Of a DNA stretch of 64,000 nucleotides, positions 1 through 64,000 are shown piece by piece. Source of the stretch: Candidatus Magasanikiibacteriota bacterium (GTDB lineage Bacteria; Patescibacteriota; Patescibacteriia; Magasanikbacterales; UBA922). Location of the stretch: assembly GCA_018650645.1 (NCBI GenBank), contig JABIFP010000020.1, positions 8,385 through 72,384 on the forward strand. The letters run 5' to 3'. Each line of letters begins with the position of its first letter. Position 1 is the stretch's first letter. The notes under the pieces were generated by a model. It did not search any database. It was given only the letters and a program-made list of their open reading frames with translations, and was not told the origin of the DNA. The position numbers and the translations under genes were made by a program.

Positions 1-919
1 ATTTTTCATTCAAGTTACACGCTCGTTCAAGAAGACGTGAATGCAAGTAGAATACATCTCCAGGATACGCTTCTCGACCCGGTGGTCGTCTTAAAAGCAG
101 CGACATCTCTCGATACGCCCAAGCTTGCTTTGTAAGATCATCGTAAATTACTAAAACATCTTTTCCCTTGTCTGCAAAATATTCTGCAATTGTTACACCA
201 GCATATGGTGCAAGGTAACTCATTGGTGCAGGTTCTGATGCACCAGCAGAAACTACTGTAGTGTATTCCATTGCTCCTGCTTCTTGCAGTTTAGCAACAA
301 TTCTGGCAACCTTTGATTCTTTCTGCCCAATAGCTACGTATACACAGATCATGTCTTGTCCTTTTTGATTCAAAATTGCATCGATTGCAACCGCGGTCTT
401 TCCTGTCTGACGGTCACCAATAATAAGCTCACGCTGCCCACGTCCAATTGGAATAAGTGCATCAATGGCCTTAATACCAGTTTGCATTGGTCGGTTTACC
501 GGTTCACGTGTCATTACACCAGGAGCAACGCGTTCAATTGGATATGTCTCTTTTGTTTTAATTTCTCCTTTTCCATCGATTGATTTACCAAGCGCATTCA
601 CTACGCGTCCAACCATGCCTTCTCCAACAGGGATAGACATAATTTTTCCGGTTCGCTTTACCGTATCTCCTTCTTTAATCTGTCTTGATTCTCCTAAAAT
701 AATAGCACCAACTGTTTCTTCTTCAAGATTCAGGGCAAGTCCCATTGTTCCGTCTTCAAATTCAAGCATTTCTTGCGCCTGACATGCTTCTAGTCCAATC
801 ATGCGCGCAATTCCGTCACCAACTTCAATAACAGTTCCAACTTCTGTGACGTCAGCTCCTTTTTTAAATCCGTCGATATTTTTTTTCAGTGATGCAATCA
901 CTTGATCTGTATAACTCAT
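1..919 (-). CDS. atpA: ATP synthase F1 alpha subunit, N-terminal part; gene continues past the window start
   Basis: Minus-strand translation from the ATG at 917-919 reads [20 protein letters not shown]... with a P-loop GDRQTGKT and the alpha-subunit hallmark motifs. It is the last gene of an atp operon. Confidence 0.9.
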
Positions 920-950
920 ATGCAGTGTGTTGTTTTATGAAGATTTGAAT

Positions 951-1334
951 TTATAGTGTGTGTTTCATTCGACTAAGTTGCGCTTTTACACTCGCGTCCA
1001 GAATTTTATTTCCGGCCTGTGCAACCACTCCCCCGATAATTGCACTGTCCTCAGCAACTGTTGTCTCTACTTTATCACCAAATATTTTTTCAATTTGTGA
1101 CACGAGCTGCTTAGGTGCTTTTCTCGCCGTCGTGATTTTGAGATCCACAATCCCTTGCTGCTTCTTACTATATCTGTCGAATGCTTCTATAATGTATGGC
1201 ATTTTTGAGATAAGCTGTTTCTCTTGAAGCAAATGCATAAACTCTTTCGTTGCCGCATCAAGCTCCTTTCCGCTTTTCCCTTCGGTCACCTCGTAGAGGA
1301 TTTTTCCTAGTTGTTCTGGAATTAATGCTGGCAT
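951..1334 (-). CDS. atpH: ATP synthase delta (OSCP) subunit, short form (127 aa)
   Basis: Sits between atpF and atpA in the canonical operon order and has OSCP-like helical composition. It is shorter than typical delta subunits. Confidence 0.7.
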   Translation of the reverse strand: MPALIPEQLGKILYEVTEGKSGKELDAATKEFMHLLQEKQLISKMPYIIEAFDRYSKKQQGIVDLKITTARKAPKQLVSQIEKIFGDKVETTVAEDSAIIGGVVAQAGNKILDASVKAQLSRMKHTL

Positions 1335-1336
1335 AA

Positions 1337-1846
1337 TTATGCTTTAAGTGATCCAAGAATTTCTTGAATGTATGTTTCATCTTTTTTTCCATCCATTCTT
1401 TCTCCAAGAACTTTTTCTACTGCTAATACAACCAATTCAACTGTTTCCTTTCGGAGCGTATCTTTCATGTCTTGCTTATCAATATCGATATTCTTTTTTG
1501 CCTGTGCAATAAGTGATTCGATTTCTGTCTTCGCTTTATTTTTCATGTCTTCAGCCACCTGCTTAGAATCGTCATGTGACTGCTCTACTACTTTATTTGC
1601 AGCTACTTTTGCTTCGTCAATGATTCCTTGCGCTTTCTGCTCTGCCATTTGCAATTCAGATTGAGATTTTTTGTAGTTATCCATTCCTTCTTTCATTTTC
1701 TCTTGGCGCTCATTAATCACTTTCATGATTGGCCCAAAGGCATACCTTTTCAGTACCCAATAAATGATAAGGAAGTTAATAAGGTTAAATAACCCCATTC
1801 TCCAGTCAAACCCGATTTTTCCTAATGTTTCTAAAATAAATTCCAT
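1337..1846 (-). CDS. atpF: ATP synthase F0 subunit b
   Basis: N-terminal transmembrane helix followed by a long charged helix (KAQGIIDEAK...), in operon context. Confidence 0.85.
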   Translation of the reverse strand: MEFILETLGKIGFDWRMGLFNLINFLIIYWVLKRYAFGPIMKVINERQEKMKEGMDNYKKSQSELQMAEQKAQGIIDEAKVAANKVVEQSHDDSKQVAEDMKNKAKTEIESLIAQAKKNIDIDKQDMKDTLRKETVELVVLAVEKVLGERMDGKKDETYIQEILGSLKA

Positions 1847-1925
1847 ATATTTTTCTTTTCTTCTGATAAGAGAGGGTCTGTAGAGCGTTGCTCCACAGAG
1901 CTCCCCCTACAAGAGGGCATGCTTA

Positions 1926-2147
1926 CTATACAATGAAGAAAGCAACCAATGCGTAGATCGCAGTAGATTCTGCAAGTGCTACACCAATGAACATCTTTGT
2001 GAAGAGGTTTCCTTCGAGCTTTGGATTTCTTCCAATAGCTTCGATAGTCTTACCAATGAGGTATCCTTCACCAATACCTGAACCACCCATTGTTACGGTA
2101 CAAAGACCTTTCGCAATAAGTCGTGCTGAGTCTACATCTAATTCCAT
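1926..2147 (-). CDS. atpE: ATP synthase F0 subunit c (73 aa)
   Basis: Two-helix proteolipid with a GxGxGxG motif and a conserved acidic residue in helix 2 (ALAESTAIY). Confidence 0.9.
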   Translation of the reverse strand: MELDVDSARLIAKGLCTVTMGGSGIGEGYLIGKTIEAIGRNPKLEGNLFTKMFIGVALAESTAIYALVAFFIV

Positions 2148-2176
2148 ACGCGTATGGTTATCAATAACTAAGTAAA

Positions 2177-2968
2177 TTATTCTTCAACTTCTTCTGGCTT
2201 CGTCACAGCTAGCGAGTAATACGCAGCAGTTAGCGCCCCAAACACCATCGCTTGTAACACGGCAACAAATAAGTTGAAACCGAGCCACACTGATGGAACT
2301 ACGAGCGCGAACGCACCAAGTAATACTCCTGCCATGATTTCTCCGGCATACATATTTCCAAACAAACGAAGTGAGAGTGAAAACACTTTCGCTAATTCGG
2401 CAATGATGTCGAATAAACCAAGAATAAAGTCAATCAGGCCAAGGAAGCCTTTACCGATTCCTTGACGGAAACCAGTAAAGACACCCTTTATCTTAAAGAA
2501 TTTTCCAAGATGCCCAAAGAAGCCCACCGTTTGCATACTTGCATACTGCGTCAGCAAGATAATACCTAAGGCGACACTAAAGGTCATATTGAAATCATTT
2601 GTTGGGGTTCGGAACATAGTCACTCCATCGTAGGTAAACGATGTTACTCCCGGAAAGAGTGCCATGACGTTTGAGAAACCAAAAAAAACAAAAATGGTAC
2701 CAATAAGTGGCAACATTTTCTTTCCTGTTTCTTTTGAGTTTAAAATTTGTGATGTCAATCCGTAAAATCCTTCGATTGCAACTTCTACAGCAGTCTGAAA
2801 CTTGCTTGGGACGAGCTTTGCTTTTTTACGTACAACCACGGCAAGCACTGTCAAAATTATAGTAGCAATAATTCCCAGTAACATTGCGTTGCTGATTGGC
2901 ATACCAAAAATCTCAAAAAGTGTTTCTGGTTTTACTGGAGCTGGATCAGATGAGTATTGAAACCACAT
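2177..2968 (-). CDS. atpB: ATP synthase F0 subunit a
   Basis: Multi-pass membrane protein with the LSLRLFGNMYAGE motif characteristic of subunit a. Confidence 0.9.
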   Translation of the reverse strand: MWFQYSSDPAPVKPETLFEIFGMPISNAMLLGIIATIILTVLAVVVRKKAKLVPSKFQTAVEVAIEGFYGLTSQILNSKETGKKMLPLIGTIFVFFGFSNVMALFPGVTSFTYDGVTMFRTPTNDFNMTFSVALGIILLTQYASMQTVGFFGHLGKFFKIKGVFTGFRQGIGKGFLGLIDFILGLFDIIAELAKVFSLSLRLFGNMYAGEIMAGVLLGAFALVVPSVWLGFNLFVAVLQAMVFGALTAAYYSLAVTKPEEVEE

Positions 2969-2971
2969 ATA

Positions 2972-3259
2972 CTATTTTTTTTCGTTTAAGAGTTCGTCTT
3001 CCCTTGCGTCTAGCGCACGGAAGTCCTTTGCTAGCTTTCTATACATTTGGATAATGATAACCCAAGACGTAATAAATCCAAGTCCTCCCATGGCAATTGA
3101 CCCAAACGGCCGCATGTCATATGTCTGATCCAAATATGCTCCAGCAAAATAGGCCACAAATGCAGGAACACCAAATACGACGACCACTTGGAGCATCATA
3201 ATGAATGTTTTGTGCATGAGCGCTTCTTTTTTTGCTCTGACCTTATCTAGCTCTGACAT
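2972..3259 (-). CDS. small membrane protein upstream of atpB, AtpI/AtpZ-like
   Basis: 95 aa with two predicted transmembrane helices, immediately upstream of atpB as the first gene of the atp operon. Confidence 0.4.
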   Translation of the reverse strand: MSELDKVRAKKEALMHKTFIMMLQVVVVFGVPAFVAYFAGAYLDQTYDMRPFGSIAMGGLGFITSWVIIIQMYRKLAKDFRALDAREDELLNEKK

Positions 3260-3451
3260 AAATAGGAAAATGAAAACGCGATTATTATAGAGGATTTTGG
3301 CTGTGGAGTCAACAGGTGTTTTGCTTTTGCCATGTTAATAACTTTTGCTAAGCTTAGCCAAATATTGAATTTGATGCAGATTGGCAGGCCGCTGTCAAGT
3401 GTCATATCTATTGACATATCTGATTGATGTTGTTCTCACGTTTTTTTGTAC

Positions 3452-3478
3452 AAAAAAATCGCCCTAAAGCGATTTTTC
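3452..3478. terminator. intrinsic terminator hairpin (AATCGC/GCGATT) flanked by A- and T-runs
   Basis: The stem-loop lies directly after the stop codon (3487) of the minus-strand gene, and poly-A/poly-T runs flank it on both sides. Confidence 0.5.
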
Positions 3479-3486
3479 TGCTGCAT

Positions 3487-3870
3487 TTAGGCAACAAACC
3501 CAAAGTACGCAAATACGAGTCCAAGAATCCAGCACATTGGTGTGACCATTTTTTTGATATTTTCTGCCTTGAGAAACCCTTTGAACATCCCCATTGAATT
3601 TGGAAATGCGAGCAAAAAGACACCTTTAACGAGTGCGAGCCACCCAAGAAGTGTTACAAGCACCGTCCAGTCCCGTTCCCACATGTTGTGGTTAGTGACT
3701 AAGAGCATACCCAAGATCAGTGACATCATGCCTCCAAGGAGCTTAAAGGCTGAATTCTCGATCATCTTACCAAGTTCCTGCTTATAGTACCCAGGACTTA
3801 GCGACATACCTACGGCCATTGATAGGTACGCTACTGCAGCAATTCTTGCTACAAGAAGTGAAGTATCCAT
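3487..3870 (-). CDS. hypothetical integral membrane protein (127 aa, four predicted TM helices)
   Basis: Hydrophobic helices span the ORF. There is a clean terminator downstream and no recognizable motif. Confidence 0.5.
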   Translation of the reverse strand: MDTSLLVARIAAVAYLSMAVGMSLSPGYYKQELGKMIENSAFKLLGGMMSLILGMLLVTNHNMWERDWTVLVTLLGWLALVKGVFLLAFPNSMGMFKGFLKAENIKKMVTPMCWILGLVFAYFGFVA

Positions 3871-3924
3871 ACGACATTGCGTTATGGTGAATGATGGGTA
3901 TAGTATAGCACTTTTTTGCGCAAA

Positions 3925-5406
3925 TTACGCTAGCTTTTCCCACTCTTCTGCCCCCGCCACAAACTCACTCTTAATTTGCTCAAAGTATGCACTTGCACTT
4001 TCATAATCATTTTGCACTTTTCCATCTAAAATTGCTTCTTCAATAGCTTTTTTAATTTTTCCAATTGTTGGACCTGGCTTTAACCCACACTCTTCAATAA
4101 TTTCTTCTCCGCGTACAGGCGATTGGAATGCTCGGAGTTCATCTTTTTCTCTAATTTCTGCAATACGTTTTTCTAACTCATCATAATTTTTGAGTCGTTT
4201 TACTTTTTTCTTTTGATTCCCCGTTGTAATATCTGCGCGGCACAGTGTCAGTAAGTCATCCAAAGAATCACCTTGGTTTACAAACAGACGGCGAACAGCA
4301 CTATCTGTTACGCCATTATCCATTAATGCGATTGGCTGCAAATGCCATCGCACCAATTCACTTACAAAATGCGTATCATTTTTACTAAACCGAAGTTTAC
4401 GCATAATGTCTTTACACATTTTACGCCCTAAATGTTCATGCATATCAAACGTCCAACCTCTTCCCTCTGCAAACTTTTTTGTTGGTGGTTTTGCAATATC
4501 ATGCATAAGCCCCGCAAAACAAAGAAGTGCGTTTCCTCCCTGCTGTGCTATACCATCTACTACCGCAAAGGTGTGTGACAGATTATCTTTATGAGTGTAT
4601 CCAGCAACTTCTTCTACACCTGCTAGCTCTGTCACTTCTGGCAAACACTGATCCATGAGTTTTGCACCATGCATAAGCCATAGCCCAATTGACGGTACTT
4701 TTGCACCCATAAGCTTCATAAGTTCCTCCTGCACACGTTCTGCAGACACAATAGAAAGCCGTTCACGATTTTTATGCATTGAAAGCAGTACTGATTCTTC
4801 AATTGAAAAATCGAGCTGCGCTGCAAAGCGAGCCGCGCGAAGCATGCGCAGTGGATCGTCAAAAAATGTCTCATCCGGATCAAGCGGTGTAATAAGTTTT
4901 TTGTTTATAATTGCTTCCTTACCATTATACGGATCAACCACGTCACCTAGTGACCCATCTGGATGTACTTTCTGCGCCATTGCATTACACGTAAAATCTC
5001 TTCGTGAAAGATCTTGCTCGATTGTCGCAGGTTCTACTACAGGCTTCCGTGATTCACTTCTATACGATTCACTTCGGGCGCCTGCAAATTCCACTTCAAA
5101 AAGTACCTTTGTTTTTTCTCCTTCTGCCTCTTCTATATATACGTATCTTGCTGTATCGAAGTCTTCAAACTCGATGAGTCTTCCCTGCTCTTCTCCTTCA
5201 TACGCCAAATATGCCCTTGCAAATTCAAGTCCACTGCCGGCTACCACTACATCAATATCTTTCTTTTGATTTCTGCCCATAATGGCATCTCGAACAAATC
5301 CACCAACAACATACGCCTCAGTTTGCTGAGCGCTACTAATTTTTCCGATTGTGCTTAAAATATGTGCGTCATTCATAGTGCTGCGACTGTACACTAAAAT
5401 AGCCAA
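3925..5406 (-). CDS. cca: tRNA nucleotidyltransferase (CCA-adding) / poly(A) polymerase family protein with HD domain
   Basis: GGFVRD...DIDV nucleotidyltransferase head, an RRDFTCNAMA motif and a C-terminal HD (HDIAKP) domain. The true start may be the internal Met at about 5376, because the annotated 5' end overlaps uppP. Confidence 0.8.
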   Translation of the reverse strand: MAILVYSRSTMNDAHILSTIGKISSAQQTEAYVVGGFVRDAIMGRNQKKDIDVVVAGSGLEFARAYLAYEGEEQGRLIEFEDFDTARYVYIEEAEGEKTKVLFEVEFAGARSESYRSESRKPVVEPATIEQDLSRRDFTCNAMAQKVHPDGSLGDVVDPYNGKEAIINKKLITPLDPDETFFDDPLRMLRAARFAAQLDFSIEESVLLSMHKNRERLSIVSAERVQEELMKLMGAKVPSIGLWLMHGAKLMDQCLPEVTELAGVEEVAGYTHKDNLSHTFAVVDGIAQQGGNALLCFAGLMHDIAKPPTKKFAEGRGWTFDMHEHLGRKMCKDIMRKLRFSKNDTHFVSELVRWHLQPIALMDNGVTDSAVRRLFVNQGDSLDDLLTLCRADITTGNQKKKVKRLKNYDELEKRIAEIREKDELRAFQSPVRGEEIIEECGLKPGPTIGKIKKAIEEAILDGKVQNDYESASAYFEQIKSEFVAGAEEWEKLA

Positions 5407-6182
5407 AGAATCAAGATACCAATTAATACTCTATATACGGCAAATGGCATAAAGCCTCGTTTTTCTACAAGCTTCATCAGAAATGAAATAGCTGCATATC
5501 CACTCAAAGCAGCTGCAATTGCGCCAGCAAGGAGCATTCCGAGGTGCTCAATAGCTACACCAGAGGTAGCGGCTTCCAAAATTTTCATAACTCCTGCTGC
5601 AGCAATCACCGGCACACTCATTAAAAAAGAAAACTCTGCGGCCTGCTTTCTAGACACTCCTGCAAATAATCCTGCTGTCATGGTAATTCCTGATCTACTT
5701 GTTCCTGGAATAAGCGCGAGTGCTTGTGCACAGGCAATGAAAAATCCTTTTTTTGCGGTAACTTCTTTTCCTTGTCTGCCTTGCTGCAATTTGTCTGCAA
5801 GCGCCAGCATTATTCCCCAAAAAATAAGTGAATATGCCACTATCGAGGGGTCTCTTAGTGTGGACTCAATTGAATCGCCAAATAATACCCCAATAATCCC
5901 CGCTGGAATTATTGAAAGCGCAATAATCCATGCCATTTTTGTTTGCAGATTATTTTGCTGCGTTGGTTTAAATACTGCTTTAATATATTGCAAAAGTGTT
6001 GTACGAAAAAACCACACAACGGCAACAAGTGTTCCCATGTGAACAACAACATCAAACAAAAGCCCTTGATCTGCCCAACCAAATAGTTTTGGTAAAAAAA
6101 TTAAATGTCCTGATGAAGAAACTGGGAGAAACTCTGTAATTCCCTGAACAATTCCTAAAATAATTCCTTGTAATAGTTCCAT
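5394..6182 (-). CDS. uppP: undecaprenyl-diphosphatase (BacA/UppP)
   Basis: The N-terminus GITEFLPVSSSGHL is the UppP signature. The protein is multi-pass membrane. Confidence 0.9.
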   Translation of the reverse strand: MELLQGIILGIVQGITEFLPVSSSGHLIFLPKLFGWADQGLLFDVVVHMGTLVAVVWFFRTTLLQYIKAVFKPTQQNNLQTKMAWIIALSIIPAGIIGVLFGDSIESTLRDPSIVAYSLIFWGIMLALADKLQQGRQGKEVTAKKGFFIACAQALALIPGTSRSGITMTAGLFAGVSRKQAAEFSFLMSVPVIAAAGVMKILEAATSGVAIEHLGMLLAGAIAAALSGYAAISFLMKLVEKRGFMPFAVYRVLIGILILWLF

Positions 6183-6253
6183 AGAATCCTATTGTATCAT
6201 ATTGGCTCTTGACGACCTATAGCCACTATTATAGTGTATACACATAGTCCTGA

Positions 6254-6565
6254 ATGAATCTTTGGAGTGACCACGTGGATAGATTTTTCGTTCCGCTTTG
6301 TTTTGGTGCGATCACCGCTGTTATTGCTTTTACGATGTGGATTGGTGATACCAGTACACCCGTTCCCAAAAAAATGGTGAGCGAGGCGCTAGCAAACGCT
6401 ACTTGCAAAATCGACAATGCGGTACCCGCAGGTACCTGCAAGATTGACTGCGAGCTAGATGAGGCGCTGGCCCAACAGCATCAAAAGAAGCGCATTACGG
6501 TGACTGGAAGAACGTGCTTCAAGCTGAAAAGTCGGCTACATGCCGCATCAGCAGACGCTCAGTAG
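6254..6565 (+). CDS. hypothetical small membrane-anchored protein in a GC-rich islet
   Basis: One N-terminal TM helix and an internal near-duplicate peptide (ATCKIDNAVPAGTCKIDCELD). It is followed by two hairpins, one with a T-run. Coding status is uncertain. Confidence 0.25.
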   Translation: MNLWSDHVDRFFVPLCFGAITAVIAFTMWIGDTSTPVPKKMVSEALANATCKIDNAVPAGTCKIDCELDEALAQQHQKKRITVTGRTCFKLKSRLHAASADAQ

Positions 6566-6583
6566 CCGAGACAATCCATCGCC

Positions 6584-6641
6584 GCGGCGCTCTCACATAG
6601 AGCGCCGCATTTTCAATATTACGCATTATGCGTTTTTTTTA
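6584..6641 (+). terminator. tandem hairpins (GCGGCGCTCT/AGAGCGCCGC, then ACGCAT/ATGCGT plus T8)
   Basis: A perfect 10-bp stem-loop is followed by a second hairpin that ends in eight T. Confidence 0.5.
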
Positions 6642-6658
6642 TCCACTGCTATTAATAG

Positions 6659-6687
6659 TTGACAAAAACACTAATCTGCGCTAGTAT
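6659..6687 (+). promoter_or_regulatory. sigma70-like promoter: TTGACA, 17-bp spacer, TAGTAT
   Basis: Consensus -35 and a good -10 lie about 45 nt upstream of the AAGGAGG ribosome-binding site and the ATG of the response-regulator gene. Confidence 0.45.
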
Positions 6688-6730
6688 TAGTTAATTCACC
6701 CAGACAGAAAATACAAACCAAGGAGGTTTC

Positions 6731-7174
6731 ATGGACGGGGAATTGCGGGTTTTGATCGTAGATGACGATGCGCCAGTGCTCACGTCACTTGAGCGAGGAT
6801 TTCGGTCCTTCGTGCGTAAAGCTGATGGTGAGCTTGTCATCACAGCTGTCCGCGCCAGAGATGGCAAGGAGGCTCTCGAGCAGCTCACCTCATCGCGCTT
6901 CGACATCATGATCACCGATGTCGACATGCCCACCATGAATGGAATTGAGCTGCTGAAGCGAGTCTTTAACGGCGAGCGAGATCACATACCGCCGATCATC
7001 CACGCATGGACCGGTGGCAATCACAACCGGCTGCAGGAACTGGAGAATCCTGCAAACAACTGTGGCGCCGCCTACACCCATGGCGTGAAGGAAGAACTGG
7101 TTCAGCGGGTACGAGAGCTGGCCAACAAGGCCATCGCTTTCAAAGAAAGCAAGGAGAAGCAAGAGGCCGCCTAG
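6731..7174 (+). CDS. stand-alone response-regulator receiver (REC) domain protein (CheY-like, no output domain)
   Basis: Carries LIVDDD...DIMITDVDMPTMNGIELLK, the REC acidic pocket and phospho-acceptor Asp. It has a strong Shine-Dalgarno sequence and is GC-rich relative to its neighbours. Confidence 0.8.
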   Translation: MDGELRVLIVDDDAPVLTSLERGFRSFVRKADGELVITAVRARDGKEALEQLTSSRFDIMITDVDMPTMNGIELLKRVFNGERDHIPPIIHAWTGGNHNRLQELENPANNCGAAYTHGVKEELVQRVRELANKAIAFKESKEKQEAA

Positions 7175-7206
7175 ACCACCCTGGTCTAGGCGGCCGCAAA
7201 CACAAA

Positions 7207-7233
7207 GACGGCCTTCGGGCCGTCCTTTCTTAT
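7207..7233 (+). terminator. intrinsic terminator (GACGGCC ttcg GGCCGTC plus T-run)
   Basis: A GC-rich 7-bp stem with a UUCG loop is followed by CTTTCTTATTTT, immediately 3' of the REC gene. Confidence 0.6.
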
Positions 7234-7234
7234 T

Positions 7235-8419
7235 TTAGAACTGCTGCGCAATGCTCACACCCATTCCACCTAGTAAAAGAAGGAGTAATACTATACTAAG
7301 CACCTTTACACTCACTGCGCGCGAGGGCTTCATATATACATCTCCTATATGCAGTGCTTTGATAAATATAAGCACCACCAAAATCATTTGAATACTAACA
7401 AGGATTCCCCCAACAGCACCAAGCACACCAATAAAACTCGTTATACCCAGTGTAAACAGTAGCAGTGGCAATCCTAATACAACCACACCACTTACTCTTT
7501 TTGAAAAAGACAAATCCCACTCACATGAATGCTTAAGCGCAAGCCCCACAAGCAAAAAACTCGTTGCCATAGCAATAACAGCAAACGCATTCCCTAAATA
7601 CACCATTTGCGGACCAACCACACTGCCAAGGCCAATGGTTGCAATCTGCGTTGTCTGCCCCCCAGTGACAGAAACAATCATAAACGCAAACAGCGCATAA
7701 AGCACCGTGGTAATTGAACCCGCCAAAATGACAGCCTTTGTAAATTGCTTTTTTTTCTTTGGTAAAAGTGCATGCGCTTCTGGCACTGCCGAGACAGCGC
7801 TAAACGCAAATAAACTCACTCCATACGGAATGGCAAACTTTGCTAAATCATAAAACATCAGATTTTCTACAGAAATATGTGGCGCGCTCACGGCAGACAT
7901 AAAAAATATAATCAAGAGCATGCCAAGACTGAGTACAAGCTCGACTGTCTTCATTGTTTTAATGCCACGCATGACAAGGAGCGAAGCAAAGATCCAGAAC
8001 CCGACTGAAAACACAAATGCACTTCCGCCAAACATCGCCGCCAGTGTTTCACCCACACCAATAATATAAATGAGCATGCCGGAAAGCATCGAGACGTAAA
8101 AGGCAAACATCATGATCACCTCTCCTGTTCTGCCAAGATATGTTCTTGCAAGGCCTACAAGCTGTAATGATTTTCCTGTATGTGCGCAGACTGTTGCTAG
8201 TAGCACATGCATAATCATCATCGCAATTCCAAGCGCAACAATGAGTAACACTCCAGGCAGTACTCCAACTTGCGCAACCGCATATGGAATTCCAAGTACC
8301 CCCGCGCCAATAGTTGCGCTCACAATCAGTGCAACAGCCTGCCACATGGTCAGCTGTTTTCTAAAAAATCCTAAATATTGTTTGACAGGCGTATGCATAA
8401 TGCAGAAAGTATACCACAA
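7235..8419 (-). CDS. amino-acid permease (APC/HAAAP-type transporter)
   Basis: About 11-12 TM helices and an IGAGVLGIPYA motif typical of aromatic and hydroxy amino-acid permeases. Confidence 0.65.
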   Translation of the reverse strand: MWYTFCIMHTPVKQYLGFFRKQLTMWQAVALIVSATIGAGVLGIPYAVAQVGVLPGVLLIVALGIAMMIMHVLLATVCAHTGKSLQLVGLARTYLGRTGEVIMMFAFYVSMLSGMLIYIIGVGETLAAMFGGSAFVFSVGFWIFASLLVMRGIKTMKTVELVLSLGMLLIIFFMSAVSAPHISVENLMFYDLAKFAIPYGVSLFAFSAVSAVPEAHALLPKKKKQFTKAVILAGSITTVLYALFAFMIVSVTGGQTTQIATIGLGSVVGPQMVYLGNAFAVIAMATSFLLVGLALKHSCEWDLSFSKRVSGVVVLGLPLLLFTLGITSFIGVLGAVGGILVSIQMILVVLIFIKALHIGDVYMKPSRAVSVKVLSIVLLLLLLGGMGVSIAQQF

Positions 8420-8451
8420 AAAAAGCAGCGTGAGTGCGCTGCCTTTTTATG

Positions 8452-9039
8452 CTATTGTTTTGAAATGTGAATTTGCAGTAATGTTTGATCTAGTTCTTTT
8501 ATCACATCTGCATTTTCTGCTTGTACAAGATCCTCTCCATCCGTAATCAATCCTGCATCCATATTGCGTCCATTTGCAGTTCTATCCTTATCGTCTGGAA
8601 GCGCAAGATTATTGATCATAATATATGTATCATCTTCCCCAAGGAGTTTTGTGACACCACTCATACCGTACAGAGTGTGATCTGTGTCTTCTTCTGGAAG
8701 TGTGATGATAAATTCTTCAGTATCTCCACTCTTTAGTTTACCCTTTACTACAATTACCTGCGCAACTCCTGGAAGTGCTTCTAAATACGCCTTATACTCT
8801 TCTACATTTCCATCCTCTGCGAGTGATCCGAATTCAGTAGGTGCAATTTTATTCTTATAATTCAAGTTCGCCTCTGCTTTATGAAGCATGTATACTGAAT
8901 CAGATAGTGCTGCATCGGCAGAAACGTTTGATACCGTAACTCTAAACTGATGCTCCCCTAGCGCTTCTGGTGTAGATCCACATCCAGTTAGAGCAAGTAA
9001 AGCCGTTCCAATAAGAAGTCCTTTTGTATATGTATTCAT
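8452..9039 (-). CDS. lipoprotein (lipobox LLALTGC), function unknown
   Basis: A signal peptide is followed by a Cys lipobox when translation starts at the internal Met, so the listed ORF start is likely too long. The mature part is acidic and soluble. Confidence 0.5.
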   Translation of the reverse strand: MNTYTKGLLIGTALLALTGCGSTPEALGEHQFRVTVSNVSADAALSDSVYMLHKAEANLNYKNKIAPTEFGSLAEDGNVEEYKAYLEALPGVAQVIVVKGKLKSGDTEEFIITLPEEDTDHTLYGMSGVTKLLGEDDTYIMINNLALPDDKDRTANGRNMDAGLITDGEDLVQAENADVIKELDQTLLQIHISKQ

Positions 9040-9149
9040 ACTAATATAATCGATTATGTCCATATCATAGCGCAGAGCGCTCCTGTGCGCAAGTGTTCTT
9101 GACAGCATGGCTAAAGCTCGATATACTGTTGGGGCATTCAAATTGAAAT

Positions 9150-9223
9150 GCGCGCCTAGCTCAGTTGGTTAGAGCATCTCGTTTACACCGAGAGGGTCAG
9201 GGGTTCGAATCCCTTGGCGCGCA
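9150..9223 (+). tRNA. tRNA-Val (anticodon TAC)
   Basis: Cloverleaf with GCGCGCC/GGCGCGC acceptor stem, a GCTCAGTTGGTTAGAGC D-arm, anticodon loop TTTACAC and GGTTCGAATCC T-arm. CCA is not encoded. Confidence 0.9.
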
Positions 9224-9259
9224 CGAATGAGACCATCGCTACCGCTCATTTATGACGCA

Positions 9260-9288
9260 AAACACAGCCACTCACGGCTGTGTTTTGG
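9260..9288 (+). terminator. intrinsic terminator after tRNA-Val
   Basis: A CACAGCC/GGCTGTG stem is followed by TTTTGG. Confidence 0.5.
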
Positions 9289-9319
9289 TTTGTACGGCCA
9301 CCTCCAGGTCCCAGCATAA

Positions 9320-9350
9320 TAAAAACAGAGCCTCGCAGCTCTGTTTTTAT
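9320..9350. terminator. bidirectional intrinsic terminator
   Basis: A CAGAGC/GCTCTG stem is flanked by A5 and T5. Confidence 0.5.
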
Positions 9351-9364
9351 TTCTTTACGTAATA

Positions 9365-10108
9365 CTACACTCTCTTTCTCTTCACAAACGCCACTGTTCC
9401 ACCAGCTACGAGTAGTCCAGCAATAAACACTACAATTAGTGTTAAAAGTGACTGACGTTCTTCAGATTCGCGCTTTGCAGATTCAACCTGTTCATCAAAT
9501 GATGTCGTTTTAACCATAGCCTCATCTTGATCTTCTGAATCATCTACCACATTCACTGCAGCTGGTTCTTCCACAGCGTCTTCATTAATCAGTACAGGTT
9601 CTGCAACTACATCCTCGTCCACCGCAACAGCTTCATCGCCGTCTACAGCAGGCTCATCAGCTGGTTCTACCACTGGTTCGTTTGCCTGTGCAGCTTCTTC
9701 TACGGCCTCTTGGTTGTTGTTAATAGCATTTCTAATTGCCTCTAACTGCTCAGGAGTAAGGGCAAGTGCATTATTATCTTCTTCAGCAGCTGCTTCTTCC
9801 TCTGCCGCAGCAGGCTCTTCTAGTAGTTCAACTTCAGCATCATCTCTATCTTCTCCATCAACCAAAATGTCGCTTAAATCCATATCCTGAATACGACTCA
9901 AGTCATCCGCACTAATTACAGGAGACTTCAATAAATCTGCAGAAAGATCTACTGAGAAAGCAAATGGATTTGCAGCAGGAGCGGGTTCCTCGTCTTCAAT
10001 AGGAAGGAAGTCTCCCATTTCTCCACTAAAGCTTTCAGCTAATGTCACTTGCGGCATGAGAAGTGCTAGCGCAAGTAGTAGCATCATTGATACAGAAATG
10101 TTCTTCAT
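9365..10108 (-). CDS. acidic low-complexity secreted protein with C-terminal membrane anchor
   Basis: Signal peptide, long D/E/A-rich low-complexity region, and a C-terminal TM helix followed by KRKRV. Confidence 0.5.
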   Translation of the reverse strand: MKNISVSMMLLLALALLMPQVTLAESFSGEMGDFLPIEDEEPAPAANPFAFSVDLSADLLKSPVISADDLSRIQDMDLSDILVDGEDRDDAEVELLEEPAAAEEEAAAEEDNNALALTPEQLEAIRNAINNNQEAVEEAAQANEPVVEPADEPAVDGDEAVAVDEDVVAEPVLINEDAVEEPAAVNVVDDSEDQDEAMVKTTSFDEQVESAKRESEERQSLLTLIVVFIAGLLVAGGTVAFVKRKRV

Positions 10109-10167
10109 ATGTACTTTCTAAGAATATATGTTCAGTGTAGTATGTATTGGTGCAAAAAGCAACGTCT

Positions 10168-11289
10168 CTATAAAAACAGGAATAAAAGAACTCCAGAACC
10201 ACTAATACCCAGCGTCACTAAACTCAGCCCCGCAATAGCGGCCAAAATATATATACACGCGCGGCCAAGCTGAATCATGATTTCTCTCATAATGATATAT
10301 CCAGCAATATCAGTTTTGTTGGCACGCGTATAAGAAATAACTTCAGTTGGCAGAGTGAGTGTGGTCGTAGCAAGACCATGTGCTGAATCGACTGCATAAA
10401 CCTGTGCAGGTGTACCAACTAATAATCTCCCGATCCAAGTCAATACTGAGAATATTACCCCAAATCGCATTACACGCCGCGGATGCTTATCTGTTAACAT
10501 GCCCACAATCCAAGCCCCAAAGACAGACACAATTATTCCCAGTGAAACAATTGAACCGAGCGCGGTATAACTTGTCACGATTGTTAAGTATACAAACAGT
10601 GGCCAAAGCATTTGTGAACCTGATGCTTGTACTCCATATCCCCAAAAAGCAACTACTTCTCTTTTGAATTTAGGATCAATTTCAGAAAGCTTACAATGTT
10701 TCAGCGGCACCTTTCCATCCTTCGTGAGCAGAAGCGGTATACCAGAGAACACCAAAATCACACTCACCACCAAAAATGTAAATTTAAATCCAATCAACAC
10801 CAGTAAAATCCCCCCAAGGACGGGTCCCGCAGCATGAAAGATAGTAGAGATCACTTTTGCCATGCCTGCGGCCCTACCACTTTGAGTGTTTTTACTGAGT
10901 TTAGAAAAGTCTAGATGATAACCCGTATAATACAGTGCCGTCTGCAACCCACTTATAGCTGCCAATAGTGCTAAATTCAGTGGGGTCAAATCGATTAAGT
11001 ATAATAATATAAAAAATAACACAATAATTGGAGCTGATAGCACCATGCCATGCTTATATCCAAATCGACTACAGAAATGTGCGACAGGCAATACGCACGC
11101 CGCATGGACGAGATTCTTTATTGCAAAAAAGAGGAACACCCAGGTCAGCGTCATCCCCTGTTCTAAAAAGTATATAGGCAAAAAAACGGCAACAATTGAC
11201 AGCGCAAAGTTCCGAACTGCAATACTAATATAGAGCTCATCTAATTCTCTATTTTTAAACAGCCTAATTGTTTCAGAAGGATTCCACAT
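10168..11289 (-). CDS. MFS-type transporter
   Basis: About 12 TM helices in a 6+6 arrangement typical of the major facilitator superfamily. Confidence 0.6.
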   Translation of the reverse strand: MWNPSETIRLFKNRELDELYISIAVRNFALSIVAVFLPIYFLEQGMTLTWVFLFFAIKNLVHAACVLPVAHFCSRFGYKHGMVLSAPIIVLFFILLYLIDLTPLNLALLAAISGLQTALYYTGYHLDFSKLSKNTQSGRAAGMAKVISTIFHAAGPVLGGILLVLIGFKFTFLVVSVILVFSGIPLLLTKDGKVPLKHCKLSEIDPKFKREVVAFWGYGVQASGSQMLWPLFVYLTIVTSYTALGSIVSLGIIVSVFGAWIVGMLTDKHPRRVMRFGVIFSVLTWIGRLLVGTPAQVYAVDSAHGLATTTLTLPTEVISYTRANKTDIAGYIIMREIMIQLGRACIYILAAIAGLSLVTLGISGSGVLLFLFL

Positions 11290-11291
11290 AG

Positions 11292-12284
11292 TTAGTGGGT
11301 CATTGTTTCTTTAGCAATATCCCAATACCGTGCATCGTCATGCTGCGTTCTCATAAATTGCCACCACTCTACTCCCCACAGGTACACCCGCTTTGCACCA
11401 ATTCTATTTGCATAATCGATGTGTTTTTGGAGTCTTTCAGGATTCATTGTAAGTTCCTGCTGCTCTATATCCGTGTTTGTCGGATTCCCGTCAGTAAACC
11501 AGGGTTCACCTTGCAGTTCTGCAATAAAGAAAGTTTCTTTATCAACCCCAGTCAAAAAAGCCTTCCAACGGTATACTGCTGGTGGTAGCCAATCATAATT
11601 AATAATTGTGCCGCCAGGAGTTCTTACAATGCGGTATAGTGTGGTACCAAAATAGTCACCAGCCTTAGCAGCTTTTCTCCAAAGCCCCAATTCCCCACTG
11701 TCAGTAACCAAAATTTTATGCTCTGTGTCTAAGGATTTTACTAGCTCGATTTCTTCATAAATGGCATCCTCAAGATATCCCTCACACTCACCAAACGTAA
11801 AATGAATGAACGCTTCATTTTCTATCTGCCAAAGTTCAAGTGCCTCATGCGTTTTATACCGCTCTACAACCGCTTCCACATAAGAAAGTAGATGCTCTTT
11901 TGAAACTTCTTGCCCATAGTCAAGCCACTGCGGCACATGACACTCTGGCCAGCGCGGTGCTTTTTGCCCAACTACCAACGTTACTTTTGTTCCATGTTTA
12001 GCAGCTTCATCCATCATAAAATCAACCTCAGAAAAATCATACACAAATTTTTCTGGCTCAACCTGCTTCCACATAGCTGCAATTCGCACATACTTTGGTG
12101 ACAGTTCCTCAAGCATCGCGGTATATGCCACTCGCCAATCTAATCCAAGAGAACCTGCGTATTCTTGTGAAAAACTAATCCCATATTCTGGCTCATAATC
12201 TTTACTACTGCGTGACCAAGCAAGGAGATACAGTGCCGCAAGGAGGAGTACTATTGCCCCCAAAATTTTTAGAAATAATTTCAT
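11292..12284 (-). CDS. membrane-anchored glycoside hydrolase (TIM-barrel, GH-A-like)
   Basis: N-terminal anchor, an ENE-containing catalytic-like segment (WQIENEAF) and aromatic-rich sugar-binding style motifs. The family assignment is tentative. Confidence 0.45.
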   Translation of the reverse strand: MKLFLKILGAIVLLLAALYLLAWSRSSKDYEPEYGISFSQEYAGSLGLDWRVAYTAMLEELSPKYVRIAAMWKQVEPEKFVYDFSEVDFMMDEAAKHGTKVTLVVGQKAPRWPECHVPQWLDYGQEVSKEHLLSYVEAVVERYKTHEALELWQIENEAFIHFTFGECEGYLEDAIYEEIELVKSLDTEHKILVTDSGELGLWRKAAKAGDYFGTTLYRIVRTPGGTIINYDWLPPAVYRWKAFLTGVDKETFFIAELQGEPWFTDGNPTNTDIEQQELTMNPERLQKHIDYANRIGAKRVYLWGVEWWQFMRTQHDDARYWDIAKETMTH

Positions 12285-12285
12285 A

Positions 12286-13203
12286 TTACAATACAAATAA
12301 AGCTGATCCAATTACCACGAGTACTATTGCAAATGTCTGCACCCACAGTTCTCTTTTTGTAAAACACTCTTTGAAAATCTTTGGTGTAAATCTGCTTAGC
12401 AAATAAATCATCACAAACATAAGTGCATATTGCACGCCCGTCATTGCAAATACTGGTGTTGTTTTACCAAGCGAGCTAGCATATTGAACAAGTATTACGG
12501 CAACTACACCGATGACTTTATCTAGTGATATAATTGCAACCGTAGAAAGAGTCTGTCGCTCTTGCTTCTTGGTACGTTTTTTCTTTTTTCTTTTTTTAAA
12601 AGATGCACGAACAGACGGAGCAAGCAGTGCAAAAATTGCTACTAATCCAACAAACCCTCTTGTCCACACAAATCCGGTGAAAAAATCATATGCATCGTAT
12701 ACATATTTTGCGCTAACATGAGATAGCCCAAAGAGTACACCAGAAAGGATACCCCACAAAAACCCTTTATGAAATCCTGTGTGCTTTGCCGTTTTTTCAA
12801 ATGAAAGCAAGAATGCCGCAATAATCAAAATCGCCATTCCAAATACTTGCATTTGAGTAAGCGATTCACCAAGAAGCCATGATGAAAATCCAAAAGTAGC
12901 AATAGTCACAACTCCACCAATAAATGGATCTACATGGCTTGCCTCACCAAGCGATACGGCCTCATACATGGTCCACAGCGCAAATCCAAAGGATAACCCT
13001 GAAATAAGTGCCCAGAGCCAATCGATTCCTTGCAATAGCTGCGCGCCAAAGGGAAATGCCAAAAGCGCAGCAAACATAAAAATGGTTGAGTAAAATGCGT
13101 ACACTGCCGGTGTTGATACTGACTTTGTCAGAATCATCTTATCAAGAACAAACACGACCGCGAGTAAAAAATATCCGACAAGAGCAATCCAAAACCACAG
13201 CAT
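12286..13203 (-). CDS. DMT/EamA-like transporter
   Basis: Ten predicted TM helices with a duplicated 5-TM pattern and an internal polybasic loop. Confidence 0.5.
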   Translation of the reverse strand: MLWFWIALVGYFLLAVVFVLDKMILTKSVSTPAVYAFYSTIFMFAALLAFPFGAQLLQGIDWLWALISGLSFGFALWTMYEAVSLGEASHVDPFIGGVVTIATFGFSSWLLGESLTQMQVFGMAILIIAAFLLSFEKTAKHTGFHKGFLWGILSGVLFGLSHVSAKYVYDAYDFFTGFVWTRGFVGLVAIFALLAPSVRASFKKRKKKKRTKKQERQTLSTVAIISLDKVIGVVAVILVQYASSLGKTTPVFAMTGVQYALMFVMIYLLSRFTPKIFKECFTKRELWVQTFAIVLVVIGSALFVL

Positions 13204-13212
13204 ACGTGCAAA

Positions 13213-14577
13213 TTACAATAAATGACCTTCTTCAATTTCGCTTCGCTTTCCTTTTAGAACAATATCTTCTATATGATACGCACCATTTCTTGGCGCATCT
13301 AAATACCCTTCCATTGCCGCTTGCGCAAGCCAACCAGAATCCAGCCAGTCAAAAAGCCATTCATGCGTATATTTTGGATCCTCTTGCTCAACACCCGAGC
13401 CAATATCATGAAGCCACTCTCTGTTAAAATCTTCTTGAGAACCAATTGTTGGTGCCATAATAACCGGAATTCCAAGCGCACTATAAAATGATAGTTCACT
13501 TGGTTTAGTCCAAAGCAAATCCGTTGTTAACATGACTTGGTTAAACTTCTGGAAGTATGCGTATTTTGATTCATCATAAATAATGTTTACGCAACCACCA
13601 TGCGATTTTTCCAAGTGAAGTCGTTTCACTTCTTCTTGAAAGTATCGATATACATCTTGGCGTGAACCAGCAACGAGATTCAAAACAACTTCTTTCTTAT
13701 CAATTTTATCGTGAAGACTTTTTAAAATAGCAATTCCAAGATCTTTTTGCGCACCAGCCCCGCCAACGGCAAACGTAATGGTGAGTGGATGCTTGTACTT
13801 AGGCAAACATTTTTTGTTACCCAAATGATGCGCAATGGTATGATGATACTTTTTATGATACACACCTCTTGGATCAAGATTCTCTAATCTGCACCGCAAT
13901 GTTTCTTTTAAAATTTGTATTGTTTTTTGTGTACCAATATTCTCTTTTGGTAACGGAAACCCCGTCACAAAAATATTCGCTGCTTTTACTCCATAGAGCA
14001 TTAACCGCTCGCGAACACGCTTGTTTGGTGCAAGATACTTAATTTTACTTTTTTTAGGATCCAGAGGTGCCCAGGCTCTACTTATATCCGTATCGGTGCA
14101 AAGGCAATAGATCTCTCCTTTATACCCATGTACCTCTGCCATAAATGCGGTACTAAAAAAAGTAGTAACATATGGCAACGGATCGCTGTTTAGTTTTGTG
14201 ATCAAATCCTTTCCCCAGCCTTTCTGAATCATCTTATAAATCTGCGCGAGCTGCATGATGGGTTTTGAAAGATCTCTCCGGGGATAAAAAGCCTCTATAC
14301 GCTGCAAATAATTCATCAGTTTAAACGCATTTGTTCCAAGAAGTGGAATATTTTTGAATCGAGACACTGTTTCATATAACGAACGACCGCCTTCCCACTT
14401 TCTTCTGTCAGATCGAGGAATTCCTCCGTAGGTATTCGCACTAATAATATGAGACTCCCCCTCTGAAGGAATAAGCGCACAAGGTGATGCCATATCATGA
14501 AGTGGATATGATGCACGCTGATGGCCATAGCCCATATCCACCGTCACTACATACGCTTTTTTATTGTTTGGTTTCAT
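13213..14577 (-). CDS. GT-B glycosyltransferase, MGDG-synthase/UgtP-like
   Basis: N-terminal VVTVDMGYGHQRA (G-rich GxGH loop) and a C-terminal half beginning FAVGGAGAQ, typical of GT28/MGDG-synthase-like enzymes. Confidence 0.4.
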   Translation of the reverse strand: MKPNNKKAYVVTVDMGYGHQRASYPLHDMASPCALIPSEGESHIISANTYGGIPRSDRRKWEGGRSLYETVSRFKNIPLLGTNAFKLMNYLQRIEAFYPRRDLSKPIMQLAQIYKMIQKGWGKDLITKLNSDPLPYVTTFFSTAFMAEVHGYKGEIYCLCTDTDISRAWAPLDPKKSKIKYLAPNKRVRERLMLYGVKAANIFVTGFPLPKENIGTQKTIQILKETLRCRLENLDPRGVYHKKYHHTIAHHLGNKKCLPKYKHPLTITFAVGGAGAQKDLGIAILKSLHDKIDKKEVVLNLVAGSRQDVYRYFQEEVKRLHLEKSHGGCVNIIYDESKYAYFQKFNQVMLTTDLLWTKPSELSFYSALGIPVIMAPTIGSQEDFNREWLHDIGSGVEQEDPKYTHEWLFDWLDSGWLAQAAMEGYLDAPRNGAYHIEDIVLKGKRSEIEEGHLL

Positions 14578-14594
14578 ATGACAGGCAGTTAGAC

Positions 14595-16226
14595 TTAGGT
14601 AATGGCCGCTTTGATAAATGCAGCAAATAATGGATGCGGTGACATTGGGCGAGATTTAAACTCTGGATGGAATTGCACACCAACAAAGAATGGATGCTTT
14701 TCAAGCTCTACAATCTCAACCAAATCTTCTTTTTTGTTTACACCCGAAATTTTCAGTCCAGCCTTATCGATTTGCTCTTTGTAATCATTGTTAAATTCGT
14801 ATCGGTGTCTATGTCTTTCTGAAATCGCGTTTTGTCCATATGCTTTTTTAGCAACAGACCCTTTTTTCAAATCACAATCGTACGCTCCTAATCTCATTGT
14901 ACCACCATATCTATCATTTGTAATATTCTTACGCTGATTTGGATTTACGTGAATCACAGGATGTACCGTTGCATCATCTACTTCAACTGTATGCGCTTCA
15001 GGTTTTTTTAGCACATTTCTTACAAATTCAATACACGCTAATTGCATGCCATAACAAATTCCCAAATACGGAATATTTTTTTCACGTGCGTATTTTATTG
15101 TTGAAATAATTCCTTCAATCCCTCTGGTTCCAAATCCACCTGGCACTAAAATACCATCATAGTCTGAAAGTGTTTTCAATTTGGCTGGATTATTTTCAAA
15201 ATCCTCTGAATCAATCCAAACTAATTTTGGTTTTGCGCCATTTGCCCATGATGCATGCTTCAGCGCTTCAATAACAGAGATATAACTGTCTGAAAGTGTA
15301 TATTCGCCGGTACCAAAGTATTTTCCAACCACTCCAATTTTCACTTCCTTTTTTGCACTTGAAATCTTTTTATTCAGTTTTAGCCATGGAGTTAAGTCTG
15401 ATTTCCTGCTACTCATGCCGAGTAGCTTTAAAAGCTTATTTCCGATTTGCTGATCATCCATCTTTTGAGGAATCTCATAGATAGACTCAACATCAGGAGC
15501 CGAAATACACATTTCTTTTGATACTCCACAAAATCTTGCTAATTTTTCTCTTCTTGGTGTATCTAGCTCATATTCTCCTCTGGCTACAATCATGTCTGCA
15601 TTAATACCTGTGTGATTTAATGCGCGCGCAGCATGTTGTGTTGGCTTTGTTTTCATTTCACCGATATGTTTTGGAACTGGTAAATAACTAACCAAAACAA
15701 CCGCAACATCTTGCGGGTTCTTTAACTTGAGTTCTCTGATTGCCTCAAGAAACAAAATATTTTCGTACTCACCTACTGTTCCTCCAATTTCCATGATGGT
15801 AATATCCGCATCATGCAATTTTCTTGCAACGTTAATGCGTCTAATGATCTCTTCAGGAATATGTGGCACAACCTGCACACATCTTCCTTTATATTTCATT
15901 GACCGCTCATTTTCAATGACACTCTGATATACACGCCCTGTTGTCATGTAATTGGTGCTGGTCAAATCGATTTCTAAAAAGCGTTCATAATTCCCCATGT
16001 CTTGATCCGTCTCGTCTCCGTCATCAGTTACAAATACCTCTCCGTGTTCAATCGGATTCATGGTACCAGCATCGACGTTTACATACGGATCAGCTTTCAA
16101 TGCCGTAGCTTTATATCCCTTTGATCTCATGATGGCCCCAATCGAGGCGCTGGTTACTCCTTTTCCCACTCCACTTAGTACTCCCCCCACAACAAAGATA
16201 AACTTTGGGCGCAATTTTTTTGCCAT
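14595..16226 (-). CDS. pyrG: CTP synthase
   Basis: The N-terminal synthetase domain VVGGVLSGVGKG and a C-terminal glutamine amidotransferase with its GICYGMQ motif. Length is 543 aa. Confidence 0.95.
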   Translation of the reverse strand: MAKKLRPKFIFVVGGVLSGVGKGVTSASIGAIMRSKGYKATALKADPYVNVDAGTMNPIEHGEVFVTDDGDETDQDMGNYERFLEIDLTSTNYMTTGRVYQSVIENERSMKYKGRCVQVVPHIPEEIIRRINVARKLHDADITIMEIGGTVGEYENILFLEAIRELKLKNPQDVAVVLVSYLPVPKHIGEMKTKPTQHAARALNHTGINADMIVARGEYELDTPRREKLARFCGVSKEMCISAPDVESIYEIPQKMDDQQIGNKLLKLLGMSSRKSDLTPWLKLNKKISSAKKEVKIGVVGKYFGTGEYTLSDSYISVIEALKHASWANGAKPKLVWIDSEDFENNPAKLKTLSDYDGILVPGGFGTRGIEGIISTIKYAREKNIPYLGICYGMQLACIEFVRNVLKKPEAHTVEVDDATVHPVIHVNPNQRKNITNDRYGGTMRLGAYDCDLKKGSVAKKAYGQNAISERHRHRYEFNNDYKEQIDKAGLKISGVNKKEDLVEIVELEKHPFFVGVQFHPEFKSRPMSPHPLFAAFIKAAIT

Positions 16227-16285
16227 ACATCAGGTTTAGACAAGATTATACTGACAAGAGTATAGCACATTGAACAAATTCTGTT

Positions 16286-16315
16286 TATGGAAAAGCCCGG
16301 CTCTGAAGCCGGGCT
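16286..16315 (-). terminator. intrinsic terminator for the GC-rich minus-strand islet gene
   Basis: An AGCCCGGC/GCCGGGCT stem is followed on the minus strand by TTTTCC. Confidence 0.4.
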
Positions 16316-16338
16316 GTGTGGGGCGCCTGCGCGCGCGT

Positions 16339-16632
16339 TCATTGTTTGAACGCGTACGCAATTGAGAACGCGGCCATCGCCACGAAGATGACAGGGAACC
16401 AGACAAACCGGTACTTGTCGACCGGGTCAATCACCCAGTGATCGAACCATGTTTTCGGATTTGGACGCTTATTTTCCACAGATCCTCCCTTATGTGGTAC
16501 AGCAGTAATATCACATCTACAAAAAAATGCAACCCTATTCCTTATCTCATCCTGAACAACCACAACTGAAAGTTTGGGGCGTTGAAGGATCCTTCGATGC
16601 CCCGGCTGCGCCGAGGTTACTCTGGATGACAT
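16339..16632 (-). CDS. hypothetical small tail-anchored membrane protein in a GC-rich islet
   Basis: A basic N-terminus and a single C-terminal TM helix (FVWFPVIFVAMAAFSIAYAF) in a roughly 60% GC segment. Start is set at the internal ATG. Coding status is tentative. Confidence 0.3.
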   Translation of the reverse strand: MSSRVTSAQPGHRRILQRPKLSVVVVQDEIRNRVAFFCRCDITAVPHKGGSVENKRPNPKTWFDHWVIDPVDKYRFVWFPVIFVAMAAFSIAYAFKQ

Positions 16633-16707
16633 TTTTTCTTGCGACCTGCCTAACGGCCTGGCTACCTGCAAACGGCAGGCAGGCTCTGAATGGTCCAGTT
16701 TGCAACC

Positions 16708-17154
16708 CTACGCCGAAACGGTCACCTTCACAGCAACCCGCACACCACTACTCAAAACAAGAGTCGGTTTATACGATCCGACCTCTTTCATACCACCTAC
16801 CGACTCAACTTTTTTAATAGTCACGCTCCCAAGCGTATCAGCAAGGGCTGCCTGCAGATCTGATGCCGTTATAGCAGCATACAGCTTTCCACCCTCATTT
16901 GCCGTCCTCTGGAGCTTCACATGCACTGAAGCTAGCCGTTTTTCCACAGTTTTCTTCTCTTTTGACTGCCGTTTCTTCAGTTTTTCTTGCTTTTGCTTCA
17001 TTGCGGCAATTTTAGCCACTTTTCGGGCTGCTGCGACCGTAGCGAGGCCCTTTTTTATCAAAAAATTGTTCGCATATCCGTCAGATACATCGATTACCTC
17101 CCCCTTCTTTCCTTTTCCAGCCACATCGGCCAATAAAATTACTTGCATAGACAC
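16708..17154 (-). CDS. rplI: 50S ribosomal protein L9
   Basis: N-terminus [31 protein letters not shown] matches the L9 N-domain, and the C-domain is also present. Confidence 0.9.
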
Positions 17155-17209
17155 TTGATTTAATTCGAGTTTTAGGCTATATTAAGCGCATTCAACCAAT
17201 CATCACATT

Positions 17210-18076
17210 ATGAAATCAGGTCTTGTTGTCCTTGTTGGACGATCAAATGTCGGAAAATCGACACTCATGAACACGTTAGTCGGCACAAAAATTGCTGCCA
17301 CTTCTTTTCGGGCGCAATTAACCCGTCACATTATCCATGGTGTCATGAATAATCCAGAAGGGCAAGCAGTCTTTGTTGACACCCCCGGTATTTTCAAAGA
17401 TAAACGAAGCGAGCTGACTGCAAAATTAACACGAAAAGCGCAAGCAGCTGTTGTTGATATTGATGTCATTGTATACGTCGTAGACCCAACCCGTGAAATT
17501 GGTACAGAGGAGCGAGCGGTATTTGGTATGATCCGATACATTAATAAACCAAAAATCATGGTTATTAATAAATCAGATCTTCATTATGATGATAAAAAAC
17601 ACTACGCAGAATATGAAAAGTGGGCTGATGAGTTTGATGAAGTGTTCCACTTGTCTGCTCTTAAAGGATCTCACATTACCCCACTCAAAAATGCCGTCAT
17701 CGATTTTCTTCCAGAAGGTGAACAGCTGTATCCAGACGATCAGCTGACAAATATTGATAACTATTTCTGGATTGCTGAACTTATCCGTGAAAAAATCTTT
17801 AGTGTATTAGACAAAGAACTTCCATACTCAGTATCTGTAGAGGTAGACAATGTAGAAGATAAACCAGAACGAGATGGAAAACCACGCACAATGGTCATTA
17901 AAGCGCGCATCCTTACAGATGAAGAGCGCTACAAAAAGATGATTATTGGAAAACGTGGAATGAAGATTAAAGAAATTGGACTTATCTCTAGAAAAGAATT
18001 AGAGCAATCAACCGGCACAAAAGTATATCTAGAATTGGAAGTAGAAGTTGATAAGCATTGGGTAGAACGATTGTAA
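17210..18076 (+). CDS. era: GTPase Era
   Basis: G1 motif GRSNVGKST, G3 DTPG, G4 NKSD and a C-terminal KH domain. Confidence 0.9.
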   Translation: MKSGLVVLVGRSNVGKSTLMNTLVGTKIAATSFRAQLTRHIIHGVMNNPEGQAVFVDTPGIFKDKRSELTAKLTRKAQAAVVDIDVIVYVVDPTREIGTEERAVFGMIRYINKPKIMVINKSDLHYDDKKHYAEYEKWADEFDEVFHLSALKGSHITPLKNAVIDFLPEGEQLYPDDQLTNIDNYFWIAELIREKIFSVLDKELPYSVSVEVDNVEDKPERDGKPRTMVIKARILTDEERYKKMIIGKRGMKIKEIGLISRKELEQSTGTKVYLELEVEVDKHWVERL

Positions 18077-18086
18077 CAAAAAATGA

Positions 18087-18108
18087 AAGCCGCATCATGC
18101 GGCTTTTT
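18087..18108 (+). terminator. intrinsic terminator after era
   Basis: GCCGCA tca TGCGGC followed by T5. Confidence 0.6.
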
Positions 18109-18154
18109 GAATACCACAGACTTATGATACCCTACCTGCACTTAACTATAGTAT

Positions 18155-18835
18155 ATGAGTCAGGAACCCTTTGGAGGAGATAAAAAAGTTGGCCCAGCAT
18201 CAATTTTTGGACCACTTGAACGACGTGCAATCGACTGGACAGTTCCAAAACTCCCAAAATGGATGACAAGCGCAAGACTGACCATGACCACCGTGCTTTG
18301 GAGCCTTATGATAGTATTAGGAAGTTTCCTTGCCGAGCATATGAATATTCATTGGTTGTGGCTTGTTTCAGCAACGATTCTTATGCAATATATAACAGAT
18401 TCATTAGACGGCTCATTGGGAAAATATAGAGGAGAAGGTCTTGTGAGATGGGGTTACTATATGGATCATTTTTTGGATTATATATTCCTCTGTTCGATTA
18501 TTGTTGGATACGGCTTTTTCCTTCCTGATGATCAGAAATATTTATTATTTTTTGTTTTTGCCCTGCTCACAGCATTTATGGTTAACGCCTTCCTAGCAAT
18601 GGCAGCAACAAATAAATTTAGAATCACGCACATGGGCATTGGGCCAACAGAAATTCGATTGCTATTCATTGTTATCAATACCCTTATCATGTTATTTGGA
18701 AAAACGCATGTCGCCTTCTTACTTCCATATGTATTAGGACTTTCTTTGCTTGGACTTTTGTATCTTGTCTACACCACGCAAAAAGAAATATGGGCAATGG
18801 ATATGCAGGTGCTTAAAACAAAAAAAGACCTCTAA
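18155..18835 (+). CDS. CDP-alcohol phosphatidyltransferase family membrane protein
   Basis: D(x2)DG(x2)GR-like motif ITDSLDGSLGKYRGEG...DHFLD embedded in a multi-pass membrane protein. Confidence 0.7.
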   Translation: MSQEPFGGDKKVGPASIFGPLERRAIDWTVPKLPKWMTSARLTMTTVLWSLMIVLGSFLAEHMNIHWLWLVSATILMQYITDSLDGSLGKYRGEGLVRWGYYMDHFLDYIFLCSIIVGYGFFLPDDQKYLLFFVFALLTAFMVNAFLAMAATNKFRITHMGIGPTEIRLLFIVINTLIMLFGKTHVAFLLPYVLGLSLLGLLYLVYTTQKEIWAMDMQVLKTKKDL

Positions 18836-18843
18836 AGTCTCCT

Positions 18844-18872
18844 GAGCAGGTGGGTTTCCCCACCTGCTCTTT
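18844..18872. terminator. GC-rich hairpin (GAGCAGGTGGG/CCCACCTGCTC), putative terminator
   Basis: An 11-bp perfect stem lies between convergent genes, but the T-run is weak. Confidence 0.4.
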
Positions 18873-18891
18873 GGTTGCTGCATGTGTTCAC

Positions 18892-19425
18892 TCAATGGCG
18901 GAGCCCCGAAATTGGCCGCATGGTCTTGTTCACCGGATCGATGATCCACCCCGTAGCAAAAGGGAGCGTCTCTTCGAACCGGATGTCTTGCGGCATATTC
19001 AAGGCACGAAGCATGTAAATGATGAGCCACGCGCCGATGCTTCCGTGCATCACGAGTACCCGCAGACACTGGTGGGACTGCGAATCAGCAACGAAGCTCT
19101 TTGCATAGCGCTTCAGCAACTCATTGCTGGGCCCATCACCCGATGTCTCGTTCAACTGAGCATCAGCTGAGCAAGCTGGAGTTCCCTCAAGCGCAGACGC
19201 AAGTGCGTTCCGGCTGTGGAGCACATGCGGTGTGCTTGCCGACATCAGCATGATCTCATTGCATCTGCCCAGCTGCTCTGAAATACATACCCCGAGATTG
19301 CGCATCTGCTCCTCCCCCGCAGGAAGCAGATGGCAATTAATGTCCCGCGCGCCATGCCGCACCACTATAATGCAGCCCTTCAGGCTTTGCCCAGCCTGAG
19401 TATTAATCTCCTGTTCAGCAACCAT
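18892..19425 (-). CDS. histidine phosphatase superfamily protein, SixA-like phosphohistidine phosphatase, in a GC-rich islet
   Basis: The RHG catalytic motif in IIVVRHGARD and a second His motif (VMHGS) late in the protein. GGGAGGG Shine-Dalgarno before the ATG. Confidence 0.55.
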   Translation of the reverse strand: MVAEQEINTQAGQSLKGCIIVVRHGARDINCHLLPAGEEQMRNLGVCISEQLGRCNEIMLMSASTPHVLHSRNALASALEGTPACSADAQLNETSGDGPSNELLKRYAKSFVADSQSHQCLRVLVMHGSIGAWLIIYMLRALNMPQDIRFEETLPFATGWIIDPVNKTMRPISGLRH

Positions 19426-19477
19426 TGAACCCTCCCGTTGATGTGTGCTATCTTAACTTTACTTATGAATAGAAAAC

Positions 19478-20848
19478 ATGTCAAATATGATTCACCTATA
19501 TAATAGCTTAAGTAAGCAAAAAATCGCTTTTACTCCCCTTCATGCTGATGAGGTTGGCCTGTATAGCTGCGGCCCTACGGTCTACCACTATGCTCATATT
19601 GGGAACCTCAGATCGTATATATTTCAGGATGTGTTGAAACGTACACTCAGAGCAAATGGGTACAAAGTGCGCCATGTCATGAATATTACTGATGTTGGCC
19701 ATCTCACTGATGACGGCGATGATGGAGAAGATAAAATGGAAAAAGGTTCGGCCAGAGAAGGAAAAACCGCCTGGGATGTTGCGCAGTTTTACACTGATGC
19801 ATTTTATGCTGATATTGCACAATTGAATATTATTGAACCAACAATTTGGTCTAAAGCAACTGATCACATTCCCGAGCAGATTGCGATGGTAGAAAAGCTC
19901 ACTGAAAAAGGACATACCTACCAAACAGAGGACGGTATTTATTTTGACACCACATCGATTGATGATTACGGAAAGTTAGTTGATGTAGATAAACAGGAGT
20001 TGCAAGCTGGCGTACGCGTTGACATGGGAGGAAAAAAGAATCCGCATGATTTTGCACTCTGGAAATTTACTCGAGCAGGAGAAACCCGACAGATGGAATG
20101 GGATGCGTTTATGAGAAAAGGATTTCCCGGTTGGCACATTGAATGTAGTGCCATGGCGCAAAAGTATTTAGGCGATCAGTTTGATATTCACTGCGGTGGA
20201 ATTGATCATAAACCTGTACACCACACAAATGAAATTGCACAAACTGAAGCTTCAACTGGCAAAAAACCGTCAGTGCAGGTTTGGATGCATAATGAATTTT
20301 TAGTGCTTCAAGGCGAAGAAAAAATGTCGAAATCTGGTGATAATTTTATGACACTTTCAAAGATTACGGAAGATGGCATTCCTCCACTGGCGTATCGATA
20401 TTATTTGCTCCAGGCACATTATAGAAAGCAACTTGCCTATTCAACAGAAGCATTGCAGGGAGCAGCGCAAGGACTAAAAACGCTGAAGCGTCTTGTTGCG
20501 GCGATTCCTGACCGTTCCCCAGGCGATTTAACTGTTACTGAAGCGTTTATGCAAGCTGTGAATGATGATCTCAATACTCCAGAGGCACTTGCAGTCCTTT
20601 TTACGGCATTAAAGCGGGGATCAGTGAGCAAAGAGCAAGTCATGCAGTTTGATAAAATATTGGGACTTGATTTGTTAAAGCAATCGATTGTTAATATTCC
20701 CGATGACGTGCAAGTACTTGTAGATAAGCGAGCTGCCGCAAGAACAAAAAAAGACTTCGCTCTCTCTGACGCACTTAGAGATGAAATTGCAACTCACGGA
20801 TTTTCTGTGAAAGATGGAAGTAACGGCCAAGAAATAACACCTGCATAA
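19478..20848 (+). CDS. cysS: cysteinyl-tRNA synthetase
   Basis: HIGH-class motif (HIGN), KMSKS, Zn-binding Cys residues and a DALR-like C-terminus. Length is 456 aa. Confidence 0.95.
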   Translation: MSNMIHLYNSLSKQKIAFTPLHADEVGLYSCGPTVYHYAHIGNLRSYIFQDVLKRTLRANGYKVRHVMNITDVGHLTDDGDDGEDKMEKGSAREGKTAWDVAQFYTDAFYADIAQLNIIEPTIWSKATDHIPEQIAMVEKLTEKGHTYQTEDGIYFDTTSIDDYGKLVDVDKQELQAGVRVDMGGKKNPHDFALWKFTRAGETRQMEWDAFMRKGFPGWHIECSAMAQKYLGDQFDIHCGGIDHKPVHHTNEIAQTEASTGKKPSVQVWMHNEFLVLQGEEKMSKSGDNFMTLSKITEDGIPPLAYRYYLLQAHYRKQLAYSTEALQGAAQGLKTLKRLVAAIPDRSPGDLTVTEAFMQAVNDDLNTPEALAVLFTALKRGSVSKEQVMQFDKILGLDLLKQSIVNIPDDVQVLVDKRAAARTKKDFALSDALRDEIATHGFSVKDGSNGQEITPA

Positions 20849-20849
20849 T

Positions 20850-21338
20850 ATGGCAATCTATACCGACGTTTATAATAATCCACATGAAAAGCCAGAAAAC
20901 ACACCTATTGTGTGGCGGCCTTCAGCGTATACGCTTATTGTAGAAGATGGAAAACTCCTTATGATTCAGCCTTCTTGGCACAAGCAATGGGAGTTACCTG
21001 GCGGTGGTGTAGAAAAAGAAGAACTACTACATGAAGGAGGTGTCAGAGAAACACTTGAAGAAACCGGCTACACGGTAACTATTGATAACATTGAACCTTT
21101 TTTTGTAGAAAGCTGCAGATTCTATATTGATCTGATTACTAAAAACACCTTCTGCAACTCGATTAAAGCATTTTACCTTGCAACTCGCACAGACGATGCA
21201 CAGCAGGAATTACACCAGAATCCTCACGGAATTAATGAAACAGAACAAATGAAATGGATCCCACTCACGGAACTTACTGATAAAATTGTACTGCACGCAC
21301 ACTGGCCAGCAGTGAAAAAACTTCTTGAAAAAAAGTAA
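20850..21338 (+). CDS. NUDIX hydrolase
   Basis: Nudix box GGGVEKEELLHEGGVRETLEETGY. The start codon is 1 nt after the cysS stop. Confidence 0.8.
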   Translation: MAIYTDVYNNPHEKPENTPIVWRPSAYTLIVEDGKLLMIQPSWHKQWELPGGGVEKEELLHEGGVRETLEETGYTVTIDNIEPFFVESCRFYIDLITKNTFCNSIKAFYLATRTDDAQQELHQNPHGINETEQMKWIPLTELTDKIVLHAHWPAVKKLLEKK

Positions 21339-21339
21339 T

Positions 21340-21549
21340 ATGCCGTACAAACACTACAAAGGACATCTCTACGAGATTGTTACAGAAGGAACACACAGCG
21401 AATCGCATGAAGAAATGGTTGTGTACCGTTCACTGGAACAAAACGGCCCGTACCCAACAGGAACCATATGGGTGAGGCCAAAGGAAATGTTTTTTGAGGA
21501 GGTTGAGGTGGATGGTGAGAAAAAGAAGCGCTTTACTCGAATAGATTAG
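21340..21549 (+). CDS. DUF1653-like small protein
   Basis: HYKGHLYEIV...VYRSLEQ...WVRPKEMF pattern typical of DUF1653. The likely start is the internal Met just after the NUDIX stop. Confidence 0.55.
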   Translation: MPYKHYKGHLYEIVTEGTHSESHEEMVVYRSLEQNGPYPTGTIWVRPKEMFFEEVEVDGEKKKRFTRID

Positions 21550-21555
21550 AAAAAT

Positions 21556-21760
21556 AATTACAAGCCATCTGACGAGTGAGACATGAAGCGGGTAATGTCC
21601 GAATGTCCCGTAGGGCAAGAGCAGCTGTTTGAGCACTGAAAAGTGCGAGTCCTGCGAGTGAATGAAAGACACTGCCCGGTGAATGCAAGTGAGGAAGCGG
21701 CGAAAAAGTTTTGGTTACCTTTTGCTTCAAAAGGTAAGGATATAGAATAACAATTGAGCC
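21556..21760 (+). ncRNA. candidate structured RNA / unusually GC-rich ORF-free segment (strand uncertain)
   Basis: A GNRA-capped hairpin GCACT-GAAA-AGTGC (21633-21646), a tandem AATGTCCG/AATGTCCC repeat, repeated GTGA(A/G)TG motifs, and higher GC than the flanks. No convincing ORF. Confidence 0.2.
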
Positions 21761-21761
21761 T

Positions 21762-21791
21762 AAAAAAAGCGCTTTACGCGCTTCTTTTTTT
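21762..21791. terminator. bidirectional intrinsic terminator at the ribH 3' end
   Basis: A7, then AGCGC tttac GCGCT, then a T-run. It overlaps the ribH stop codon. Confidence 0.55.
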
Positions 21792-22251
21792 ATCCCTTCA
21801 TCATACTCGCCATCTCCACCGCAGAAAACCCCCATCCCCTGCCGTGATTATGCTCACCAACAGATCTACTATGTGCCTGCTCTTCGGTTGCGGTATTAAG
21901 CACGCCATATATAACCGGAATATTTGTATCGAGTTGTAATCGCATAAGTCCCTGCGTTACCGCTTCCGAAATATATTCAAAATGGAGCGTCTCGCCTTTA
22001 ATCAGAGTACCAATACAAACAACTGCATCTACTTTTTTACTTTCAATAAGATACTTTCCACCAAGCACTACTTCATATGCGCCAGGGACTTCCTGAACAA
22101 TTGTATCTTCTGCAGCAACACCACATTCCTTTAGCGCTTCTAACACACCATCTCTAATAGCATACGTATATTCACTATTCCAGCGTGCAACAACAATACC
22201 AATCCGTAAACCGGTTCCGTTAACTCCTTCAAATGAGATTCCTTTCCCCAT
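21790..22251 (-). CDS. ribH: 6,7-dimethyl-8-ribityllumazine synthase
   Basis: RIGIVVARWN and the lumazine synthase fold motifs. Length is 153 aa. Confidence 0.9.
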   Translation of the reverse strand: MGKGISFEGVNGTGLRIGIVVARWNSEYTYAIRDGVLEALKECGVAAEDTIVQEVPGAYEVVLGGKYLIESKKVDAVVCIGTLIKGETLHFEYISEAVTQGLMRLQLDTNIPVIYGVLNTATEEQAHSRSVGEHNHGRGWGFSAVEMASMMKG

Positions 22252-22259
22252 AGTAGCGC

Positions 22260-22880
22260 TTAAATCTTATTTCTATCTTTCATTACCCTCTCTACTGTTT
22301 CTACCACGACCTGTGTCATTGGGTCAAGCTCAATATTTACGTAATCACCAACCTTCATATCGCCAAAAGTAGTGATGTCTAGCGTTTCTGGAATCAGGTA
22401 CACACTAAACGTACCCTCTGGTGTAGGATCCACAACTGTCAGCGAACAACCATTCACACCAATAAATCCCTTATGAAAAATATACTTCATTGCTTCCGTA
22501 TTTTGAAGTGTAAACGTCAATACAGCATTATTCTCTGGTTTTTTCAGGTCACTTAGCGTTGCCATTGTGTATACATGCCCACTCATTGTGTGACCACCAA
22601 TCTCATCGCCTGCTTTTGCACTGCGTTCAATATTTACAAAGTCACCAGCTCGTTTTGTACCAAGTGTGGTTTTTTCTAACGTTTCTGTCATTGCATCAAA
22701 TACAACAAGCCCTTCTTCTTCCCTAACCACTGTCATACAAACACCATCAAGCGATACACTCATTCCATGCGCAATATTCTGACGCTGCGCCTCATTGATT
22801 GCAACAAAAAAAGTCCACAATCCCTTTTGCTTATCAATCCTCCCAATCTCTGCCTTGCTTTGAACAATTCCTGTATACAT
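22260..22880 (-). CDS. ribE: riboflavin synthase alpha chain
   Basis: N-terminus MYTGIV and the duplicated lumazine-binding half-barrels. Confidence 0.85.
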   Translation of the reverse strand: MYTGIVQSKAEIGRIDKQKGLWTFFVAINEAQRQNIAHGMSVSLDGVCMTVVREEEGLVVFDAMTETLEKTTLGTKRAGDFVNIERSAKAGDEIGGHTMSGHVYTMATLSDLKKPENNAVLTFTLQNTEAMKYIFHKGFIGVNGCSLTVVDPTPEGTFSVYLIPETLDITTFGDMKVGDYVNIELDPMTQVVVETVERVMKDRNKI

Positions 22881-22889
22881 ATGAGTTGA

Positions 22890-23237
22890 TTATTTGCGCA
22901 ATGCCGTACGACACCTGTCAACATCGTCTGCGATTTTTTGCTTGAGCTCTTCCATACTACTTATTGGTTCATACTTACTCACCTGCATCAGCAACGTGAC
23001 CTCCATATTGGCACCATATAAATCAATATCATCTATATCAAGAAGATGTACCTCCACTTTGTTTTTCTTCCAATTTATGAGACATGCTGCCTTATATTCT
23101 TTTCCTAATACTCGTGCGGTCCCTGCATAAATCCCTTCAGAAACGCCCGTTTTCTTTACTGGAATATCAATATTCGCCGTGGGGAAACCTAATGTTTTTC
23201 CCCGTCCATCTCCGTGAATAACTGTCCCCTCAAACAT
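22890..23237 (-). CDS. monofunctional riboflavin kinase (kinase domain only, no FAD synthetase half)
   Basis: GDGRGKTLGFPTANI motif. At 115 aa it covers only the C-terminal RibF module. Confidence 0.75.
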   Translation of the reverse strand: MFEGTVIHGDGRGKTLGFPTANIDIPVKKTGVSEGIYAGTARVLGKEYKAACLINWKKNKVEVHLLDIDDIDLYGANMEVTLLMQVSKYEPISSMEELKQKIADDVDRCRTALRK

Positions 23238-23240
23238 ATT

Positions 23241-24479
23241 CTATGGTGTTAGTAATAATTTTACCGCTTCCTCGATATCTGGATCAATAATTTCACCAGA
23301 ACTATCTTTCTCTAAATTTTCAAAATCAACTTCATTAATATGATCTGGCGTAATTCCACTTCCATCAATCCCAGTGCCATTTGGCGTAAACCATTTTGCA
23401 ATGGTTAATTTAATTGCAGATCCATCTGGCAATACTTCAAATGTTTGCACAGATCCTTTTCCATACGTTTGCCGACCAAATATTGTTCCCGCTCCATGAT
23501 CCTTCAGCGCTCCTGCTACAATCTCTGAACCAGATGCTGTTCCTTCATCAACTAATACCACTGTTGGCACGCCAACGAGCCTGTGTGGCCCCTGAGACAC
23601 ATGTGTTCTCTCTACGCCATTTCTTCCCTTTTCTTCTACAATTACCTCTCCCTCAGGAATCCATTCGCTAGCAACGAGCACCGACATGTTTAATAGTCCA
23701 CCCGGATTTGATCGCATGTCTAAAATAATACCGTCTACATCCCACTCAATGATTTTTTTCACTTCCTTATTGAACGCACCGAGCGTATCTTCATTAAAAT
23801 AACTTACACGCAAATATGCCAAATTATCATCTCGCTGCTCCGCGAGTACAGTTGGTACAGAAATAACATCTCGAATAATTGGAATTTCAACCGGTTCAAA
23901 TGATTCATTCCGAAGAACTGTCAGCGTAACAGTAGTCCCCTGCTCACCACGAATTTTAGTCACCGCAGCACTCAGCGTTGTACCAATAGTCTCATCCCCA
24001 TCAATCGCAACAATAATGTCTTTGGGTCTAAGCCCTGCCGTTTCAGCAGGAGACGACGGAAGCGGTGCAATGACCGTTAACAAATCTTCTCTAATACCAA
24101 TTTCTGCTCCAATGCCTTTAAATTCTCCGCTAATATTTTCTGTAAATGCTTTTGCTTCAACTGGAGGAAAATAGACTGAATGCGGATCATCTAGCCCAGA
24201 TACAAGTCCTTCAAGCGATTTATAAAACAAATCAGGATCGCTCACTCCTTCAGTCACGTATCTTTCGTGAATCATGTCCCAAATATCCCAGTACTGATCA
24301 AAACTCACTTCATCTGATCGAGTTCTTTGATATAAATCGACTATTTTTGCCACTTCAACAATACCATCTTCATTTTTCATTGAAGAAGTGATCGCAGATG
24401 ACGTTCCAATCATGTATCCTGCCCCGAATACGAATACTACAAGCAGGAGTTTGAGAATGACTTTTGACCCTTTTTTCAT
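23241..24479 (-). CDS. ctpA: S41 family C-terminal processing peptidase with PDZ domain
   Basis: N-terminal anchor, a PDZ segment (GIGAEIG...) and a tail-specific protease core with Ser/Lys dyad context. Confidence 0.85.
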   Translation of the reverse strand: MKKGSKVILKLLLVVFVFGAGYMIGTSSAITSSMKNEDGIVEVAKIVDLYQRTRSDEVSFDQYWDIWDMIHERYVTEGVSDPDLFYKSLEGLVSGLDDPHSVYFPPVEAKAFTENISGEFKGIGAEIGIREDLLTVIAPLPSSPAETAGLRPKDIIVAIDGDETIGTTLSAAVTKIRGEQGTTVTLTVLRNESFEPVEIPIIRDVISVPTVLAEQRDDNLAYLRVSYFNEDTLGAFNKEVKKIIEWDVDGIILDMRSNPGGLLNMSVLVASEWIPEGEVIVEEKGRNGVERTHVSQGPHRLVGVPTVVLVDEGTASGSEIVAGALKDHGAGTIFGRQTYGKGSVQTFEVLPDGSAIKLTIAKWFTPNGTGIDGSGITPDHINEVDFENLEKDSSGEIIDPDIEEAVKLLLTP

Positions 24480-24485
24480 AGAAAA

Positions 24486-25784
24486 TTATTCTTCTAGACG
24501 CTCAATTTTTGCGCCAACCGCGGTAAGCCGCTCAACGATTCCTTCGTATGCGCGCTCAATTGGGTAAATGTTTCTTAATGTGCTGGTTCCCTTTGCTGCA
24601 ATCATCGCAATCAGTACGGCCATTGCTGGGCGAATTGCATATGGCGCAACCACTTCATTTCCAACCAGCTCTTCTGGCCCTTGTACAAGTACTCTATGCG
24701 GATCCATGAGAATAACTTTAGCGCCAAGCTTGGTCAATTCAGTATAATAGATTGCACGGTTTTCATATACCCAATCATGTACCAGTGTTTGTCCCTTTGC
24801 CTGAGTCAGCATTGGTAAGAATAGTGGTAACGCATCAATATTAAGCCCTGGAAACGGCCGGCAAGAAAGTTTATCTGGAAGTGCGGTAAGTTCTGACGGC
24901 ACAACTTCAATATCCGCAAGACGGAAATATCCGTTTGTACTCATGCGTTCATTCGTAAGCGTAAACTGCTGCCCCATGAGGCGCATCTTTTCCATTTCTA
25001 ATTCTAAAAAGTCGAGTGGGCATCGCTCAATCACGAGTGGTGACTTTGTTGTAACGGCGAGTGAAATCCATGCCATAGCATCGACTGGATCTGGCATTGC
25101 TGCGTAGGTAATATCGTTAAGCTGCTCTACTCCTGTGATTTTGAGAGTAGTCGTTCCAATTCCTTCGATTTTTGCACCAGCATCTACTAAAAAGTGACAT
25201 AAGTCTTGCACCATGTAGTTTGCTGAAGCAAATTTAATTGTTGTTTCTCCTGAAGCGAGTACCGCTCCTAAAATAGCATTCTCTGTTGCCGTATCTCCTG
25301 ATTCATCCATGATAATAATTCCGCCAGTAAGTTTTGTTGCATCAACTTCATAGGTTTCTTCAGTAGATTCTACTGCAATACCAAGTTTTTGTAGTGCCAA
25401 CATGTGCGGACGAATCGTTCGCTTACCTAATTTACAACCGGCACTTTTGTATAATGTAAATTGCTTTTCTCTTGCCGCCAGTGCTCCCATCAATAATAAT
25501 GAAATACGCATTCTTCCACACGCTTCTTGATCAATACCCGCGATATTTATGTCAGTTGCATCAACAACCAGCGTGTTATGATCTTCCCAGCTTATTTTTA
25601 CTTCTATCGATTCAAATAATTCAAGCAGCCGCTCTAATTCTTCAATATGTGCGACTTGCGTAAATGTTGTTTTACCGCGTACCATAAGAGCACCACAAAG
25701 AAGTGCTATTGGAGCATTCTTTCCAGAAGTCGTTCTAATGGATCCTGAGAGTGGATGTCCCCCTTCTACCTTATAATACGCCAT
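24486..25784 (-). CDS. murA: UDP-N-acetylglucosamine 1-carboxyvinyltransferase
   Basis: EPSP-synthase fold repeats and MurA-like N-terminus MAYYKVEGGHPLSGSIRTTSGKNA. Confidence 0.9.
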   Translation of the reverse strand: MAYYKVEGGHPLSGSIRTTSGKNAPIALLCGALMVRGKTTFTQVAHIEELERLLELFESIEVKISWEDHNTLVVDATDINIAGIDQEACGRMRISLLLMGALAAREKQFTLYKSAGCKLGKRTIRPHMLALQKLGIAVESTEETYEVDATKLTGGIIIMDESGDTATENAILGAVLASGETTIKFASANYMVQDLCHFLVDAGAKIEGIGTTTLKITGVEQLNDITYAAMPDPVDAMAWISLAVTTKSPLVIERCPLDFLELEMEKMRLMGQQFTLTNERMSTNGYFRLADIEVVPSELTALPDKLSCRPFPGLNIDALPLFLPMLTQAKGQTLVHDWVYENRAIYYTELTKLGAKVILMDPHRVLVQGPEELVGNEVVAPYAIRPAMAVLIAMIAAKGTSTLRNIYPIERAYEGIVERLTAVGAKIERLEE

Positions 25785-25855
25785 AAAATTGCTTGTAAAA
25801 GTAAGCGAAATGCGATAGTATTGTACATAAGTAAGCCAAAAAACGCAACTCCTTT

Positions 25856-27184
25856 ATGTATAGACAACCATACCATATTTCCCGCGGCGTTCGCATCACA
25901 ATTATGCTTTCGCTCATAAGTGCATTTTTAATTTCAGCACCTCTTTTGATCGCATACACCTCTGGATACAGATATTCGTTTGATGAAGGGCTTATTAGTA
26001 AGGGATCACTCTCTGTTACAGCCAAACCGATTGATGCCACCATTTTTGTAAATAATATTGCTATTGATCAAGAAGGCGGGCTTGAGAATAGAGACAAAGC
26101 GGCCATTAGCATGGATACACTAGCTGCTGGTATGTATGACGTTCGTATTGAGCGAGATGGATACCTTCCTTTTGAAAAAACAATCGATGTTCGAAGTAAT
26201 GAAGCCTCTTATGTCCGAGATCTTACTCTTTTTATAGATACGCAATTTGAACAAGTAGAAGACGTGTCTTCTTACGATTACGTACAGCTCACCAAACAGG
26301 CTCCAGCACTTCTTCTGCAAGAAGGAGCGACGTGGCACACGAAGTTGCCTGGGCAGGGTGCGTCGCACAGACAAGGAAAGTTTGCTGACCCTGTGATTTT
26401 ACACACACACCCATCACTGCAAGCAGCCGTGCTGTTAGATACCAGCAATGCACCGTCTTCTACGCGAGCAGTAGTTGCCGGGTTTAACGGATTGCAACCA
26501 ACCGCATATACCATTCCGACAGCACTTACAGATACTGCTGATGTCCATTGGAGCGGCAATAGTGACACACTCTATGTACGTGCAAGTTCAACAGTATATG
26601 CAATTTCTCATGATTCATTTACGCAAGTTGGTGTGACAACAGCAACTGAGTGGTTTGTTGATGTGAATAACGTACTCTGGGAGCAGCAAGAGCGCACACT
26701 GGTGCAGACTAAAGACAAAGAGACAACTCGATTTTTACCAAGCACAACAGTACAACCAATTGATGTAAACGAAGCACGCGTTATTTTACAGGGCGCGAAA
26801 AGTGTTTATGTAAGTTTGCATACTGCGTCAGAACAAATCACACAAATTCCCACGCAAGGGCTCTTGTTTGATGCCGATAAAAACTTGTGGTACACCTGGA
26901 GCGAATTTGAGGTATTTTCAATCGATGGAAATGGAACCATTAAACCACTCTACAGATCTTCTCAAGAAATTCATGACATTGCCATTTTAGATGAGTACGG
27001 AGTGATTGGGATTGCTTCTGCGAATGGCGTAAGTGCCTTTCATACTAGATACCTCACTTCTCATACACTCATTAGTGGGCAAAGCGTATCAATGATCAGC
27101 GCTGACATTGCAGGTAGAGTACTCTATGCAATTGAGGAAAATGCAGAACAAGGAACCAAGTCACTCATAAAAAGAAGATACTAA
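25856..27184 (+). CDS. membrane-anchored PEGA-domain protein
   Basis: N-terminal TM helix, a PEGA-like beta segment (YDVRIERDGYLPFEKTIDV), and beta-propeller-like repeats C-terminally. The start is probably an internal Met near 25904. Confidence 0.5.
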   Translation: MYRQPYHISRGVRITIMLSLISAFLISAPLLIAYTSGYRYSFDEGLISKGSLSVTAKPIDATIFVNNIAIDQEGGLENRDKAAISMDTLAAGMYDVRIERDGYLPFEKTIDVRSNEASYVRDLTLFIDTQFEQVEDVSSYDYVQLTKQAPALLLQEGATWHTKLPGQGASHRQGKFADPVILHTHPSLQAAVLLDTSNAPSSTRAVVAGFNGLQPTAYTIPTALTDTADVHWSGNSDTLYVRASSTVYAISHDSFTQVGVTTATEWFVDVNNVLWEQQERTLVQTKDKETTRFLPSTTVQPIDVNEARVILQGAKSVYVSLHTASEQITQIPTQGLLFDADKNLWYTWSEFEVFSIDGNGTIKPLYRSSQEIHDIAILDEYGVIGIASANGVSAFHTRYLTSHTLISGQSVSMISADIAGRVLYAIEENAEQGTKSLIKRRY

Positions 27185-27213
27185 CAAAAAAAGAGGCTGT
27201 TGCCTCTTTTTTT
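27185..27213. terminator. bidirectional intrinsic terminator (A7, AGAGGC tgtt GCCTCT, T6)
   Basis: Perfect hairpin between the convergent PEGA-domain gene and leuS. Confidence 0.6.
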
Positions 27214-27223
27214 GTTTGCTGAT

Positions 27224-30200
27224 TTATACAACAATATTCACAATTCTTCCTGGAATATATATCTGTTTCTTTGGCTCTTTCCCGTCAATAAAGCGTTGCA
27301 CATTCTCTTCTGCATGTGCAGCCTCAAATGCTTGCGCTTCTGTTGCATCAGCTGGCAACGTAATGGTTCCGCGCAATTTTCCGTTTACTTGTACAGCTAC
27401 GGTTAGCGTGTCTTCTACTAATTTTGATTCGTCATATGCTGGCCACTCTGCCAGTGTTGCAGACCCTTCTTTACCAAGCACTTCCCACAGCTCTTCTGCC
27501 ATATGCGGTGCATATGGTGCTAGGATACTTACAAATGTGGCAAAATCATCTTTTGCAATTTGCGTTTCTTTAGTAAATGCATTTGCACATTCCATCATTG
27601 CTGCAATTGCTGTGTTAAATTGCAACTCGGCAGTATCCCCTGTTACCTTTTTAATTGTCTTATGCAGTATACGATTCATTTCTTCTGTACCCGTTTCGGC
27701 AAGCTTTTCTTGCAGCTTCCACACTTTTTCTAGAAATCTTCTTACTCCTTTTACTCCACCGGTGTTCCAGGCTTTTGCCTGATCTAGTGGCCCCATGAAC
27801 ATTTCATACATGCGGACAGTATCTGCTCCGTATTCATTCACCACATCTGTTGGGTTAATCACATTCCCCCACCGCTTACTCATTTTTCTCCCATCTTCAC
27901 CGGAAATAAGTCCCTGATGACGGTTTACTTTAAACGGCTCATCAAAATCGATAAGTCCTTCATCAAAAAGCACCTTTGTGAAGAATCGTGAATACAGGAG
28001 ATGTCCGTTTACATGTTCTTCACCACCCAAGTAGAAATCGATTGGCATCCATTTTTTGAGCTGTTCTTTTGAAGCAAACGCCTCATCATTTTTTGGATCT
28101 AAGTATCTGAAGAAGTACCAGCTAGAACACATAAACGTGTCGAGTGTATCTACCTCTCTCTTCCATCCTTTTCCGTATTTTTCTTCTACCCCATCTTGGA
28201 ATGATGGTGAGTAGTTGAGTGGTGATTGTCCTGTTGGTTTGAAGTCAACATCGTCTGGAAGGATGACTGGGAGGTCTTGTATTGTTAGTGGCCGAAGCCC
28301 AGAAATGAGCGCTTCATCAAGGATGACTTGTTCCTCATTACCATCAAAATGTGGTTTATTTGATTGCGCATAGACCAGCCGAGCATCCAAATCTGTTGCC
28401 ATTTTTTCTAAGTGTTCTTTTTTTATAATTGGGAATGCATTATCTCCAATTATTGTAATTTCAGAACACAACGCTTTTACTTTTTCTGTATCAAACTCCC
28501 ACGTTGTACTGTCTTCTACAACTGTTCTTTTTTTGTCATTGAATTCTGGAACATATACGGGATCCACAAAACACAGCTTTGCAATATTTTTTCCAGATTG
28601 TTCTAACATTCTGAGAGCCACTGCTGCACCGTGACTTTGAGAAACAATAACCGTATTCTCATCAAGTGTAACTTGCTCTAGTGCAAATGTAGCCTGTTCA
28701 TCTGCTTTTGGTTTTTCTGTATTTGGAAGGTCAAATGCCTTGACTATATGACCCTGCAATTCAAGTTCTTGTTTCAACCATGGCCAGAAAATAGCTTCTT
28801 TACCAGAACCGTATCCATGCAAACATACATACAACCTTTTTTTGTTTTTTTCTTCTTCATTTGAAATAACTGGAATTGGCGCACCCCAAAATCGTTGTCT
28901 TGAAACTGACCAATCGCGGAGTTTGTATTGTGTTTTCTTTTTACCAATGTTTTTTTCTTCAAGCCATTCGAACATTCTTGTTTTTGCTTCTTGTGTTGTT
29001 AGATCATTGAGGAATTCCGAGTTTACGACAACACCTTCCCCACTATATGTGCTTGCTTCCACAAACATATTCCATGCAAGAGCGTGTGGATCCCAATTAA
29101 TATCTGTCGCAACCTTTTTCTTATCTTGCCAATACATTTCATGCCTGCCCTCATCAACTTCACATGAGACACGCTCCTCATCTGTCAGCTGTACATGAAA
29201 CCAAACAGAACCTGTTATTTGGTTCTTATTCTTAGTAATGCGATATCCCTGAGCATTAAAATGTTCAATAAATCGGGACCTAATGACATAATTCACATAT
29301 CCACTTTCCTCTTTTATTTCTTTTGTAAGAGCTTCTTCAATACTTTCACCTTCTTCTACACCCCCACCAACAAAATGTACACCGTCGACATCTCTCAAAA
29401 GTAGAAATTTTCCACCATCAGAATTTTCAATGATTACATCTATACATCTACGATTAAGTGTCTCGACTCCATCTTTCATCGCTTTCTTTCCTGTAAAAGC
29501 TACTGACGGAGCAACAACCTGTCTAATCTCCAACCCAAACTTCTTCGCAAACGCAAAGTCCCTCTCATCATGCGCCGGAACGGCCATGATTGCTCCGGTT
29601 CCGTATGTTGCAAGCACGTAATCAGCAATCCAAACGGGAACTTCTTCCCCATTAGCTGGATTTATCGCTTTTACTCCTTTTAGTTCTACTCCTGTTTTTT
29701 CTTGATCTACTTGTCTATCTAAATTCGATTTCTTTTCCGTTGCATGAACATATGCCTGCACTTCATCCCAATTTTTAATTGTTTCTTGCAAGCCCTGTAC
29801 CAAAGCATGTTCTGGCGCAAGTACCATATAGGTTGCTCCAAAAAGCGTATCTGGTCGTGTAGTAAATACGGTAATGTTTTCTTCAGTATCTTTCACGCTA
29901 AACTGCACCTCAGCTCCTTCGCTTCTTCCAATCCAATTTCTTTGCCGAGTAATTGTTTCCTGTGGCCAATCGACTTTATCAAGGTCGTCAATCAACCTAT
30001 CTGCGTAATCTGTTATTTTTAAATACCATTGCTCCATTTCTTTTTGCAAAACTGGAGTATCACAACGTTCACAAGCACCTTCTACAATTTGTGCATTCGC
30101 CAACACTGTTTTACAACTATCACACCAATTCACTGCCTGATTTTTTCTATACGCAAGTCCTCTTTTATACATCAAAAGGAAAAACCACTGTGTCCATTTA

Positions 30201-30601
30201 TAATAATCAGCATTATGTGATCCTACTTCTCTCTCCCAATCGACTGAAATACCGAGCTGCTTAATTTGACTGCGGAAGTTTTCAATTGCCTTATCTGTAT
30301 TAATCCGCGGATGCACATTTGTTTTAATCGCATAATTTTCTGCAGGGAGTCCAAAAGAATCCCACCCAATCGCTTGAAGTACCTTTTTTCCTGTCATTCT
30401 CTGATACCGCGCAAAAATATCACATGCGGTGTATACCTCTGCATGTCCAACATGAAGCCCACTCCCAGAAGGATACGGAAGTTGCGGCAGTATATACATC
30501 TTATTTTCTGACGTTGCGTCTACCGGTGTCTTATAGAGCTTCTGCTCTTCCCAACGTGCTTGCCACTTCTTTTCGATTTCCTTCGGATTATATTGACTCA
30601 T
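27224..30601 (-). CDS. leuS: leucyl-tRNA synthetase, 1125 aa, with two inserted extra domains (NUDIX and alpha/beta serine hydrolase)
   Basis: Full class-I LeuRS framework: HVGH, CP1 editing domain (TTRPDTLFGATY...AHDERDFAFAKKFGL), KMSKR and a C-terminal anticodon-binding region. About 330 extra residues make up two inserted modules. Confidence 0.9.
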   Translation of the reverse strand: MSQYNPKEIEKKWQARWEEQKLYKTPVDATSENKMYILPQLPYPSGSGLHVGHAEVYTACDIFARYQRMTGKKVLQAIGWDSFGLPAENYAIKTNVHPRINTDKAIENFRSQIKQLGISVDWEREVGSHNADYYKWTQWFFLLMYKRGLAYRKNQAVNWCDSCKTVLANAQIVEGACERCDTPVLQKEMEQWYLKITDYADRLIDDLDKVDWPQETITRQRNWIGRSEGAEVQFSVKDTEENITVFTTRPDTLFGATYMVLAPEHALVQGLQETIKNWDEVQAYVHATEKKSNLDRQVDQEKTGVELKGVKAINPANGEEVPVWIADYVLATYGTGAIMAVPAHDERDFAFAKKFGLEIRQVVAPSVAFTGKKAMKDGVETLNRRCIDVIIENSDGGKFLLLRDVDGVHFVGGGVEEGESIEEALTKEIKEESGYVNYVIRSRFIEHFNAQGYRITKNKNQITGSVWFHVQLTDEERVSCEVDEGRHEMYWQDKKKVATDINWDPHALAWNMFVEASTYSGEGVVVNSEFLNDLTTQEAKTRMFEWLEEKNIGKKKTQYKLRDWSVSRQRFWGAPIPVISNEEEKNKKRLYVCLHGYGSGKEAIFWPWLKQELELQGHIVKAFDLPNTEKPKADEQATFALEQVTLDENTVIVSQSHGAAVALRMLEQSGKNIAKLCFVDPVYVPEFNDKKRTVVEDSTTWEFDTEKVKALCSEITIIGDNAFPIIKKEHLEKMATDLDARLVYAQSNKPHFDGNEEQVILDEALISGLRPLTIQDLPVILPDDVDFKPTGQSPLNYSPSFQDGVEEKYGKGWKREVDTLDTFMCSSWYFFRYLDPKNDEAFASKEQLKKWMPIDFYLGGEEHVNGHLLYSRFFTKVLFDEGLIDFDEPFKVNRHQGLISGEDGRKMSKRWGNVINPTDVVNEYGADTVRMYEMFMGPLDQAKAWNTGGVKGVRRFLEKVWKLQEKLAETGTEEMNRILHKTIKKVTGDTAELQFNTAIAAMMECANAFTKETQIAKDDFATFVSILAPYAPHMAEELWEVLGKEGSATLAEWPAYDESKLVEDTLTVAVQVNGKLRGTITLPADATEAQAFEAAHAEENVQRFIDGKEPKKQIYIPGRIVNIVV
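28307..28849 (-). other. alpha/beta serine hydrolase (PF06821/YdeN/RBBP9-like) domain inserted in LeuRS (residues about 585-765)
   Basis: LYVCLHGYGSGKEAIFWPWLKQEL N-terminus typical of the Ser_hydrolase family, and a nucleophile elbow VSQSHGAA. Inserted after DWSVSRQRFWGAPIP and before the KMSKS half. Confidence 0.6.
29042..29479 (-). other. NUDIX hydrolase domain inserted in LeuRS (residues about 375-520)
   Basis: Nudix box GGGVEEGESIEEALTKEIKEESGY (Gx5Ex7[KR]ExxEExGY) located between the CP1 editing domain and the ...VVVNSEFLNDL segment. Confidence 0.7.
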
Positions 30602-30674
30602 ATCTTTGCGAATTGAATATAGGCTTATTTTAGCGGATTTGAGGGATTTTGCAACTTATCAACGTCCCTTGCCC

Positions 30675-30703
30675 TTGACAAAGAGCAAATAGTGTGCTAA
30701 TTT
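30675..30703 (+). promoter_or_regulatory. sigma70-like promoter TTGACA, 17-bp spacer, TAATTT at the left edge of a GC-rich islet
   Basis: Consensus -35 embedded in CCCTTGCCCTTGACA. Same spacing as the other islets. Confidence 0.4.
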
Positions 30704-30921
30704 CAACCGTCTGTGTGAACTGCAATAATCGCTATTGCGCTCACACAAACACCTGTATGATGATCATACCCCAACATTTATGGCCTGAATAGACTGCATG
30801 CAATATGTAATTTACTCTGACCATAAATGAAAGGTAAATTGATGCGACATACAATGGGCTAGAGCCCACACGATGAGATGAGGTGAACAGTCAGCCTCTC
30901 TCCTCCTCACCTGCAGTCTTT

Positions 30922-30975
30922 CGCCCGGTCATTCTGACCACGCGGCGAAGGCTGCGTGATTGGAATGACCGGGCG
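30922..30975 (+). repeat. perfect 13-bp inverted repeat (CGCCCGGTCATTC ... GAATGACCGGGCG) in the leader of the CSD-like gene
   Basis: Arms at 30922-30934 and 30963-30975 separated by 28 nt, just upstream of the Shine-Dalgarno sequence and ATG at 31004. Confidence 0.5.
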
Positions 30976-31003
30976 AAGGAACGCCCGGCGAACGGAGGAC
31001 GAG

Positions 31004-31576
31004 ATGGCTGAGAAGATGAACAGAGGATGGGTGACACGGTACAACCGGGAACGCCGATTCGGCTTCGCGGAGGTGCATGTGGATGGCGTTCGTGAAAGCG
31101 TGTTCCTTCACATGGACCAATGCCGGAAGCTGGCTGGCGTCCCGGAGAACCCGCACTTCACCCTCAGAGAAGACAACCAGGAGCCCAGGACCTGCGGGCG
31201 CGATTCCTACAGCATCCGTCTCCACTTGGAGCGGACGTACAAGGGGTTGCGTGCCAAGACGTGGGGCTACTGGTTCTGGTACCATGACCTGGCCAGCAAC
31301 GGCTTCTTCGACCCCGTCATCAAGATGCGGGTCGAGAGAAAGAGCTACGCGGACCGTGCGTTCCGCGTCCAGCAGCAGATGACGGTCATCTCCGTCCAGC
31401 TGGACATCGACACGCTCGTGGTGACCAAAGTTGAAGGCGGTGTAATCCGCCTGAAGCTGCCCAACCGCGTGCAGCAGGAGAGCCTGAGGCGCGAGGAGGG
31501 CTGCCACCCGTTGGCGTTCAGCTACGAAAACGTCGAAGCTGAGTGCGACGAGCGCATGGTCTTTTTGACCAGATAA
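31004..31576 (+). CDS. cold-shock-domain-like protein with C-terminal domain of unknown function, in a GC-rich islet
   Basis: GGAGGA Shine-Dalgarno sequence and ATG. The N-terminus GWVTRYNRERRFGFAEVHVDGVRESVFLHMDQ resembles a CSD (RNP1-like FGFA). The rest is unknown. About 60% GC. Confidence 0.5.
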   Translation: MAEKMNRGWVTRYNRERRFGFAEVHVDGVRESVFLHMDQCRKLAGVPENPHFTLREDNQEPRTCGRDSYSIRLHLERTYKGLRAKTWGYWFWYHDLASNGFFDPVIKMRVERKSYADRAFRVQQQMTVISVQLDIDTLVVTKVEGGVIRLKLPNRVQQESLRREEGCHPLAFSYENVEAECDERMVFLTR

Positions 31577-31880
31577 ACCTGAAAGGAGAACTTCCAGAGT
31601 GGCGATTCTGGACAGCGATTGACGGCCTGACTCCTCACCGAGTCAGGCTATAACGACATAGCGGCCTCAACACGCCGCACAACAGCCGCAAGGCTGAAGA
31701 GAGATGAAGATCTCCGGCAGACGCCAAGTCAGTCATGGGCAAACATGACAAGACGGCAGTCTCCAAAGACTAAAGGGAGGGATTGGGACCCGCACGCACC
31801 GAAGCCGCGCAAGCCGCTGACGTTCACGATGTGGTCCCAACCTCAATTAATTGCACAATGTGTTGTGCGCTTTGAGAGGA

Positions 31881-31915
31881 AAAAAAAAGAACCCGAATAA
31901 ACGGGTTCTTTTTTT
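31881..31915. terminator. bidirectional intrinsic terminator (A8, GAACCCG aataaa CGGGTTC, T7)
   Basis: Perfect 7-bp stem flanked by homopolymer runs between the CSD-like gene and gdh. Confidence 0.65.
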
Positions 31916-31920
31916 ACTGC

Positions 31921-33144
31921 TTACTTCATCGCCTCACTCACCCGCTCAATAGCTTTTACAAACGCAGCCGTTCGCATATCAATACTATGCTGTTCTTTTG
32001 TTTCCCAAATTTCTGTAAACGCACTCACCATAATTTTTTCTAGCTTGGTAAGAACATCTTCTTCACTCCAGTGCTCACCTTTCACATTCTGATCCCATTC
32101 AAAATAGCTTACTGTTACCCCACCAGCATTCGCTAGTACATCTGGTACAACGACAATTCCCTTTTCTTTCAAAATTTCATCTGCTTCTGGAGTAGTAGGC
32201 CCGTTTGCTAATTCTACAACCGCTTTTGCTTGTACACCTGCTGCATTTTCCGCAGTAATCACATTTTCTAATGCAGCTGGCACCAAAATGTCTACATCGA
32301 GATGCAAAATTTCATCATTTGATATTGCTTCTGTTCCAGGTGCGCCAGAAACACTCCTTGTCTCTGCTTTATGCGCTTCAACAGCGGCAACATCCAGCCC
32401 TTCCCGGTTCATTGCTCCTCCTTTTGAGTCTGTAACAGCAACAATTTTATATCCAAGCCCTGACAGAATTTTTGCCATGTGTGAACCAGCATTTCCAAAT
32501 CCTTGCACAGCCACTGTTGTCTCTTCTGGCTGCAATCCTAATTTTTTGGCTAATTCAATGGTGCAATACACACCACCTTGCGCAGTAGAGTAGCTTCGCG
32601 CTTCTGACCCGCCATTTTCAATCGATTTTCCTGTAATCACTCCCGGATCTTCATGCCCAACCAGCTTTTCATATTCGTCACGCATCCACCCCATAATTTG
32701 CGGTGTGGTGTATACATCTGGTGCTGGTACATCTTTATCAGAACCGATATTTCTCCAAACCCCTTGCACGTACCCACGCGAAAGTCGTTCTATCTCTCCC
32801 TCAGACAATTCCTTTGGATTTACAATTACTCCCCCTTTTCCACCACCCATTGGAATGTTCACAGCAGCACACTTTACCATCATCCAGAAAGAAAGCGCTT
32901 TCACTTCATCTTCACTCACGTTCCAGTGGTATCTGATCCCACCTTTATACACCCCAAGAGCGTTGTTAAATTGGCTTCTAAAGCCTTGAAACACCTTTAC
33001 TGACCCATCATCCATTGTGACTGGAATATTCACATGCACCACTCGGTTAGGATACCGAAGTGTTTCATGCATATTAGGATCTAATTTCATGACCGCCGCA
33101 GCTTTATCAAGCTGACTCATCGCGTTTGTATATGCAGAGCTCAT
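31921..33144 (-). CDS. gdhA: Glu/Leu/Phe/Val dehydrogenase family, glutamate dehydrogenase
   Basis: KGGIRYHW...NIPMGGGKGG active-site and GxGxxG NAD(P)-binding motifs. Confidence 0.9.
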   Translation of the reverse strand: MSSAYTNAMSQLDKAAAVMKLDPNMHETLRYPNRVVHVNIPVTMDDGSVKVFQGFRSQFNNALGVYKGGIRYHWNVSEDEVKALSFWMMVKCAAVNIPMGGGKGGVIVNPKELSEGEIERLSRGYVQGVWRNIGSDKDVPAPDVYTTPQIMGWMRDEYEKLVGHEDPGVITGKSIENGGSEARSYSTAQGGVYCTIELAKKLGLQPEETTVAVQGFGNAGSHMAKILSGLGYKIVAVTDSKGGAMNREGLDVAAVEAHKAETRSVSGAPGTEAISNDEILHLDVDILVPAALENVITAENAAGVQAKAVVELANGPTTPEADEILKEKGIVVVPDVLANAGGVTVSYFEWDQNVKGEHWSEEDVLTKLEKIMVSAFTEIWETKEQHSIDMRTAAFVKAIERVSEAMK

Positions 33145-33212
33145 ATATTTCGTATTAATCGTATTTATCTATATTGCTCCTCCTTTTTGGCTTCGTCAAC
33201 TGTGTACAACAC

Positions 33213-34562
33213 CTATGCTGCCAAATCTGTATCCGTAATACCAAGTCTACTTAGTAACGCGAGATGTTCTGGATTAGACGGGTCGTATTTACCCACACTA
33301 AACTGCATAGCAGCATCAGGATCTTCACCTACTAAATTCCAAATATCGATATTCCCTTCTCTATAAATCATATCTTTTGTAAAACACACTCCTGGAGTTT
33401 TGCCGTCCGTACCTCTAAATACTCGAACAGATCTATTATAGGCAAGCGTATCTGCCTTGCCCGATGCCGCAGCAGGATCCATTCCGCTCAATAATTTTTC
33501 TAAGTACATCTGGGCACGTATAATCTCATATACTTCTCTAAATCCTCGTTTCTGTCCATCAACACCTCTCGCGAGTGCAATGCCCAGATGTCCTGCCATT
33601 CCAGCAAAATCTTGGACATCTCCCGTTACCGCTTGCTCACGCATGGTAGCAACGCCCTCTTCCCCGCGCTCATATCTATCAAGTCCAAGCCCCAAAAGCT
33701 GTAACTTACTGTGTTCTCCATTCACACGCCGCGCAACGTGCGTTCCAATTTCATGTACAATAAGTTGCTGCAATTTCTTTGCGGTCATGCTTCTTCCCTC
33801 TGGAACAACTACTTTTTTTTCTTCTTGATTTACACTAATGCTCGTTTTGCCCGTGTCTACCACTTCCACAGTCCATCCGGTTAGCTCTAAAGAACTCATA
33901 GCCTCCCTAAATACCTCCTGAATTTGACCAGCCTCATACTGTTCTACCTTTGTATCAACAGCCGCCATAGCCTCTGAAAATGCATCCAGCGTTTGCACCT
34001 GCATAGCATCAACGATATTTTGTGTAGGAAGCGCAGCTACATCATGTGCTGAACCTTCCGGAAGAATCTCAATCAATTGCTGCGCTGCCGCAGCGATATC
34101 GGGGTTATCAGAAGAAAGTGCATCATGAGCTTTCTTACTTTCTGTTGCCAGCGTATATCCAAAAACCTGTGCAGAAGGTTCACCATATACAAAAGAGGTG
34201 TATTTCGAAAAGCGCTTCATATTCCCATTCAAGGCAGCCTTCATCATCCGTACTTCTGCAATTTTTTCGTTTATCTTCCATCTGTACGCTTGCTTTACAT
34301 CGGGATTTGGTTCTTTATTTAAAATATCTTTTTTCAATGCGAGTAGGTCATCTTCCTTAGTCTGTAAATCACCCATATTCAATTTAGGGTAATCAAGTGC
34401 GGGTGCATCAATTTCCCCATCCATAAATGCACGCTTCTGCTCTGCTCTGGCTTCTCTATCTCCAGAGAAATATTCGTATGCCTGAAAAGATCCAGCCCCC
34501 TCAAATCGACCATACCACTGTGCATCAAGTGGCTCTTGTTCTCTTCTTCTCATGCCTTCCAT
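33213..34562 (-). CDS. DUF1704/QEGLA-motif-like putative metallo-hydrolase
   Basis: HEIGTHVARR plus ...GEEGVATMREQ, resembling the flavohemoglobin-expression-modulating QEGLA family. The assignment is tentative. Confidence 0.35.
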   Translation of the reverse strand: MEGMRRREQEPLDAQWYGRFEGAGSFQAYEYFSGDREARAEQKRAFMDGEIDAPALDYPKLNMGDLQTKEDDLLALKKDILNKEPNPDVKQAYRWKINEKIAEVRMMKAALNGNMKRFSKYTSFVYGEPSAQVFGYTLATESKKAHDALSSDNPDIAAAAQQLIEILPEGSAHDVAALPTQNIVDAMQVQTLDAFSEAMAAVDTKVEQYEAGQIQEVFREAMSSLELTGWTVEVVDTGKTSISVNQEEKKVVVPEGRSMTAKKLQQLIVHEIGTHVARRVNGEHSKLQLLGLGLDRYERGEEGVATMREQAVTGDVQDFAGMAGHLGIALARGVDGQKRGFREVYEIIRAQMYLEKLLSGMDPAAASGKADTLAYNRSVRVFRGTDGKTPGVCFTKDMIYREGNIDIWNLVGEDPDAAMQFSVGKYDPSNPEHLALLSRLGITDTDLAA

Positions 34563-34611
34563 ATGTTTGCATTATATTACATCGATAATATTGTACCAAA
34601 ATTATCCGCAT

Positions 34612-34640
34612 ATCAAAAGAAGCGCATTCCTGCGCCTCTT
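34612..34640 (-). terminator. intrinsic terminator downstream of trxA
   Basis: Hairpin AGAAGCGCA ttcc TGCGCCTCT with a T-run on the minus strand. Confidence 0.45.
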
Positions 34641-34647
34641 CTTTCTG

Positions 34648-34980
34648 TTATGCACTATGTTTATCAAGCAATTCTTGAATTTTGTCTCTTGGTACGCCAC
34701 CAACAAGGGTGTCTACCACTTTTCCATCCTTGAACATAAGGAAGGTAGGAATACTCATAACCTGATATTCACCAGAAATTGCCTGGTTCTCATCAACATT
34801 CACTTTTCCAATTTTGATTTTAGTTGCGTCGGCAGCTTCTGCAAGCTCGTCTACAATTGGTCCCATCATTTGACAAGGTCCACACCATGGAGCCCAAAAG
34901 TCTACTAATACTGGAACATCTGATTCTAATACTTCTGATTTGAAGTTTGCTTCTGTAAATGCCTGTGCCATACAAAACAA
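34648..34980 (-). CDS. trxA: thioredoxin
   Basis: The WCGPC active site. Length is 110 aa. Confidence 0.9.
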   Translation of the reverse strand: MFCMAQAFTEANFKSEVLESDVPVLVDFWAPWCGPCQMMGPIVDELAEAADATKIKIGKVNVDENQAISGEYQVMSIPTFLMFKDGKVVDTLVGGVPRDKIQELLDKHSA

Positions 34981-35042
34981 GTTATTTTCTAAGTGTCTAT
35001 ATAGTAAATGATTCCCTAATGGGAATCAATACTTGATAAGTT

Positions 35043-37094
35043 TTACTCAGGAACTACAGCCGGTTTTGGTTCTTTCTTTACATCAGAGAGTTTTCTGATT
35101 CGTTTCTCTTCTGTATACGCTTCTAATACATCACCAATTTCAACTTTTACTTTCCCAACAAACTTCATTCCACCTTCACTTCCCGCAGGAATCTTTTTCA
35201 GAAGCTGCTGACCGATTTGTACGGTTTCAGCTTCACCAATTCCCTCTTCTTCTCCTTCTCGTTTTACACGAATTTTACATCCCTTAAGAATTTTTCCTTC
35301 AGTAACAAGTCCACCAATAATCATCCATTTCTTTTCTGTACGGAAAATTCCTTTCACTTCCATCTTTCCAATTTCTTCAATAATAATTTCAAATTCAAGA
35401 AGCGCTTCTAGTTTTTCGTTCACCCAATCGAGCAAATGATAGATAACTTCAAACTTTTCAAAAACCATGTTCTTTTCTCTCATCAACACTTCTGCACTTG
35501 AAGAAGGCTTCACATTGAAACAGAGAATTGTTGCATTTGTTGTTTCTGCCTTTGCTACATCATCTTCTGTCGCATTTCCAAGTCCCTTACCTACAATCCG
35601 TACACCCACATCTTCGTGATGAATTTGATTGAGTGACGCAATGATCGCTTCAAGAGAACCGAGTACATCCGCTTTCAAAATAATGTTGAGTGTTTTTTTC
35701 TTATTTTCTCCATTATCATCAAGTTCAACCATGTGTACTTTTTCAGCACCAGTTTGTTCTGATCGTTTTTGTTTCACATCAATTTTATGCGCCGTTTTTG
35801 CTTGTGAAAGATTCAAAATGTCTCCAACTGATGGTGCGACTTTAAATCCAATAATTTGCGCAGGTGTTGAAGGACCAGCTTCTGGCATTTCAACTCCATG
35901 AAAATCTCTCATGGCACGTACTTTTCCGTAAATTTCATTTCCAAGTACAAGTGGTTCACCTTTTTTGAGTGTTCCACCCTGAATAAGTACAGTAGCTACA
36001 GGACCGATATGTTTATCTACATGAGACTCAATAACAGTTCCTACCGCAGGGACATTCGGATCAGCCATAATGCCATCCTCGTTCATATCTGCAACAAGGA
36101 GAAGCACATCAAGGAGTTTATCAATATGCAATTGTTCCTTTGCTGAAATTTCTACCATTGGTACATCACCACCCCACGCTTCAGGAATCAATCCTTTCTT
36201 TGAAAGCTCAGTCATTGTTTTTTGTACATCTGCAGATTCCTTATCAATCTTATTGATGGCAACAACAATTGGCATACCAACTGCCTTCATAATTTTAATT
36301 ACTTCTTCAGTTTGCGGTTTTACCCCATCGTCTGCTGCAACTACCAAAATAGCAATATCAGCAACTTTTGCACCACGACTTCTCATTACGGTAAACGCTT
36401 GATGCCCCGGAGTATCAATGAATGTGAGTGCTCGTTCACTTTTTGTTTTTGGATCGCGCCAAATTGTTTGGTACGCACCAATGTGCTGCGTAATTCCACC
36501 AGATTCGTCGTCAACAATATTGGTTTGTCTAATGGTATCGAGTAATTTTGTTTTTCCATGATCTACATGTCCCATCACAACAATAACCGGTGCACGTTTA
36601 ATTGCGTCCTCAGATTTTTGTGCATCTTCAATTGCTGAAGAAAGCTCAAGCTCTTTTTCCATGTCTACTTGATCTTCTTCTTTCTGTGATACTGAAAATC
36701 CAAGATCCTCTGCCAAAATAGCAGCCGTATCATAATCGACATCTTGGTTCTGATTTGCAAGTACTCCAGCTTTCATGAGCTCCATGATAACCTGCGTAAC
36801 AGGCATGCTAAGCATTTCTGCCAAATCTCTTACAGAGATAATTGATGGCAATTCAACTGCAAGACCACTCTCTTTTCTCATTTCTCTGTCCTTTCGTTTT
36901 TGCTCTTCTAATTCTTTCAATCGCTTGCTTTCTTGGTCTCTCTTAATCTTAGGCCACATCCGCATGATCTTTTGCGCAACCTTATTATCCACCTTAATCG
37001 CTTTTGCACCTACGTCAAAACCATACTCAGGCAAGATTCGCAGGAGTTCCTTTGGGTGGACACGTAATCTACGTGCTAAGGCGGTTACATTCAT
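35043..37094 (-). CDS. infB: translation initiation factor IF-2
   Basis: G-domain GHVDHGKT, DTPGH, NKID and the C-terminal beta-barrels. Length is 683 aa. Confidence 0.95.
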   Translation of the reverse strand: MNVTALARRLRVHPKELLRILPEYGFDVGAKAIKVDNKVAQKIMRMWPKIKRDQESKRLKELEEQKRKDREMRKESGLAVELPSIISVRDLAEMLSMPVTQVIMELMKAGVLANQNQDVDYDTAAILAEDLGFSVSQKEEDQVDMEKELELSSAIEDAQKSEDAIKRAPVIVVMGHVDHGKTKLLDTIRQTNIVDDESGGITQHIGAYQTIWRDPKTKSERALTFIDTPGHQAFTVMRSRGAKVADIAILVVAADDGVKPQTEEVIKIMKAVGMPIVVAINKIDKESADVQKTMTELSKKGLIPEAWGGDVPMVEISAKEQLHIDKLLDVLLLVADMNEDGIMADPNVPAVGTVIESHVDKHIGPVATVLIQGGTLKKGEPLVLGNEIYGKVRAMRDFHGVEMPEAGPSTPAQIIGFKVAPSVGDILNLSQAKTAHKIDVKQKRSEQTGAEKVHMVELDDNGENKKKTLNIILKADVLGSLEAIIASLNQIHHEDVGVRIVGKGLGNATEDDVAKAETTNATILCFNVKPSSSAEVLMREKNMVFEKFEVIYHLLDWVNEKLEALLEFEIIIEEIGKMEVKGIFRTEKKWMIIGGLVTEGKILKGCKIRVKREGEEEGIGEAETVQIGQQLLKKIPAGSEGGMKFVGKVKVEIGDVLEAYTEEKRIRKLSDVKKEPKPAVVPE

Positions 37095-37124
37095 GGGAGT
37101 AATCGGAGAAATATTAATGTCGGC

Positions 37125-37153
37125 AGTATAGGCAAAAAAGGGAAAAAAGTCAA
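37125..37153 (-). promoter_or_regulatory. sigma70-like promoter for infB (TTGACT, 17-bp spacer, TATACT)
   Basis: Read on the minus strand, TTGACT tttttcccttttttgcc TATACT lies about 30 nt upstream of the infB ATG. Confidence 0.45.
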
Positions 37154-37266
37154 TGGTATTGCTGCCCTAGGAGCCAGAATAAGACCCGTCGGGTGAATCG
37201 CTTGATAAAATCCCCTATTAGGTTCACACTATATGTATGAGTCCTTCTACTCATTAATAATGGTAT

Positions 37267-37716
37267 ATGCAGTATAAACACACACAAATTGGCCATCTTA
37301 TGATTGGTGTCCTTTTGGCTTTGATAGCTTATTTTTCTGTGCTGGTCTATGTTTCTGAATACGATTTGGTGGTAATAATCAGCATGCTTGCGGTCATTGC
37401 TATTCTTTCATCGTTCTTATCACTGACTGTGCAAATAAGCCAGGGCATCCTCAAAATCCGATTTGGCTATGGCATTTTTTCAAAAACATTCAATATTCAA
37501 GACATAGCTTCAGCGCGCGTTGCTGAACATCGCTGGTATTACGGCTGGGGTATTAAATATTGGTGGTGGCCACGCACATGGATTTATTCTGTTTCTGGCA
37601 TGCAATCGATTGAGATAATTTTACAAAACGGCAAACGCTATAGGATTGGTACGGATGAGCCGGAGAAAGTTATTGAGGCGTTGAGGAAAGAACATGTGAA
37701 CATTGTAGTAGAGTAA
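37267..37716 (+). CDS. hypothetical membrane protein (2 TM helices plus a soluble C-terminal domain)
   Basis: Two N-terminal TM helices and a WYYGWGIKYWWWPRTW aromatic segment. No known motif. Confidence 0.45.
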   Translation: MQYKHTQIGHLMIGVLLALIAYFSVLVYVSEYDLVVIISMLAVIAILSSFLSLTVQISQGILKIRFGYGIFSKTFNIQDIASARVAEHRWYYGWGIKYWWWPRTWIYSVSGMQSIEIILQNGKRYRIGTDEPEKVIEALRKEHVNIVVE

Positions 37717-37770
37717 AAAAACACCAAGAGTAAAAGGGCGTTTTATGATATAATATAGCCGAATGCTATT

Positions 37771-40446
37771 TTGATATTTATTATGCTCAAAAAGATCTCT
37801 TTTTTCATACTCTCATTCATTGGGTGTATGATCCTGATAACACCAACGTTTGCGGCGTCTACTTATTTTTCTGATGAATTCGATACCGTTGCGCATGCAG
37901 AACTAAGCACTCGCGTTCCAGACACAGGAACAAGTTGGTCACAACTTATTGATAATGGACGAGACCTCTATGTGCGTTCTTATAATGACCATGTTACTAC
38001 TGAATCGAATGGAAGCAATGTTGGGACACTCTATCAAGCAAATGGAACATATGACAGTGCGGATTACGAAATTCTTGCACGTATTGCTTTTTCTGGTGGA
38101 GACAGTAACTACACCCGTTCATTAGCTGTGCGTATTCAAGATGCTAGCAACATGTATTTGCTTAGAGCAGGATCTGGAGCATCCGGACTTGCCATTTATA
38201 AACGAACAGCAGGTACTTGGAGTTTACTCGGATCTACCAGCTATACGCCAACAGGTGATCTCTCTGTTCCATATAATGATGCCGGAGATATTATTGGACT
38301 GCGTGCTGAAGGAAATGACCTTAGCGCACTTGTAAATGGTACCGTGCAGCTTACGGTTACCGATTCAGATCACACGCTTGCAGGTTCTGCTGGTATTGGT
38401 ACGGGATATGTAAATATCTCAACAGATGATTCTGGAACAGGAGTTGGTATTGATAATGTAATTGTTCAAGATTTAGTTGATGACACAGCGCCAACCGTCT
38501 CATATTATAACCCAGCTGATAATGCTACAGGTGTTTCCGCAACATCTACCTTTGAAATTTCCTTTGATGAAGCGATTGTTACCAGTACTGGAAATATCTA
38601 TCTCTACAAAACAAGTGACGACTCGCTTATTGAAACGATTGATATTGAAAGCGCGCTTGTTACTGCTTCAAGCACTACAGCACTTGTCATTGATCCTGCT
38701 GCTGTGCTGATTAGTCAAACTGAATATTACTTTTTTATTGATGCAACGGCAGTAGATGATACCTCTGCCAATAGCTACGCTGGAATAACAGTAAGCACCA
38801 CATGGAGCTTTACTACAGCCGACACCACTGACCCAACACTGTTATATGTTAATCCGGCAGATAACGCAACGGGAGTTGGTGTTACCTCAACGTTTGAAAT
38901 TGCCTTTGATGAAGCAATCGCCACAAGTACCGGGAACATCTACATATATAAGACAAACGATAACTCACTTATTGAAACAATTGATATTGAGGGAGCACTT
39001 GTTACCGCTTCTAGCACAAACGCTCTCATCATTGACCCCGTAGCGACATTAGACAGCAATACAGAATATTATTTCCTTATTGATATCACTGCAATTGATG
39101 ACAGCGCTGGAAACAGTTATGCCGGAATTGCATTAAGCACTGCATGGAGCTTTACTACAACCGATACCGCGGCACCAACTATTTCTGGTGCATCTCCTAC
39201 CGGCGAGCAAGATGTTGGCACAGCCACCGTTACTGTTTCTGTTACAACAGACGAAGCTGCAACGTGCAAATATGCCGCCAGCGCAGGAGCTGCATTTGCT
39301 GCTAAAACAGTCTTCTCTTCTACCGGAGCAACAAGCCACACCACATCTGTATCTACTGAGGATGACACAAGCTACTCCTATTATGTGAGTTGCCAAGACG
39401 GTTCAACAAATGAGAGTACAGAAACAACTATTACTTTTTCCATTGCGGCTCCAGTAACTGGTGGCGGTGGATCTGCCCCTGCACCGGCTCCTTCTGTTGG
39501 TGTGGGTACGAGTGACGCATTTATTCCAATGGGGACTACAAAAGATATTGGACCTGTATCAGTGGAACCACTCAATATTCTAACGCATATCAACTCCCCT
39601 GCTGAATTTGAAGCCCCGGTAAGTGGTAGTGGTGCAATGCAACCTCATAGTTTTGAAATAACCGATTTTGATCTATTTGAAAACATCATTACATTAAAAA
39701 TTCAATCTGAACCGCAGTTTGTTACACTTTCTTTAAATGAAACGGCATCTGTTGATCTTGATGGAGATGGTATTGCTGATGTGTCACTTACATTTGAAGA
39801 TGTGGTAACAAATCGAGCTGAAATTACATTGCAAGTGCTTACCGAAGAATCAGAACTAACCATACCCGTTGAAGAGCTACCAAGTACACCGGTATCCCCT
39901 ACTCCAGTTGTCCCAAAAGAGCCAGCGGTATTTACTTTTACCAGAAACCTCTCACTTGGCATGCAAGGAACTGATGTACAAGAGCTGCAAAAGTATTTGA
40001 ATACGAAGGGATTCGCCGTTGCACAGGCAGGATACGGATCGGCTGGAAATGAAACAACCTACTTTGGTAATGCTACCAAATCGGCTCTTATCAAATATCA
40101 AACGGAGTACCAATTGCCAGCATACGGATACTTTGGCGATTTAACGCGCACGTTTATCATTAGTGGTGACGAACCACTCGCGATAAAGCAAACTGTACAA
40201 CCCAAAACGACCTGGTTGTTTACAAAAGATTTACGCCTTGGAGATCAAGATAGTGAAGTGCAATTACTGCAGCAATATTTAAATGCTCATGACTATATTG
40301 TCGCTGATAGTGGATACGGCTCGCCAGGAAACGAGACAACCTATTTCGGTGCAGCAACGCAAGCAGCTCTTATCAAGTATCAAGAGCAATACCGTTTGCC
40401 AGCATATGGATACTTTGGGCCGCTGACAAGATCGAGTGTAAAGTAA
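37771..40446 (+). CDS. large secreted cell-surface protein with tandem Ig-like (BIG-type) domains and two C-terminal peptidoglycan-binding domains
   Basis: Signal peptide, two full plus one partial repeat of about 113 aa (PTVSYYNPADNATGV...WSFTT), then two PG_binding_1-like modules (LSLGMQGTDVQELQKYLN... and LRLGDQDSEVQLLQQYLN...). Confidence 0.65.
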   Translation: MIFIMLKKISFFILSFIGCMILITPTFAASTYFSDEFDTVAHAELSTRVPDTGTSWSQLIDNGRDLYVRSYNDHVTTESNGSNVGTLYQANGTYDSADYEILARIAFSGGDSNYTRSLAVRIQDASNMYLLRAGSGASGLAIYKRTAGTWSLLGSTSYTPTGDLSVPYNDAGDIIGLRAEGNDLSALVNGTVQLTVTDSDHTLAGSAGIGTGYVNISTDDSGTGVGIDNVIVQDLVDDTAPTVSYYNPADNATGVSATSTFEISFDEAIVTSTGNIYLYKTSDDSLIETIDIESALVTASSTTALVIDPAAVLISQTEYYFFIDATAVDDTSANSYAGITVSTTWSFTTADTTDPTLLYVNPADNATGVGVTSTFEIAFDEAIATSTGNIYIYKTNDNSLIETIDIEGALVTASSTNALIIDPVATLDSNTEYYFLIDITAIDDSAGNSYAGIALSTAWSFTTTDTAAPTISGASPTGEQDVGTATVTVSVTTDEAATCKYAASAGAAFAAKTVFSSTGATSHTTSVSTEDDTSYSYYVSCQDGSTNESTETTITFSIAAPVTGGGGSAPAPAPSVGVGTSDAFIPMGTTKDIGPVSVEPLNILTHINSPAEFEAPVSGSGAMQPHSFEITDFDLFENIITLKIQSEPQFVTLSLNETASVDLDGDGIADVSLTFEDVVTNRAEITLQVLTEESELTIPVEELPSTPVSPTPVVPKEPAVFTFTRNLSLGMQGTDVQELQKYLNTKGFAVAQAGYGSAGNETTYFGNATKSALIKYQTEYQLPAYGYFGDLTRTFIISGDEPLAIKQTVQPKTTWLFTKDLRLGDQDSEVQLLQQYLNAHDYIVADSGYGSPGNETTYFGAATQAALIKYQEQYRLPAYGYFGPLTRSSVK
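38482..39162 (+). repeat. tandem repeat of about 340 bp, two copies (38482-38820 and 38821-39162), about 85% identical, encoding the Ig-like domains
   Basis: Direct nucleotide and protein repetition within the surface-protein gene. A third partial unit starts at 39163. Confidence 0.7.
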
Positions 40447-40484
40447 CAAAAAAAGACACTGCGCATGGCAGTGTCTTTTTTTTT
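40447..40484. terminator. bidirectional intrinsic terminator (A7, AGACACTGC gcatg GCAGTGTCT, T8)
   Basis: Perfect 9-bp stem between convergent genes. The T-run overlaps the ppa stop. Confidence 0.65.
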
Positions 40485-41001
40485 AATGTTTTTCAGTATA
40501 TAGCGCAACCGATTTATCATACGCTGCCATAGCTGCGGCAGCATCTTCAAATCCATTCACTTCCACCTCTTTGTTTTGCAGTTTCTTGTAATTTTCAAAG
40601 TAATGAGAGATGACTTTCAGTGTATGCGGATTAACATCTGATAAATCCTGCACACCATTCCATCGTGGATCTTCAACTGGCACACCAATTACTTTGTCGT
40701 CAGATTCACCGTCATCAATCATACGCATTACACCAACCGGCCGAACAGCTACCAAAATTCCTGGTAAAAGCGGCTCAGTCGTTAACACAATCATATCAAG
40801 TGCATCACCATCATCCCACAGTGTTTGCGGTACAAATCCATAATCAAACGGATATGGCTGCCCAGTGTGAGCAACTCTATCTAACGCAATCATCCCTGTT
40901 TCTTTATCAATTTCATATTTATTGAGCGATCCTTTTGGAATCTCAATAATCGTATTCATTTTTTCTCTAGTCCCTCTTGGAACATCATGCCACAAGTTCA
41001 T
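40483..41001 (-). CDS. ppa: inorganic pyrophosphatase
   Basis: YPFDYGFVPQTLWDDGDALDMIVL family-I PPase signature (DxDxD). Confidence 0.9.
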   Translation of the reverse strand: MNLWHDVPRGTREKMNTIIEIPKGSLNKYEIDKETGMIALDRVAHTGQPYPFDYGFVPQTLWDDGDALDMIVLTTEPLLPGILVAVRPVGVMRMIDDGESDDKVIGVPVEDPRWNGVQDLSDVNPHTLKVISHYFENYKKLQNKEVEVNGFEDAAAAMAAYDKSVALYTEKH

Positions 41002-41064
41002 AGTAATGGTATTAATTCAATGTACTTAGAATAGCAAAATGATGTAAAAAAGCAACCCTAGCCC

Positions 41065-41093
41065 TTGACTCTTTCCCTTATTTTTGTTATTAA
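41065..41093 (+). promoter_or_regulatory. sigma70-like promoter TTGACT, 17-bp spacer, TATTAA at the left edge of the nhaA islet
   Basis: -35 embedded in CCCTAGCCCTTGACT, nearly identical to the motif at 30666-30680. Confidence 0.35.
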
Positions 41094-41224
41094 AGGTGGA
41101 CGACAGGCCTGGAGGATCTGTTCGATCTTTACAGGCAAGTATACAATTTTTCGGAATGCGCTCGTGTTCCAAACAACAAGTACGTTACAAACTGCGTACA
41201 GGAATGAAAGAGAAGGTGCGATAA

Positions 41225-42514
41225 GTGCTGAAACTGCTAGATTCAACCTTGGGGCTGCTTGGAATAAAGCGGCTCAACAAGATGTTCGCTCACAGCGGGA
41301 TCTTCATGCTCGTCGGATTGGCGTGCACACAAGTTCTCCGCTACACCGCGCCGGAAATGCTCGATGGGATTCTACAAGCAGAGTTCCTGAGCAATCACTA
41401 CTTCGGCCACGATCACGGAGATGGACACTACGTCCTCTCGCTGCCGTTCCTCGTGAACGACTTCTTCATTGCCTTCTTCTTTGGCATTGCCTTCAAGGAG
41501 GTGAAAGAAGCGATCTTCCTGCCGGGCGGCGCCCTCCAGGGTAAAAAGGCATACGTGCCGATCTCTGGAACGCTTGGTGGTGTTCTTGGACCTGCGGGAG
41601 TCTTCCTGCTGGCCGTGGCACTCCTTGGGAAGTGGACGTTGATGTGGCGAGGGTTCGCCATCCCCATGGCGACGGACATCGCGTTCACCTACCTGTTCGC
41701 GAAAATGATCTTCCCGGACGTTCAGCAAGCTGACGGCACAATGAAGAAGCATCGCATGGTCTCATTCGGGCTGGCCCTGGCCATCCTGGATGACCTGATC
41801 GGTATGGCGATGATCGCCTTCTTCTACAACGACGGCATCGACATGTTCTGGCTAGGACTCTTCGGGGCGACGATCCCCCTCGGGATCCTGATGAACCGAC
41901 TGAAGGTGCAAGGCTGGGGCTGGTACATTGTGCTCCTCGGCCTGCCCGGAATCTACTTCTTGTTCCACTCGGGTTTGCACCCGTCGCTGGGACTCGCTGT
42001 AGCGGTTTTCTGCATGCCCACTAAGGGGCGTGACGAAGACGGGATAGTGGCAGAAGGGACAGCGGAAAACGTGCACCATTCGGCTACGGCTGACAGGTAT
42101 GAACATCAGACGGCCGTGCCCGTGGAGTACATCCTTGGCGCGTTCGCCTTTGTGAATGCCGGTGTCAACATGGTGCAGGGCTTCAACACCCTCACCTTCG
42201 TGGTGCTTGGCTCGCTGATTATTGGCAAGGGCCTGTTCATCTGGGCCTTCACACGCATTGCGCAGAGGTTCTGGGAGTTCGAGGCAAGCAGCAGCGAAGT
42301 CATGACCCTGGCACTCGCGGCGGGAATTGGCTTCACGGTCAGTCTCTTCGTTGCCAGCTTGGCATACGCCCCTGGGGCTCTCCAAGATGGCGCAAAGATC
42401 GGTGCAGCGCTCTCGCTCATTGCGGGGCCCATGGCGATGGTCTACGCACGCATGTTCCATGTTGGACGATGGAGTCGGGAAATCGATTCCACGCGGCGCG
42501 CTGTGCTCCAGTAG
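41225..42514 (+). CDS. nhaA: Na+/H+ antiporter NhaA, in a GC-rich islet (about 60% GC)
   Basis: WRGFAIPMATDIAF and LAILDDLIGMAMIAFFY match the NhaA TM4/TM5 signature regions. The start may be the GTG at 41225 or the ATG at 41282. Confidence 0.75.
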   Translation: MLKLLDSTLGLLGIKRLNKMFAHSGIFMLVGLACTQVLRYTAPEMLDGILQAEFLSNHYFGHDHGDGHYVLSLPFLVNDFFIAFFFGIAFKEVKEAIFLPGGALQGKKAYVPISGTLGGVLGPAGVFLLAVALLGKWTLMWRGFAIPMATDIAFTYLFAKMIFPDVQQADGTMKKHRMVSFGLALAILDDLIGMAMIAFFYNDGIDMFWLGLFGATIPLGILMNRLKVQGWGWYIVLLGLPGIYFLFHSGLHPSLGLAVAVFCMPTKGRDEDGIVAEGTAENVHHSATADRYEHQTAVPVEYILGAFAFVNAGVNMVQGFNTLTFVVLGSLIIGKGLFIWAFTRIAQRFWEFEASSSEVMTLALAAGIGFTVSLFVASLAYAPGALQDGAKIGAALSLIAGPMAMVYARMFHVGRWSREIDSTRRAVLQ

Positions 42515-42622
42515 CATTCGCTAGCAGTCGCATCATCCAGCACACGGTGTTAGAGCTACCTACGAGTGCTCTCACCACTCCGCTTCAGCGGGGTGGGTTG
42601 GGAAGAGTGTATACTTGCCCAG

Positions 42623-42676
42623 CAAACAGTTATTTGAAGTAATGTTCAGAACACTGTTTGCTGATTACTTCAAAAT
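42623..42676 (+). repeat. two interleaved inverted repeats (A1 caaacagtt, B1 atttgaagtaat, A2 acactgtttg, B2 attacttcaaaat)
   Basis: The arms occur in the order A1-B1-A2-B2, which gives pseudoknot-like or alternative-hairpin potential. They lie at the junction between the GC-rich nhaA islet and the AT-rich DUF805 gene. Confidence 0.4.
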
Positions 42677-42746
42677 TTATTCGATGATATCTGCGTAGTA
42701 TGCTATACTTTGCGCATATTATAGTTATTATTTTTCACCACACTCT

Positions 42747-43118
42747 ATGGGGCACTTCCTTAACGCAATGAAGAAGTACGCGACATTTTCAGGTCGCGCA
42801 AGACGAGCAGAATATTGGTACTTTGAACTCGTTTTCTGTGTTATTTACTTTGCACTACTCTTTCTTGGACCAAGCGTTCATGAATCATTCATGATTCTTG
42901 CTGGATTCTTTGGACTCGCGATGCTGCTTCCTGCATTAGCTGTTACTGCAAGAAGACTCCATGATGTAGATAAAAGCGGTTGGATGATGCTTATCGGTTT
43001 TGTTCCTATCATTGGACAGATCTGGCTCCTCGTTCTATATGTCACTCCAGGAACACAAGGACCAAACCACTACGGACCAGACCCACTCGCTGGGCCAGGT
43101 GCAGCACCACAAATGTAA
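42747..43118 (+). CDS. DUF805 family inner-membrane protein
   Basis: GRARRAEYWYF...RRLHDVDKSGWMMLIGFVPIIGQIWLLVL matches the conserved DUF805 pattern. Confidence 0.65.
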   Translation: MGHFLNAMKKYATFSGRARRAEYWYFELVFCVIYFALLFLGPSVHESFMILAGFFGLAMLLPALAVTARRLHDVDKSGWMMLIGFVPIIGQIWLLVLYVTPGTQGPNHYGPDPLAGPGAAPQM

Positions 43119-43130
43119 TTATCAAACAAA

Positions 43131-43159
43131 AAACAGCGGCACTTGCCGTTGTTTTTTTT
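43131..43159 (+). terminator. intrinsic terminator (ACAGCGGC actt GCCGTTGT, T7)
   Basis: An 8-bp stem with one GU pair and a T-run between the DUF805 gene and truB. Confidence 0.45.
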
Positions 43160-43186
43160 AGTCATTTACGCTAGTATATCTCTACT

Positions 43187-43885
43187 ATGATACAAGAAGC
43201 CCCTTCGGGATTCCTCCTTATTGATAAACCAACCGATTGGACAAGCCATGATGTTGTTGGGTATCTGCGGGGAGTGACTGGTATTAGAAAAATTGGACAC
43301 GCCGGCACACTTGATCCATTTGCCACAGGGCTTCTTATTGTTGCTGTGAGTAGGGCTGCAACAAAACGAATCGATGAATTTCAGGGCATGACCAAAATAT
43401 ATGAAACGACTCTTCAGTTTGGTTCTTCAAGTGATACGCAGGATTTGACTGGTGTTCTTTCTGAAGTTGCTCCACTAGATGACATAACACTCGATGAATC
43501 CGTAGTACTAAAAACACTTCTAGCGTTTACCGGAACAATTCAGCAGATTCCCCCAATGTATAGCGCAAAAAAAGTTGGTGGCAAGAAATTATACGAACTC
43601 GCCAGAGAAGGAAAAGAAATTGAGCGCCAACCGGTTGAGATTAATATAGATACGCTAGAACTGCTCGGCATTGATACAGAGAAAAAAATGCTATCCCTGC
43701 GCGTTGTCTGTTCAAAGGGAACCTACATCCGCACACTGTGTCATGATATTGGAGCTGCGCTTGGGTTTGGTGGGTATTGTGCTACTCTTAGAAGAACGCA
43801 TATTGGTGAATTTTCTGTAGAACAAGCCGTAGAACCAAAATCTTTAGAAAAAACATCCTGGCAAAAACGATTACTTGCGCTGTAG
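43187..43885 (+). CDS. truB: tRNA pseudouridine-55 synthase
   Basis: GFLLIDKP...HAGTLDPFATGLL catalytic Asp motif. No PUA extension. Confidence 0.9.
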   Translation: MIQEAPSGFLLIDKPTDWTSHDVVGYLRGVTGIRKIGHAGTLDPFATGLLIVAVSRAATKRIDEFQGMTKIYETTLQFGSSSDTQDLTGVLSEVAPLDDITLDESVVLKTLLAFTGTIQQIPPMYSAKKVGGKKLYELAREGKEIERQPVEINIDTLELLGIDTEKKMLSLRVVCSKGTYIRTLCHDIGAALGFGGYCATLRRTHIGEFSVEQAVEPKSLEKTSWQKRLLAL

Positions 43886-43892
43886 TTTGCGT

Positions 43893-43959
43893 GTACTCCG
43901 CTGATACGCAATAGCAAACCGATGTGCCTCATCTCTGAGCGCTATACGCTCTTTTTTAT
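43893..43959 (+). repeat. 67-bp direct-repeat copy A, a duplicate of the uvrC 3' end
   Basis: gtactccgctgatacgcaatagcaaaccgatgtgc...tctgagcgctata.gctcttttttat matches 46998-47064 (the real uvrC C-terminal codons) with about 3 mismatches. Confidence 0.7.
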
Positions 43960-44007
43960 TTATCTCTACTTTGTAGTATACTGAACGCAATATATTTACT
44001 TGTTTCT

Positions 44008-44166
44008 ATGGCATCTATTGCACAACAAATCGCTGATCGAAAAGCACTTTACCGCAAAAACATGGGCCAATTGAAAAAAAGGCGCACGTTACTTCTAAAA
44101 CGATTAGCAAAAAAAATTAGCAGTCATAGTTTGCAAAAAACAAAATCATCTATTGAAAAAATATAA
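44008..44166 (+). CDS. candidate 52-aa basic small protein (not in the 60-aa ORF track)
   Basis: ATG...TAA ORF MASIAQQIADRKALYRKNMGQLKKRRTLLLKRLAKKISSHSLQKTKSSIEKI immediately upstream of the coiled-coil gene. No clear Shine-Dalgarno sequence. Confidence 0.2.
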   Translation: MASIAQQIADRKALYRKNMGQLKKRRTLLLKRLAKKISSHSLQKTKSSIEKI

Positions 44167-44175
44167 CTACTTCTT

Positions 44176-46926
44176 ATGGCCTCACCAGAAGAAAACAGCG
44201 TTCATGAAGCTGAAAAATCAAGAAGTGAAGCTGCTGAAGCTACGCCACAAACCTCAGAGGACTTTCGTGAAGCATTAGCCGCAGACATGGGCGTGACCAC
44301 CCAAACATTTGAGCATCTCAAAACTGATGCTGAGCTAGCAGGACTTACTCCAGAAGAAATTGCGGAGTATGGTGCTGCGCTGGATCAGATTCATGAGCAG
44401 ATGAGAAAAGAGACCGAACGGCTAACTGCAGAGTTAGCGGATCTGCATGAACAGCTAAAGGCAGAAAAAGATGCTGCTGACGCTCTGAAGATACTAGACC
44501 TGGATACATCAGAAACAGAAGCCGGTATCTCAGAAAAAGAAGAGTTAACACGTGAACTTGAGCAAACACTTGAAAAAGCAGCACAAAATGCAGCCAAGGT
44601 AACAGAAAACAAAGAGCGGCTTACCGAAATGGAAAGAGGAAAAGTACGAAATATTGAAAAATTTGCAGAACTTGAGCGCGCTCTGCCACGCGCTGGTATT
44701 GATGGTCCCCAGTTAATCCGAAAAGCGTTAGATGCAGATTTTTTAGAAGACTATGCTGATACCCATATTACTCAGCTAGATGCGTACGCTAAAACACTCA
44801 CAGAAAAAAATAAGGCGGCACTTACAGCCCTGCAAGAGAAACATGCAGCGACAGAAGCAGAACGTGTCCAGAAATTTACGGCTTCTGAAGATGTACAGAA
44901 TTTGAAAAGCGCTCTCAAAGCGAAACAAGAAGCCTTCGCAAAGATGCATGCTCAACTTACGCCAGAGCAAATAGCAGCGGTTGAGACAGCGGTTGCCGCG
45001 CTTCAAAAAAACATTGAAACACAAGAGCAGCAGGAGCTGCAAGCATACAAAGATACACACGCAGCGCCCCTTCAGGCTGCAAAACATGAGGCCTTACGTG
45101 CATTCATTAAAAACACTATTCCCGATTCTGAAATTGAGCGGTTAATTGAGACAGGTGAATTACAATCTGATGAATTAGCGCACAGAATTGGAACACTTAT
45201 GGCCCCAGAAGCCATAGAGAATTTTGATCAAAAAATGGCAGTTTTGCTTCCAGAAAAAGTCATTGAGGGTATTCTAGATCAAATTCCTCCTGGACATTAT
45301 AGGGACTCTAGAACTCCTTACAAAATGTCTCACGTCTTATACAACTATCCTGCATTTTTGGAAGAGAAATTGCGACGATCTGAGGAAGGCAATCGTAGTA
45401 TCCAACAATTTATGGATGCATTTGCGCAATTGAACCAGGAATTCAAAGAGGCTGAAGCGTTGTTGATAGATCTACCCAGCAGAGATCGAATATTGAAAAG
45501 TAATGCATTACTCAAAGAACTATGGCCAAAGCTACATAAAGAGCTACAGGCAGCACATGGTTTATCTAGGGACAATATTCCCAATTTAAACCATTATCTT
45601 GACGGAGATATTGAAAAAGCATGGGAAGAATCCGATTCCGGAGTAGGACCAGCTTACTCAACAAGACAGGTGCAGGCTGAGATAGAACAGGCAATAGCAC
45701 TGGGAGTCAAGGCATATCAGGACCGCTGGTGGCATCCAGAAAAGGATGACAGAAAAAAACTTGCCGAGGCAAATGAGAAACAGCGTTCGGATAGCTATGA
45801 TCCACACTATAACTTAACAACCGTTCAGGAATACGAAGCAGACAGACAAGAGATTGGTAGCATAGACGCTACAATTGATGCTACATTCACCAAGGCAAAT
45901 AAGGTGGCCGCTGAAGCCGCTGCTGCATCGGAGCGAATTCAAACAGAGGGTCGGCAAAAGATGGAAGAAATCACAGCCAAGTTCGCAAAAATTCAAGAAA
46001 AGATGGAGAGCAGTGATACTACTGTTGAAGACATGTATGCGGCCCAAAAATGGATTGAGCATGCAACACGTCAGATAACAGACGATATCAAAAAAGATGA
46101 AATGACTACAAAGCAGGATCTGCTTAAAAAGCATCCTATCATCTCTCAGCATGAGCTACGAACACGTGTAGATGAGCTCATAACATTAGGCAAAAGCACA
46201 AAATCAGAACTTGCCGCTGAATACGAGAGCGAACGGTGGAAAGCAGAGGCCCTTGTGTCTCAAGCATTTCCTCTACTTCCTGAAGATTTTTTTAGCGCAT
46301 TTGATAAAGCCAGTTCCAGTGCGGCTAGAGACGCGAAAGAGAAAATTAAAGAAAGAAACCGGGAAATTGAACGTGATAAGCAAAGAGCTATTGAGGAAAG
46401 TGAACGAAAAGCAAAGCAAGAAGAACGCGATGAAAAGAAGCGAATTTGGAATCAAAATGTCAATCAAAATGAAAAAAAGACACTGCTACATGAAATAAAT
46501 CGCTATTCTTTTTCCCAACAAAGAGATCTCGAGGATTTTAAAGAAAAATATGAACCTAAACTAAAGCGTGCTGCTGATTTTATCTCGAGATTGAAAACCG
46601 CAAAAACTAAATTCTCTTTATTTACTAGAACTATAAACCTCCATGATTTAGGTGGAACTGAGGTGGGTATAACCAAAAAAAATGTCGATGATTTCATCTT
46701 ACGAGCTATACAAAATCAGGCTGCTATCATTGAAGAAATGAAACAAGAGAAAAATGCTGTATTGATTACACGTGACGAACGAGTTAAAAAAACTTTAGAA
46801 CAGACAAAAAATAAGTTCGCATCAGAGGAAGGATACGAAGAAGCAAAAAAGCAAGCGTATGAAAATCACAGGGGTAATAGATCAAGATTGGAGAAAGCTT
46901 TGCTTGAATTTATAGATGCAAATTAA
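44176..46926 (+). CDS. 916-aa highly charged (E/K/A-rich) coiled-coil protein, no TM helix or signal peptide, function unknown
   Basis: Continuous ORF with heptad-like periodicity, no enzymatic motif, flanked by the uvrC-end direct repeats. Confidence 0.55.
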   Translation: MASPEENSVHEAEKSRSEAAEATPQTSEDFREALAADMGVTTQTFEHLKTDAELAGLTPEEIAEYGAALDQIHEQMRKETERLTAELADLHEQLKAEKDAADALKILDLDTSETEAGISEKEELTRELEQTLEKAAQNAAKVTENKERLTEMERGKVRNIEKFAELERALPRAGIDGPQLIRKALDADFLEDYADTHITQLDAYAKTLTEKNKAALTALQEKHAATEAERVQKFTASEDVQNLKSALKAKQEAFAKMHAQLTPEQIAAVETAVAALQKNIETQEQQELQAYKDTHAAPLQAAKHEALRAFIKNTIPDSEIERLIETGELQSDELAHRIGTLMAPEAIENFDQKMAVLLPEKVIEGILDQIPPGHYRDSRTPYKMSHVLYNYPAFLEEKLRRSEEGNRSIQQFMDAFAQLNQEFKEAEALLIDLPSRDRILKSNALLKELWPKLHKELQAAHGLSRDNIPNLNHYLDGDIEKAWEESDSGVGPAYSTRQVQAEIEQAIALGVKAYQDRWWHPEKDDRKKLAEANEKQRSDSYDPHYNLTTVQEYEADRQEIGSIDATIDATFTKANKVAAEAAAASERIQTEGRQKMEEITAKFAKIQEKMESSDTTVEDMYAAQKWIEHATRQITDDIKKDEMTTKQDLLKKHPIISQHELRTRVDELITLGKSTKSELAAEYESERWKAEALVSQAFPLLPEDFFSAFDKASSSAARDAKEKIKERNREIERDKQRAIEESERKAKQEERDEKKRIWNQNVNQNEKKTLLHEINRYSFSQQRDLEDFKEKYEPKLKRAADFISRLKTAKTKFSLFTRTINLHDLGGTEVGITKKNVDDFILRAIQNQAAIIEEMKQEKNAVLITRDERVKKTLEQTKNKFASEEGYEEAKKQAYENHRGNRSRLEKALLEFIDAN

Positions 46927-46950
46927 TAAACCAACCTGTAATTCAATAAT

Positions 46951-46980
46951 AAAAACACCAGACCACTTCTCTGGTGTTTT
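46951..46980. terminator. bidirectional intrinsic terminator (ACACCAG ... CTGGTGT)
   Basis: Hairpin between the coiled-coil gene stop and the uvrC stop, with T-runs on both strands. Confidence 0.5.
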
Positions 46981-48250
46981 ATTTCTTTAATTGCCTTGTA
47001 CTCCGCTGATACGCAATAGCAAACCGATGTGCTTCGTCTCTGAGCGCTATAAGCTCTTTTTTATGAGAAGCGACCCAGGCCACAAAGCTTGGGTTTTTTG
47101 ATCCTAAAACAAACTCATTTTTCTTTCTTTCTGCCCCTTTTGCAATGCCCACAACAGGAATCGCAATACGCAAATATGTGAGCACTTTTTTTGCCCTATT
47201 CACTTGTGGCAATCCCCCATCAACCATCACCACAGCAGGATACTGCCATTCGGGATGCCTAAATCTTCTCAGAAGTACCTCTTCTATGCAATCCACATCG
47301 CTCTGCCCTTCTACCGTCTTGATTTTAAATTTTCTATACTGACTTTTTGCCTGTTCGCCGCCAACTGAGACAACCATAGAACCAACTTTCCCAGTATTAC
47401 CAAGATTTGAAATATCGTACCCTTCCACCCTGAGTTCATGCGCATGTTCTCCCATGTCGTCTTGCACAAAGCTTTTGTTAAGGAGCGCCATATCATGGAT
47501 ACGTTCAAGTGCGTGAAGCTGATTGCGCAAACGTGCAGCTTCTTCAAACTGCTCCTTTTTTGCAGCACCTGCCATACGCTTTTTTATATTGCCTAGCAAT
47601 CGCTTCTTTCCTCCCTTAAGTAATGTGATAAGTGGCATAATAACATCTCGCTTGTATGCTGCAGCAGAAATGTCTCCTGTGCACACACCCAAACACTGCT
47701 TCATTTGCCTATACAAACATGGCCGCTTTGCCTCTGGTTTGCATGTAGAGATGGTAAACAGCCTGCGCAGTAATCTGAGTGCCTGTTTGGTATTAAGCCC
47801 TGGAAACGGACCAAACACATGTGAAAATTGTTTTTGCTGCGTTTTACTCAGCAATTGAAATTGGTGAAAGCGGAACGCCTCAAGCCTGGGGTAGTCATCA
47901 TTAGTAATAACTAAATAATTCCAGCTTTTATTGTCTTTTCCAAGCACATTATATGCTGGCTGATATTTTTTGATCCAATTTGCCTCTGCAATAATCGCTT
48001 CAAGTACTGAATCTGTTTCTTTATATGCTATTTTTGTGACCGTCTGCATCATTTGCTCAATAGGCCGCCTCGTTTTTGGCCCAGTAAAATAGCTCCCCAC
48101 TCGTGAACGTAGTGATGTTGCCTTCCCCACGTAGACAAGCTCTTTTTTTGCATTATAAAAAACATAGATACCTGGTGCATCCGGAAACGTCTTCGCCTTG
48201 TTTTTTAGTGCTTCTTGCGTCATACTCTTATGTACTATAGTAACACGCAC
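46979..48250 (-). CDS. uvrC: excinuclease ABC subunit C, short form lacking the C-terminal (HhH)2 domain
   Basis: GIY-YIG N-terminus (GIYVFYNAKKELVYVGKATSLRSR), a UvrBC-interaction region and an RNase H-like endonuclease domain ending in RDEAHRFAIAYQR. Length is 423 aa. Confidence 0.8.
   Translation of the reverse strand: MRVTIVHKSMTQEALKNKAKTFPDAPGIYVFYNAKKELVYVGKATSLRSRVGSYFTGPKTRRPIEQMMQTVTKIAYKETDSVLEAIIAEANWIKKYQPAYNVLGKDNKSWNYLVITNDDYPRLEAFRFHQFQLLSKTQQKQFSHVFGPFPGLNTKQALRLLRRLFTISTCKPEAKRPCLYRQMKQCLGVCTGDISAAAYKRDVIMPLITLLKGGKKRLLGNIKKRMAGAAKKEQFEEAARLRNQLHALERIHDMALLNKSFVQDDMGEHAHELRVEGYDISNLGNTGKVGSMVVSVGGEQAKSQYRKFKIKTVEGQSDVDCIEEVLLRRFRHPEWQYPAVVMVDGGLPQVNRAKKVLTYLRIAIPVVGIAKGAERKKNEFVLGSKNPSFVAWVASHKKELIALRDEAHRFAIAYQRSTRQLKK
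46998..47064 (+). repeat. 67-bp direct-repeat copy B (the authentic uvrC 3' coding end)
   Basis: Partner of 43893-43959. Confidence 0.7.
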
Positions 48251-48265
48251 TCATAGAAATACAAT

Positions 48266-48820
48266 ATGTTAACGTTTAGACAAGCAATTGAGGCCTTCGA
48301 TACAGAGCGAGCAGGAAACCCTACCTGGAATATTGATAATAAGACAGGCATGCTACTACAGGCGCTTATTACAGAGAACAACTATACGAGTGCGCTTGAA
48401 ATTGGTACCTCTACTGGCTATTCAGCACTGCATATAGCAAATGCGCTTTCACAAACAGATGGATCGCTTGTTACTGTTGAATCACACACTGAGCGATTTA
48501 CTATTGCGAAAGAACGATTTGCATCACTGAGTGATTCAGCGCGCATAACTCAAGTACAAGGTCATGCACCAGAAATACTTGATGAGATCTCTGGCACATT
48601 CGATTTCATCTTTTTAGATGCTACCAAATATGAACATGTCTCTTATGTAGAGGCGCTCAAGTCGCGTCTTAAATCCGGTGGAATGATTGTTTCAGACAAC
48701 ATGCTCTCTCATAAAGAACAAATGCAGCCACTACTGGAATTAATGGAAGCAAACAAATCATTCAGCTGCGAACTATTAGAAATAGGCACAGGCTTGCTGG
48801 TATCAAAAAACGAGGCCTGA
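48266..48820 (+). CDS. class I SAM-dependent O-methyltransferase (family 3, TrmR/YrrM-like)
   Basis: LEIGTSTGYSAL SAM motif I and FDFIFLDA motif. Confidence 0.7.
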   Translation: MLTFRQAIEAFDTERAGNPTWNIDNKTGMLLQALITENNYTSALEIGTSTGYSALHIANALSQTDGSLVTVESHTERFTIAKERFASLSDSARITQVQGHAPEILDEISGTFDFIFLDATKYEHVSYVEALKSRLKSGGMIVSDNMLSHKEQMQPLLELMEANKSFSCELLEIGTGLLVSKNEA

Positions 48821-48838
48821 TAGCCTCGTTTTTTGTTT
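48805..48838. terminator. bidirectional intrinsic terminator (A6, CGAGGC ctgata GCCTCG, T6)
   Basis: Overlaps the methyltransferase stop codon. Member of a recurring terminator family. Confidence 0.6.
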
Positions 48839-48840
48839 GC

Positions 48841-50628
48841 TTATTTTTTTCTTCCTGTTCTCTTTCTGTCTGATTCCGTAAGCGCTTGTTTTCTAATACG
48901 AATGCTTAGCGGAGTGATTTCTAAATACTCATCCTCTGCAATTGTTTCGAGTCCGCGCTCTAACGTAATGTCAATCGGTGGAGTCAAGTTCAGTGCATCA
49001 TCAGCTCCAGAAGAACGCATGTTAGTAAGCTGCTTTCCTTTAATAGGATTTACTGACATATCTTCACCTTTGGCAACATTCCCAATGACCATTCCTTCAT
49101 ACACTTGCACAGTTGGTCCAATGTATAACGCGCCTCTATCTTGCAAATTTGCAAGTGAGTATCCGAGCGCCTTTCCGGCACACATAGAAATCATTGATCC
49201 TACAGATCGTTTTTCAATGGTACCTGAATATTCTCTAAACCCAACAGTACGGCTAGCCATGATTCCTTCTCCCTTTGTGTCCATGATGAATTGCCCTCGG
49301 TATCCAAGAAGTCCACGTGAAGGAATTTCGAAGAGCAATCGATTTTGGCCATTTTCTGAAGTCATGTTTACCATGATTCCCTTTCTTTTTCCCATTTTTT
49401 CAATCACAGTTCCTGAAAATTCTTCTGGCACATCAACTGTTACTTCTTCGTATGGTTCCTGTTTCTTTCCATCTACCTCACGAATAATTACTTGTGGTTG
49501 AGAAACTTGAATTTCAAATCCTTCTCTTCGCATTTGCTCAAGTAAAATTGCAATGTGCAATTCTCCTCTTCCAAATACTTTAAATCGATCATTTTCTGAA
49601 AAATCAACTTGCAATCCAACATTTACTTCCAACTCTTTTTCTAATCTTTCTTTAATTTGTCTTGTTGTTACAAATTTTCCTTCTTTCCCTGCAAACGGTG
49701 AGTTGTTTACTAGAAAATCAATTCCAATCGTCGGCTCATCCACGCGAATAGCAGGTAAAGCTTCTTGATCTGCGTTTTCACAAATTGTTTCTCCAATATC
49801 GATGTCTGCAATTCCAGCAAGCATCACAATGTCTCCTGCCCCAGCTTCTTTCACTTCAATGGTATCGAATCCTTTAAACTGTTGAAGCTTAGTAATTGAA
49901 GCAGTTCGAGTTTCTCCATTTGGTTTTTTTACAATAACTTTTGCTCCAGCTTTTACAACTCCTTCATAAATTCTTCCAATTGCAAGTCGACCAACAAAGT
50001 CGTCGTACCCAAGGTTGAATGGTTGCATTTTAAATGGAACGTCTATTTTACTTTCTGCTGCTGGCACATGCTCCATAATCATATCAAGCAGTGGAGTCAT
50101 GTCCGTCGATTCGTCATTCAATTCTTTCATTGCGATTCCAGCCTTCCCGTTTGAGTAGCAATATGGGAATTCAAGTTGATCAGCATCAGCACCAAGATCA
50201 ATAAAGAGCTCAAGTACCGCGTCATATACATATGCCGGTCTTGCTGCTGGTTTATCGATTTTGTTGAGCACCACAAGAGGTTTCAATCCGAGTTCCAAAC
50301 TCTTTTTCAATACAAATTTTGTTTGTGGCATTGGTCCTTCTTGTGCATCTACTACCAAAATCACCGCATCGATTGAACGAAGGACACGTTCTACCTCTGA
50401 ACCAAAATCAGCATGCCCTGGCGTATCCACGATGTTAATTTTTGTGTCTTTATAATAAAGCGTCGTGTTCTTTGCATAAATAGTAATTCCACGCTCTTGT
50501 TCAAGCGCGTTACTATCCATACTCTTCGCTTCGTCGCTAACCATGCCAGTTTGACGTAAAAGCGCGTCCGTTAGTGTTGTTTTACCATGATCTACATGGG
50601 CGATAATCGCAATATTTCTGATATCCAT
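48841..50628 (-). CDS. typA: translational GTPase TypA/BipA
   Basis: MDIRNIAIIAHVDHGKTTL start, EF-G-like domains and a BipA C-terminal domain. The start is set at the Met preceded by a promoter and Shine-Dalgarno sequence; the ORF track extends 52 codons further upstream. Confidence 0.9.
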   Translation of the reverse strand: MDIRNIAIIAHVDHGKTTLTDALLRQTGMVSDEAKSMDSNALEQERGITIYAKNTTLYYKDTKINIVDTPGHADFGSEVERVLRSIDAVILVVDAQEGPMPQTKFVLKKSLELGLKPLVVLNKIDKPAARPAYVYDAVLELFIDLGADADQLEFPYCYSNGKAGIAMKELNDESTDMTPLLDMIMEHVPAAESKIDVPFKMQPFNLGYDDFVGRLAIGRIYEGVVKAGAKVIVKKPNGETRTASITKLQQFKGFDTIEVKEAGAGDIVMLAGIADIDIGETICENADQEALPAIRVDEPTIGIDFLVNNSPFAGKEGKFVTTRQIKERLEKELEVNVGLQVDFSENDRFKVFGRGELHIAILLEQMRREGFEIQVSQPQVIIREVDGKKQEPYEEVTVDVPEEFSGTVIEKMGKRKGIMVNMTSENGQNRLLFEIPSRGLLGYRGQFIMDTKGEGIMASRTVGFREYSGTIEKRSVGSMISMCAGKALGYSLANLQDRGALYIGPTVQVYEGMVIGNVAKGEDMSVNPIKGKQLTNMRSSGADDALNLTPPIDITLERGLETIAEDEYLEITPLSIRIRKQALTESDRKRTGRKK

Positions 50629-50680
50629 ATGTATGATGAAAGAAAAAGCGCTCACCAATGTGAGGCTTTGTATTGGCGCG

Positions 50681-50709
50681 AGTATACTCCCTAGCGCCAT
50701 TTTTGTCAA
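50681..50709 (-). promoter_or_regulatory. near-consensus sigma70 promoter for typA (TTGACA, 17-bp spacer, TATACT)
   Basis: On the minus strand, TTGACA aaaatggcgctagggag TATACT lies about 50 nt upstream of the typA ATG. Confidence 0.5.
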
Positions 50710-50749
50710 TGTCTGGTTGGCCGCCTTTTCGGGCGGCCAGTGGTTTTCT

Positions 50750-50998
50750 TCATCGGCATACCGAACAGGGATAGGATACCCCAAGCCGGTTCACCCTGCC
50801 GCGCCCACAGCACCTCCAACAATCCGGCCCCTCCCTGGGCTTTTTTTTCTCTGAGGTATCAGGCGTTTTCTCCCTCAGTTCATCACTCGAGAGCTCTTGG
50901 CACGAACACGTATACTCACCGCGCACACCATTCTCCTCTCGGATCCCAACCCCGCTGCCACCACAGCTGCGACATCGAGACGTGTTATATCCACCCAT
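50750..50998 (-). CDS. cysteine-rich small protein with DnaJ-type CxxCxGxG zinc-finger repeats, in a GC-rich islet
   Basis: CRSCGGSG and CWRCCGRG match CxxCxGxG, and additional CxC and CxxC pairs are present. A strong GGAGGTG Shine-Dalgarno sequence precedes the start. About 55% GC. Confidence 0.5.
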   Translation of the reverse strand: MGGYNTSRCRSCGGSGVGIREENGVRGEYTCSCQELSSDELREKTPDTSEKKKPREGPDCWRCCGRGRVNRLGVSYPCSVCR

Positions 50999-51110
50999 GT
51001 AACACCTCCTTTCGGTGTATATAGATTATCTCAAATCCTACGCATTCAGTAAATAGATTGAATTCATGTAAAAAAAACGCTATTATGAACCTATATTATT
51101 AATCACGTTT

Positions 51111-51494
51111 ATGTTCAAAGAATTCAAAAAATTCGCAATCAAAGGAAATGTCATGGATATGGCAGTCGGTATCATTATTGGTGCGGCGTTTGGAAAAATT
51201 GTCAGCTCATTTGTTGCTGATGTTGTCATGCCACCAATTGGGTATATTTTAGGTGGAATCGATTTATCTCATTTACATATTGTACTTAAGGATGCAACAG
51301 AAACAGCCGCAGCCATTACCTGGAATTATGGTGCATTCTTTAATACCATAGTCGATTTTGTCATCATTGCTTTTGCCGTATTTATGATGGTCAAACAAAT
51401 GAATAAATTGCAAAAAAAGGAAGAAGCAAAACCAACAGCACCACCAGAGGATGTATTACTGCTAAGAGAAATTAGAGATGCGCTGAAAAAATAG
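51111..51494 (+). CDS. mscL: large-conductance mechanosensitive channel
   Basis: [30 protein letters not shown] signature N-terminus with two TM helices. Confidence 0.9.
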
Positions 51495-51502
51495 CTCAAA
51501 AC

Positions 51503-51534
51503 AAAAAACGAGGCTGTTGCCTCGTTTTTTGTTT
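51503..51534. terminator. bidirectional intrinsic terminator (A6, CGAGGC tgtt GCCTCG, T6)
   Basis: Same motif family as 27185 and 48805. Confidence 0.6.
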
Positions 51535-52926
51535 CTAAATCACTCGTAGTGTGACGGGCCTAACCATTCCCATAGAACACGATATTTTATATGTTCCCTT
51601 TTTTGGCGAACCAATATCAATAACATTCATTCCAGGTTTGAGCGCTACAAATCCATCAAACAATCCTCGCGATGCGATATAAAGTCCGCATCCTTGCATT
51701 CCCTGATTATCTACCTGAAGCTGCGCCCGCTGATTGGCGTTAATCGTCATACTACCCGTTGGTGTATAGGTAAACCCACTCGCCTTGAGTGAAACCACCT
51801 GAACTCCGTTTTGCGCAGCGGCAACTCCTTCTTCTACTGTTGCCGTGCCTACATCAGATAAACTCTTCCATCCAAGCACATTAAATTGCGCATTGATGTT
51901 GTATACCGCAAATACCACCAGGAGCATTCCCGCCACTAAAGAGAAACGCGCACGCCAATGTGGTTTAGATGATGCTTTTACTCCTGCAACACTAATTGCA
52001 AGAAGTGGAATGACTGTTCCAAGTGCAAACGCAAGCATCATGAGCGCACCGGAAATAACATTCCCGGCGGCTAGCGCAACTCCTTGTACAACAAGTGTAA
52101 ATCCACACGGAAGCAGTACGGTTGCAGCACCTATCGCTGATGGTAAACGAGATCCCTCTTTTGTTCCTGCGGCTTTTACAAATCGCTTGGGCAATGAAAT
52201 TGCAAATCGCTGTGCCCAAGATACGCCCGCCATTTGGAGCCCAATAAGCCCCATAATGACTGAGATCATCACAATAAGCGTGGCATACAGACCGGCCGAA
52301 TTGAATGTTAGGAATGATCCAAATCCACCAAGCACTGCACCAAATATGGTATACGCAAGCAAACGTCCACCATAGAATTGCATGTGCGGCAGTAGTCGCG
52401 CTTTAAGTGACGTAGCACCACCCTGCAATTCATCAAATGATTTACTTAAAGAAAGTACAATTCCTCCAATAAGTGCTGCACAGCTTGATAATCCTGCAAC
52501 AATCCCAAAGACAAAGAATACCGGCAGTGATGAACTATCGTCTAGGCTTATAAATTGCCCTATATTGCTTCTTTCAAGCAGCATTGCGGCATAGAGTACC
52601 ACTACGAAAATAGCCGGCGTAGTAAGCCGTTTTTGAAGCTGTTTCCAATCGACTTTTACTCCTTTTTGTCCTGGCACTGTATAAAGCAATGGTTCTTTCC
52701 CCTTCATTTTTTCTTGCTTTTGCAAAGAAAAGGAATACTTTTCTTTCACAAATAATCGATTTAATGATTCCACGCTTGGTCCTTCTCCCGTTACTTCAAG
52801 TCTCACCGTTCCCTGCGCCATGGAAACATCCGCTGCCGTTACATCCGTTCTTTTTAAGAGCTCTTTTTCTATTATAAGCTCACAGCTGGCACAATGCAGG
52901 CCAATTACATATAATTGTTTCATCAT
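51535..52926 (-). CDS. fusion protein with an N-terminal HMA (CxxC) domain, a DsbD/CcdA-like TM region and a C-terminal cupredoxin-like domain
   Basis: The N-terminal GLHCASCE metal-binding motif and a multi-TM core with LPCGFTLVV. The C-terminal beta-rich domain resembles cupredoxin-type folds. The exact function is unclear. Confidence 0.55.
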   Translation of the reverse strand: MMKQLYVIGLHCASCELIIEKELLKRTDVTAADVSMAQGTVRLEVTGEGPSVESLNRLFVKEKYSFSLQKQEKMKGKEPLLYTVPGQKGVKVDWKQLQKRLTTPAIFVVVLYAAMLLERSNIGQFISLDDSSSLPVFFVFGIVAGLSSCAALIGGIVLSLSKSFDELQGGATSLKARLLPHMQFYGGRLLAYTIFGAVLGGFGSFLTFNSAGLYATLIVMISVIMGLIGLQMAGVSWAQRFAISLPKRFVKAAGTKEGSRLPSAIGAATVLLPCGFTLVVQGVALAAGNVISGALMMLAFALGTVIPLLAISVAGVKASSKPHWRARFSLVAGMLLVVFAVYNINAQFNVLGWKSLSDVGTATVEEGVAAAQNGVQVVSLKASGFTYTPTGSMTINANQRAQLQVDNQGMQGCGLYIASRGLFDGFVALKPGMNVIDIGSPKKGTYKISCSMGMVRPVTLRVI

Positions 52927-52928
52927 AT

Positions 52929-55265
52929 TTATTGTACTAGATTACTGAGCACCACAACTGCGCTAATGGCAATTGCAATGAAAAGAAAAAATCGAACATC
53001 AGAGGCATTTTTGTTCTGCATGGTAAGCGATTTGAGACGAACTGAATTCATCACAACAGAGACTGAGCTAAACGCCATTGCGGCTCCAGCGATAGCCGGA
53101 GAAAGCAGTAGCCCAAAACTGTACAGCACACCTGCCGCAAATGGAATCGCGAGCACGTTGTACCCAAATGCCCAGAACAAATTTTGTTTTATTACACGCA
53201 ATGTCAGTTTTGATAGGCCAATAGTATGCGCTACTTTTTCTACCGATCCTTCAATCAGCACAACATCTCCAGATGCAATAGCTACATCCGTTCCGGTTCC
53301 CATCGCAATTCCTACGTCGCTTGCAGCAAGCGCTGGTGCGTCATTAATTCCATCTCCTACCATGGCAACGGAACCATACACTTTTTGTAGACGCACTATA
53401 TGCTTTGCTTTTTCAGCTGGAAGCACCTCAGCAATAACTGTATCGATTCCTAATTCTTCTGCAACCACAGCTGCACTCGTTTGATTGTCTCCTGTCAGGA
53501 TCGCTGTCTTTACTCCCATTGATTGCAGCTGCGCAATACTCGTTTTGGCAGATGTCTTTGGCGTATCAAACAGCGCAAACGATGCTACATGCATCTTACC
53601 AATAGCCATATGCACAAGTGTTTGCCCTTTTGTTTTTGCAAAGGTGGCGATTTCGCTCACAATATCTATTCCTTTCTCCTTCATAAGTCTTGGATTCCCG
53701 ATTGCAACGCGTTTATTGGCATGCATAGCAACTACACCCATTCCTTCCATGTTTTTGAATCCAGATACCGTTACTTTTTTTGCTCCATCTGTAAACGCGG
53801 CAATAGCATCTGATATAGGATGCTCACTGAGTGATTCAACAGCATGAGCAATAGCGTGTAGCTCTTCTTCTTTTGCATCCTTAGCGAACTGCGCTGCCGT
53901 TACTTTAGGTGTTCCGTTTGTAAGCGTCCCTGTTTTATCAAAGACAACCATGTTTAGTGTGTGTGCATGTGCTAATGCTCGTGCATCTTTAATCAGAATT
54001 CCCTGCCCTGCCGCTTTTCCTGTTCCAACCATAATAGCTGTAGGGGTTGCCAGGCCTAAAGCACATGGGCAAGCAATAATTAACACTGACGTTGCAATAT
54101 AAAATGCGAGTTCTATTGATCCGCTTTGCGCAATAAATGCCCAAAAAACAAATGTCAGAACTGCAATTGCAATAACTACCGGCACAAAGATTCTTGAAAT
54201 TTTATCTGCCAGTTTCTGAATCGGCGCCCGAGAACCCTGCGCTTCTTGTACAAGCAAAATGATTTGTGCAAGTAAAGTATCTTTTCCAACCTTTGTTGCC
54301 TTCATTACAATAGACGAGGTCTTATTAATGGTAGCACCAATAACATCAGCCTTTACCGCTTTACTCACAGGAAGCGATTCGCCCGTTACCATAGATTCAT
54401 CAATCGTCGTTTCTCCTTCCGCAATGACTCCATCCACAGGAATTTTTTCTCCTGGCCGCACACGAATCATGTCGCCAGCTACAACTTCTTCTACCGGCAC
54501 TTGTATTTCTTTCCCATTCTTTATAACACTAGCCGTTTTTGCTCCAAGTGAAAGCAGTGCCTTCATTGCAGCACTCGCTTGCCCTTTTGCTTTCGCTTCC
54601 AAAAGCCTTCCAATCAGAATAAAGAGCACAATAAAGACCGCCGCTTCATAAAAGACATCTACCTTCACACTTCCAAATGCATCCGGGAAAAATGTTACCA
54701 CCGTAGAAAATGCCCACGCAGTAAATGTTCCCATGGCAATAAGTGTATCCATGTTTGCCGCCTTGCCTTTAATCGCTTTAAACGCACTGACAAAGAATGT
54801 TTTTCCTCCAATAAATAAAATTGGGGTTGCAACAAAAAACTGCAACAAGAAAAAGATATTGATCGATCCAGACATGCCGAGTGGTGCGTGTGACATTGGG
54901 GTTCCTGTTACTCCAGCATATAACATGCGAGCCATAATAATGGCAAACGGAATAGCAGCTACCGCAATAACTCTCACACGAGTACGTAATAGTGTATATT
55001 CTTTTGCTTTAAGCGCATCAGCATCATGAGCCGAATTGCTGTTATCTTGTTTAGGAATAACCAGCGTATAATCGCCTACTTCTGCCACATGCGCAGCAAT
55101 TTGTTCTACAGTCAGTTTCGTTTCATCAAACGTAATAAGCATTGATTCTGCAGCATAATTAATGCTCACAGATTGCACGCCGGCAACCTCGGTAAGCGCA
55201 TCTTCAATGCGCGCTTTGCAACTGGCACAGTGCATGCCAACAAGTGGATATGTTTGTTTATTCAT
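52929..55265 (-). CDS. copA: copper-translocating P1B-type ATPase
   Basis: N-terminal GMHCASC HMA domain, CPC transmembrane motif, DKTGTLT phosphorylation site and GDGINDAP. Confidence 0.9.
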
Positions 55266-55301
55266 AAAGTCAATAATAATAAATAGTAGCAGCTACTTCT
55301 A

Positions 55302-55718
55302 CTACCATGACTTTGGATGAAGAATTCCTATACGAAAAAGTTGAGAGAGCCAATTACCTGGAGGGGATGTCGCCAAAAACTTCATGAGGCTCGGTAATTG
55401 CCACTTTCTATAATACAGTTGATTTTTTTGACATGTATACGTGCTTGCAAGAACAAGTAAGAGTAGCGTAAAGAGCTGCACCGTTTGTGCCCCCATCGCT
55501 GTACCAGCATCGTGAAATGCGGCCATAATCTTACCAGGCTGCTCCGAATTACTTTGTGCAATTGTGCAACACGCATGCGCACTCATGTCCATTTGTGAAT
55601 CGCCCATATCCATTGCCATCACATGCCCTGTCATACCCAAACCAACACCGGCACAAGAAAGCGCCAGCATGATTACTATACTCAAAGCTAATAGTCTTTT
55701 CTTCATTCTATGATTCAT
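55302..55718 (-). CDS. Met/His-rich small membrane-anchored protein, putative Cu(I)-binding
   Basis: Signal/anchor, then a MTGHVMAMDMGDSQMDMSAH Met/His cluster and a C-terminal TM helix. First gene of the apparent copper operon. Confidence 0.4.
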   Translation of the reverse strand: MNHRMKKRLLALSIVIMLALSCAGVGLGMTGHVMAMDMGDSQMDMSAHACCTIAQSNSEQPGKIMAAFHDAGTAMGAQTVQLFTLLLLVLASTYTCQKNQLYYRKWQLPSLMKFLATSPPGNWLSQLFRIGILHPKSW

Positions 55719-55792
55719 ATGGACATATCATAGCATGAAGAGAATAAAACAAAAAATGAGGCATATGCCTCATTTTTTGCTTACATTCGTTG

Positions 55793-56803
55793 TTATTGTT
55801 TCACGATTCTGATTCCTGCTCGTTTAGCAGCACTATGGTAGTAGTCATACTTTACCGCGTAGGTAGCATCATCGTATGTGAAATAGTGGGTCTTGCCACT
55901 ATATAGTGTGTATACGTGTGTCTTACCTGCATTGATTCGGTATGATACGTAGTTTTTATTTACACTTTTAAGTTTGATGGTTAATCCACTTTCGTGCCAA
56001 ATGACATCATTTGAACATGCTTCGTAGAGTCCATCATCACCGGCACTATCACCACATGAAAATGTTTGTGATACTACTGGTGTTTTTTTAACCGGTGCTT
56101 TCTTGAACACTGGTTGTTTTTTCTTTGGCGTATATGTGCGTTTCTTTGTAACCACACGCTCACTTGTTTTTGTTTTCACAATGGTAAGTGAATCGAGTTC
56201 TTCAGAAAGCATAGTGTTTCCGTAGTCGATAGAAATTTTCGCCATTGGACGAGCGGTCTTGAACGCAATAAATGCGTAGTCTGTGTTTTTCACGTTTCTT
56301 TGCGTGATAACACCAAGTCGCTTTCCTTTTCTATCATAAGCGCGAATTCGCGCTACAGTATTTCCATTACCATTGGCAATGTGGAATCCAACCATATCTA
56401 CGTCGTCTTTGAAATTCATCCAAAGTGCACGATTTTTACTGGTTTTTGGATATACCGCACTATTGGTAATCGACATACTTCCTGATGCTGCCGGAGCATC
56501 ACCACGATTGTAGTCGTTAATAGTGAAAACTTTTGAACCAGATCCATAGAATTTCACACCATGTGAATTCCAGTATTTGGTTTCGACATTTTCACCTGTG
56601 TAGGTATCTTCAAAATCAATTGAGACACCGCTCATACCGAACAGCGTAGTTGCTGAGACGATACTTACACTATTCATGCCACTTGAGACGTAAGCACGAT
56701 TATTTGTAGAAGAATGAGATGCATGTACAGGATGTACAGCTGTTAGTACCGTAAGAGCCGAAATGGCAATTGCAGTCGCTAACGAGACAAGTCTTTTTTG
56801 CAT
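55793..56803 (-). CDS. secreted hypothetical protein (signal peptide, beta-rich)
   Basis: Cleavable signal peptide and no recognizable motif. Confidence 0.45.
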   Translation of the reverse strand: MQKRLVSLATAIAISALTVLTAVHPVHASHSSTNNRAYVSSGMNSVSIVSATTLFGMSGVSIDFEDTYTGENVETKYWNSHGVKFYGSGSKVFTINDYNRGDAPAASGSMSITNSAVYPKTSKNRALWMNFKDDVDMVGFHIANGNGNTVARIRAYDRKGKRLGVITQRNVKNTDYAFIAFKTARPMAKISIDYGNTMLSEELDSLTIVKTKTSERVVTKKRTYTPKKKQPVFKKAPVKKTPVVSQTFSCGDSAGDDGLYEACSNDVIWHESGLTIKLKSVNKNYVSYRINAGKTHVYTLYSGKTHYFTYDDATYAVKYDYYHSAAKRAGIRIVKQ

Positions 56804-56922
56804 AGCTTTTGTTTAGCTAAATAACGGCGTACTATAACACAAAAAAGCCCTTTTGTCAAGGCTTTTCTGTGTGTTTTGTGTTGTTTTTTGGCTAGGTTGA
56901 GCTATTTCTATGAATAGGCTAA

Positions 56923-57471
56923 TTACTCAATTCGTACTCCATGCAGGAATACCATCAAGTTATCCCAATCGGATAGGTCCATATTCTCCCAACCTGGGAA
57001 AAAGAGGAATCGATGTCCCTTTTGTACTATATATATGTGTGAACTAACATATACATCATTCTCTGACGGATATGGAGAGAGATACGTATAGAGAACGTCA
57101 TAGATATTCTCTTCAATCATGGTAATTTCAATTTCTGCATCATTACTTCCATACCGCTGATCTACCGCCATTTCGATATTCTCGGCAATCTCATAATTGA
57201 TGGTCGTAAATGGAAAGAATTCGTTTGGAATCCCATTTGGCCCATGGATCAATGATGGCGTTGCCTTGAATTCATCTGGAATAAGGTATGAAATACCTTC
57301 CTGCTTAAAATTCTCTTGATGCCACCCTAGTGGGACTTCCCTATTTTTAATTTCTTCCTCTACTACTACAGTCCTTTCAGCCTGATACTGTGCAACACTT
57401 CCTTTTACATAATACCCCGCTCCAAATCCCACCAATACTGCCAAAAGCAGCAAGTATTTTTTACTCTTCAT
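56923..57471 (-). CDS. secreted or anchored hypothetical protein
   Basis: N-terminal hydrophobic anchor and an acidic beta-rich body. Confidence 0.45.
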   Translation of the reverse strand: MKSKKYLLLLAVLVGFGAGYYVKGSVAQYQAERTVVVEEEIKNREVPLGWHQENFKQEGISYLIPDEFKATPSLIHGPNGIPNEFFPFTTINYEIAENIEMAVDQRYGSNDAEIEITMIEENIYDVLYTYLSPYPSENDVYVSSHIYIVQKGHRFLFFPGWENMDLSDWDNLMVFLHGVRIE

Positions 57472-57544
57472 ATATTATAGTTATATAAGTTACATATACT
57501 TAATCCTATATGTGGTTTTTCGTCAAGCGGCTTAGTACATCCAC

Positions 57545-58615
57545 CTACAGCGAATTAGCCACTACCTCTGGCATCTGCTCCACCCGCTCCACCCAAAACG
57601 TCTCTCTACCCAAAATCTGCCCAAACGACGTCTCTACCTGTACTCGATACTTCCCTGCTCGCGGAGATCTATCAAAAGAATACCCGCGGAACCCTTCTTT
57701 TCTGCCTCCATATATAGGATACGTGATTTTCCCATCAGAAACCCAGCTATCAGTCTGCTCATTCCACCTATACCAATGATGCACAATATCTGCTGTCAGC
57801 TTCCCCGGCGCAACTATTGAGGTAAATACATATACTGGACCATTTTGCACATGCACAGTCTTTTTAAATGAAAGCTTCTGCATGAATGACTGCTTTTCTT
57901 CTTGGACGAGGTATGCATTCCCCTGCCGCTCGACGCTGTGATACACGCCGCTATGATATACAGAAAGCGGCACTGGAGGAATCGCATTAGCTAAATACAG
58001 CCCTCCCATACATAAAAATAATATTCCCATTATATACACGATCCCATACTGCACCTGCGCAACTCGCGGTGATCTGTTTCTGAGTAGCCAAATGATAAGC
58101 CACACAAATGCCATGGCGAGCGCACCCGAAACAAAAAACCATGCAGGGTGAATCGATCCAACAAAAAATGGTAGCGCAACTGCTAAACTTAAAAAAACTG
58201 CAATATAGAGTAATGGAAAATGAACAAGTGGCCAAACATACGCATGTGCCAATCGCTCGTTTGATACCATAAGCAGCACTACTAACAGTAACAGCGGCCA
58301 TGAAGCAGAAAGTGCGCTACTAAACGAGTAAAATATAAGTGCCCCACTCAGCAGTGCACCAAAACTAAATTGTAAAAAAAATGGAACCGCTCGTCTGAGC
58401 TTCCCTAGCCGTCCTTCTTCAGCAACCAAATGGATAATACTGATAGCGAGAACAACGATACCTACATGTGCTGTGAGCACCCAAAGTGCACTCGTTAACG
58501 ACACTGTGCGAAATGTAATGATATCAACAATAAACCCAAGCACAAGCATGGCCGGTAAATAATACCGCTCATTTTTTTTGTAATATGCTATGGATTTTTG
58601 GATGGCTTGTTTCAT
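57545..58615 (-). CDS. polytopic membrane protein with a C-terminal soluble beta-domain
   Basis: About 9 TM helices followed by a roughly 140-aa extracytoplasmic domain. No motif recognized. Confidence 0.45.
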   Translation of the reverse strand: MKQAIQKSIAYYKKNERYYLPAMLVLGFIVDIITFRTVSLTSALWVLTAHVGIVVLAISIIHLVAEEGRLGKLRRAVPFFLQFSFGALLSGALIFYSFSSALSASWPLLLLVVLLMVSNERLAHAYVWPLVHFPLLYIAVFLSLAVALPFFVGSIHPAWFFVSGALAMAFVWLIIWLLRNRSPRVAQVQYGIVYIMGILFLCMGGLYLANAIPPVPLSVYHSGVYHSVERQGNAYLVQEEKQSFMQKLSFKKTVHVQNGPVYVFTSIVAPGKLTADIVHHWYRWNEQTDSWVSDGKITYPIYGGRKEGFRGYSFDRSPRAGKYRVQVETSFGQILGRETFWVERVEQMPEVVANSL

Positions 58616-58711
58616 GTATCTATAATAGCATAAAATGAATATTTATTTCTTACCCTTGACATGAGCACTTTTTTTTGGTACATTCTTTTGTCCGCACTAG
58701 AGCGGGCAAGG

Positions 58712-58866
58712 AGAATGCTGATGGGTATCCGATACCCGATGTGTAAGTTCTGTTTTAGCACCACCGGCAAGCATGCGGACGATTGTCCCTTGAAGCAACG
58801 GAAGCCGTCGATCTCTCTGATCCTGACGGTTGGTGCCATTAGTCTTGTCGTGATCAAGCTCGCATA
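58712..58866 (+). CDS. candidate 50-aa zinc-ribbon plus single-TM mini-protein in a GC-rich islet
   Basis: AAGGAG Shine-Dalgarno sequence, ATG, CxxC...HxxxC N-terminus, then a C-terminal TM helix, followed by a strong terminator. Confidence 0.25.
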
Positions 58867-58932
58867 GCGCTAGCTGACACGCACCTTGCACAACTCCGTA
58901 GCCGACTGCGAACACCGCGGTCGGCATTGATT

Positions 58933-58966
58933 AAAAGCACACCAGTTTCCTGGTGTGCTTTTATTT
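58933..58966. terminator. intrinsic terminator hairpin (AGCACACCAG tttc CTGGTGTGCT) with flanking A/T runs
   Basis: Perfect 10-bp stem. Part of the duplicated block next to tRNA-Thr. Confidence 0.6.
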
Positions 58967-58984
58967 GAGCCATCATCGGGAATT

Positions 58985-59131
58985 TCACGTCGGCTTTTCA
59001 GCCTCTCCAATGGGGCTTCCGCCCCCTATGGCGCTCAACTCTTCGGTTTCACTGTTACCCCCACAGCAAAAGTGGGAAACTATCGTTTCCCAAACCCTTC
59101 CCGCTTCAATCTCTTGCAGTAGAGCAAAATC
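58985..59131 (-). pseudogene. degenerate tRNA-Thr-like duplicate (pseudo-tRNA) sharing the terminal 19 nt of tRNA-Thr(GGT)
   Basis: The reverse complement retains GGCTG, CCCGATGATGGCTCA and GCGCCATA acceptor-like pieces, but the D and T stems are disrupted. It is flanked by the 54-bp duplicated block (58931-58984 and 59132-59184). Confidence 0.35.
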
Positions 59132-59167
59132 ATAAAAGCACACTTCTCGTGTGCCTTTATGATTTTG

Positions 59168-59240
59168 AGCCATCATCGGGAATTGAACCCGAGACCTCAG
59201 CCTTACCATGGCTGCGCTCTACCAACTGAGCTATGATGGC
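59168..59240 (-). tRNA. tRNA-Thr (anticodon GGT)
   Basis: Reverse complement GCCATCA-TA-GCTCAGTTGGTAGAGC-G-CAGCC-ATGGTAA-GGCTG-AGGTC-TCGGGTTCAATTCCCGA-TGATGGC-T forms a canonical cloverleaf. Confidence 0.85.
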
Positions 59241-59284
59241 TTGATGTGCCAGCAGTATACACGGCACAAGCTCACTCGTCAATG

Positions 59285-60358
59285 CTACCCCTTCTGCATT
59301 TTCACAACCTGCGTTGGGTATGCAAACTCGATTCCTTTTTTCTTTAACGCCTCATGCAGCTCCATATGAATGTGCTGCCTAATATCCATGTACACGCCAT
59401 AATCTGCCTTTTCTACATGATACACCACCTCAAAGTTTAAGCTTGATTCTCCGTACTCAAAGAAGTGAGCACGGCCAAAAGTTGCCCCTTTTGTTTTATC
59501 AATAATCACCTTTATCATTTCTGGTACTGCAGCAATTTTTGCTTTTGATGTTTCGTATATGATTCCAAAAGTAAATACATCACGTCGACGTTTCATTTTT
59601 TTGTAATTCTGCACAGTAGAAGACGTCAGTTCTCTATTTGGAATAATCAATTCTGATCCCTTTAGTGTTTGCAATCGACTCGTTTTCAGTCCAATATGCT
59701 GTACGGTTCCAGAATTTTCTCCCACAATAATAAAGTCACCAACTTGAAACGGTTTATCAATCAAGAGTGAAAACGAACTAAACAAATCGCCCAAAATATT
59801 TTGAAGCGCAAGCGCAATAGCAATACCACCTATCCCTAAGCTTGCAATAAGTGAGGTAACATTAAAGCCACTGTTTGAAAGAATCAGCAGAATTGCCATA
59901 CCCCAAAGAGCTGCAGAAATAACAACGCGAACAAATCGCAGCATGGTCCCAATTTGTGCAGCCTGCTCCTTATTTTTTTCTTGCTTCTGATGCAGGTACT
60001 GTTCTAGCGCTGCAACGAAAAAAGCATTAATGGCACGTATAATTCCATATGCAATACCTATATACGCAAACCCTTCTAACGTTCGCTCTATCCAGTGCAC
60101 AAGGGCAAGCGGTCTCATTGCTACAAGTATTGCCACACCCAAATAAAACAGTGAACTAAGCTGCCCTATCGCAGTAATAGCCATATCGTCTATATGCGTT
60201 TTTGTATGCGATGCCATTTTATGAATTCTTCCAATGACCACTTTCTTTACAATATGCACCAATAGTAGAACAATACAGAACAATCCGATTGCCTTAGCAT
60301 ATGTAAGAACATCATTACCCCAATACGTATCTGATATGAAAAATGGAGCCTGCCACAT
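59285..60358 (-). CDS. MscS-family mechanosensitive channel
   Basis: Three N-terminal TM helices and the conserved MscS beta-domain (GDFIIVGENSGTVQHIGLKTSRLQT). Confidence 0.8.
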   Translation of the reverse strand: MWQAPFFISDTYWGNDVLTYAKAIGLFCIVLLLVHIVKKVVIGRIHKMASHTKTHIDDMAITAIGQLSSLFYLGVAILVAMRPLALVHWIERTLEGFAYIGIAYGIIRAINAFFVAALEQYLHQKQEKNKEQAAQIGTMLRFVRVVISAALWGMAILLILSNSGFNVTSLIASLGIGGIAIALALQNILGDLFSSFSLLIDKPFQVGDFIIVGENSGTVQHIGLKTSRLQTLKGSELIIPNRELTSSTVQNYKKMKRRRDVFTFGIIYETSKAKIAAVPEMIKVIIDKTKGATFGRAHFFEYGESSLNFEVVYHVEKADYGVYMDIRQHIHMELHEALKKKGIEFAYPTQVVKMQKG

Positions 60359-60479
60359 AATGGATATTTGTTATGATTATGCGAAAATTATACCACAAGC
60401 AAGCAAGGTTTGATATCATTTGCGCCTGTACATATTGCTGTTATACTCAAGAGAGACAACTATTCATTATATACAGGCT

Positions 60480-60935
60480 ATGCAACTCACCGGAAAAAAG
60501 GCACCTGCACTTACATTGCAAGATCAAGATGGCGTTTCTATCTCATTAGCCGATTATTTAGGCAAAAAAGTACTTCTCTATTTTTACCCAAAAGATGACA
60601 CTCCAGGCTGCACAAAAGAAGCCTGTAATTTTAGAGATCGATTAAATGAATTACAACAGCACGGTGTACAAGTACTTGGCGTCAGTAAAGATTCAGTCAC
60701 ATCGCATAAAGCTTTTGCAGACAAATTTCAGTTAAATTTCCCGCTTCTTTCTGACGAATCAACTGATACGATTCAAGCGTATGGTGTATGGAAGGAAAAA
60801 TCGATGTTTGGAAAAACGTATATGGGTATTTCACGCGATTCTTTTTTGATTGATGAAACTGGTGTCGTGCAAAAACACTATCATAAAGTAAAACCTGCAA
60901 AGCATGTAGATGAGGTTATAAAAGACCTTACCTAA
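60480..60935 (+). CDS. bcp: peroxiredoxin Bcp (thiol peroxidase)
   Basis: FYPKDDTPGCTKEAC peroxidatic Cys motif. The start is set at ATG 60480; the ORF track begins at an upstream TTG. Confidence 0.85.
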   Translation: MQLTGKKAPALTLQDQDGVSISLADYLGKKVLLYFYPKDDTPGCTKEACNFRDRLNELQQHGVQVLGVSKDSVTSHKAFADKFQLNFPLLSDESTDTIQAYGVWKEKSMFGKTYMGISRDSFLIDETGVVQKHYHKVKPAKHVDEVIKDLT

Positions 60936-61008
60936 ATAAAAGAAGACACAACCGAAATGTGTCTTCTTTTATTTCCTCCTTTTTACGTTAATTTGCTCGG
61001 ACAGATCA

Positions 61009-61347
61009 CTAGTGCAGCATCCTCTGAACTGTCCTGATAATCTGCCAGCCCTGCGGCTCATTGAAGAGCGCACCTTGCGGATACTCCTCCGCCATGTACA
61101 TCTGGTATAGCGCGCGCTCCAGCGCACTGCGCGAGTCTTCATCACTAACCCACGAAACGACCTGCTCCCTGTTCAAAAAGCTATCGTCGATGATGGCGTG
61201 GCAACCGATCAACCTATCCATCCAAGTTGGAAGCCCTCGCCGCTGACAAGGCACAAACGGCCGTGTCCAGAGCTCGATACGAAACAACTCCCCATTATCG
61301 AGGTCGCCTTCATGCGGTACATACGCGAGTACGAATGCTGCCGCCAT
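61009..61347 (-). CDS. hypothetical protein in a GC-rich islet
   Basis: GGGAGGG Shine-Dalgarno sequence and ATG, preceded by TTGACG, a 17-bp spacer and TAATAT. No known motif. Confidence 0.4.
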   Translation of the reverse strand: MAAAFVLAYVPHEGDLDNGELFRIELWTRPFVPCQRRGLPTWMDRLIGCHAIIDDSFLNREQVVSWVSDEDSRSALERALYQMYMAEEYPQGALFNEPQGWQIIRTVQRMLH

Positions 61348-61404
61348 GTTCCCTCCCTTCATTTCTACATTAGGTATATTACCTTTTTTTTCTTGTTCGT
61401 CAAG

Positions 61405-63231
61405 CTACTTTGAGTCTATATACGTATTTTTAAGAGCATGCGGCCCAACAACATACAGCTCATTCATAGCACGAGTAAGCGCTACATAGAGCATATCCTT
61501 TACCGTCCGCTTTTTTTCCTCCCGCATTTCTTCCGAATACTCGCTCCCAAAGTTTGATAGTAGTTCATGCGTCACGCCAACCAAACATACCGCCTCAAAC
61601 TCCACACCCTGCGCCTCATGAATACTCATAATATGCACATGCTCGCCAGCATTTAGCAGGAGTTTATATATGTTCGCAATGTCCTCTGTAAGGGCTAATA
61701 CGCCGATTCTTCCGGTAGATTCATCAATAATTTGCTGCACCTTGCTGACCTGTGCAGCTACTTCCTCTAAAACAAATTCCTGTACAGGCACCCCTTCTCT
61801 CATCTGCTCTGGAATTGAAACCGTATACCCAGCGTCCTCAATATAGCGCATTATTGCTTTTGTATTTCGGTATACTTTTTGCAGTGCTACCACTCTATCT
61901 TCTTTCACGTCCTCTCTTGCCTCACTCCACTCCCGAATAGTTCCAATTTGTGTTTGCTGCGCCATATCACCGACATACATCACCGCATTATGTTCTGGAT
62001 CAAGCACCGATTTTGCCAAAGCGATCTGCTCTGGTAGGTAATTTTGAAACTCGTCAAAAATGAGCAACGAATATTTCATGGCGAATCGTCCCATCTTTTT
62101 TACTGCAGATCCATCTTTTTGTGTTTTATAATATTCTTGCATGATGGTTAACGCGCCTTCATGCTTTTTTTGTAATATAAGCAATACCGTAATATCAAAT
62201 CGATCTAATTGGTGGAGCTGCTCCTGATCTGTAAGTGCATCAAGTACCTCCTGACCAGCTGTTGCATACACTTGCCGCAGTGCTTCATATGGTTTTTTGT
62301 GCCACGCGAAATTGCGAATCTGCTTGAGTGCCTCTCGTTTTGCAAATTCAATGTTATCTTTTTGCACCTGCGATTTCCCTACTCTATATACAAGTTTGGA
62401 ATCAAGTTCCAGCACTCGCATTGCCCACTGTGCAAACGTCGTAATTTTCACTCCTTTAATCCCAAGTTCAGGAAGTAAATGCGAAAAGTACTCGCGGGTC
62501 CCCTCGTCTTGTACAAACACCAAAATTGACGTTGGTGGGAACTTATCAGACACATCCGGTGATTGGGTCAAATACGCTACTCTATGCAACGCTAGGGTCG
62601 TTTTTCCTGATCCAGCAGGACCCGAAATAACCAGAGGCCCCCTATGATTCGCCCTAATCACCTCGTCTTGTGCTTTTTCCATTTGCGCCACAATTTCTGG
62701 CAAGATGAAGCCTTTCTTCTGATTTGAAAAATATTCTTGATAAATAAGTTGCCTTCCCTCCTGCTCCGATTCCGAAGATAAGAAACGAATAGTAGCCTCC
62801 GTAATCATGTACTGATCCTTCTTCTGCAAATTTCCTGTACGCCTGTCCCCATTCGGTCGCTCATATGAAACTGATCCAGGCTTTTCAAATCGAATTGCTG
62901 ATGCCGGGGTAATCCAAGAATAGATATTATGATCTACAGATGAAAACTTTCCAAAATACATATTGTCATGTTCACCACTTCCAAAATCTACCTGGCAATG
63001 CATAAAATATGGTGACTCTATCATCACCTCTAATTCATTCTGCCGTGCCTTTCCATGTTCAAGTAATTTATGCTGAACAATTTTATTGTCTTCATTGAGT
63101 TTTGGAAGGTCTTCTGCCATCTGTATATTTTGTACAGATAGTTTGGTAAATCGATCAGTGATCGAATCTACCTTTTCTTGCAGGTGCTTTGCGGCCGCTG
63201 CAAACAGTGTGTCTTTTTGTGCTTGATTCAT
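61405..63231 (-). CDS. UvrD/Rep-family (HelD-like) superfamily-1 DNA helicase
   Basis: Walker A GPAGSGKTT, DEFQN motif II and a C-terminal VKGLEFEAVCLVG-type UvrD C-domain motif. Confidence 0.7.
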   Translation of the reverse strand: MNQAQKDTLFAAAAKHLQEKVDSITDRFTKLSVQNIQMAEDLPKLNEDNKIVQHKLLEHGKARQNELEVMIESPYFMHCQVDFGSGEHDNMYFGKFSSVDHNIYSWITPASAIRFEKPGSVSYERPNGDRRTGNLQKKDQYMITEATIRFLSSESEQEGRQLIYQEYFSNQKKGFILPEIVAQMEKAQDEVIRANHRGPLVISGPAGSGKTTLALHRVAYLTQSPDVSDKFPPTSILVFVQDEGTREYFSHLLPELGIKGVKITTFAQWAMRVLELDSKLVYRVGKSQVQKDNIEFAKREALKQIRNFAWHKKPYEALRQVYATAGQEVLDALTDQEQLHQLDRFDITVLLILQKKHEGALTIMQEYYKTQKDGSAVKKMGRFAMKYSLLIFDEFQNYLPEQIALAKSVLDPEHNAVMYVGDMAQQTQIGTIREWSEAREDVKEDRVVALQKVYRNTKAIMRYIEDAGYTVSIPEQMREGVPVQEFVLEEVAAQVSKVQQIIDESTGRIGVLALTEDIANIYKLLLNAGEHVHIMSIHEAQGVEFEAVCLVGVTHELLSNFGSEYSEEMREEKKRTVKDMLYVALTRAMNELYVVGPHALKNTYIDSK

Positions 63232-63245
63232 ACAAACGAGTTAAT

Positions 63246-63305
63246 AAAAAAAACTCCTGAATCATTGGTATGTGTAATAGATACACTCCACCTGTGATTC
63301 AGGAG
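63246..63305 (-). terminator. long-loop hairpin (CTCCTGAATCA ... TGATTCAGGAG) followed on the minus strand by T7, probably terminating the tRNA cluster
   Basis: An 11-bp perfect stem with a 30-nt loop, and a T-run on the minus strand toward helD. Confidence 0.4.
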
Positions 63306-63353
63306 TCTTGCATGACGCGCGCTGTGGAGAAAGCTAATTGTGGGCCGGGGAGG

Positions 63354-63517
63354 CGCTTCGCTATTCGAACGCGCGCTTGCAGCGCTTTGGGAAACTTTCC
63401 AGTTTCCCAACCTTCCACCGCATGTAAGGGGCGCTGCCCCTTACCATCCCGGGTTCGAATCTGATTCAATGGCTGCTATTCTATTCAACAACTGATGCAA
63501 ATTCATCTTTTTCTATT
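63354..63517 (-). pseudogene. degenerate tRNA-Tyr-like duplicate sharing the terminal 16 nt of tRNA-Tyr
   Basis: TTGTGGGCCGGGGAGG at 63338-63353 repeats 63518-63533. The internal ATTCGAAC T-loop remnant is retained, but the stems have decayed. It contains GGGAAAC...GTTTCCC and GTAAGGGGC...GCCCCTTAC hairpins. Confidence 0.35.
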
Positions 63518-63520
63518 TTG

Positions 63521-63602
63521 TGGGCCGGGGAGGATTCGAACCTCCGAAGGCTGAGCCAGTGGATTTACAGTCCACCCCATTTGACCGCTCTGGAACCGAC
63601 CC
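63521..63602 (-). tRNA. tRNA-Tyr (anticodon GTA), long variable arm
   Basis: Reverse complement GGGTCGG-TT-CCAGAGCGGTCAAATGG-G-GTGGA-CTGTAAA-TCCAC-TGGCTCAGCCTTCGG-AGG-TTCGAAT-CCTCC-CCGGCCC-A is very similar in architecture to E. coli tRNA-Tyr. Confidence 0.85.
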
Positions 63603-63632
63603 TTCGTTAAAATGTTGCCGGAGCGAACATCT

Positions 63633-63708
63633 TGGAGCCATCTGCGAGATTCGAACTCGCGACCGACGGTTTACAAAACCGTTGCTCTACCAGCTGAGCT
63701 AAGATGGC
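63633..63708 (-). tRNA. tRNA-Thr (anticodon TGT), CCA encoded
   Basis: Reverse complement GCCATCT-TA-GCTCAGCTGGTAGAGC-A-ACGGT-TTTGTAA-ACCGT-CGGTC-GCGAGTTCGAATCTCGC-AGATGGC-T-CCA. Confidence 0.85.
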
Positions 63709-63720
63709 GTATTGGCGTAA

Positions 63721-64000
63721 TTACGCCAGTTCATCAATTCTTTGTTTGAAAGCAGGTAGCTTTGCATTATCGGGATTCACCATCCGTAGATTGGCAAATG
63801 TCTCTTCTGCGAGCTCCTTGCTGGACACCATTATAGCAAGATCTAAAAGATTGTCAAGATATTTTGTATTTTTAGGTTCAAGCTGAACTGCCTGGGTAGC
63901 AGCCTCTAAAGCAGAGTCGTTTTCCCCAGCTTCTTTAAGCAAATATGCCAATTTATCAAATCGCTGTGGAAGCATATCTGAAATCAGAACTGCTTGCTGC
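63721..64000 (-). CDS. TPR-repeat protein, C-terminal part; gene continues past the window end
   Basis: TPR-like helical repeats (AATQAVQLEPKNTKYLDNL...). The ORF is open at the window edge. Confidence 0.5.
   Translation of the reverse strand, partial: QQAVLISDMLPQRFDKLAYLLKEAGENDSALEAATQAVQLEPKNTKYLDNLLDLAIMVSSKELAEETFANLRMVNPDNAKLPAFKQRIDELA

Follow-up and report, generated by a model that had tools for sequence, protein, structure and literature searches.

Why should two different tRNA genes, one for threonine and one for tyrosine, be followed by related extra sequence? The question arises in a 64-kb stretch of a Candidatus Magasanikbacteria genome (hereafter the window), in which look-alike stretches of about 33 nt lie at 59074-59104 and 63389-63421. 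An earlier note, made from the letters alone, took them for members of a small tRNA-associated repeat family, either a MITE- or SINE-like element or a conserved structured spacer RNA, rather than products of independent decay, a proposal that would collapse if no further copies existed and the likeness were confined to the palindromic core.

A shared motif in two tRNA-adjacent segments

On the tRNA strand, the motif reads GGAAGG-N2-5-GGGAAAC-loop-GUUUCCC, and its presence at both sites is confirmed (coordinates checked): the pattern GGGAAACT-N0-8-GTTTCCCAA matches the window only at 59074-59093 and 63389-63410, plus a palindromic reverse match of the second, and is found in 0 of 100 dinucleotide shuffles; such a pair is not expected by chance. 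The similarity passes beyond the palindrome into an AA(A)CC(C)TTCC(.)CGC tail, which is the most conserved part in other genomes (GACCCCTTCC on the plus strand, GGAAGGGGUC on the tRNA strand). The segment at tRNA-Thr(GGU), element 1, is laid out as follows, in the direction of the gene:

59254-59282: promoter-like site of tRNA-Thr(GGU) (promoter scan)
59167..59240, minus strand: intact tRNA-Thr(GGU), host gene 1 (ARAGORN; Rfam tRNA, 69.7 bits)
59125..59167, minus strand: spacer between tRNA and element 1, a terminator-like palindrome with 19-bp arms (inverted repeat I2, terminator scan)
59105..59124, minus strand: proximal arm (X'), weak (sequence; closing stem in the minimum-free-energy fold; family architecture)
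58985..59104, minus strand: core, 'Thr-type' (covariance model R1, fold, shared module order)
59074-59104: module 1 of the core, the motif of the earlier note, GGAAGGGUU plus hairpin GGGAAAC-GAUA-GUUUCCC
within the core: second hairpin, degenerate
59012-59025: hairpin GGGGC-GGAA-GCCCC
58992-59003: hairpin GGCU-GAAA-AGCC
end of the core: ...GCCGACGUGA
58964..58984, minus strand: distal arm (X), exact 21-nt direct copy (direct repeat D3, 100% identical)
58932..58963, minus strand: terminator-like hairpin after element 1, 14-bp arms followed by a U run (inverted repeat I13)

The distal arm repeats 59164-59184 (21 nt): it begins at T-loop position ~58, takes in the 3' strand of the acceptor stem and ends after 3 nt of trailer; like the tRNA-Thr gene, it lacks CCA. 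In the proximal arm, AGAUUGAA (59105-59112) is the complement of the T loop UUCAAU of tRNA-Thr, and the CGGGAA that follows pairs with UUCCCG of the distal copy. Model R1 matches 59030-59103 (E = 4e-5), and the module order recurs at loci L071, L108, L115 and L081. The spacer palindrome resembles the hairpin at 58932-58963. The segment at tRNA-Tyr(GUA), element 2, has these parts:

63633-63708, same strand: tRNA-Thr(UGU), immediately upstream of tRNA-Tyr
63520..63602, minus strand: intact tRNA-Tyr(GUA), host gene 2 (ARAGORN; Rfam)
63463-63519: AT-rich spacer from tRNA-Tyr to the proximal arm
63448..63462, minus strand: proximal arm (X') (sequence; inverted repeat I17; closing stem in the fold)
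63354..63447, minus strand: core, 'Tyr-type' (covariance model R1, fold, relatives)
63425-63443: hairpin UAAGGGGC-AGC-GCCCCUUA
63389-63421: module 1, the motif of the earlier note, GGAAGGUU plus hairpin GGGAAAC-UGGAAA-GUUUCCC
within the core, after module 1: GC-rich stem
63363-63370: T-loop-like GUUCGAAU, a T-loop remnant
63354-63362: conserved end AGCGAAGCG
63338..63353, minus strand: distal arm (X), exact 16-nt direct copy (direct repeat D19, 100% identical)
63250..63309, minus strand: terminator-like hairpin with a long U run after element 2 (inverted repeat I6)

Here the distal arm repeats 63518-63533 (16 nt) and spans the T-stem 3' strand, the acceptor 3' strand and 2 nt of trailer. In the proximal arm, AGAUUCGAACCCGGG is complementary to the T loop of tRNA-Tyr (GGUUCGAAUC), and CCGGG pairs with CCCGG of the distal copy. 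R1 matches 63360-63418 (E = 0.02); near-collinear relatives occur at L113 (also a tRNA-Tyr), L025 and L119.

The tRNA content of both segments consists solely of exact copies of the neighbouring tRNA 3' end. Their earlier designation as pseudo-tRNAs is only partly apt: besides these copies (21 and 16 nt) there is the T-loop remnant of element 2, and neither ARAGORN nor Rfam calls a tRNA in them. Likewise, a GGGGC/GCCCC hairpin is indeed present in each segment (59012-59025 and 63428-63440), but the two are different modules in non-homologous positions because they lie on opposite sides of the motif. Folded on the tRNA strand, both segments are more stable than their shuffles (z = -2.6 for Thr, z = -3.8 for Tyr).

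A family whose arms follow the neighbouring gene

If the motif marks a family, how far does it extend? An exact-pattern scan of species-representative genomes finds at least 119 loci in which the motif occurs together with the flank outside the palindrome; nearly all Patescibacteria copies follow closely downstream of tRNA genes and in one orientation. The refuting outcome named above is ruled out, and the family proposal is supported. The covariance model R1, which rests on 17 elements from other genomes and on neither window copy, recovers both of these with no other convincing match in the window, and finds 51 copies in 46 loci, nearly all in Patescibacteria, five of which the exact pattern had missed. 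For about 43 of the 51, a tRNA gene lies 20-250 nt upstream, and the orientation is the same throughout; motif matches within 250 nt of a tRNA are all downstream, on the same relative strand, and at least 15 isoacceptor types serve as hosts. Several copies may share a genome: two in the 64-kb window, three within 8 kb at L056.

In order, a locus of this kind shows the gene, a spacer, an inverted copy (~7-21 nt) taken from the 3' part of the gene, the core and the direct copy. Neither these two copies nor the non-tRNA targets described below figured in the earlier note. The core (~50-135 nt) contains two related hairpins, GAAAC...GUUUC, each preceded by a GGA-rich box: hairpin 1 is GGGAAAC/GUUUCCC, hairpin 2 is xGAAACC/GGUUUCx, and both are subterminal, ~10-20 nt from either end. 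The direct copy at tRNAs starts in the T loop (positions 58-61) and extends to the gene 3' end or past it; its outer end is variable and its length is not fixed (14-95 nt), with repeats of 14-24 nt in ~26 loci besides the window. Because a direct duplication of the target borders the insert, the host gene remains whole, and a stem of target sequence encloses the element. No conserved ORF, and no coding capacity, was found in the element.

The arms are specific to the gene next door. For the direct copy, the longest match has a median of 14 nt to the own tRNA and 6 nt to the tRNAs of other loci (p = 3e-22); for the inverted copy, the medians are 10 and 6 nt (p = 2e-17). Arms track unusual T loops (L075, L084, L034), CCA is missing from the copies wherever the gene lacks it, and a G-U pair in L091 identifies the inverted arm as complementary to the 3' strand. 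At L134, by contrast, the tRNA matched by the arms is 1.8 kb distant, and two genes lie between it and the element. The arms are decayed in L046, L066, L085 and L131.

Probable insertion, and what else could produce such loci

How does one core acquire arms that fit so many genes? Besides the three copies at L056, three observations point to mobility: (i) two cores at L034, behind tRNA-Leu(GAG) and tRNA-Leu(CAG), are identical at 79 of 80 positions while the arms of each follow its own tRNA; (ii) in the syntenic relative L140, where genes and tRNAs are the same, neither site holds an element; and (iii) some copies lie behind the ribosomal protein genes rplK and rplL (uL11 and bL12 3' ends), where the stop codon is duplicated. 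Architecture, neighbour-gene specificity, multiple copies per genome, near-identical cores with different arms and absence from a syntenic relative are established as observations. We infer, with a probability of roughly 0.6, that both segments are copies of a small, non-coding, non-autonomous family of insertion elements of Patescibacteria that copies its target on insertion. The elements are most likely non-autonomous and mobile; the enzyme and the mechanism remain unidentified, and an RNA function is not excluded.

We know of no transposition mechanism that yields both an inverted and a direct copy of the target. The elements would spread by copy-and-paste, with the target sequence serving as template in both orientations, possibly through template switching or through strand transfer followed by repair synthesis; the intermediate may be single-stranded or RNA, and module 1 could be what an unidentified enzyme, provided in trans, recognises. 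The bias towards the 3' ends of tRNA genes, rplK and rplL suggests coupling to the ends of highly transcribed genes. GAAC adjoins the element at tRNA targets only and is absent at L030, L076, L136 and L138; the non-tRNA targets have no common adjoining motif. Only tentatively can one go further and propose a mobile element of a new kind, which on insertion would surround itself with an inverted and a direct copy of the target 3' end and turn the end of any abundantly transcribed gene into a stem. If that were true, the stem at tRNAs would be a copy of the acceptor/T-arm minihelix, perhaps a top-half mimic seen by tRNA enzymes; it could form through an RNA or single-strand intermediate, with a template switch onto the target or its transcript; and the occurrence of module 1 in Clostridia, phage and Gaiellales repeats would mark a widespread, unnoticed enzyme-recognition hairpin.

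In keeping with a non-autonomous element, no recombinase, transposase, reverse-transcriptase or Phage_integrase domain was found in the called genes within ~10 kb of the window copies, and no protein recurs as a neighbour in 37 loci. Some observations tell against the insertion reading, the distant tRNA at L134 among them. No enzyme, autonomous partner or excised/circular form was found in the examined loci (8-kb genome pieces). Within the window species, 10 of 10 contigs are identical, with no presence/absence polymorphism, and empty-site patterns had 0 matches in metagenome contigs. The copies of the window genome share module 1 only and are therefore old.

Could the segments instead be a functional structured RNA made together with the tRNA? 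Here the arms would pair into an acceptor/T-stem 'minihelix' resembling the top half of the neighbouring tRNA, the core taking the place of the T loop. RNase P, RNase Z or the CCA-adding enzyme might process this RNA, which could serve in tRNA maturation, as a decoy or sponge, or in binding a conserved factor via the GGA-rich boxes. This is the strongest of the rivals, though we consider it unlikely, and it is compatible with a mobile origin. Without exception, the element is on the sense strand of the tRNA, with a terminator beyond it, but in many loci, that of the window tRNA-Thr included, a terminator-like hairpin also separates it from the tRNA. Besides the stable folds of the window segments, 22 of 30 copies fold better on the sense strand, with 100 versus 53 G-U pairs, a weak asymmetry that is confounded by the purine-rich composition of that strand; the outer pairs of hairpin 2 covary, a signal that a DNA hairpin would give as well, and the hairpin loops show no sequence conservation. 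The element is GC-rich in an AT-rich genome. Module 1 hardly varies even between very distant lineages of Patescibacteria; a functional RNA or a protein-binding site would account for this as well as a transposition signal would. Direct copies are 100% identical to the tRNA although the adjoining trailers have diverged, so that selection or gene conversion, rather than recent insertion, could maintain them. Against an RNA function stand the copies with decayed arms, the absence in the syntenic relative, the copies behind protein genes and the lack of a matching Rfam family; moreover, function alone does not explain near-identical cores with re-templated arms.

Much less probable are attL/attR scars, left by an integrase-borne island that entered the tRNA T loop, restored the gene 3' end and lost nearly all of its content, a CIME-like (cis-mobilizable) remnant possibly still mobilised in trans by a tyrosine recombinase. 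Direct repeats that start in the T loop are typical of T-loop-type att sites, and repeat identity sometimes reaches into the trailer; the two intervening genes at L134, and the helicase gene and GC-rich ORF that adjoin the window tRNA-Tyr element and are missing from L140, point the same way. But the elements are uniformly small, the same core stands behind at least 15 tRNA types and protein genes, the inverted target copy is no feature of att sites, and neither an integrase within ~10 kb nor any protein recurring next to the elements was found. Nor could simple Campbell-type integration of a single donor produce the two L034 elements, in which both arms correspond to the respective target. 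That tandemly duplicated tRNA genes decayed independently and came to share a motif by chance would account for the partial tRNA sequences but is refuted by the shuffles, the scan of at least 119 loci, the R1 matches in the window and in the family, the conserved order and orientation of dozens of members, and the restriction of the copied part to the 3' 16-21 nt of each tRNA.

Relation to known classes

The proposed insertion family is apparently undescribed: it has no match in Rfam (neither segment, even at E <= 10, nor the phage relatives) or in the searched literature. A tRNA pseudogene is rejected, as there is no whole cloverleaf, only the last 16-21 nt, and no tRNA call even at E <= 10; a retron non-coding RNA would have the inverted arms, but no reverse transcriptase gene is nearby.

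Like MITEs and REP/REPIN repeats, the elements are small, non-coding, multi-copy, hairpin-forming and intergenic, with no enzyme of their own. Unlike MITEs, they do not bear terminal inverted repeats that match an autonomous IS; the inverted arms are copied from each target, here the neighbouring tRNA. Nor is the target-site duplication short and constant in length: it is long, spanning 14-95 nt from a fixed start in the T loop to a variable outer end. Orientation to the host gene is strict, and no matching autonomous IS or RAYT was identified in the 8-kb genome pieces.

IS200/IS605 elements insert 3' of a fixed 4-5-nt motif and are not known to duplicate their target. The PATEs derived from these single-strand movers share with our family two related subterminal hairpins ~10-20 nt from the ends, strand- and orientation-specific insertion and the lack of own terminal inverted repeats. 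They differ in that our elements have a long direct and an inverted target copy and, in place of a fixed motif, GAAC at tRNA targets only.

tRNA-gene integrative elements, CIMEs and casposons also use the tRNA 3' end (casposons also protein genes) and keep the gene intact by duplicating that end, with repeats of ~14-25 nt; the exact 21- and 16-nt repeats of the window agree. Our elements, however, have no integrase or Cas1, measure only ~100-200 nt, carry an inverted target copy and present the same core at many tRNAs.

Class C group II introns of bacteria likewise insert in one orientation, immediately after the hairpin that closes a transcription unit, and use single-stranded hairpin targets. 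By contrast, our elements have neither intron structure nor a reverse transcriptase ORF, and group II introns do not duplicate target sequence. Group II introns are reported absent from Patescibacteria (PMC13011429).

In the single-strand hairpin sites attP(+) of CTX phage and attC of integrons, a stem mimics a double-stranded target, and pinched-circle integration of this type formally gives the order gene, spacer, inverted arm, core, direct arm. It leaves unexplained that both arms match each new target; no recombinase is linked, and the core is sequence-conserved, unlike attC. To our knowledge, target-derived arms have never been reported for the double-hairpin elements and GC clusters of fungal mitochondria, which show no sequence relation to our family; these are tiny mobile two-hairpin elements of unknown mechanism, found near tRNA genes and in spacers of compact genomes.

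A tRNA-linked motif and its family

The two stretches of a roughly 33-nt motif singled out in an earlier note, 59074-59104 and 63389-63421, lie where it placed them, and their likeness continues beyond the palindrome into a tail, AA(A)CC(C)TTCC(.)CGC. In the 64 kb, matches to GGGAAACT-N0-8-GTTTCCCAA are confined to these two segments, and the pattern was matched in 0/100 dinucleotide-preserving shuffles; neither a loose search for the motif nor a scan of the whole window with the covariance model gave convincing further copies. The minus strand carries all tRNAs of the region, and on this strand the motif reads GGAAGG(G)UU-GGGAAAC-loop-GUUUCCC.

Features of the region (window coordinates)
58964-58984: exact 21-nt copy of 59164-59184, the 3' end of the upstream tRNA
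59030-59103, minus strand: covariance-model match, element 1 (E = 4e-5)
59167-59240, minus strand: tRNA-Thr(GGU)
63338-63353: exact 16-nt copy of 63518-63533, the 3' end of the upstream tRNA
63360-63418, minus strand: covariance-model match, element 2 (E = 0.02)
63520-63602, minus strand: tRNA-Tyr(GUA)
63633-63708, minus strand: tRNA-Thr(UGU)

Are these segments pseudo-tRNAs, as the note had called them? Each does repeat exactly the 3' end of the tRNA that immediately precedes it, but no tRNA or other family is called in either segment by ARAGORN or by Rfam, even at E <= 10. Their GC content is ~0.5-0.55, compared with ~0.40 for the genome, and both fold more stably than shuffled sequences (z = -2.6 and -3.8). 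The GGGGC/GCCCC hairpins that seemed to unite them are present, one per segment, but are different modules because the Thr and Tyr copies fall in different subtypes.

The conjecture of a small repeat family found support elsewhere: a covariance model trained on 17 elements from other Patescibacteria, with the window elements left out, recovers the two copies of the window, each on the minus strand. Over 52 loci, this model finds 51 copies, with at least one in 46 loci; five finds had not been caught by the exact pattern. An exact-pattern scan of species-representative genomes yields at least 119 loci in several classes, and the same hairpin and tail are present in several phage contigs when viral contigs are scanned. 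Among the matches listed, the largest class is Patescibacteria (CPR bacteria); the others are a ~170-280-nt multi-copy repeat in Anaerotignum, other Clostridia and their phages, similar hairpins in Gaiellales/Actinomycetota, and REP-like palindromes in Chloroflexaceae. The genome of the window belongs to Candidatus Magasanikbacteria, judged by a source's name for its MscS protein.

Core of the Patescibacteria element, in order
Module 1 (the motif of the note): GGAAGGGGUC and hairpin GGGAAAC-loop-GUUUCCC
Linker, after module 1: GUGGAGGAA
Extra inserted hairpins: optional
Hairpin 2: xGAAACC-GNGG-GGUUUCx
Conserved end: AGCGAAGCG(AC)GUGA

In hairpin 2, the five inner pairs are invariant and the outer pairs covary: one position is G-C in 9 copies and A-U in 8, and the next is U-A, A-U, C-G or G-C. 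The window tRNA-Thr variant, marked by GGGGUGAC... and a hairpin AGGGC-GGAA-GCCCU, recurs at L071 and L108 (both tRNA-Thr(GGU)), L115 and L081, all loci in other genomes. The tRNA-Tyr copy is approximately collinear with L113 (also tRNA-Tyr), L025 and L119; copies of this type have an additional hairpin ahead of module 1 and end in GUUCGAAU-AGCGAAGCG.

Placement and target-matching arms

All motif matches within 250 nt of a tRNA lie on its downstream side and on the same relative strand, and the host tRNAs cover 15 or more isoacceptor types (Gln, Met, Arg, Leu, Asp, Ser, Pro, Lys, Thr, Val, Tyr, Trp, Gly, Asn, Ala). The order on the tRNA strand is tRNA, spacer, an inverted copy of the 3' part of the gene (X'), core, and a direct copy of that part (X). 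The spacer (3-220 nt) is frequently a palindromic, terminator-like hairpin. X' (7-21 nt) has its inner limit at T-loop/T-stem positions 49-53 and its outer limit at positions 62-73; X (14-95 nt) starts at T-loop positions 58-61 and runs through to the 3' end, in some copies continuing through the trailer and terminator. The longest exact match of X has a median of 14 nt to its own tRNA vs 6 nt to tRNAs of other loci (Mann-Whitney p = 3e-22); for X', the medians are 10 and 6 nt (p = 2e-17). This is evidence that both arms derive from the neighboring tRNA.

The arms follow even unusual T loops: UCCGAUU (L075), UUCAAAU (L084) and UUCAAGU (L034). At L091, the arm GAGGG is the complement of the 3' strand of the T stem (CCCUC) and does not read as the 5' strand (GGGGG), and X' is thus a true complement of the 3' part. 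Where the gene lacks CCA, so does the copy (window tRNA-Thr, L113); the template is therefore the gene or its primary transcript, not the mature tRNA. A junction rule also holds: the 3' side of either core strand continues into tRNA-sense sequence.

At L134 (1392-3320), the arms match a tRNA-Met that lies 1.8 kb upstream of the element, with genes for an inositol-monophosphatase-like protein (268 aa) and a 2H-phosphoesterase-like protein (217 aa, two HxT motifs) in between; either cargo was inserted between tRNA-Met and the element, or the element ends a tRNA-led operon. At L070 (~1250-1415) and L124 (~4960-5120), the element follows a tRNA-like 3' end (...CCCCCGGAGCA and ...GGTGCAAATCCAACCCCCGCGACA, respectively) without an ARAGORN call. 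Behind these ends may be tRNA or tmRNA genes that contain introns or are atypical; such genes have been reported for tRNA-Asn/Asp of Patescibacteria (PMC13011429).

Probable insertion and mobility, and rival readings

Several observations bear on insertion. Twin copies at L034, behind tRNA-Leu(GAG) and tRNA-Leu(CAG), have cores identical at 79/80 positions and arms that are unlike each other, each matching its own tRNA. L056 has three copies inside 8 kb. The syntenic relative L140 has the gene order of the window (peptidase M16, TIM, TPR protein, tRNA-Thr(UGU), tRNA-Tyr, MscS, tRNA-Thr(GGU)) with plain trailers and no element at either corresponding site. Nor are targets limited to tRNAs: after the genes for ribosomal proteins uL11 (L030) and bL12 (L076), the final ~21-28 nt of the gene, stop codon included, are duplicated and the inverted copy covers sequence across the duplication start, and one copy (L138) sits at a terminator hairpin. 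Decayed copies (L046, L066, L085, L131) and tandem or nested arrangements (L025, L058, L056-Arg) also occur.

The reading we favor, at a probability of about 60%, is that of a non-autonomous mobile element which copies target sequence during insertion; its mechanism is a matter of inference. In the simplest formal description, the inserted DNA is an inverted target copy plus the core, flanked by a direct target duplication with a fixed start (in the T loop) and a variable end. The arrangement leaves the host gene intact, with the core enclosed in a stem of target sequence that, for tRNAs, equals the acceptor/T-arm minihelix. In being long and variable but fixed at one end, the duplication resembles target-primed or staggered-nick insertion, and the inverted copy requires either a template switch or a strand transfer that enters the same strand of the target. 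The target range (tRNA, rplK, rplL, terminators) hints at a link with the 3' ends of strongly transcribed genes.

The element could also be a functional RNA, a reading that can coexist with a mobile origin. It keeps a constant orientation, its sense strand gives the more stable fold in 22/30 copies, and hairpin 2 covaries; G-U pairs also favor the sense strand (100 vs 53 antisense), a count confounded by strand composition. Several points speak against recent mobility in the window genome: its two copies have only module 1 in common, strain variation is absent (10/10 contigs of the species are identical across both elements), two exact patterns for empty-site alleles had no match in metagenome contigs, and the direct arms remain perfect beside diverged trailers. 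The last point leaves room for selection on an RNA.

Simple Campbell integration of a tRNA-specific circle is ruled out as the general route because each arm of the L034 twins matches its own tRNA, and snap-back copying of the direct from the inverted arm because the L030 arms overlap by only ~5 nt.

What enzyme might move the element? The element itself lacks coding capacity, and the genes within ~10 kb of the window copies include none for a recombinase, transposase or reverse transcriptase. All-against-all comparison of ORFs from 37 Patescibacteria and 24 Clostridia/phage loci returned only housekeeping synteny and ABC transporters, with no recurrent neighbor protein. A small tyrosine recombinase adjoins the phage copy L016; as a linked enzyme it is not general.

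Known systems, significance and neighboring features

The element resembles several known kinds, yet departs from every one of them in a defining feature: MITEs and REPINs, IS200/IS605-derived hairpin elements, tRNA att-site scars, terminator-targeting group II introns, and folded hairpin attachment sites. It is hence rated a variant non-autonomous insertion element, with a real chance that the insertion mechanism itself is new. Other identities were dropped: tmRNA, group I intron, RNase P and riboswitch (Rfam, at gathering thresholds and E <= 10, gave real tRNAs only), a CsrA sponge acting via GGA motifs (because hairpin loops are not conserved), and a diversity-generating retroelement target hairpin (because the repeats are short and identical). 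No Rfam model covers the element, and no description of it turned up in the papers searched by sequence string and keyword. The one paper on insertions in Patescibacteria tRNAs (PMC13011429) deals with unrelated group I introns, located at position 35/36, and reports an absence of group II introns from Patescibacteria.

Patescibacteria have tiny genomes thought to be poor in mobile elements. A family that colonizes the 3' ends of tRNA and ribosomal protein genes without damage would represent a distinct survival strategy in compact genomes. The combination of inverted and direct target copies fits no transposition or integration mechanism known to us, and thus points to an unrecognized enzyme activity or template-switch pathway. 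The elements generate partial tRNA copies and GC-rich structured spacers, can mislead annotation (false small ORFs, false "pseudo-tRNAs") and could serve as strain-typing markers; if their transcript is a tRNA-minihelix mimic, they would be relevant to tRNA processing in these organisms.

Near element 1 (58656-58930, plus strand), a promoter-like site (58656-58684; TTGACA-17-TACATT with an upstream TG) is directed into a GC-rich (~0.54) stretch of ~240 nt that ends at a bidirectional hairpin (58932-58963). The ORFs in this stretch are all short and unannotated (68 and 76 aa, no Pfam match on record); it has no Rfam match and could be an unrecognized small gene or RNA. On the minus strand (61009-63231), two genes separate the tRNA-Tyr element from the peroxiredoxin/MscS genes: one for a 608-aa UvrD-type helicase and a GC-rich ORF of 117 aa (no Pfam match). 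In L140, MscS directly follows tRNA-Tyr, so this pair looks like an insertion beside the tRNA-Tyr locus, perhaps a small island or defense module.

The hairpin also occurs in other repeats. Anaerotignum MAG093 (L038, L042, L057, L100, L123) and phage contigs (L013-L016, L019) carry a separate intergenic multi-copy repeat of ~170-280 nt, without an Rfam match, that has the hairpin-plus-GAACCCTTCC module in common with the family; its layout is AAAGCCTTGAAAC..TTTTCCTCG-hairpin-CTGCGGATTCCATTYGGGAAAC..GTTTCCCRANCCCTTCCGC...GACAGTCTGA, its upstream hairpin covaries, and in phages it separates the major capsid gene from the next one. In the phage contig L011, three group I introns lie inside 2.4 kb (430-2736, minus strand; Rfam Intron_gpI, 58, 55 and 30 bits), away from the motif match at 8652-8680. 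Further lineage-specific families have GGGAAACC-loop-GGTTTCCC followed by (G)ACCCTTCC or ACCTTCC, in Gaiellales/Actinomycetota (L023, L048, L052, L101, L118, L133) and Chloroflexaceae (L037, L060, L061, L068, L079, L086, L126). It is possible that the hairpin-plus-CCUUCC module has been reused widely for recognition.

Follow-up and report, generated by a model that had tools for sequence, protein, structure and literature searches.

A non-coding insertion resembling tRNA-linked repeats behind a Patescibacteria tRNA-Tyr gene

The tRNA-Tyr(GTA) gene described here is followed, within its own operon and on its own strand, by a lineage-specific, non-coding insertion that resembles the tRNA-linked repeats (TLRs) of Escherichia coli. 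The insertion exemplifies a process that has acted repeatedly on the ends of Patescibacteria tRNA genes. It lies in a 64-kb stretch of DNA (the window), whose helicase gene next to the insertion identifies the source as a metagenome-derived Candidatus Magasanikbacteria (Patescibacteria), a bacterium that is ultra-small and uncultured. The inserted cassette is made up of a 164-nt structured unit and a duplicate of the final 16 bases of tRNA-Tyr gene and trailer. With modest confidence, we lean towards reading 63338-63517 as a non-coding insertion cassette of the TLR type, gained through recombination at the tRNA end and probably transcribed as a trailer. tRNA genes are classic landing sites of large mobile elements. 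Small gene-free units that end in a tRNA-end copy are known solely from E. coli and its relatives; for the units of tRNA operons, neither a function nor an origin has been assigned in more than 40 years. The same layout now appears in a very distant, genome-reduced lineage, with gain as a block, recurrence and strain-polymorphic nuclease versions; if the link holds, it provides a testable origin for tRNA-linked repeats.

An insertion between tRNA-Tyr and its terminator

The tRNA-Tyr gene was called on the minus strand by ARAGORN and Infernal (63520/63521-63602; 53.5 bits). It stands in a tRNA-Thr(TGT)-tRNA-Tyr operon, with a promoter-like sequence upstream and a terminator hairpin just upstream of the start of the helicase gene at 63231. 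The features of the locus are, in order of transcription:

63830-63857, minus: sigma-70-type consensus promoter, TTGACA-16 nt-TG-TATAAT (12/12; a pattern match, putative in function)
63633-63708, minus: tRNA-Thr(TGT), first gene of the operon, with no end copy downstream (ARAGORN, Infernal)
63520-63602, minus: tRNA-Tyr(GTA), intact, CCA not encoded (...CCGGCCC-A then CAA)
63518-63533, minus: proximal copy of the 16-nt repeat
63462-63517, minus: A+T-rich left part of the insert, with three TGAAT-containing direct repeats (by eye) and without a terminator
63448-63461, minus: inverted T-loop-like piece (GATTCGAACC on the tRNA strand) and CCGGG
63424-63444, minus: hairpin 1, 9 bp with a 3-nt loop, GTAAGGGGC/GCCCCTTAC
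63387-63416, minus: GGAAGG linker, then hairpin 2, TTGGGAAAC/GTTTCCCAA (hairpin 63387-63410)
63373-63385, minus: hairpin 3, GCGCT-GCA-AGCGC
63354-63372, minus: right end of the insert; the T-loop-like GTTCGAAT in sense orientation (63363-63370) sits in a short arm that directly precedes the distal copy
63338-63353, minus: distal copy of the 16-nt repeat; the sequence downstream of it is homologous to the tRNA-Tyr trailer of a relative with an empty site
63246-63305, minus: long hairpin and the T8 after it, which form the original terminator of the operon and are conserved in the closest relative (L035)
61405-63231, minus: helicase gene

The preliminary description had read the 16-mer TTGTGGGCCGGGGAGG as an exact duplicate of the 3′ end of tRNA-Tyr and not as a generic repeat, and both parts of this claim are borne out. 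[quoted passage not shown] On the tRNA strand the repeat reads CCTCC-CCGGCCC-A-CAA and spans the 3′ strands of the T-stem and the acceptor stem, the discriminator and three trailer bases (13 nt of tRNA plus 3 nt). Among 244 loci it is confined to those of tRNA-Tyr, with two copies in the contigs of the same species that cover both sites, a single copy in the nearest relative and none in 234 others. The locus was recovered in nine independent assemblies of the same species (L001-L009), identical bar one mismatch in one contig, and is thus not an assembly artefact; the near-identity of these contigs leaves them uninformative for comparison. A chance or generic repeat, or an assembly error, has nothing but the short length of the repeat in its favour and is refuted by the expected count, the confinement to tRNA-Tyr and the nine assemblies, so that we give it practically no credence.

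Comparison with relatives places the boundaries of the inserted segment. The closest relative (L035; helicase 71% identical) carries a single copy of TTGTGGGCCGGGGAGG and a tRNA-Tyr identical to that of the window, and has the same gene order (RRF, Dtd, aminoacyl-tRNA synthetase, M16 peptidase, TIM, TPR protein, tRNA-Thr, tRNA-Tyr, helicase). Its trailer (TTAGTTACTCCACAAC...) matches the flank of the distal copy in the window at 81 of 105 positions, whereas its match to the flank of the proximal copy (53/117) is at noise level, and the same terminator follows in both. Since the sequence that follows the tRNA in the relative is the one that follows the distal copy in the window, the difference amounts to a clean insertion of 180 bp (63338-63517), made up of the 164 nt and one repeat, which begins directly after the trailer bases CAA. 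The order of tRNA-Thr, tRNA-Tyr and helicase is kept in four relatives in which the segment is absent (L035, L042/L043, L045 and L010; helicase identity to the window 71 to 52%), and in these 108-121 nt separate tRNA-Tyr from the helicase, compared with 288 nt in the window. The segment therefore entered the operon between the tRNA and its terminator, left the tRNA intact and a 16-nt direct repeat behind; a precise loss between 16-nt repeats in all four relatives would be a less probable alternative.

Interior of the insert and its ORF-less relatives

The interior of the insert holds no ORF, and neither ARAGORN nor Infernal, even at E≤10, finds a tRNA in it, as the preliminary description had anticipated. 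Rfam searches over the tRNA-Tyr and tRNA-Thr(GGT) loci, at gathering thresholds and at E≤10, returned the true tRNAs only, with no match to rtT, group I introns, tmRNA, ribozymes or riboswitches. The two hairpins that had been named beforehand (63424-63444 and 63387-63410) are real, and so is the T-loop remnant, ATTCGAAC at 63363-63370, one base off its implied position. A second T-loop-like piece, GGTTCGAATC at 63452-63461, is inverted, and the piece 63448-63461 resembles the antisense strand of tRNA-Thr(TGT) (z 4.0). Folding of the tRNA-Tyr trailer gave -110.9 kcal/mol (z -6.5 against shuffles; a second folding z score, listed beside it, is -9.3). The predicted fold is a four-way junction with GTTCGAAT in its third arm, closed where the CCGGG of 63448-63461 pairs with the CCCGG of the distal copy.

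The preliminary description had further taken the interior for a second, decayed tRNA-like segment. The T-loop-like motifs and the stable hairpins are indeed present; decay of a duplicated tRNA is not supported, as any similarity between the interior and its own tRNA falls short of significance (z 1.2) and the site is empty in four relatives. Slippage or unequal crossing-over could nevertheless be imagined to have duplicated tRNA-Tyr or its 3′ part locally in tandem, with the second copy decaying while gene conversion or selection for a processing signal kept the 16-nt end identical. Three resemblances seen by eye fit such a history: the T-loop-like GTTCGAAT 9 nt upstream of the distal copy, GGAAGGTT, which recalls the 5′ strand of the T-stem plus TT, and a GGGATGG that could pair at 6 of 7 positions with the acceptor 3′ strand. 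The tandem TLR arrays of E. coli also imply unequal crossing-over. However, a duplicate that arose after the split from relatives whose trailers remain about 77% alignable should itself still be recognisable, and the interior matches neither its own tRNA nor any tRNA model; in addition, the plan of the interior recurs behind a tRNA-Arg elsewhere and its core motif behind a tRNA-Thr, and no partly decayed end copies exist among 56 sampled tRNAs. We regard this duplication as improbable. The empty sites, the recurrence of the hairpin plan behind another tRNA and the lack of similarity to the tRNA-Tyr itself instead indicate that the segment arrived as a unit, an insertion cassette.

A tRNA pseudogene derived from such a tandem duplication would be expected to resemble its parent or to yield a cloverleaf, and neither the similarity score given above nor ARAGORN and Infernal bear this out. 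Two further candidates were considered and rejected. A retro-element primer-binding site made from the antisense tRNA end would require TGG at a place where the DNA reads TTG, and no reverse transcriptase is present. A MITE or insertion sequence with target-site duplication conflicts with repeat lengths that vary from 14 to 38 nt and with three inserts that have no termini in common (by eye).

A second locus of the same architecture lies 4 kb away, behind tRNA-Thr(GGT), in agreement with the preliminary description. Its end copies are 200 bp apart and its features are:

58933-59240, minus: whole locus
59167-59240, minus: tRNA-Thr(GGT)
59164-59184, minus: proximal copy of a 21-nt repeat
59134-59158, minus: first terminator
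59073-59092, 59047-59071, 59012-59025 and 58992-59003, minus: hairpins of the 179-nt insert
58964-58984, minus: distal copy of the 21-nt repeat, identical to 59164-59184
58933-58962, minus: second terminator copy, diverged

The interiors of the two inserts are related (alignment z 8.7): both contain GGAAGG(G)TT(T)GGGAAAC-loop-GTTTCCC, a hairpin motif that was found in none of 100 shuffles. A third insert was found on another Patescibacteria contig (L039), where tRNA-Arg(CCG) is followed by a 14-nt end copy, and the copy starts 166 nt past the end of the tRNA both there and at the tRNA-Tyr of the window. The GGAAGG linker and hairpin 2 motif is common to all three inserts, whose sizes are 164, 166 and 179 nt, and at the Thr(GGT) and Arg loci the insert is separated from the tRNA by a terminator.

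The cores of the Tyr and Arg inserts have three hairpins at the same spacing: one of 9 bp with a 3-nt loop, a GGAA(A)GG linker, one of 9-10 bp with a 6-nt loop and one of 5 bp. The 23 base pairs divide into 13 that are identical and 10 with both sides changed, none being broken, in an alignment of two sequences that was made by hand, fitted to the structure and hence leans towards it; hairpin 1, of the same size and position in both, has 5 of its 9 pairs changed on both sides in this alignment. The hand-made alignment was used because the automatic ones from MAFFT and RNAalifold were misregistered. By sequence alone the two interiors are weakly similar (z 1.9). The Arg insert also contains GTCTACG-CCAGG ... 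CCTGG-CGAGGAC, a 12-bp mimic of the acceptor stem and T-stem that closes the three hairpins, and in it an inverted copy of the tRNA 3′ end (15/15 bases) pairs with the distal copy.

Searches of 1.46 Mb of related loci, by blastn with the three inserts, gave no additional ORF-less members, and a descriptor search of the related loci for GGAA-GG-TT followed by a hairpin gave no more either; with three members in all, structural conservation rests on two or three sequences. The small inserts had no matches in phage and plasmid collections, and a motif scan of viral contigs was set aside, the matches being mostly due to chance or to an unrelated hairpin motif in A+T-rich viral contigs. The Tyr, Thr(GGT) and Arg(CCG) units thus form a recurrent family, each of whose members ends in a perfect copy of the 3′ end of its own host tRNA.

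End copies among Patescibacteria tRNAs and coding versions of the layout

The last 14 bases of each of 56 Patescibacteria tRNAs from non-redundant related loci were sought at 20-520 nt downstream of the gene. Five of the 56 have a perfect copy (14/14), 160-330 nt downstream, consistent with the earlier suggestion of a recurrent process acting on tRNA 3′ ends; the rest reach at most 10/14, and 111 control comparisons at most 11/14. End copies in this sample are therefore all or none, perfect or absent, with no decayed intermediates. Repeat lengths across the cases are 14, 16, 18, 21 and 37-38 nt.

Two of the five inserts with a perfect end copy encode a small GIY-YIG nuclease, and one of these is polymorphic between strains. 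Behind tRNA-Glu(TTC) at two loci (L055 and L063), an insert of about 307 nt encodes an 83-aa GIY-YIG nuclease (E 1.4e-16), and the ORF is followed by two short hairpins and then by a copy of the 3′ part of the tRNA, 18 or 37 nt long. L069 is an empty allele of the filled L055, with 300 of 300 upstream positions identical, so that the layout of an insert plus a partial duplicate of the target end, together with an empty allele, is present both here and at the tRNA-Tyr locus of the window. Homologues of the nuclease (64-78% identity) occur in Patescibacteria and Bacteroidota; Marivirga salinae has three tandem 384-bp units after tRNA-Glu, each composed of a terminator, the ORF, a double hairpin and 18 nt of tRNA end. 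A mirror form is present at L123 and L124, in the order of tRNA 5′ half, double hairpin at anticodon-loop position 35/36, ORF and complete tRNA. The coding cassettes bring a replacement stretch of the tRNA with them. Coding of the homing nuclease is confined to the tRNA-Glu layouts (L055, L063 and L122-L124), and tblastn of the GIY-YIG protein against the window gave no match and no GIY-YIG remnant in its inserts. Coding versions with the same layout as the inserts of the window therefore exist: tRNA, GIY-YIG insert, short hairpins and partial tRNA copy.

Known systems and the route of gain

The closest parallels are the TLRs of E. coli, which include rtT/RttR behind tyrT-tyrV and RrA, RrB and RrF behind 5S rRNA (Egan and Landy 1978 and Rudd 1999, as cited in PMC8144298). 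[quoted passage not shown] The units of tRNA operons have no known function; the three 5S rRNA TLRs lie between two terminators and yield processed small RNAs (PMC8144298). The Tyr unit likewise follows its tRNA directly, shares its strand and operon, and closes with an exact end copy; the copies measure 16, 21 and 14 nt at the three loci described here against 18-19 bp in E. coli. Unit sizes are similar (178 bp behind E. coli tyrT, as 159 nt plus 19 nt; 180 and 200 bp in the window), and the position of the E. coli rRNA cases between two terminators is that of the Thr and Arg inserts. In the fold of the E. coli tyrT unit the end copy pairs with an internal GGGGAAGGAT segment and encloses three hairpins. 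One stretch of the window insert (CATGCGG-GGAAGG-TG-GAA-CT) matches an E. coli TLR at 20 of 24 positions (z 3.8; 2 of 300 shuffles), a value uncorrected for 13 comparisons. For transcription and processing the likeness is a predicted one, drawn from the layout of promoter and terminator and from the modelled fold.

The two groups also differ. The host phylum is another one, units are single in the window and in tandem arrays in E. coli, and the repeat here is without CCA because these tRNA genes do not encode it (a CCA-adding enzyme gene is present in the window at 3925-5406). The insertion is shown here by the empty site of relatives; to our knowledge there is no such demonstration for TLRs. 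As there is no Rfam rtT match even at E≤10, we file the window unit as working like a TLR and not as a demonstrated homologue.

A second parallel is the homing cassette. Mitochondrial GIY-YIG ORFs carry a replacement 3′ end for the gene that they invade, as in Allomyces atp6. T4 SegB, encoded in the tRNA cluster of the phage, is a GIY-YIG homing nuclease that recognises the DNA of a tRNA T-stem-loop (PMC2330249). Points of likeness are the tRNA gene as target, junctions in the T-loop or anticodon loop, an invaded gene kept intact by the replacement end that comes with the cassette, a displaced end left as a partial duplicate, the existence of filled and empty alleles, and the occurrence of GIY-YIG cassettes of exactly the same layout in relatives. 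The window inserts differ in having neither an ORF nor a detectable nuclease remnant, and their likeness to the GIY-YIG cassettes is one of layout.

Direct repeats of a tRNA 3′ end with an empty site in relatives are also the classic signature of a tRNA-targeting integrase, and the insert could be the scar or miniature of an integrase element. The 16-nt copies would then be attL and attR cores at the T-loop-to-3′-end part of tRNA-Tyr, and the 164 nt the remaining arms of attP size, left by internal deletion or forming a non-autonomous mini-element served by an integrase in trans. Interior plus core, at 180-200 bp, come close to the size of a lambda-type attP, and the three TGAAT-containing direct repeats in the A+T-rich left part could be arm-type sites (by eye). 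In a strain variant of the same species (L245/L247), the 3′ end of tRNA-Val is occupied by an element with an HTH_17 protein and a tyrosine integrase, which is absent from the tRNA-Val of the window; integrase-driven recombination at tRNA ends is therefore active in the population. This element brings its own terminator beside the tRNA, as in the Thr and Arg inserts, so that the likeness to integrative elements extends to direct repeats, an intact tRNA, empty sites and an element-borne terminator.

The small inserts depart from this pattern in several respects. The 164-nt interior contains no integrase or other gene, and a Pfam scan of the 60 ORFs of the window, all housekeeping-like, revealed no integrase, transposase or free-standing homing nuclease. 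Three independent inserts of near-equal size with hairpins in common do not look like random deletion end points. The arm shared by the tRNA-Val element and its relatives at tRNA-Glu, consisting of the terminator AACACAGCC...GGCTGTGTTTTG (also given as TTGCTTAACACAGCC...GGCTGTGTTTTGC), then TCGGCCCA twice and AAAATTTTCA, is missing from the small inserts; for the integrase elements themselves, no convincing distal copy was seen within 10 kb. We know of no described class of attP-only mini-elements. An origin from an integrase element appears unlikely, but it is the main rival of the preferred reading.

Group I introns are known in tRNA genes of Patescibacteria (bioRxiv 10.1101/2025.07.03.662931). 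They resemble the insert as structured RNA insertions tied to tRNA genes in the same phylum, and position 35/36 is also the site of the double hairpin of the tRNA-Glu GIY-YIG cassette. The insert differs from them in following a complete tRNA instead of lying inside one, in its lack of an Rfam match and in its short length of 164 nt.

Under the preferred reading of a TLR-type cassette, we infer that the gain took place by recombination in which the conserved T-arm and 3′ end of the tRNA served as the common sequence. Gene conversion following a break is one possible route, on the model of free-standing homing-endonuclease cassettes, which bring along a replacement for the end of their target gene; the other is one-sided homologous recombination with incoming DNA. 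The resident tRNA 3′ end would in either case have become the distal repeat. Searches for an enzyme that mobilises the ORF-less inserts found none. On the minus strand there is no terminator-like site before the hairpin and T8 at 63305-63246, and as no terminator separates tRNA-Tyr from the insert, the latter is presumably transcribed as the 3′ trailer of the operon. The trailer may adopt the predicted four-way junction closed through the distal copy, and by analogy with E. coli rtT and RrB it would probably be cut at that copy by the tRNA 3′-end machinery, giving an RNA of about 180 nt. For the cell, such an RNA is by default read as a selfish or neutral passenger. The terminators inside the Thr and Arg cases mean that co-transcription there needs read-through, which weakens a general role at the RNA level.

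A wider and more speculative reading, which we hold as a tentative possibility only, would make TLRs a cross-phylum class of mobile cassettes, not an enterobacterial peculiarity; they would enter tRNA genes at the T-loop, the anticodon loop or the 3′ end and bring a replacement gene end. Its autonomous members would be the GIY-YIG cassettes at tRNA-Glu in Patescibacteria and Bacteroidota, and its non-coding members three-hairpin riders whose RNA mimics the acceptor/T-arm minihelix and is excised by tRNA processing. If true, it would account for how the E. coli TLRs arose, a question that dates from 1978.

End copies and pseudo-halves can mislead tRNA annotation as well as att-site and genomic-island prediction in metagenome-assembled genomes. 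Partial copies of the tRNA 5′ end were likewise observed upstream of the gene, at tRNA-Ser (L012), tRNA-Leu (L075) and tRNA-Glu (L055 and L069).

Units and cassettes at other tRNA genes

Repeat units linked to tRNA-Tyr are also present in Escherichia coli K-12, and every tyrT repeat unit contains both AAGGTTCGA, the 5' part of the T-arm, and GGGGAAGGAT, which is complementary to the end copy.

L121:850-1830, E. coli K-12 tyrT-tyrV-rttR

The E. coli unit looks as though a hairpin-rich insertion of about 70 nt had split a T-arm, which is also the plan inferred for the Patescibacteria inserts.

At tRNA-Glu(TTC), Patescibacteria and Bacteroidota carry cassettes formed by a small GIY-YIG nuclease gene (about 83 aa).

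L055:4600-5110, GIY-YIG cassette, filled allele
L069:3700-4200, cassette site, empty allele
L063:2300-2805, GIY-YIG cassette locus
L122:1190-2700, GIY-YIG cassette locus
L123:1270-1900, GIY-YIG cassette locus
L124:1070-1830, GIY-YIG cassette locus

The cassette is accompanied every time by a conserved double hairpin, TCASCC-loop-GGSTGA followed by CCASCC-loop-GGSTGG, which adjoins a partial tRNA copy whose break falls at position 35/36 of the anticodon loop or within the T-loop. Near-identical strains differ in the presence or absence of the cassette, and in Marivirga salinae it forms three tandem units of 384 bp each.

Some complete tRNA genes are preceded, at a distance of 45-115 nt, by a partial copy of the tRNA 5' end, with short structured inserts between copy and gene; these copies are the mirror of the 3'-end duplications.

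L012:3225-3345, upstream of tRNA-Ser-GCT, copy of 15 nt
L075:8260-8335, upstream of tRNA-Leu-GAG, copy of 21 nt
L055 and L069, upstream of tRNA-Glu, copy of 17 nt

Variation at tRNA genes of the window species

Several metagenome contigs of the same species break inside tRNA-Tyr or inside its insert, perhaps because the population is heterogeneous here or because other genomes share the sequence.

L003, L006, L007, contig start inside tRNA-Tyr
L008, L009, contig start inside the tRNA-Tyr insert

In a strain variant, the 3' end of tRNA-Val carries an element that encodes a tyrosine integrase of 381 aa together with an excisionase-like HTH_17 protein.

L245:1-2300 and L247:1-3150, integrase element, compared with window 9150-9300

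This element is absent from the window. The terminator AAAACACAGCCACTCACGGCTGTGTTTTGG in the window's tRNA-Val trailer strongly resembles the element's own arm, and may have been left behind by a previous integration.

Viral hairpin motif and leucyl-tRNA synthetase

An intergenic hairpin motif, GGAAGGGTTCGGGAAACC-loop-GGTTTCCYGR, is common to A+T-rich viral contigs, at least one of which is labelled a giant-virus MAG.

L167:8652; L169:3854; L180:46 and 12810; L194:1229; L242:12448, motif sites

Its close likeness to the motif of the window's Thr(GGT) insert may be a coincidence.

In the window's leucyl-tRNA synthetase, a NUDIX domain (residues 384-497) directly follows the editing domain, an uncommon arrangement.

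27224-30601 (-), leucyl-tRNA synthetase ORF, 1125 aa
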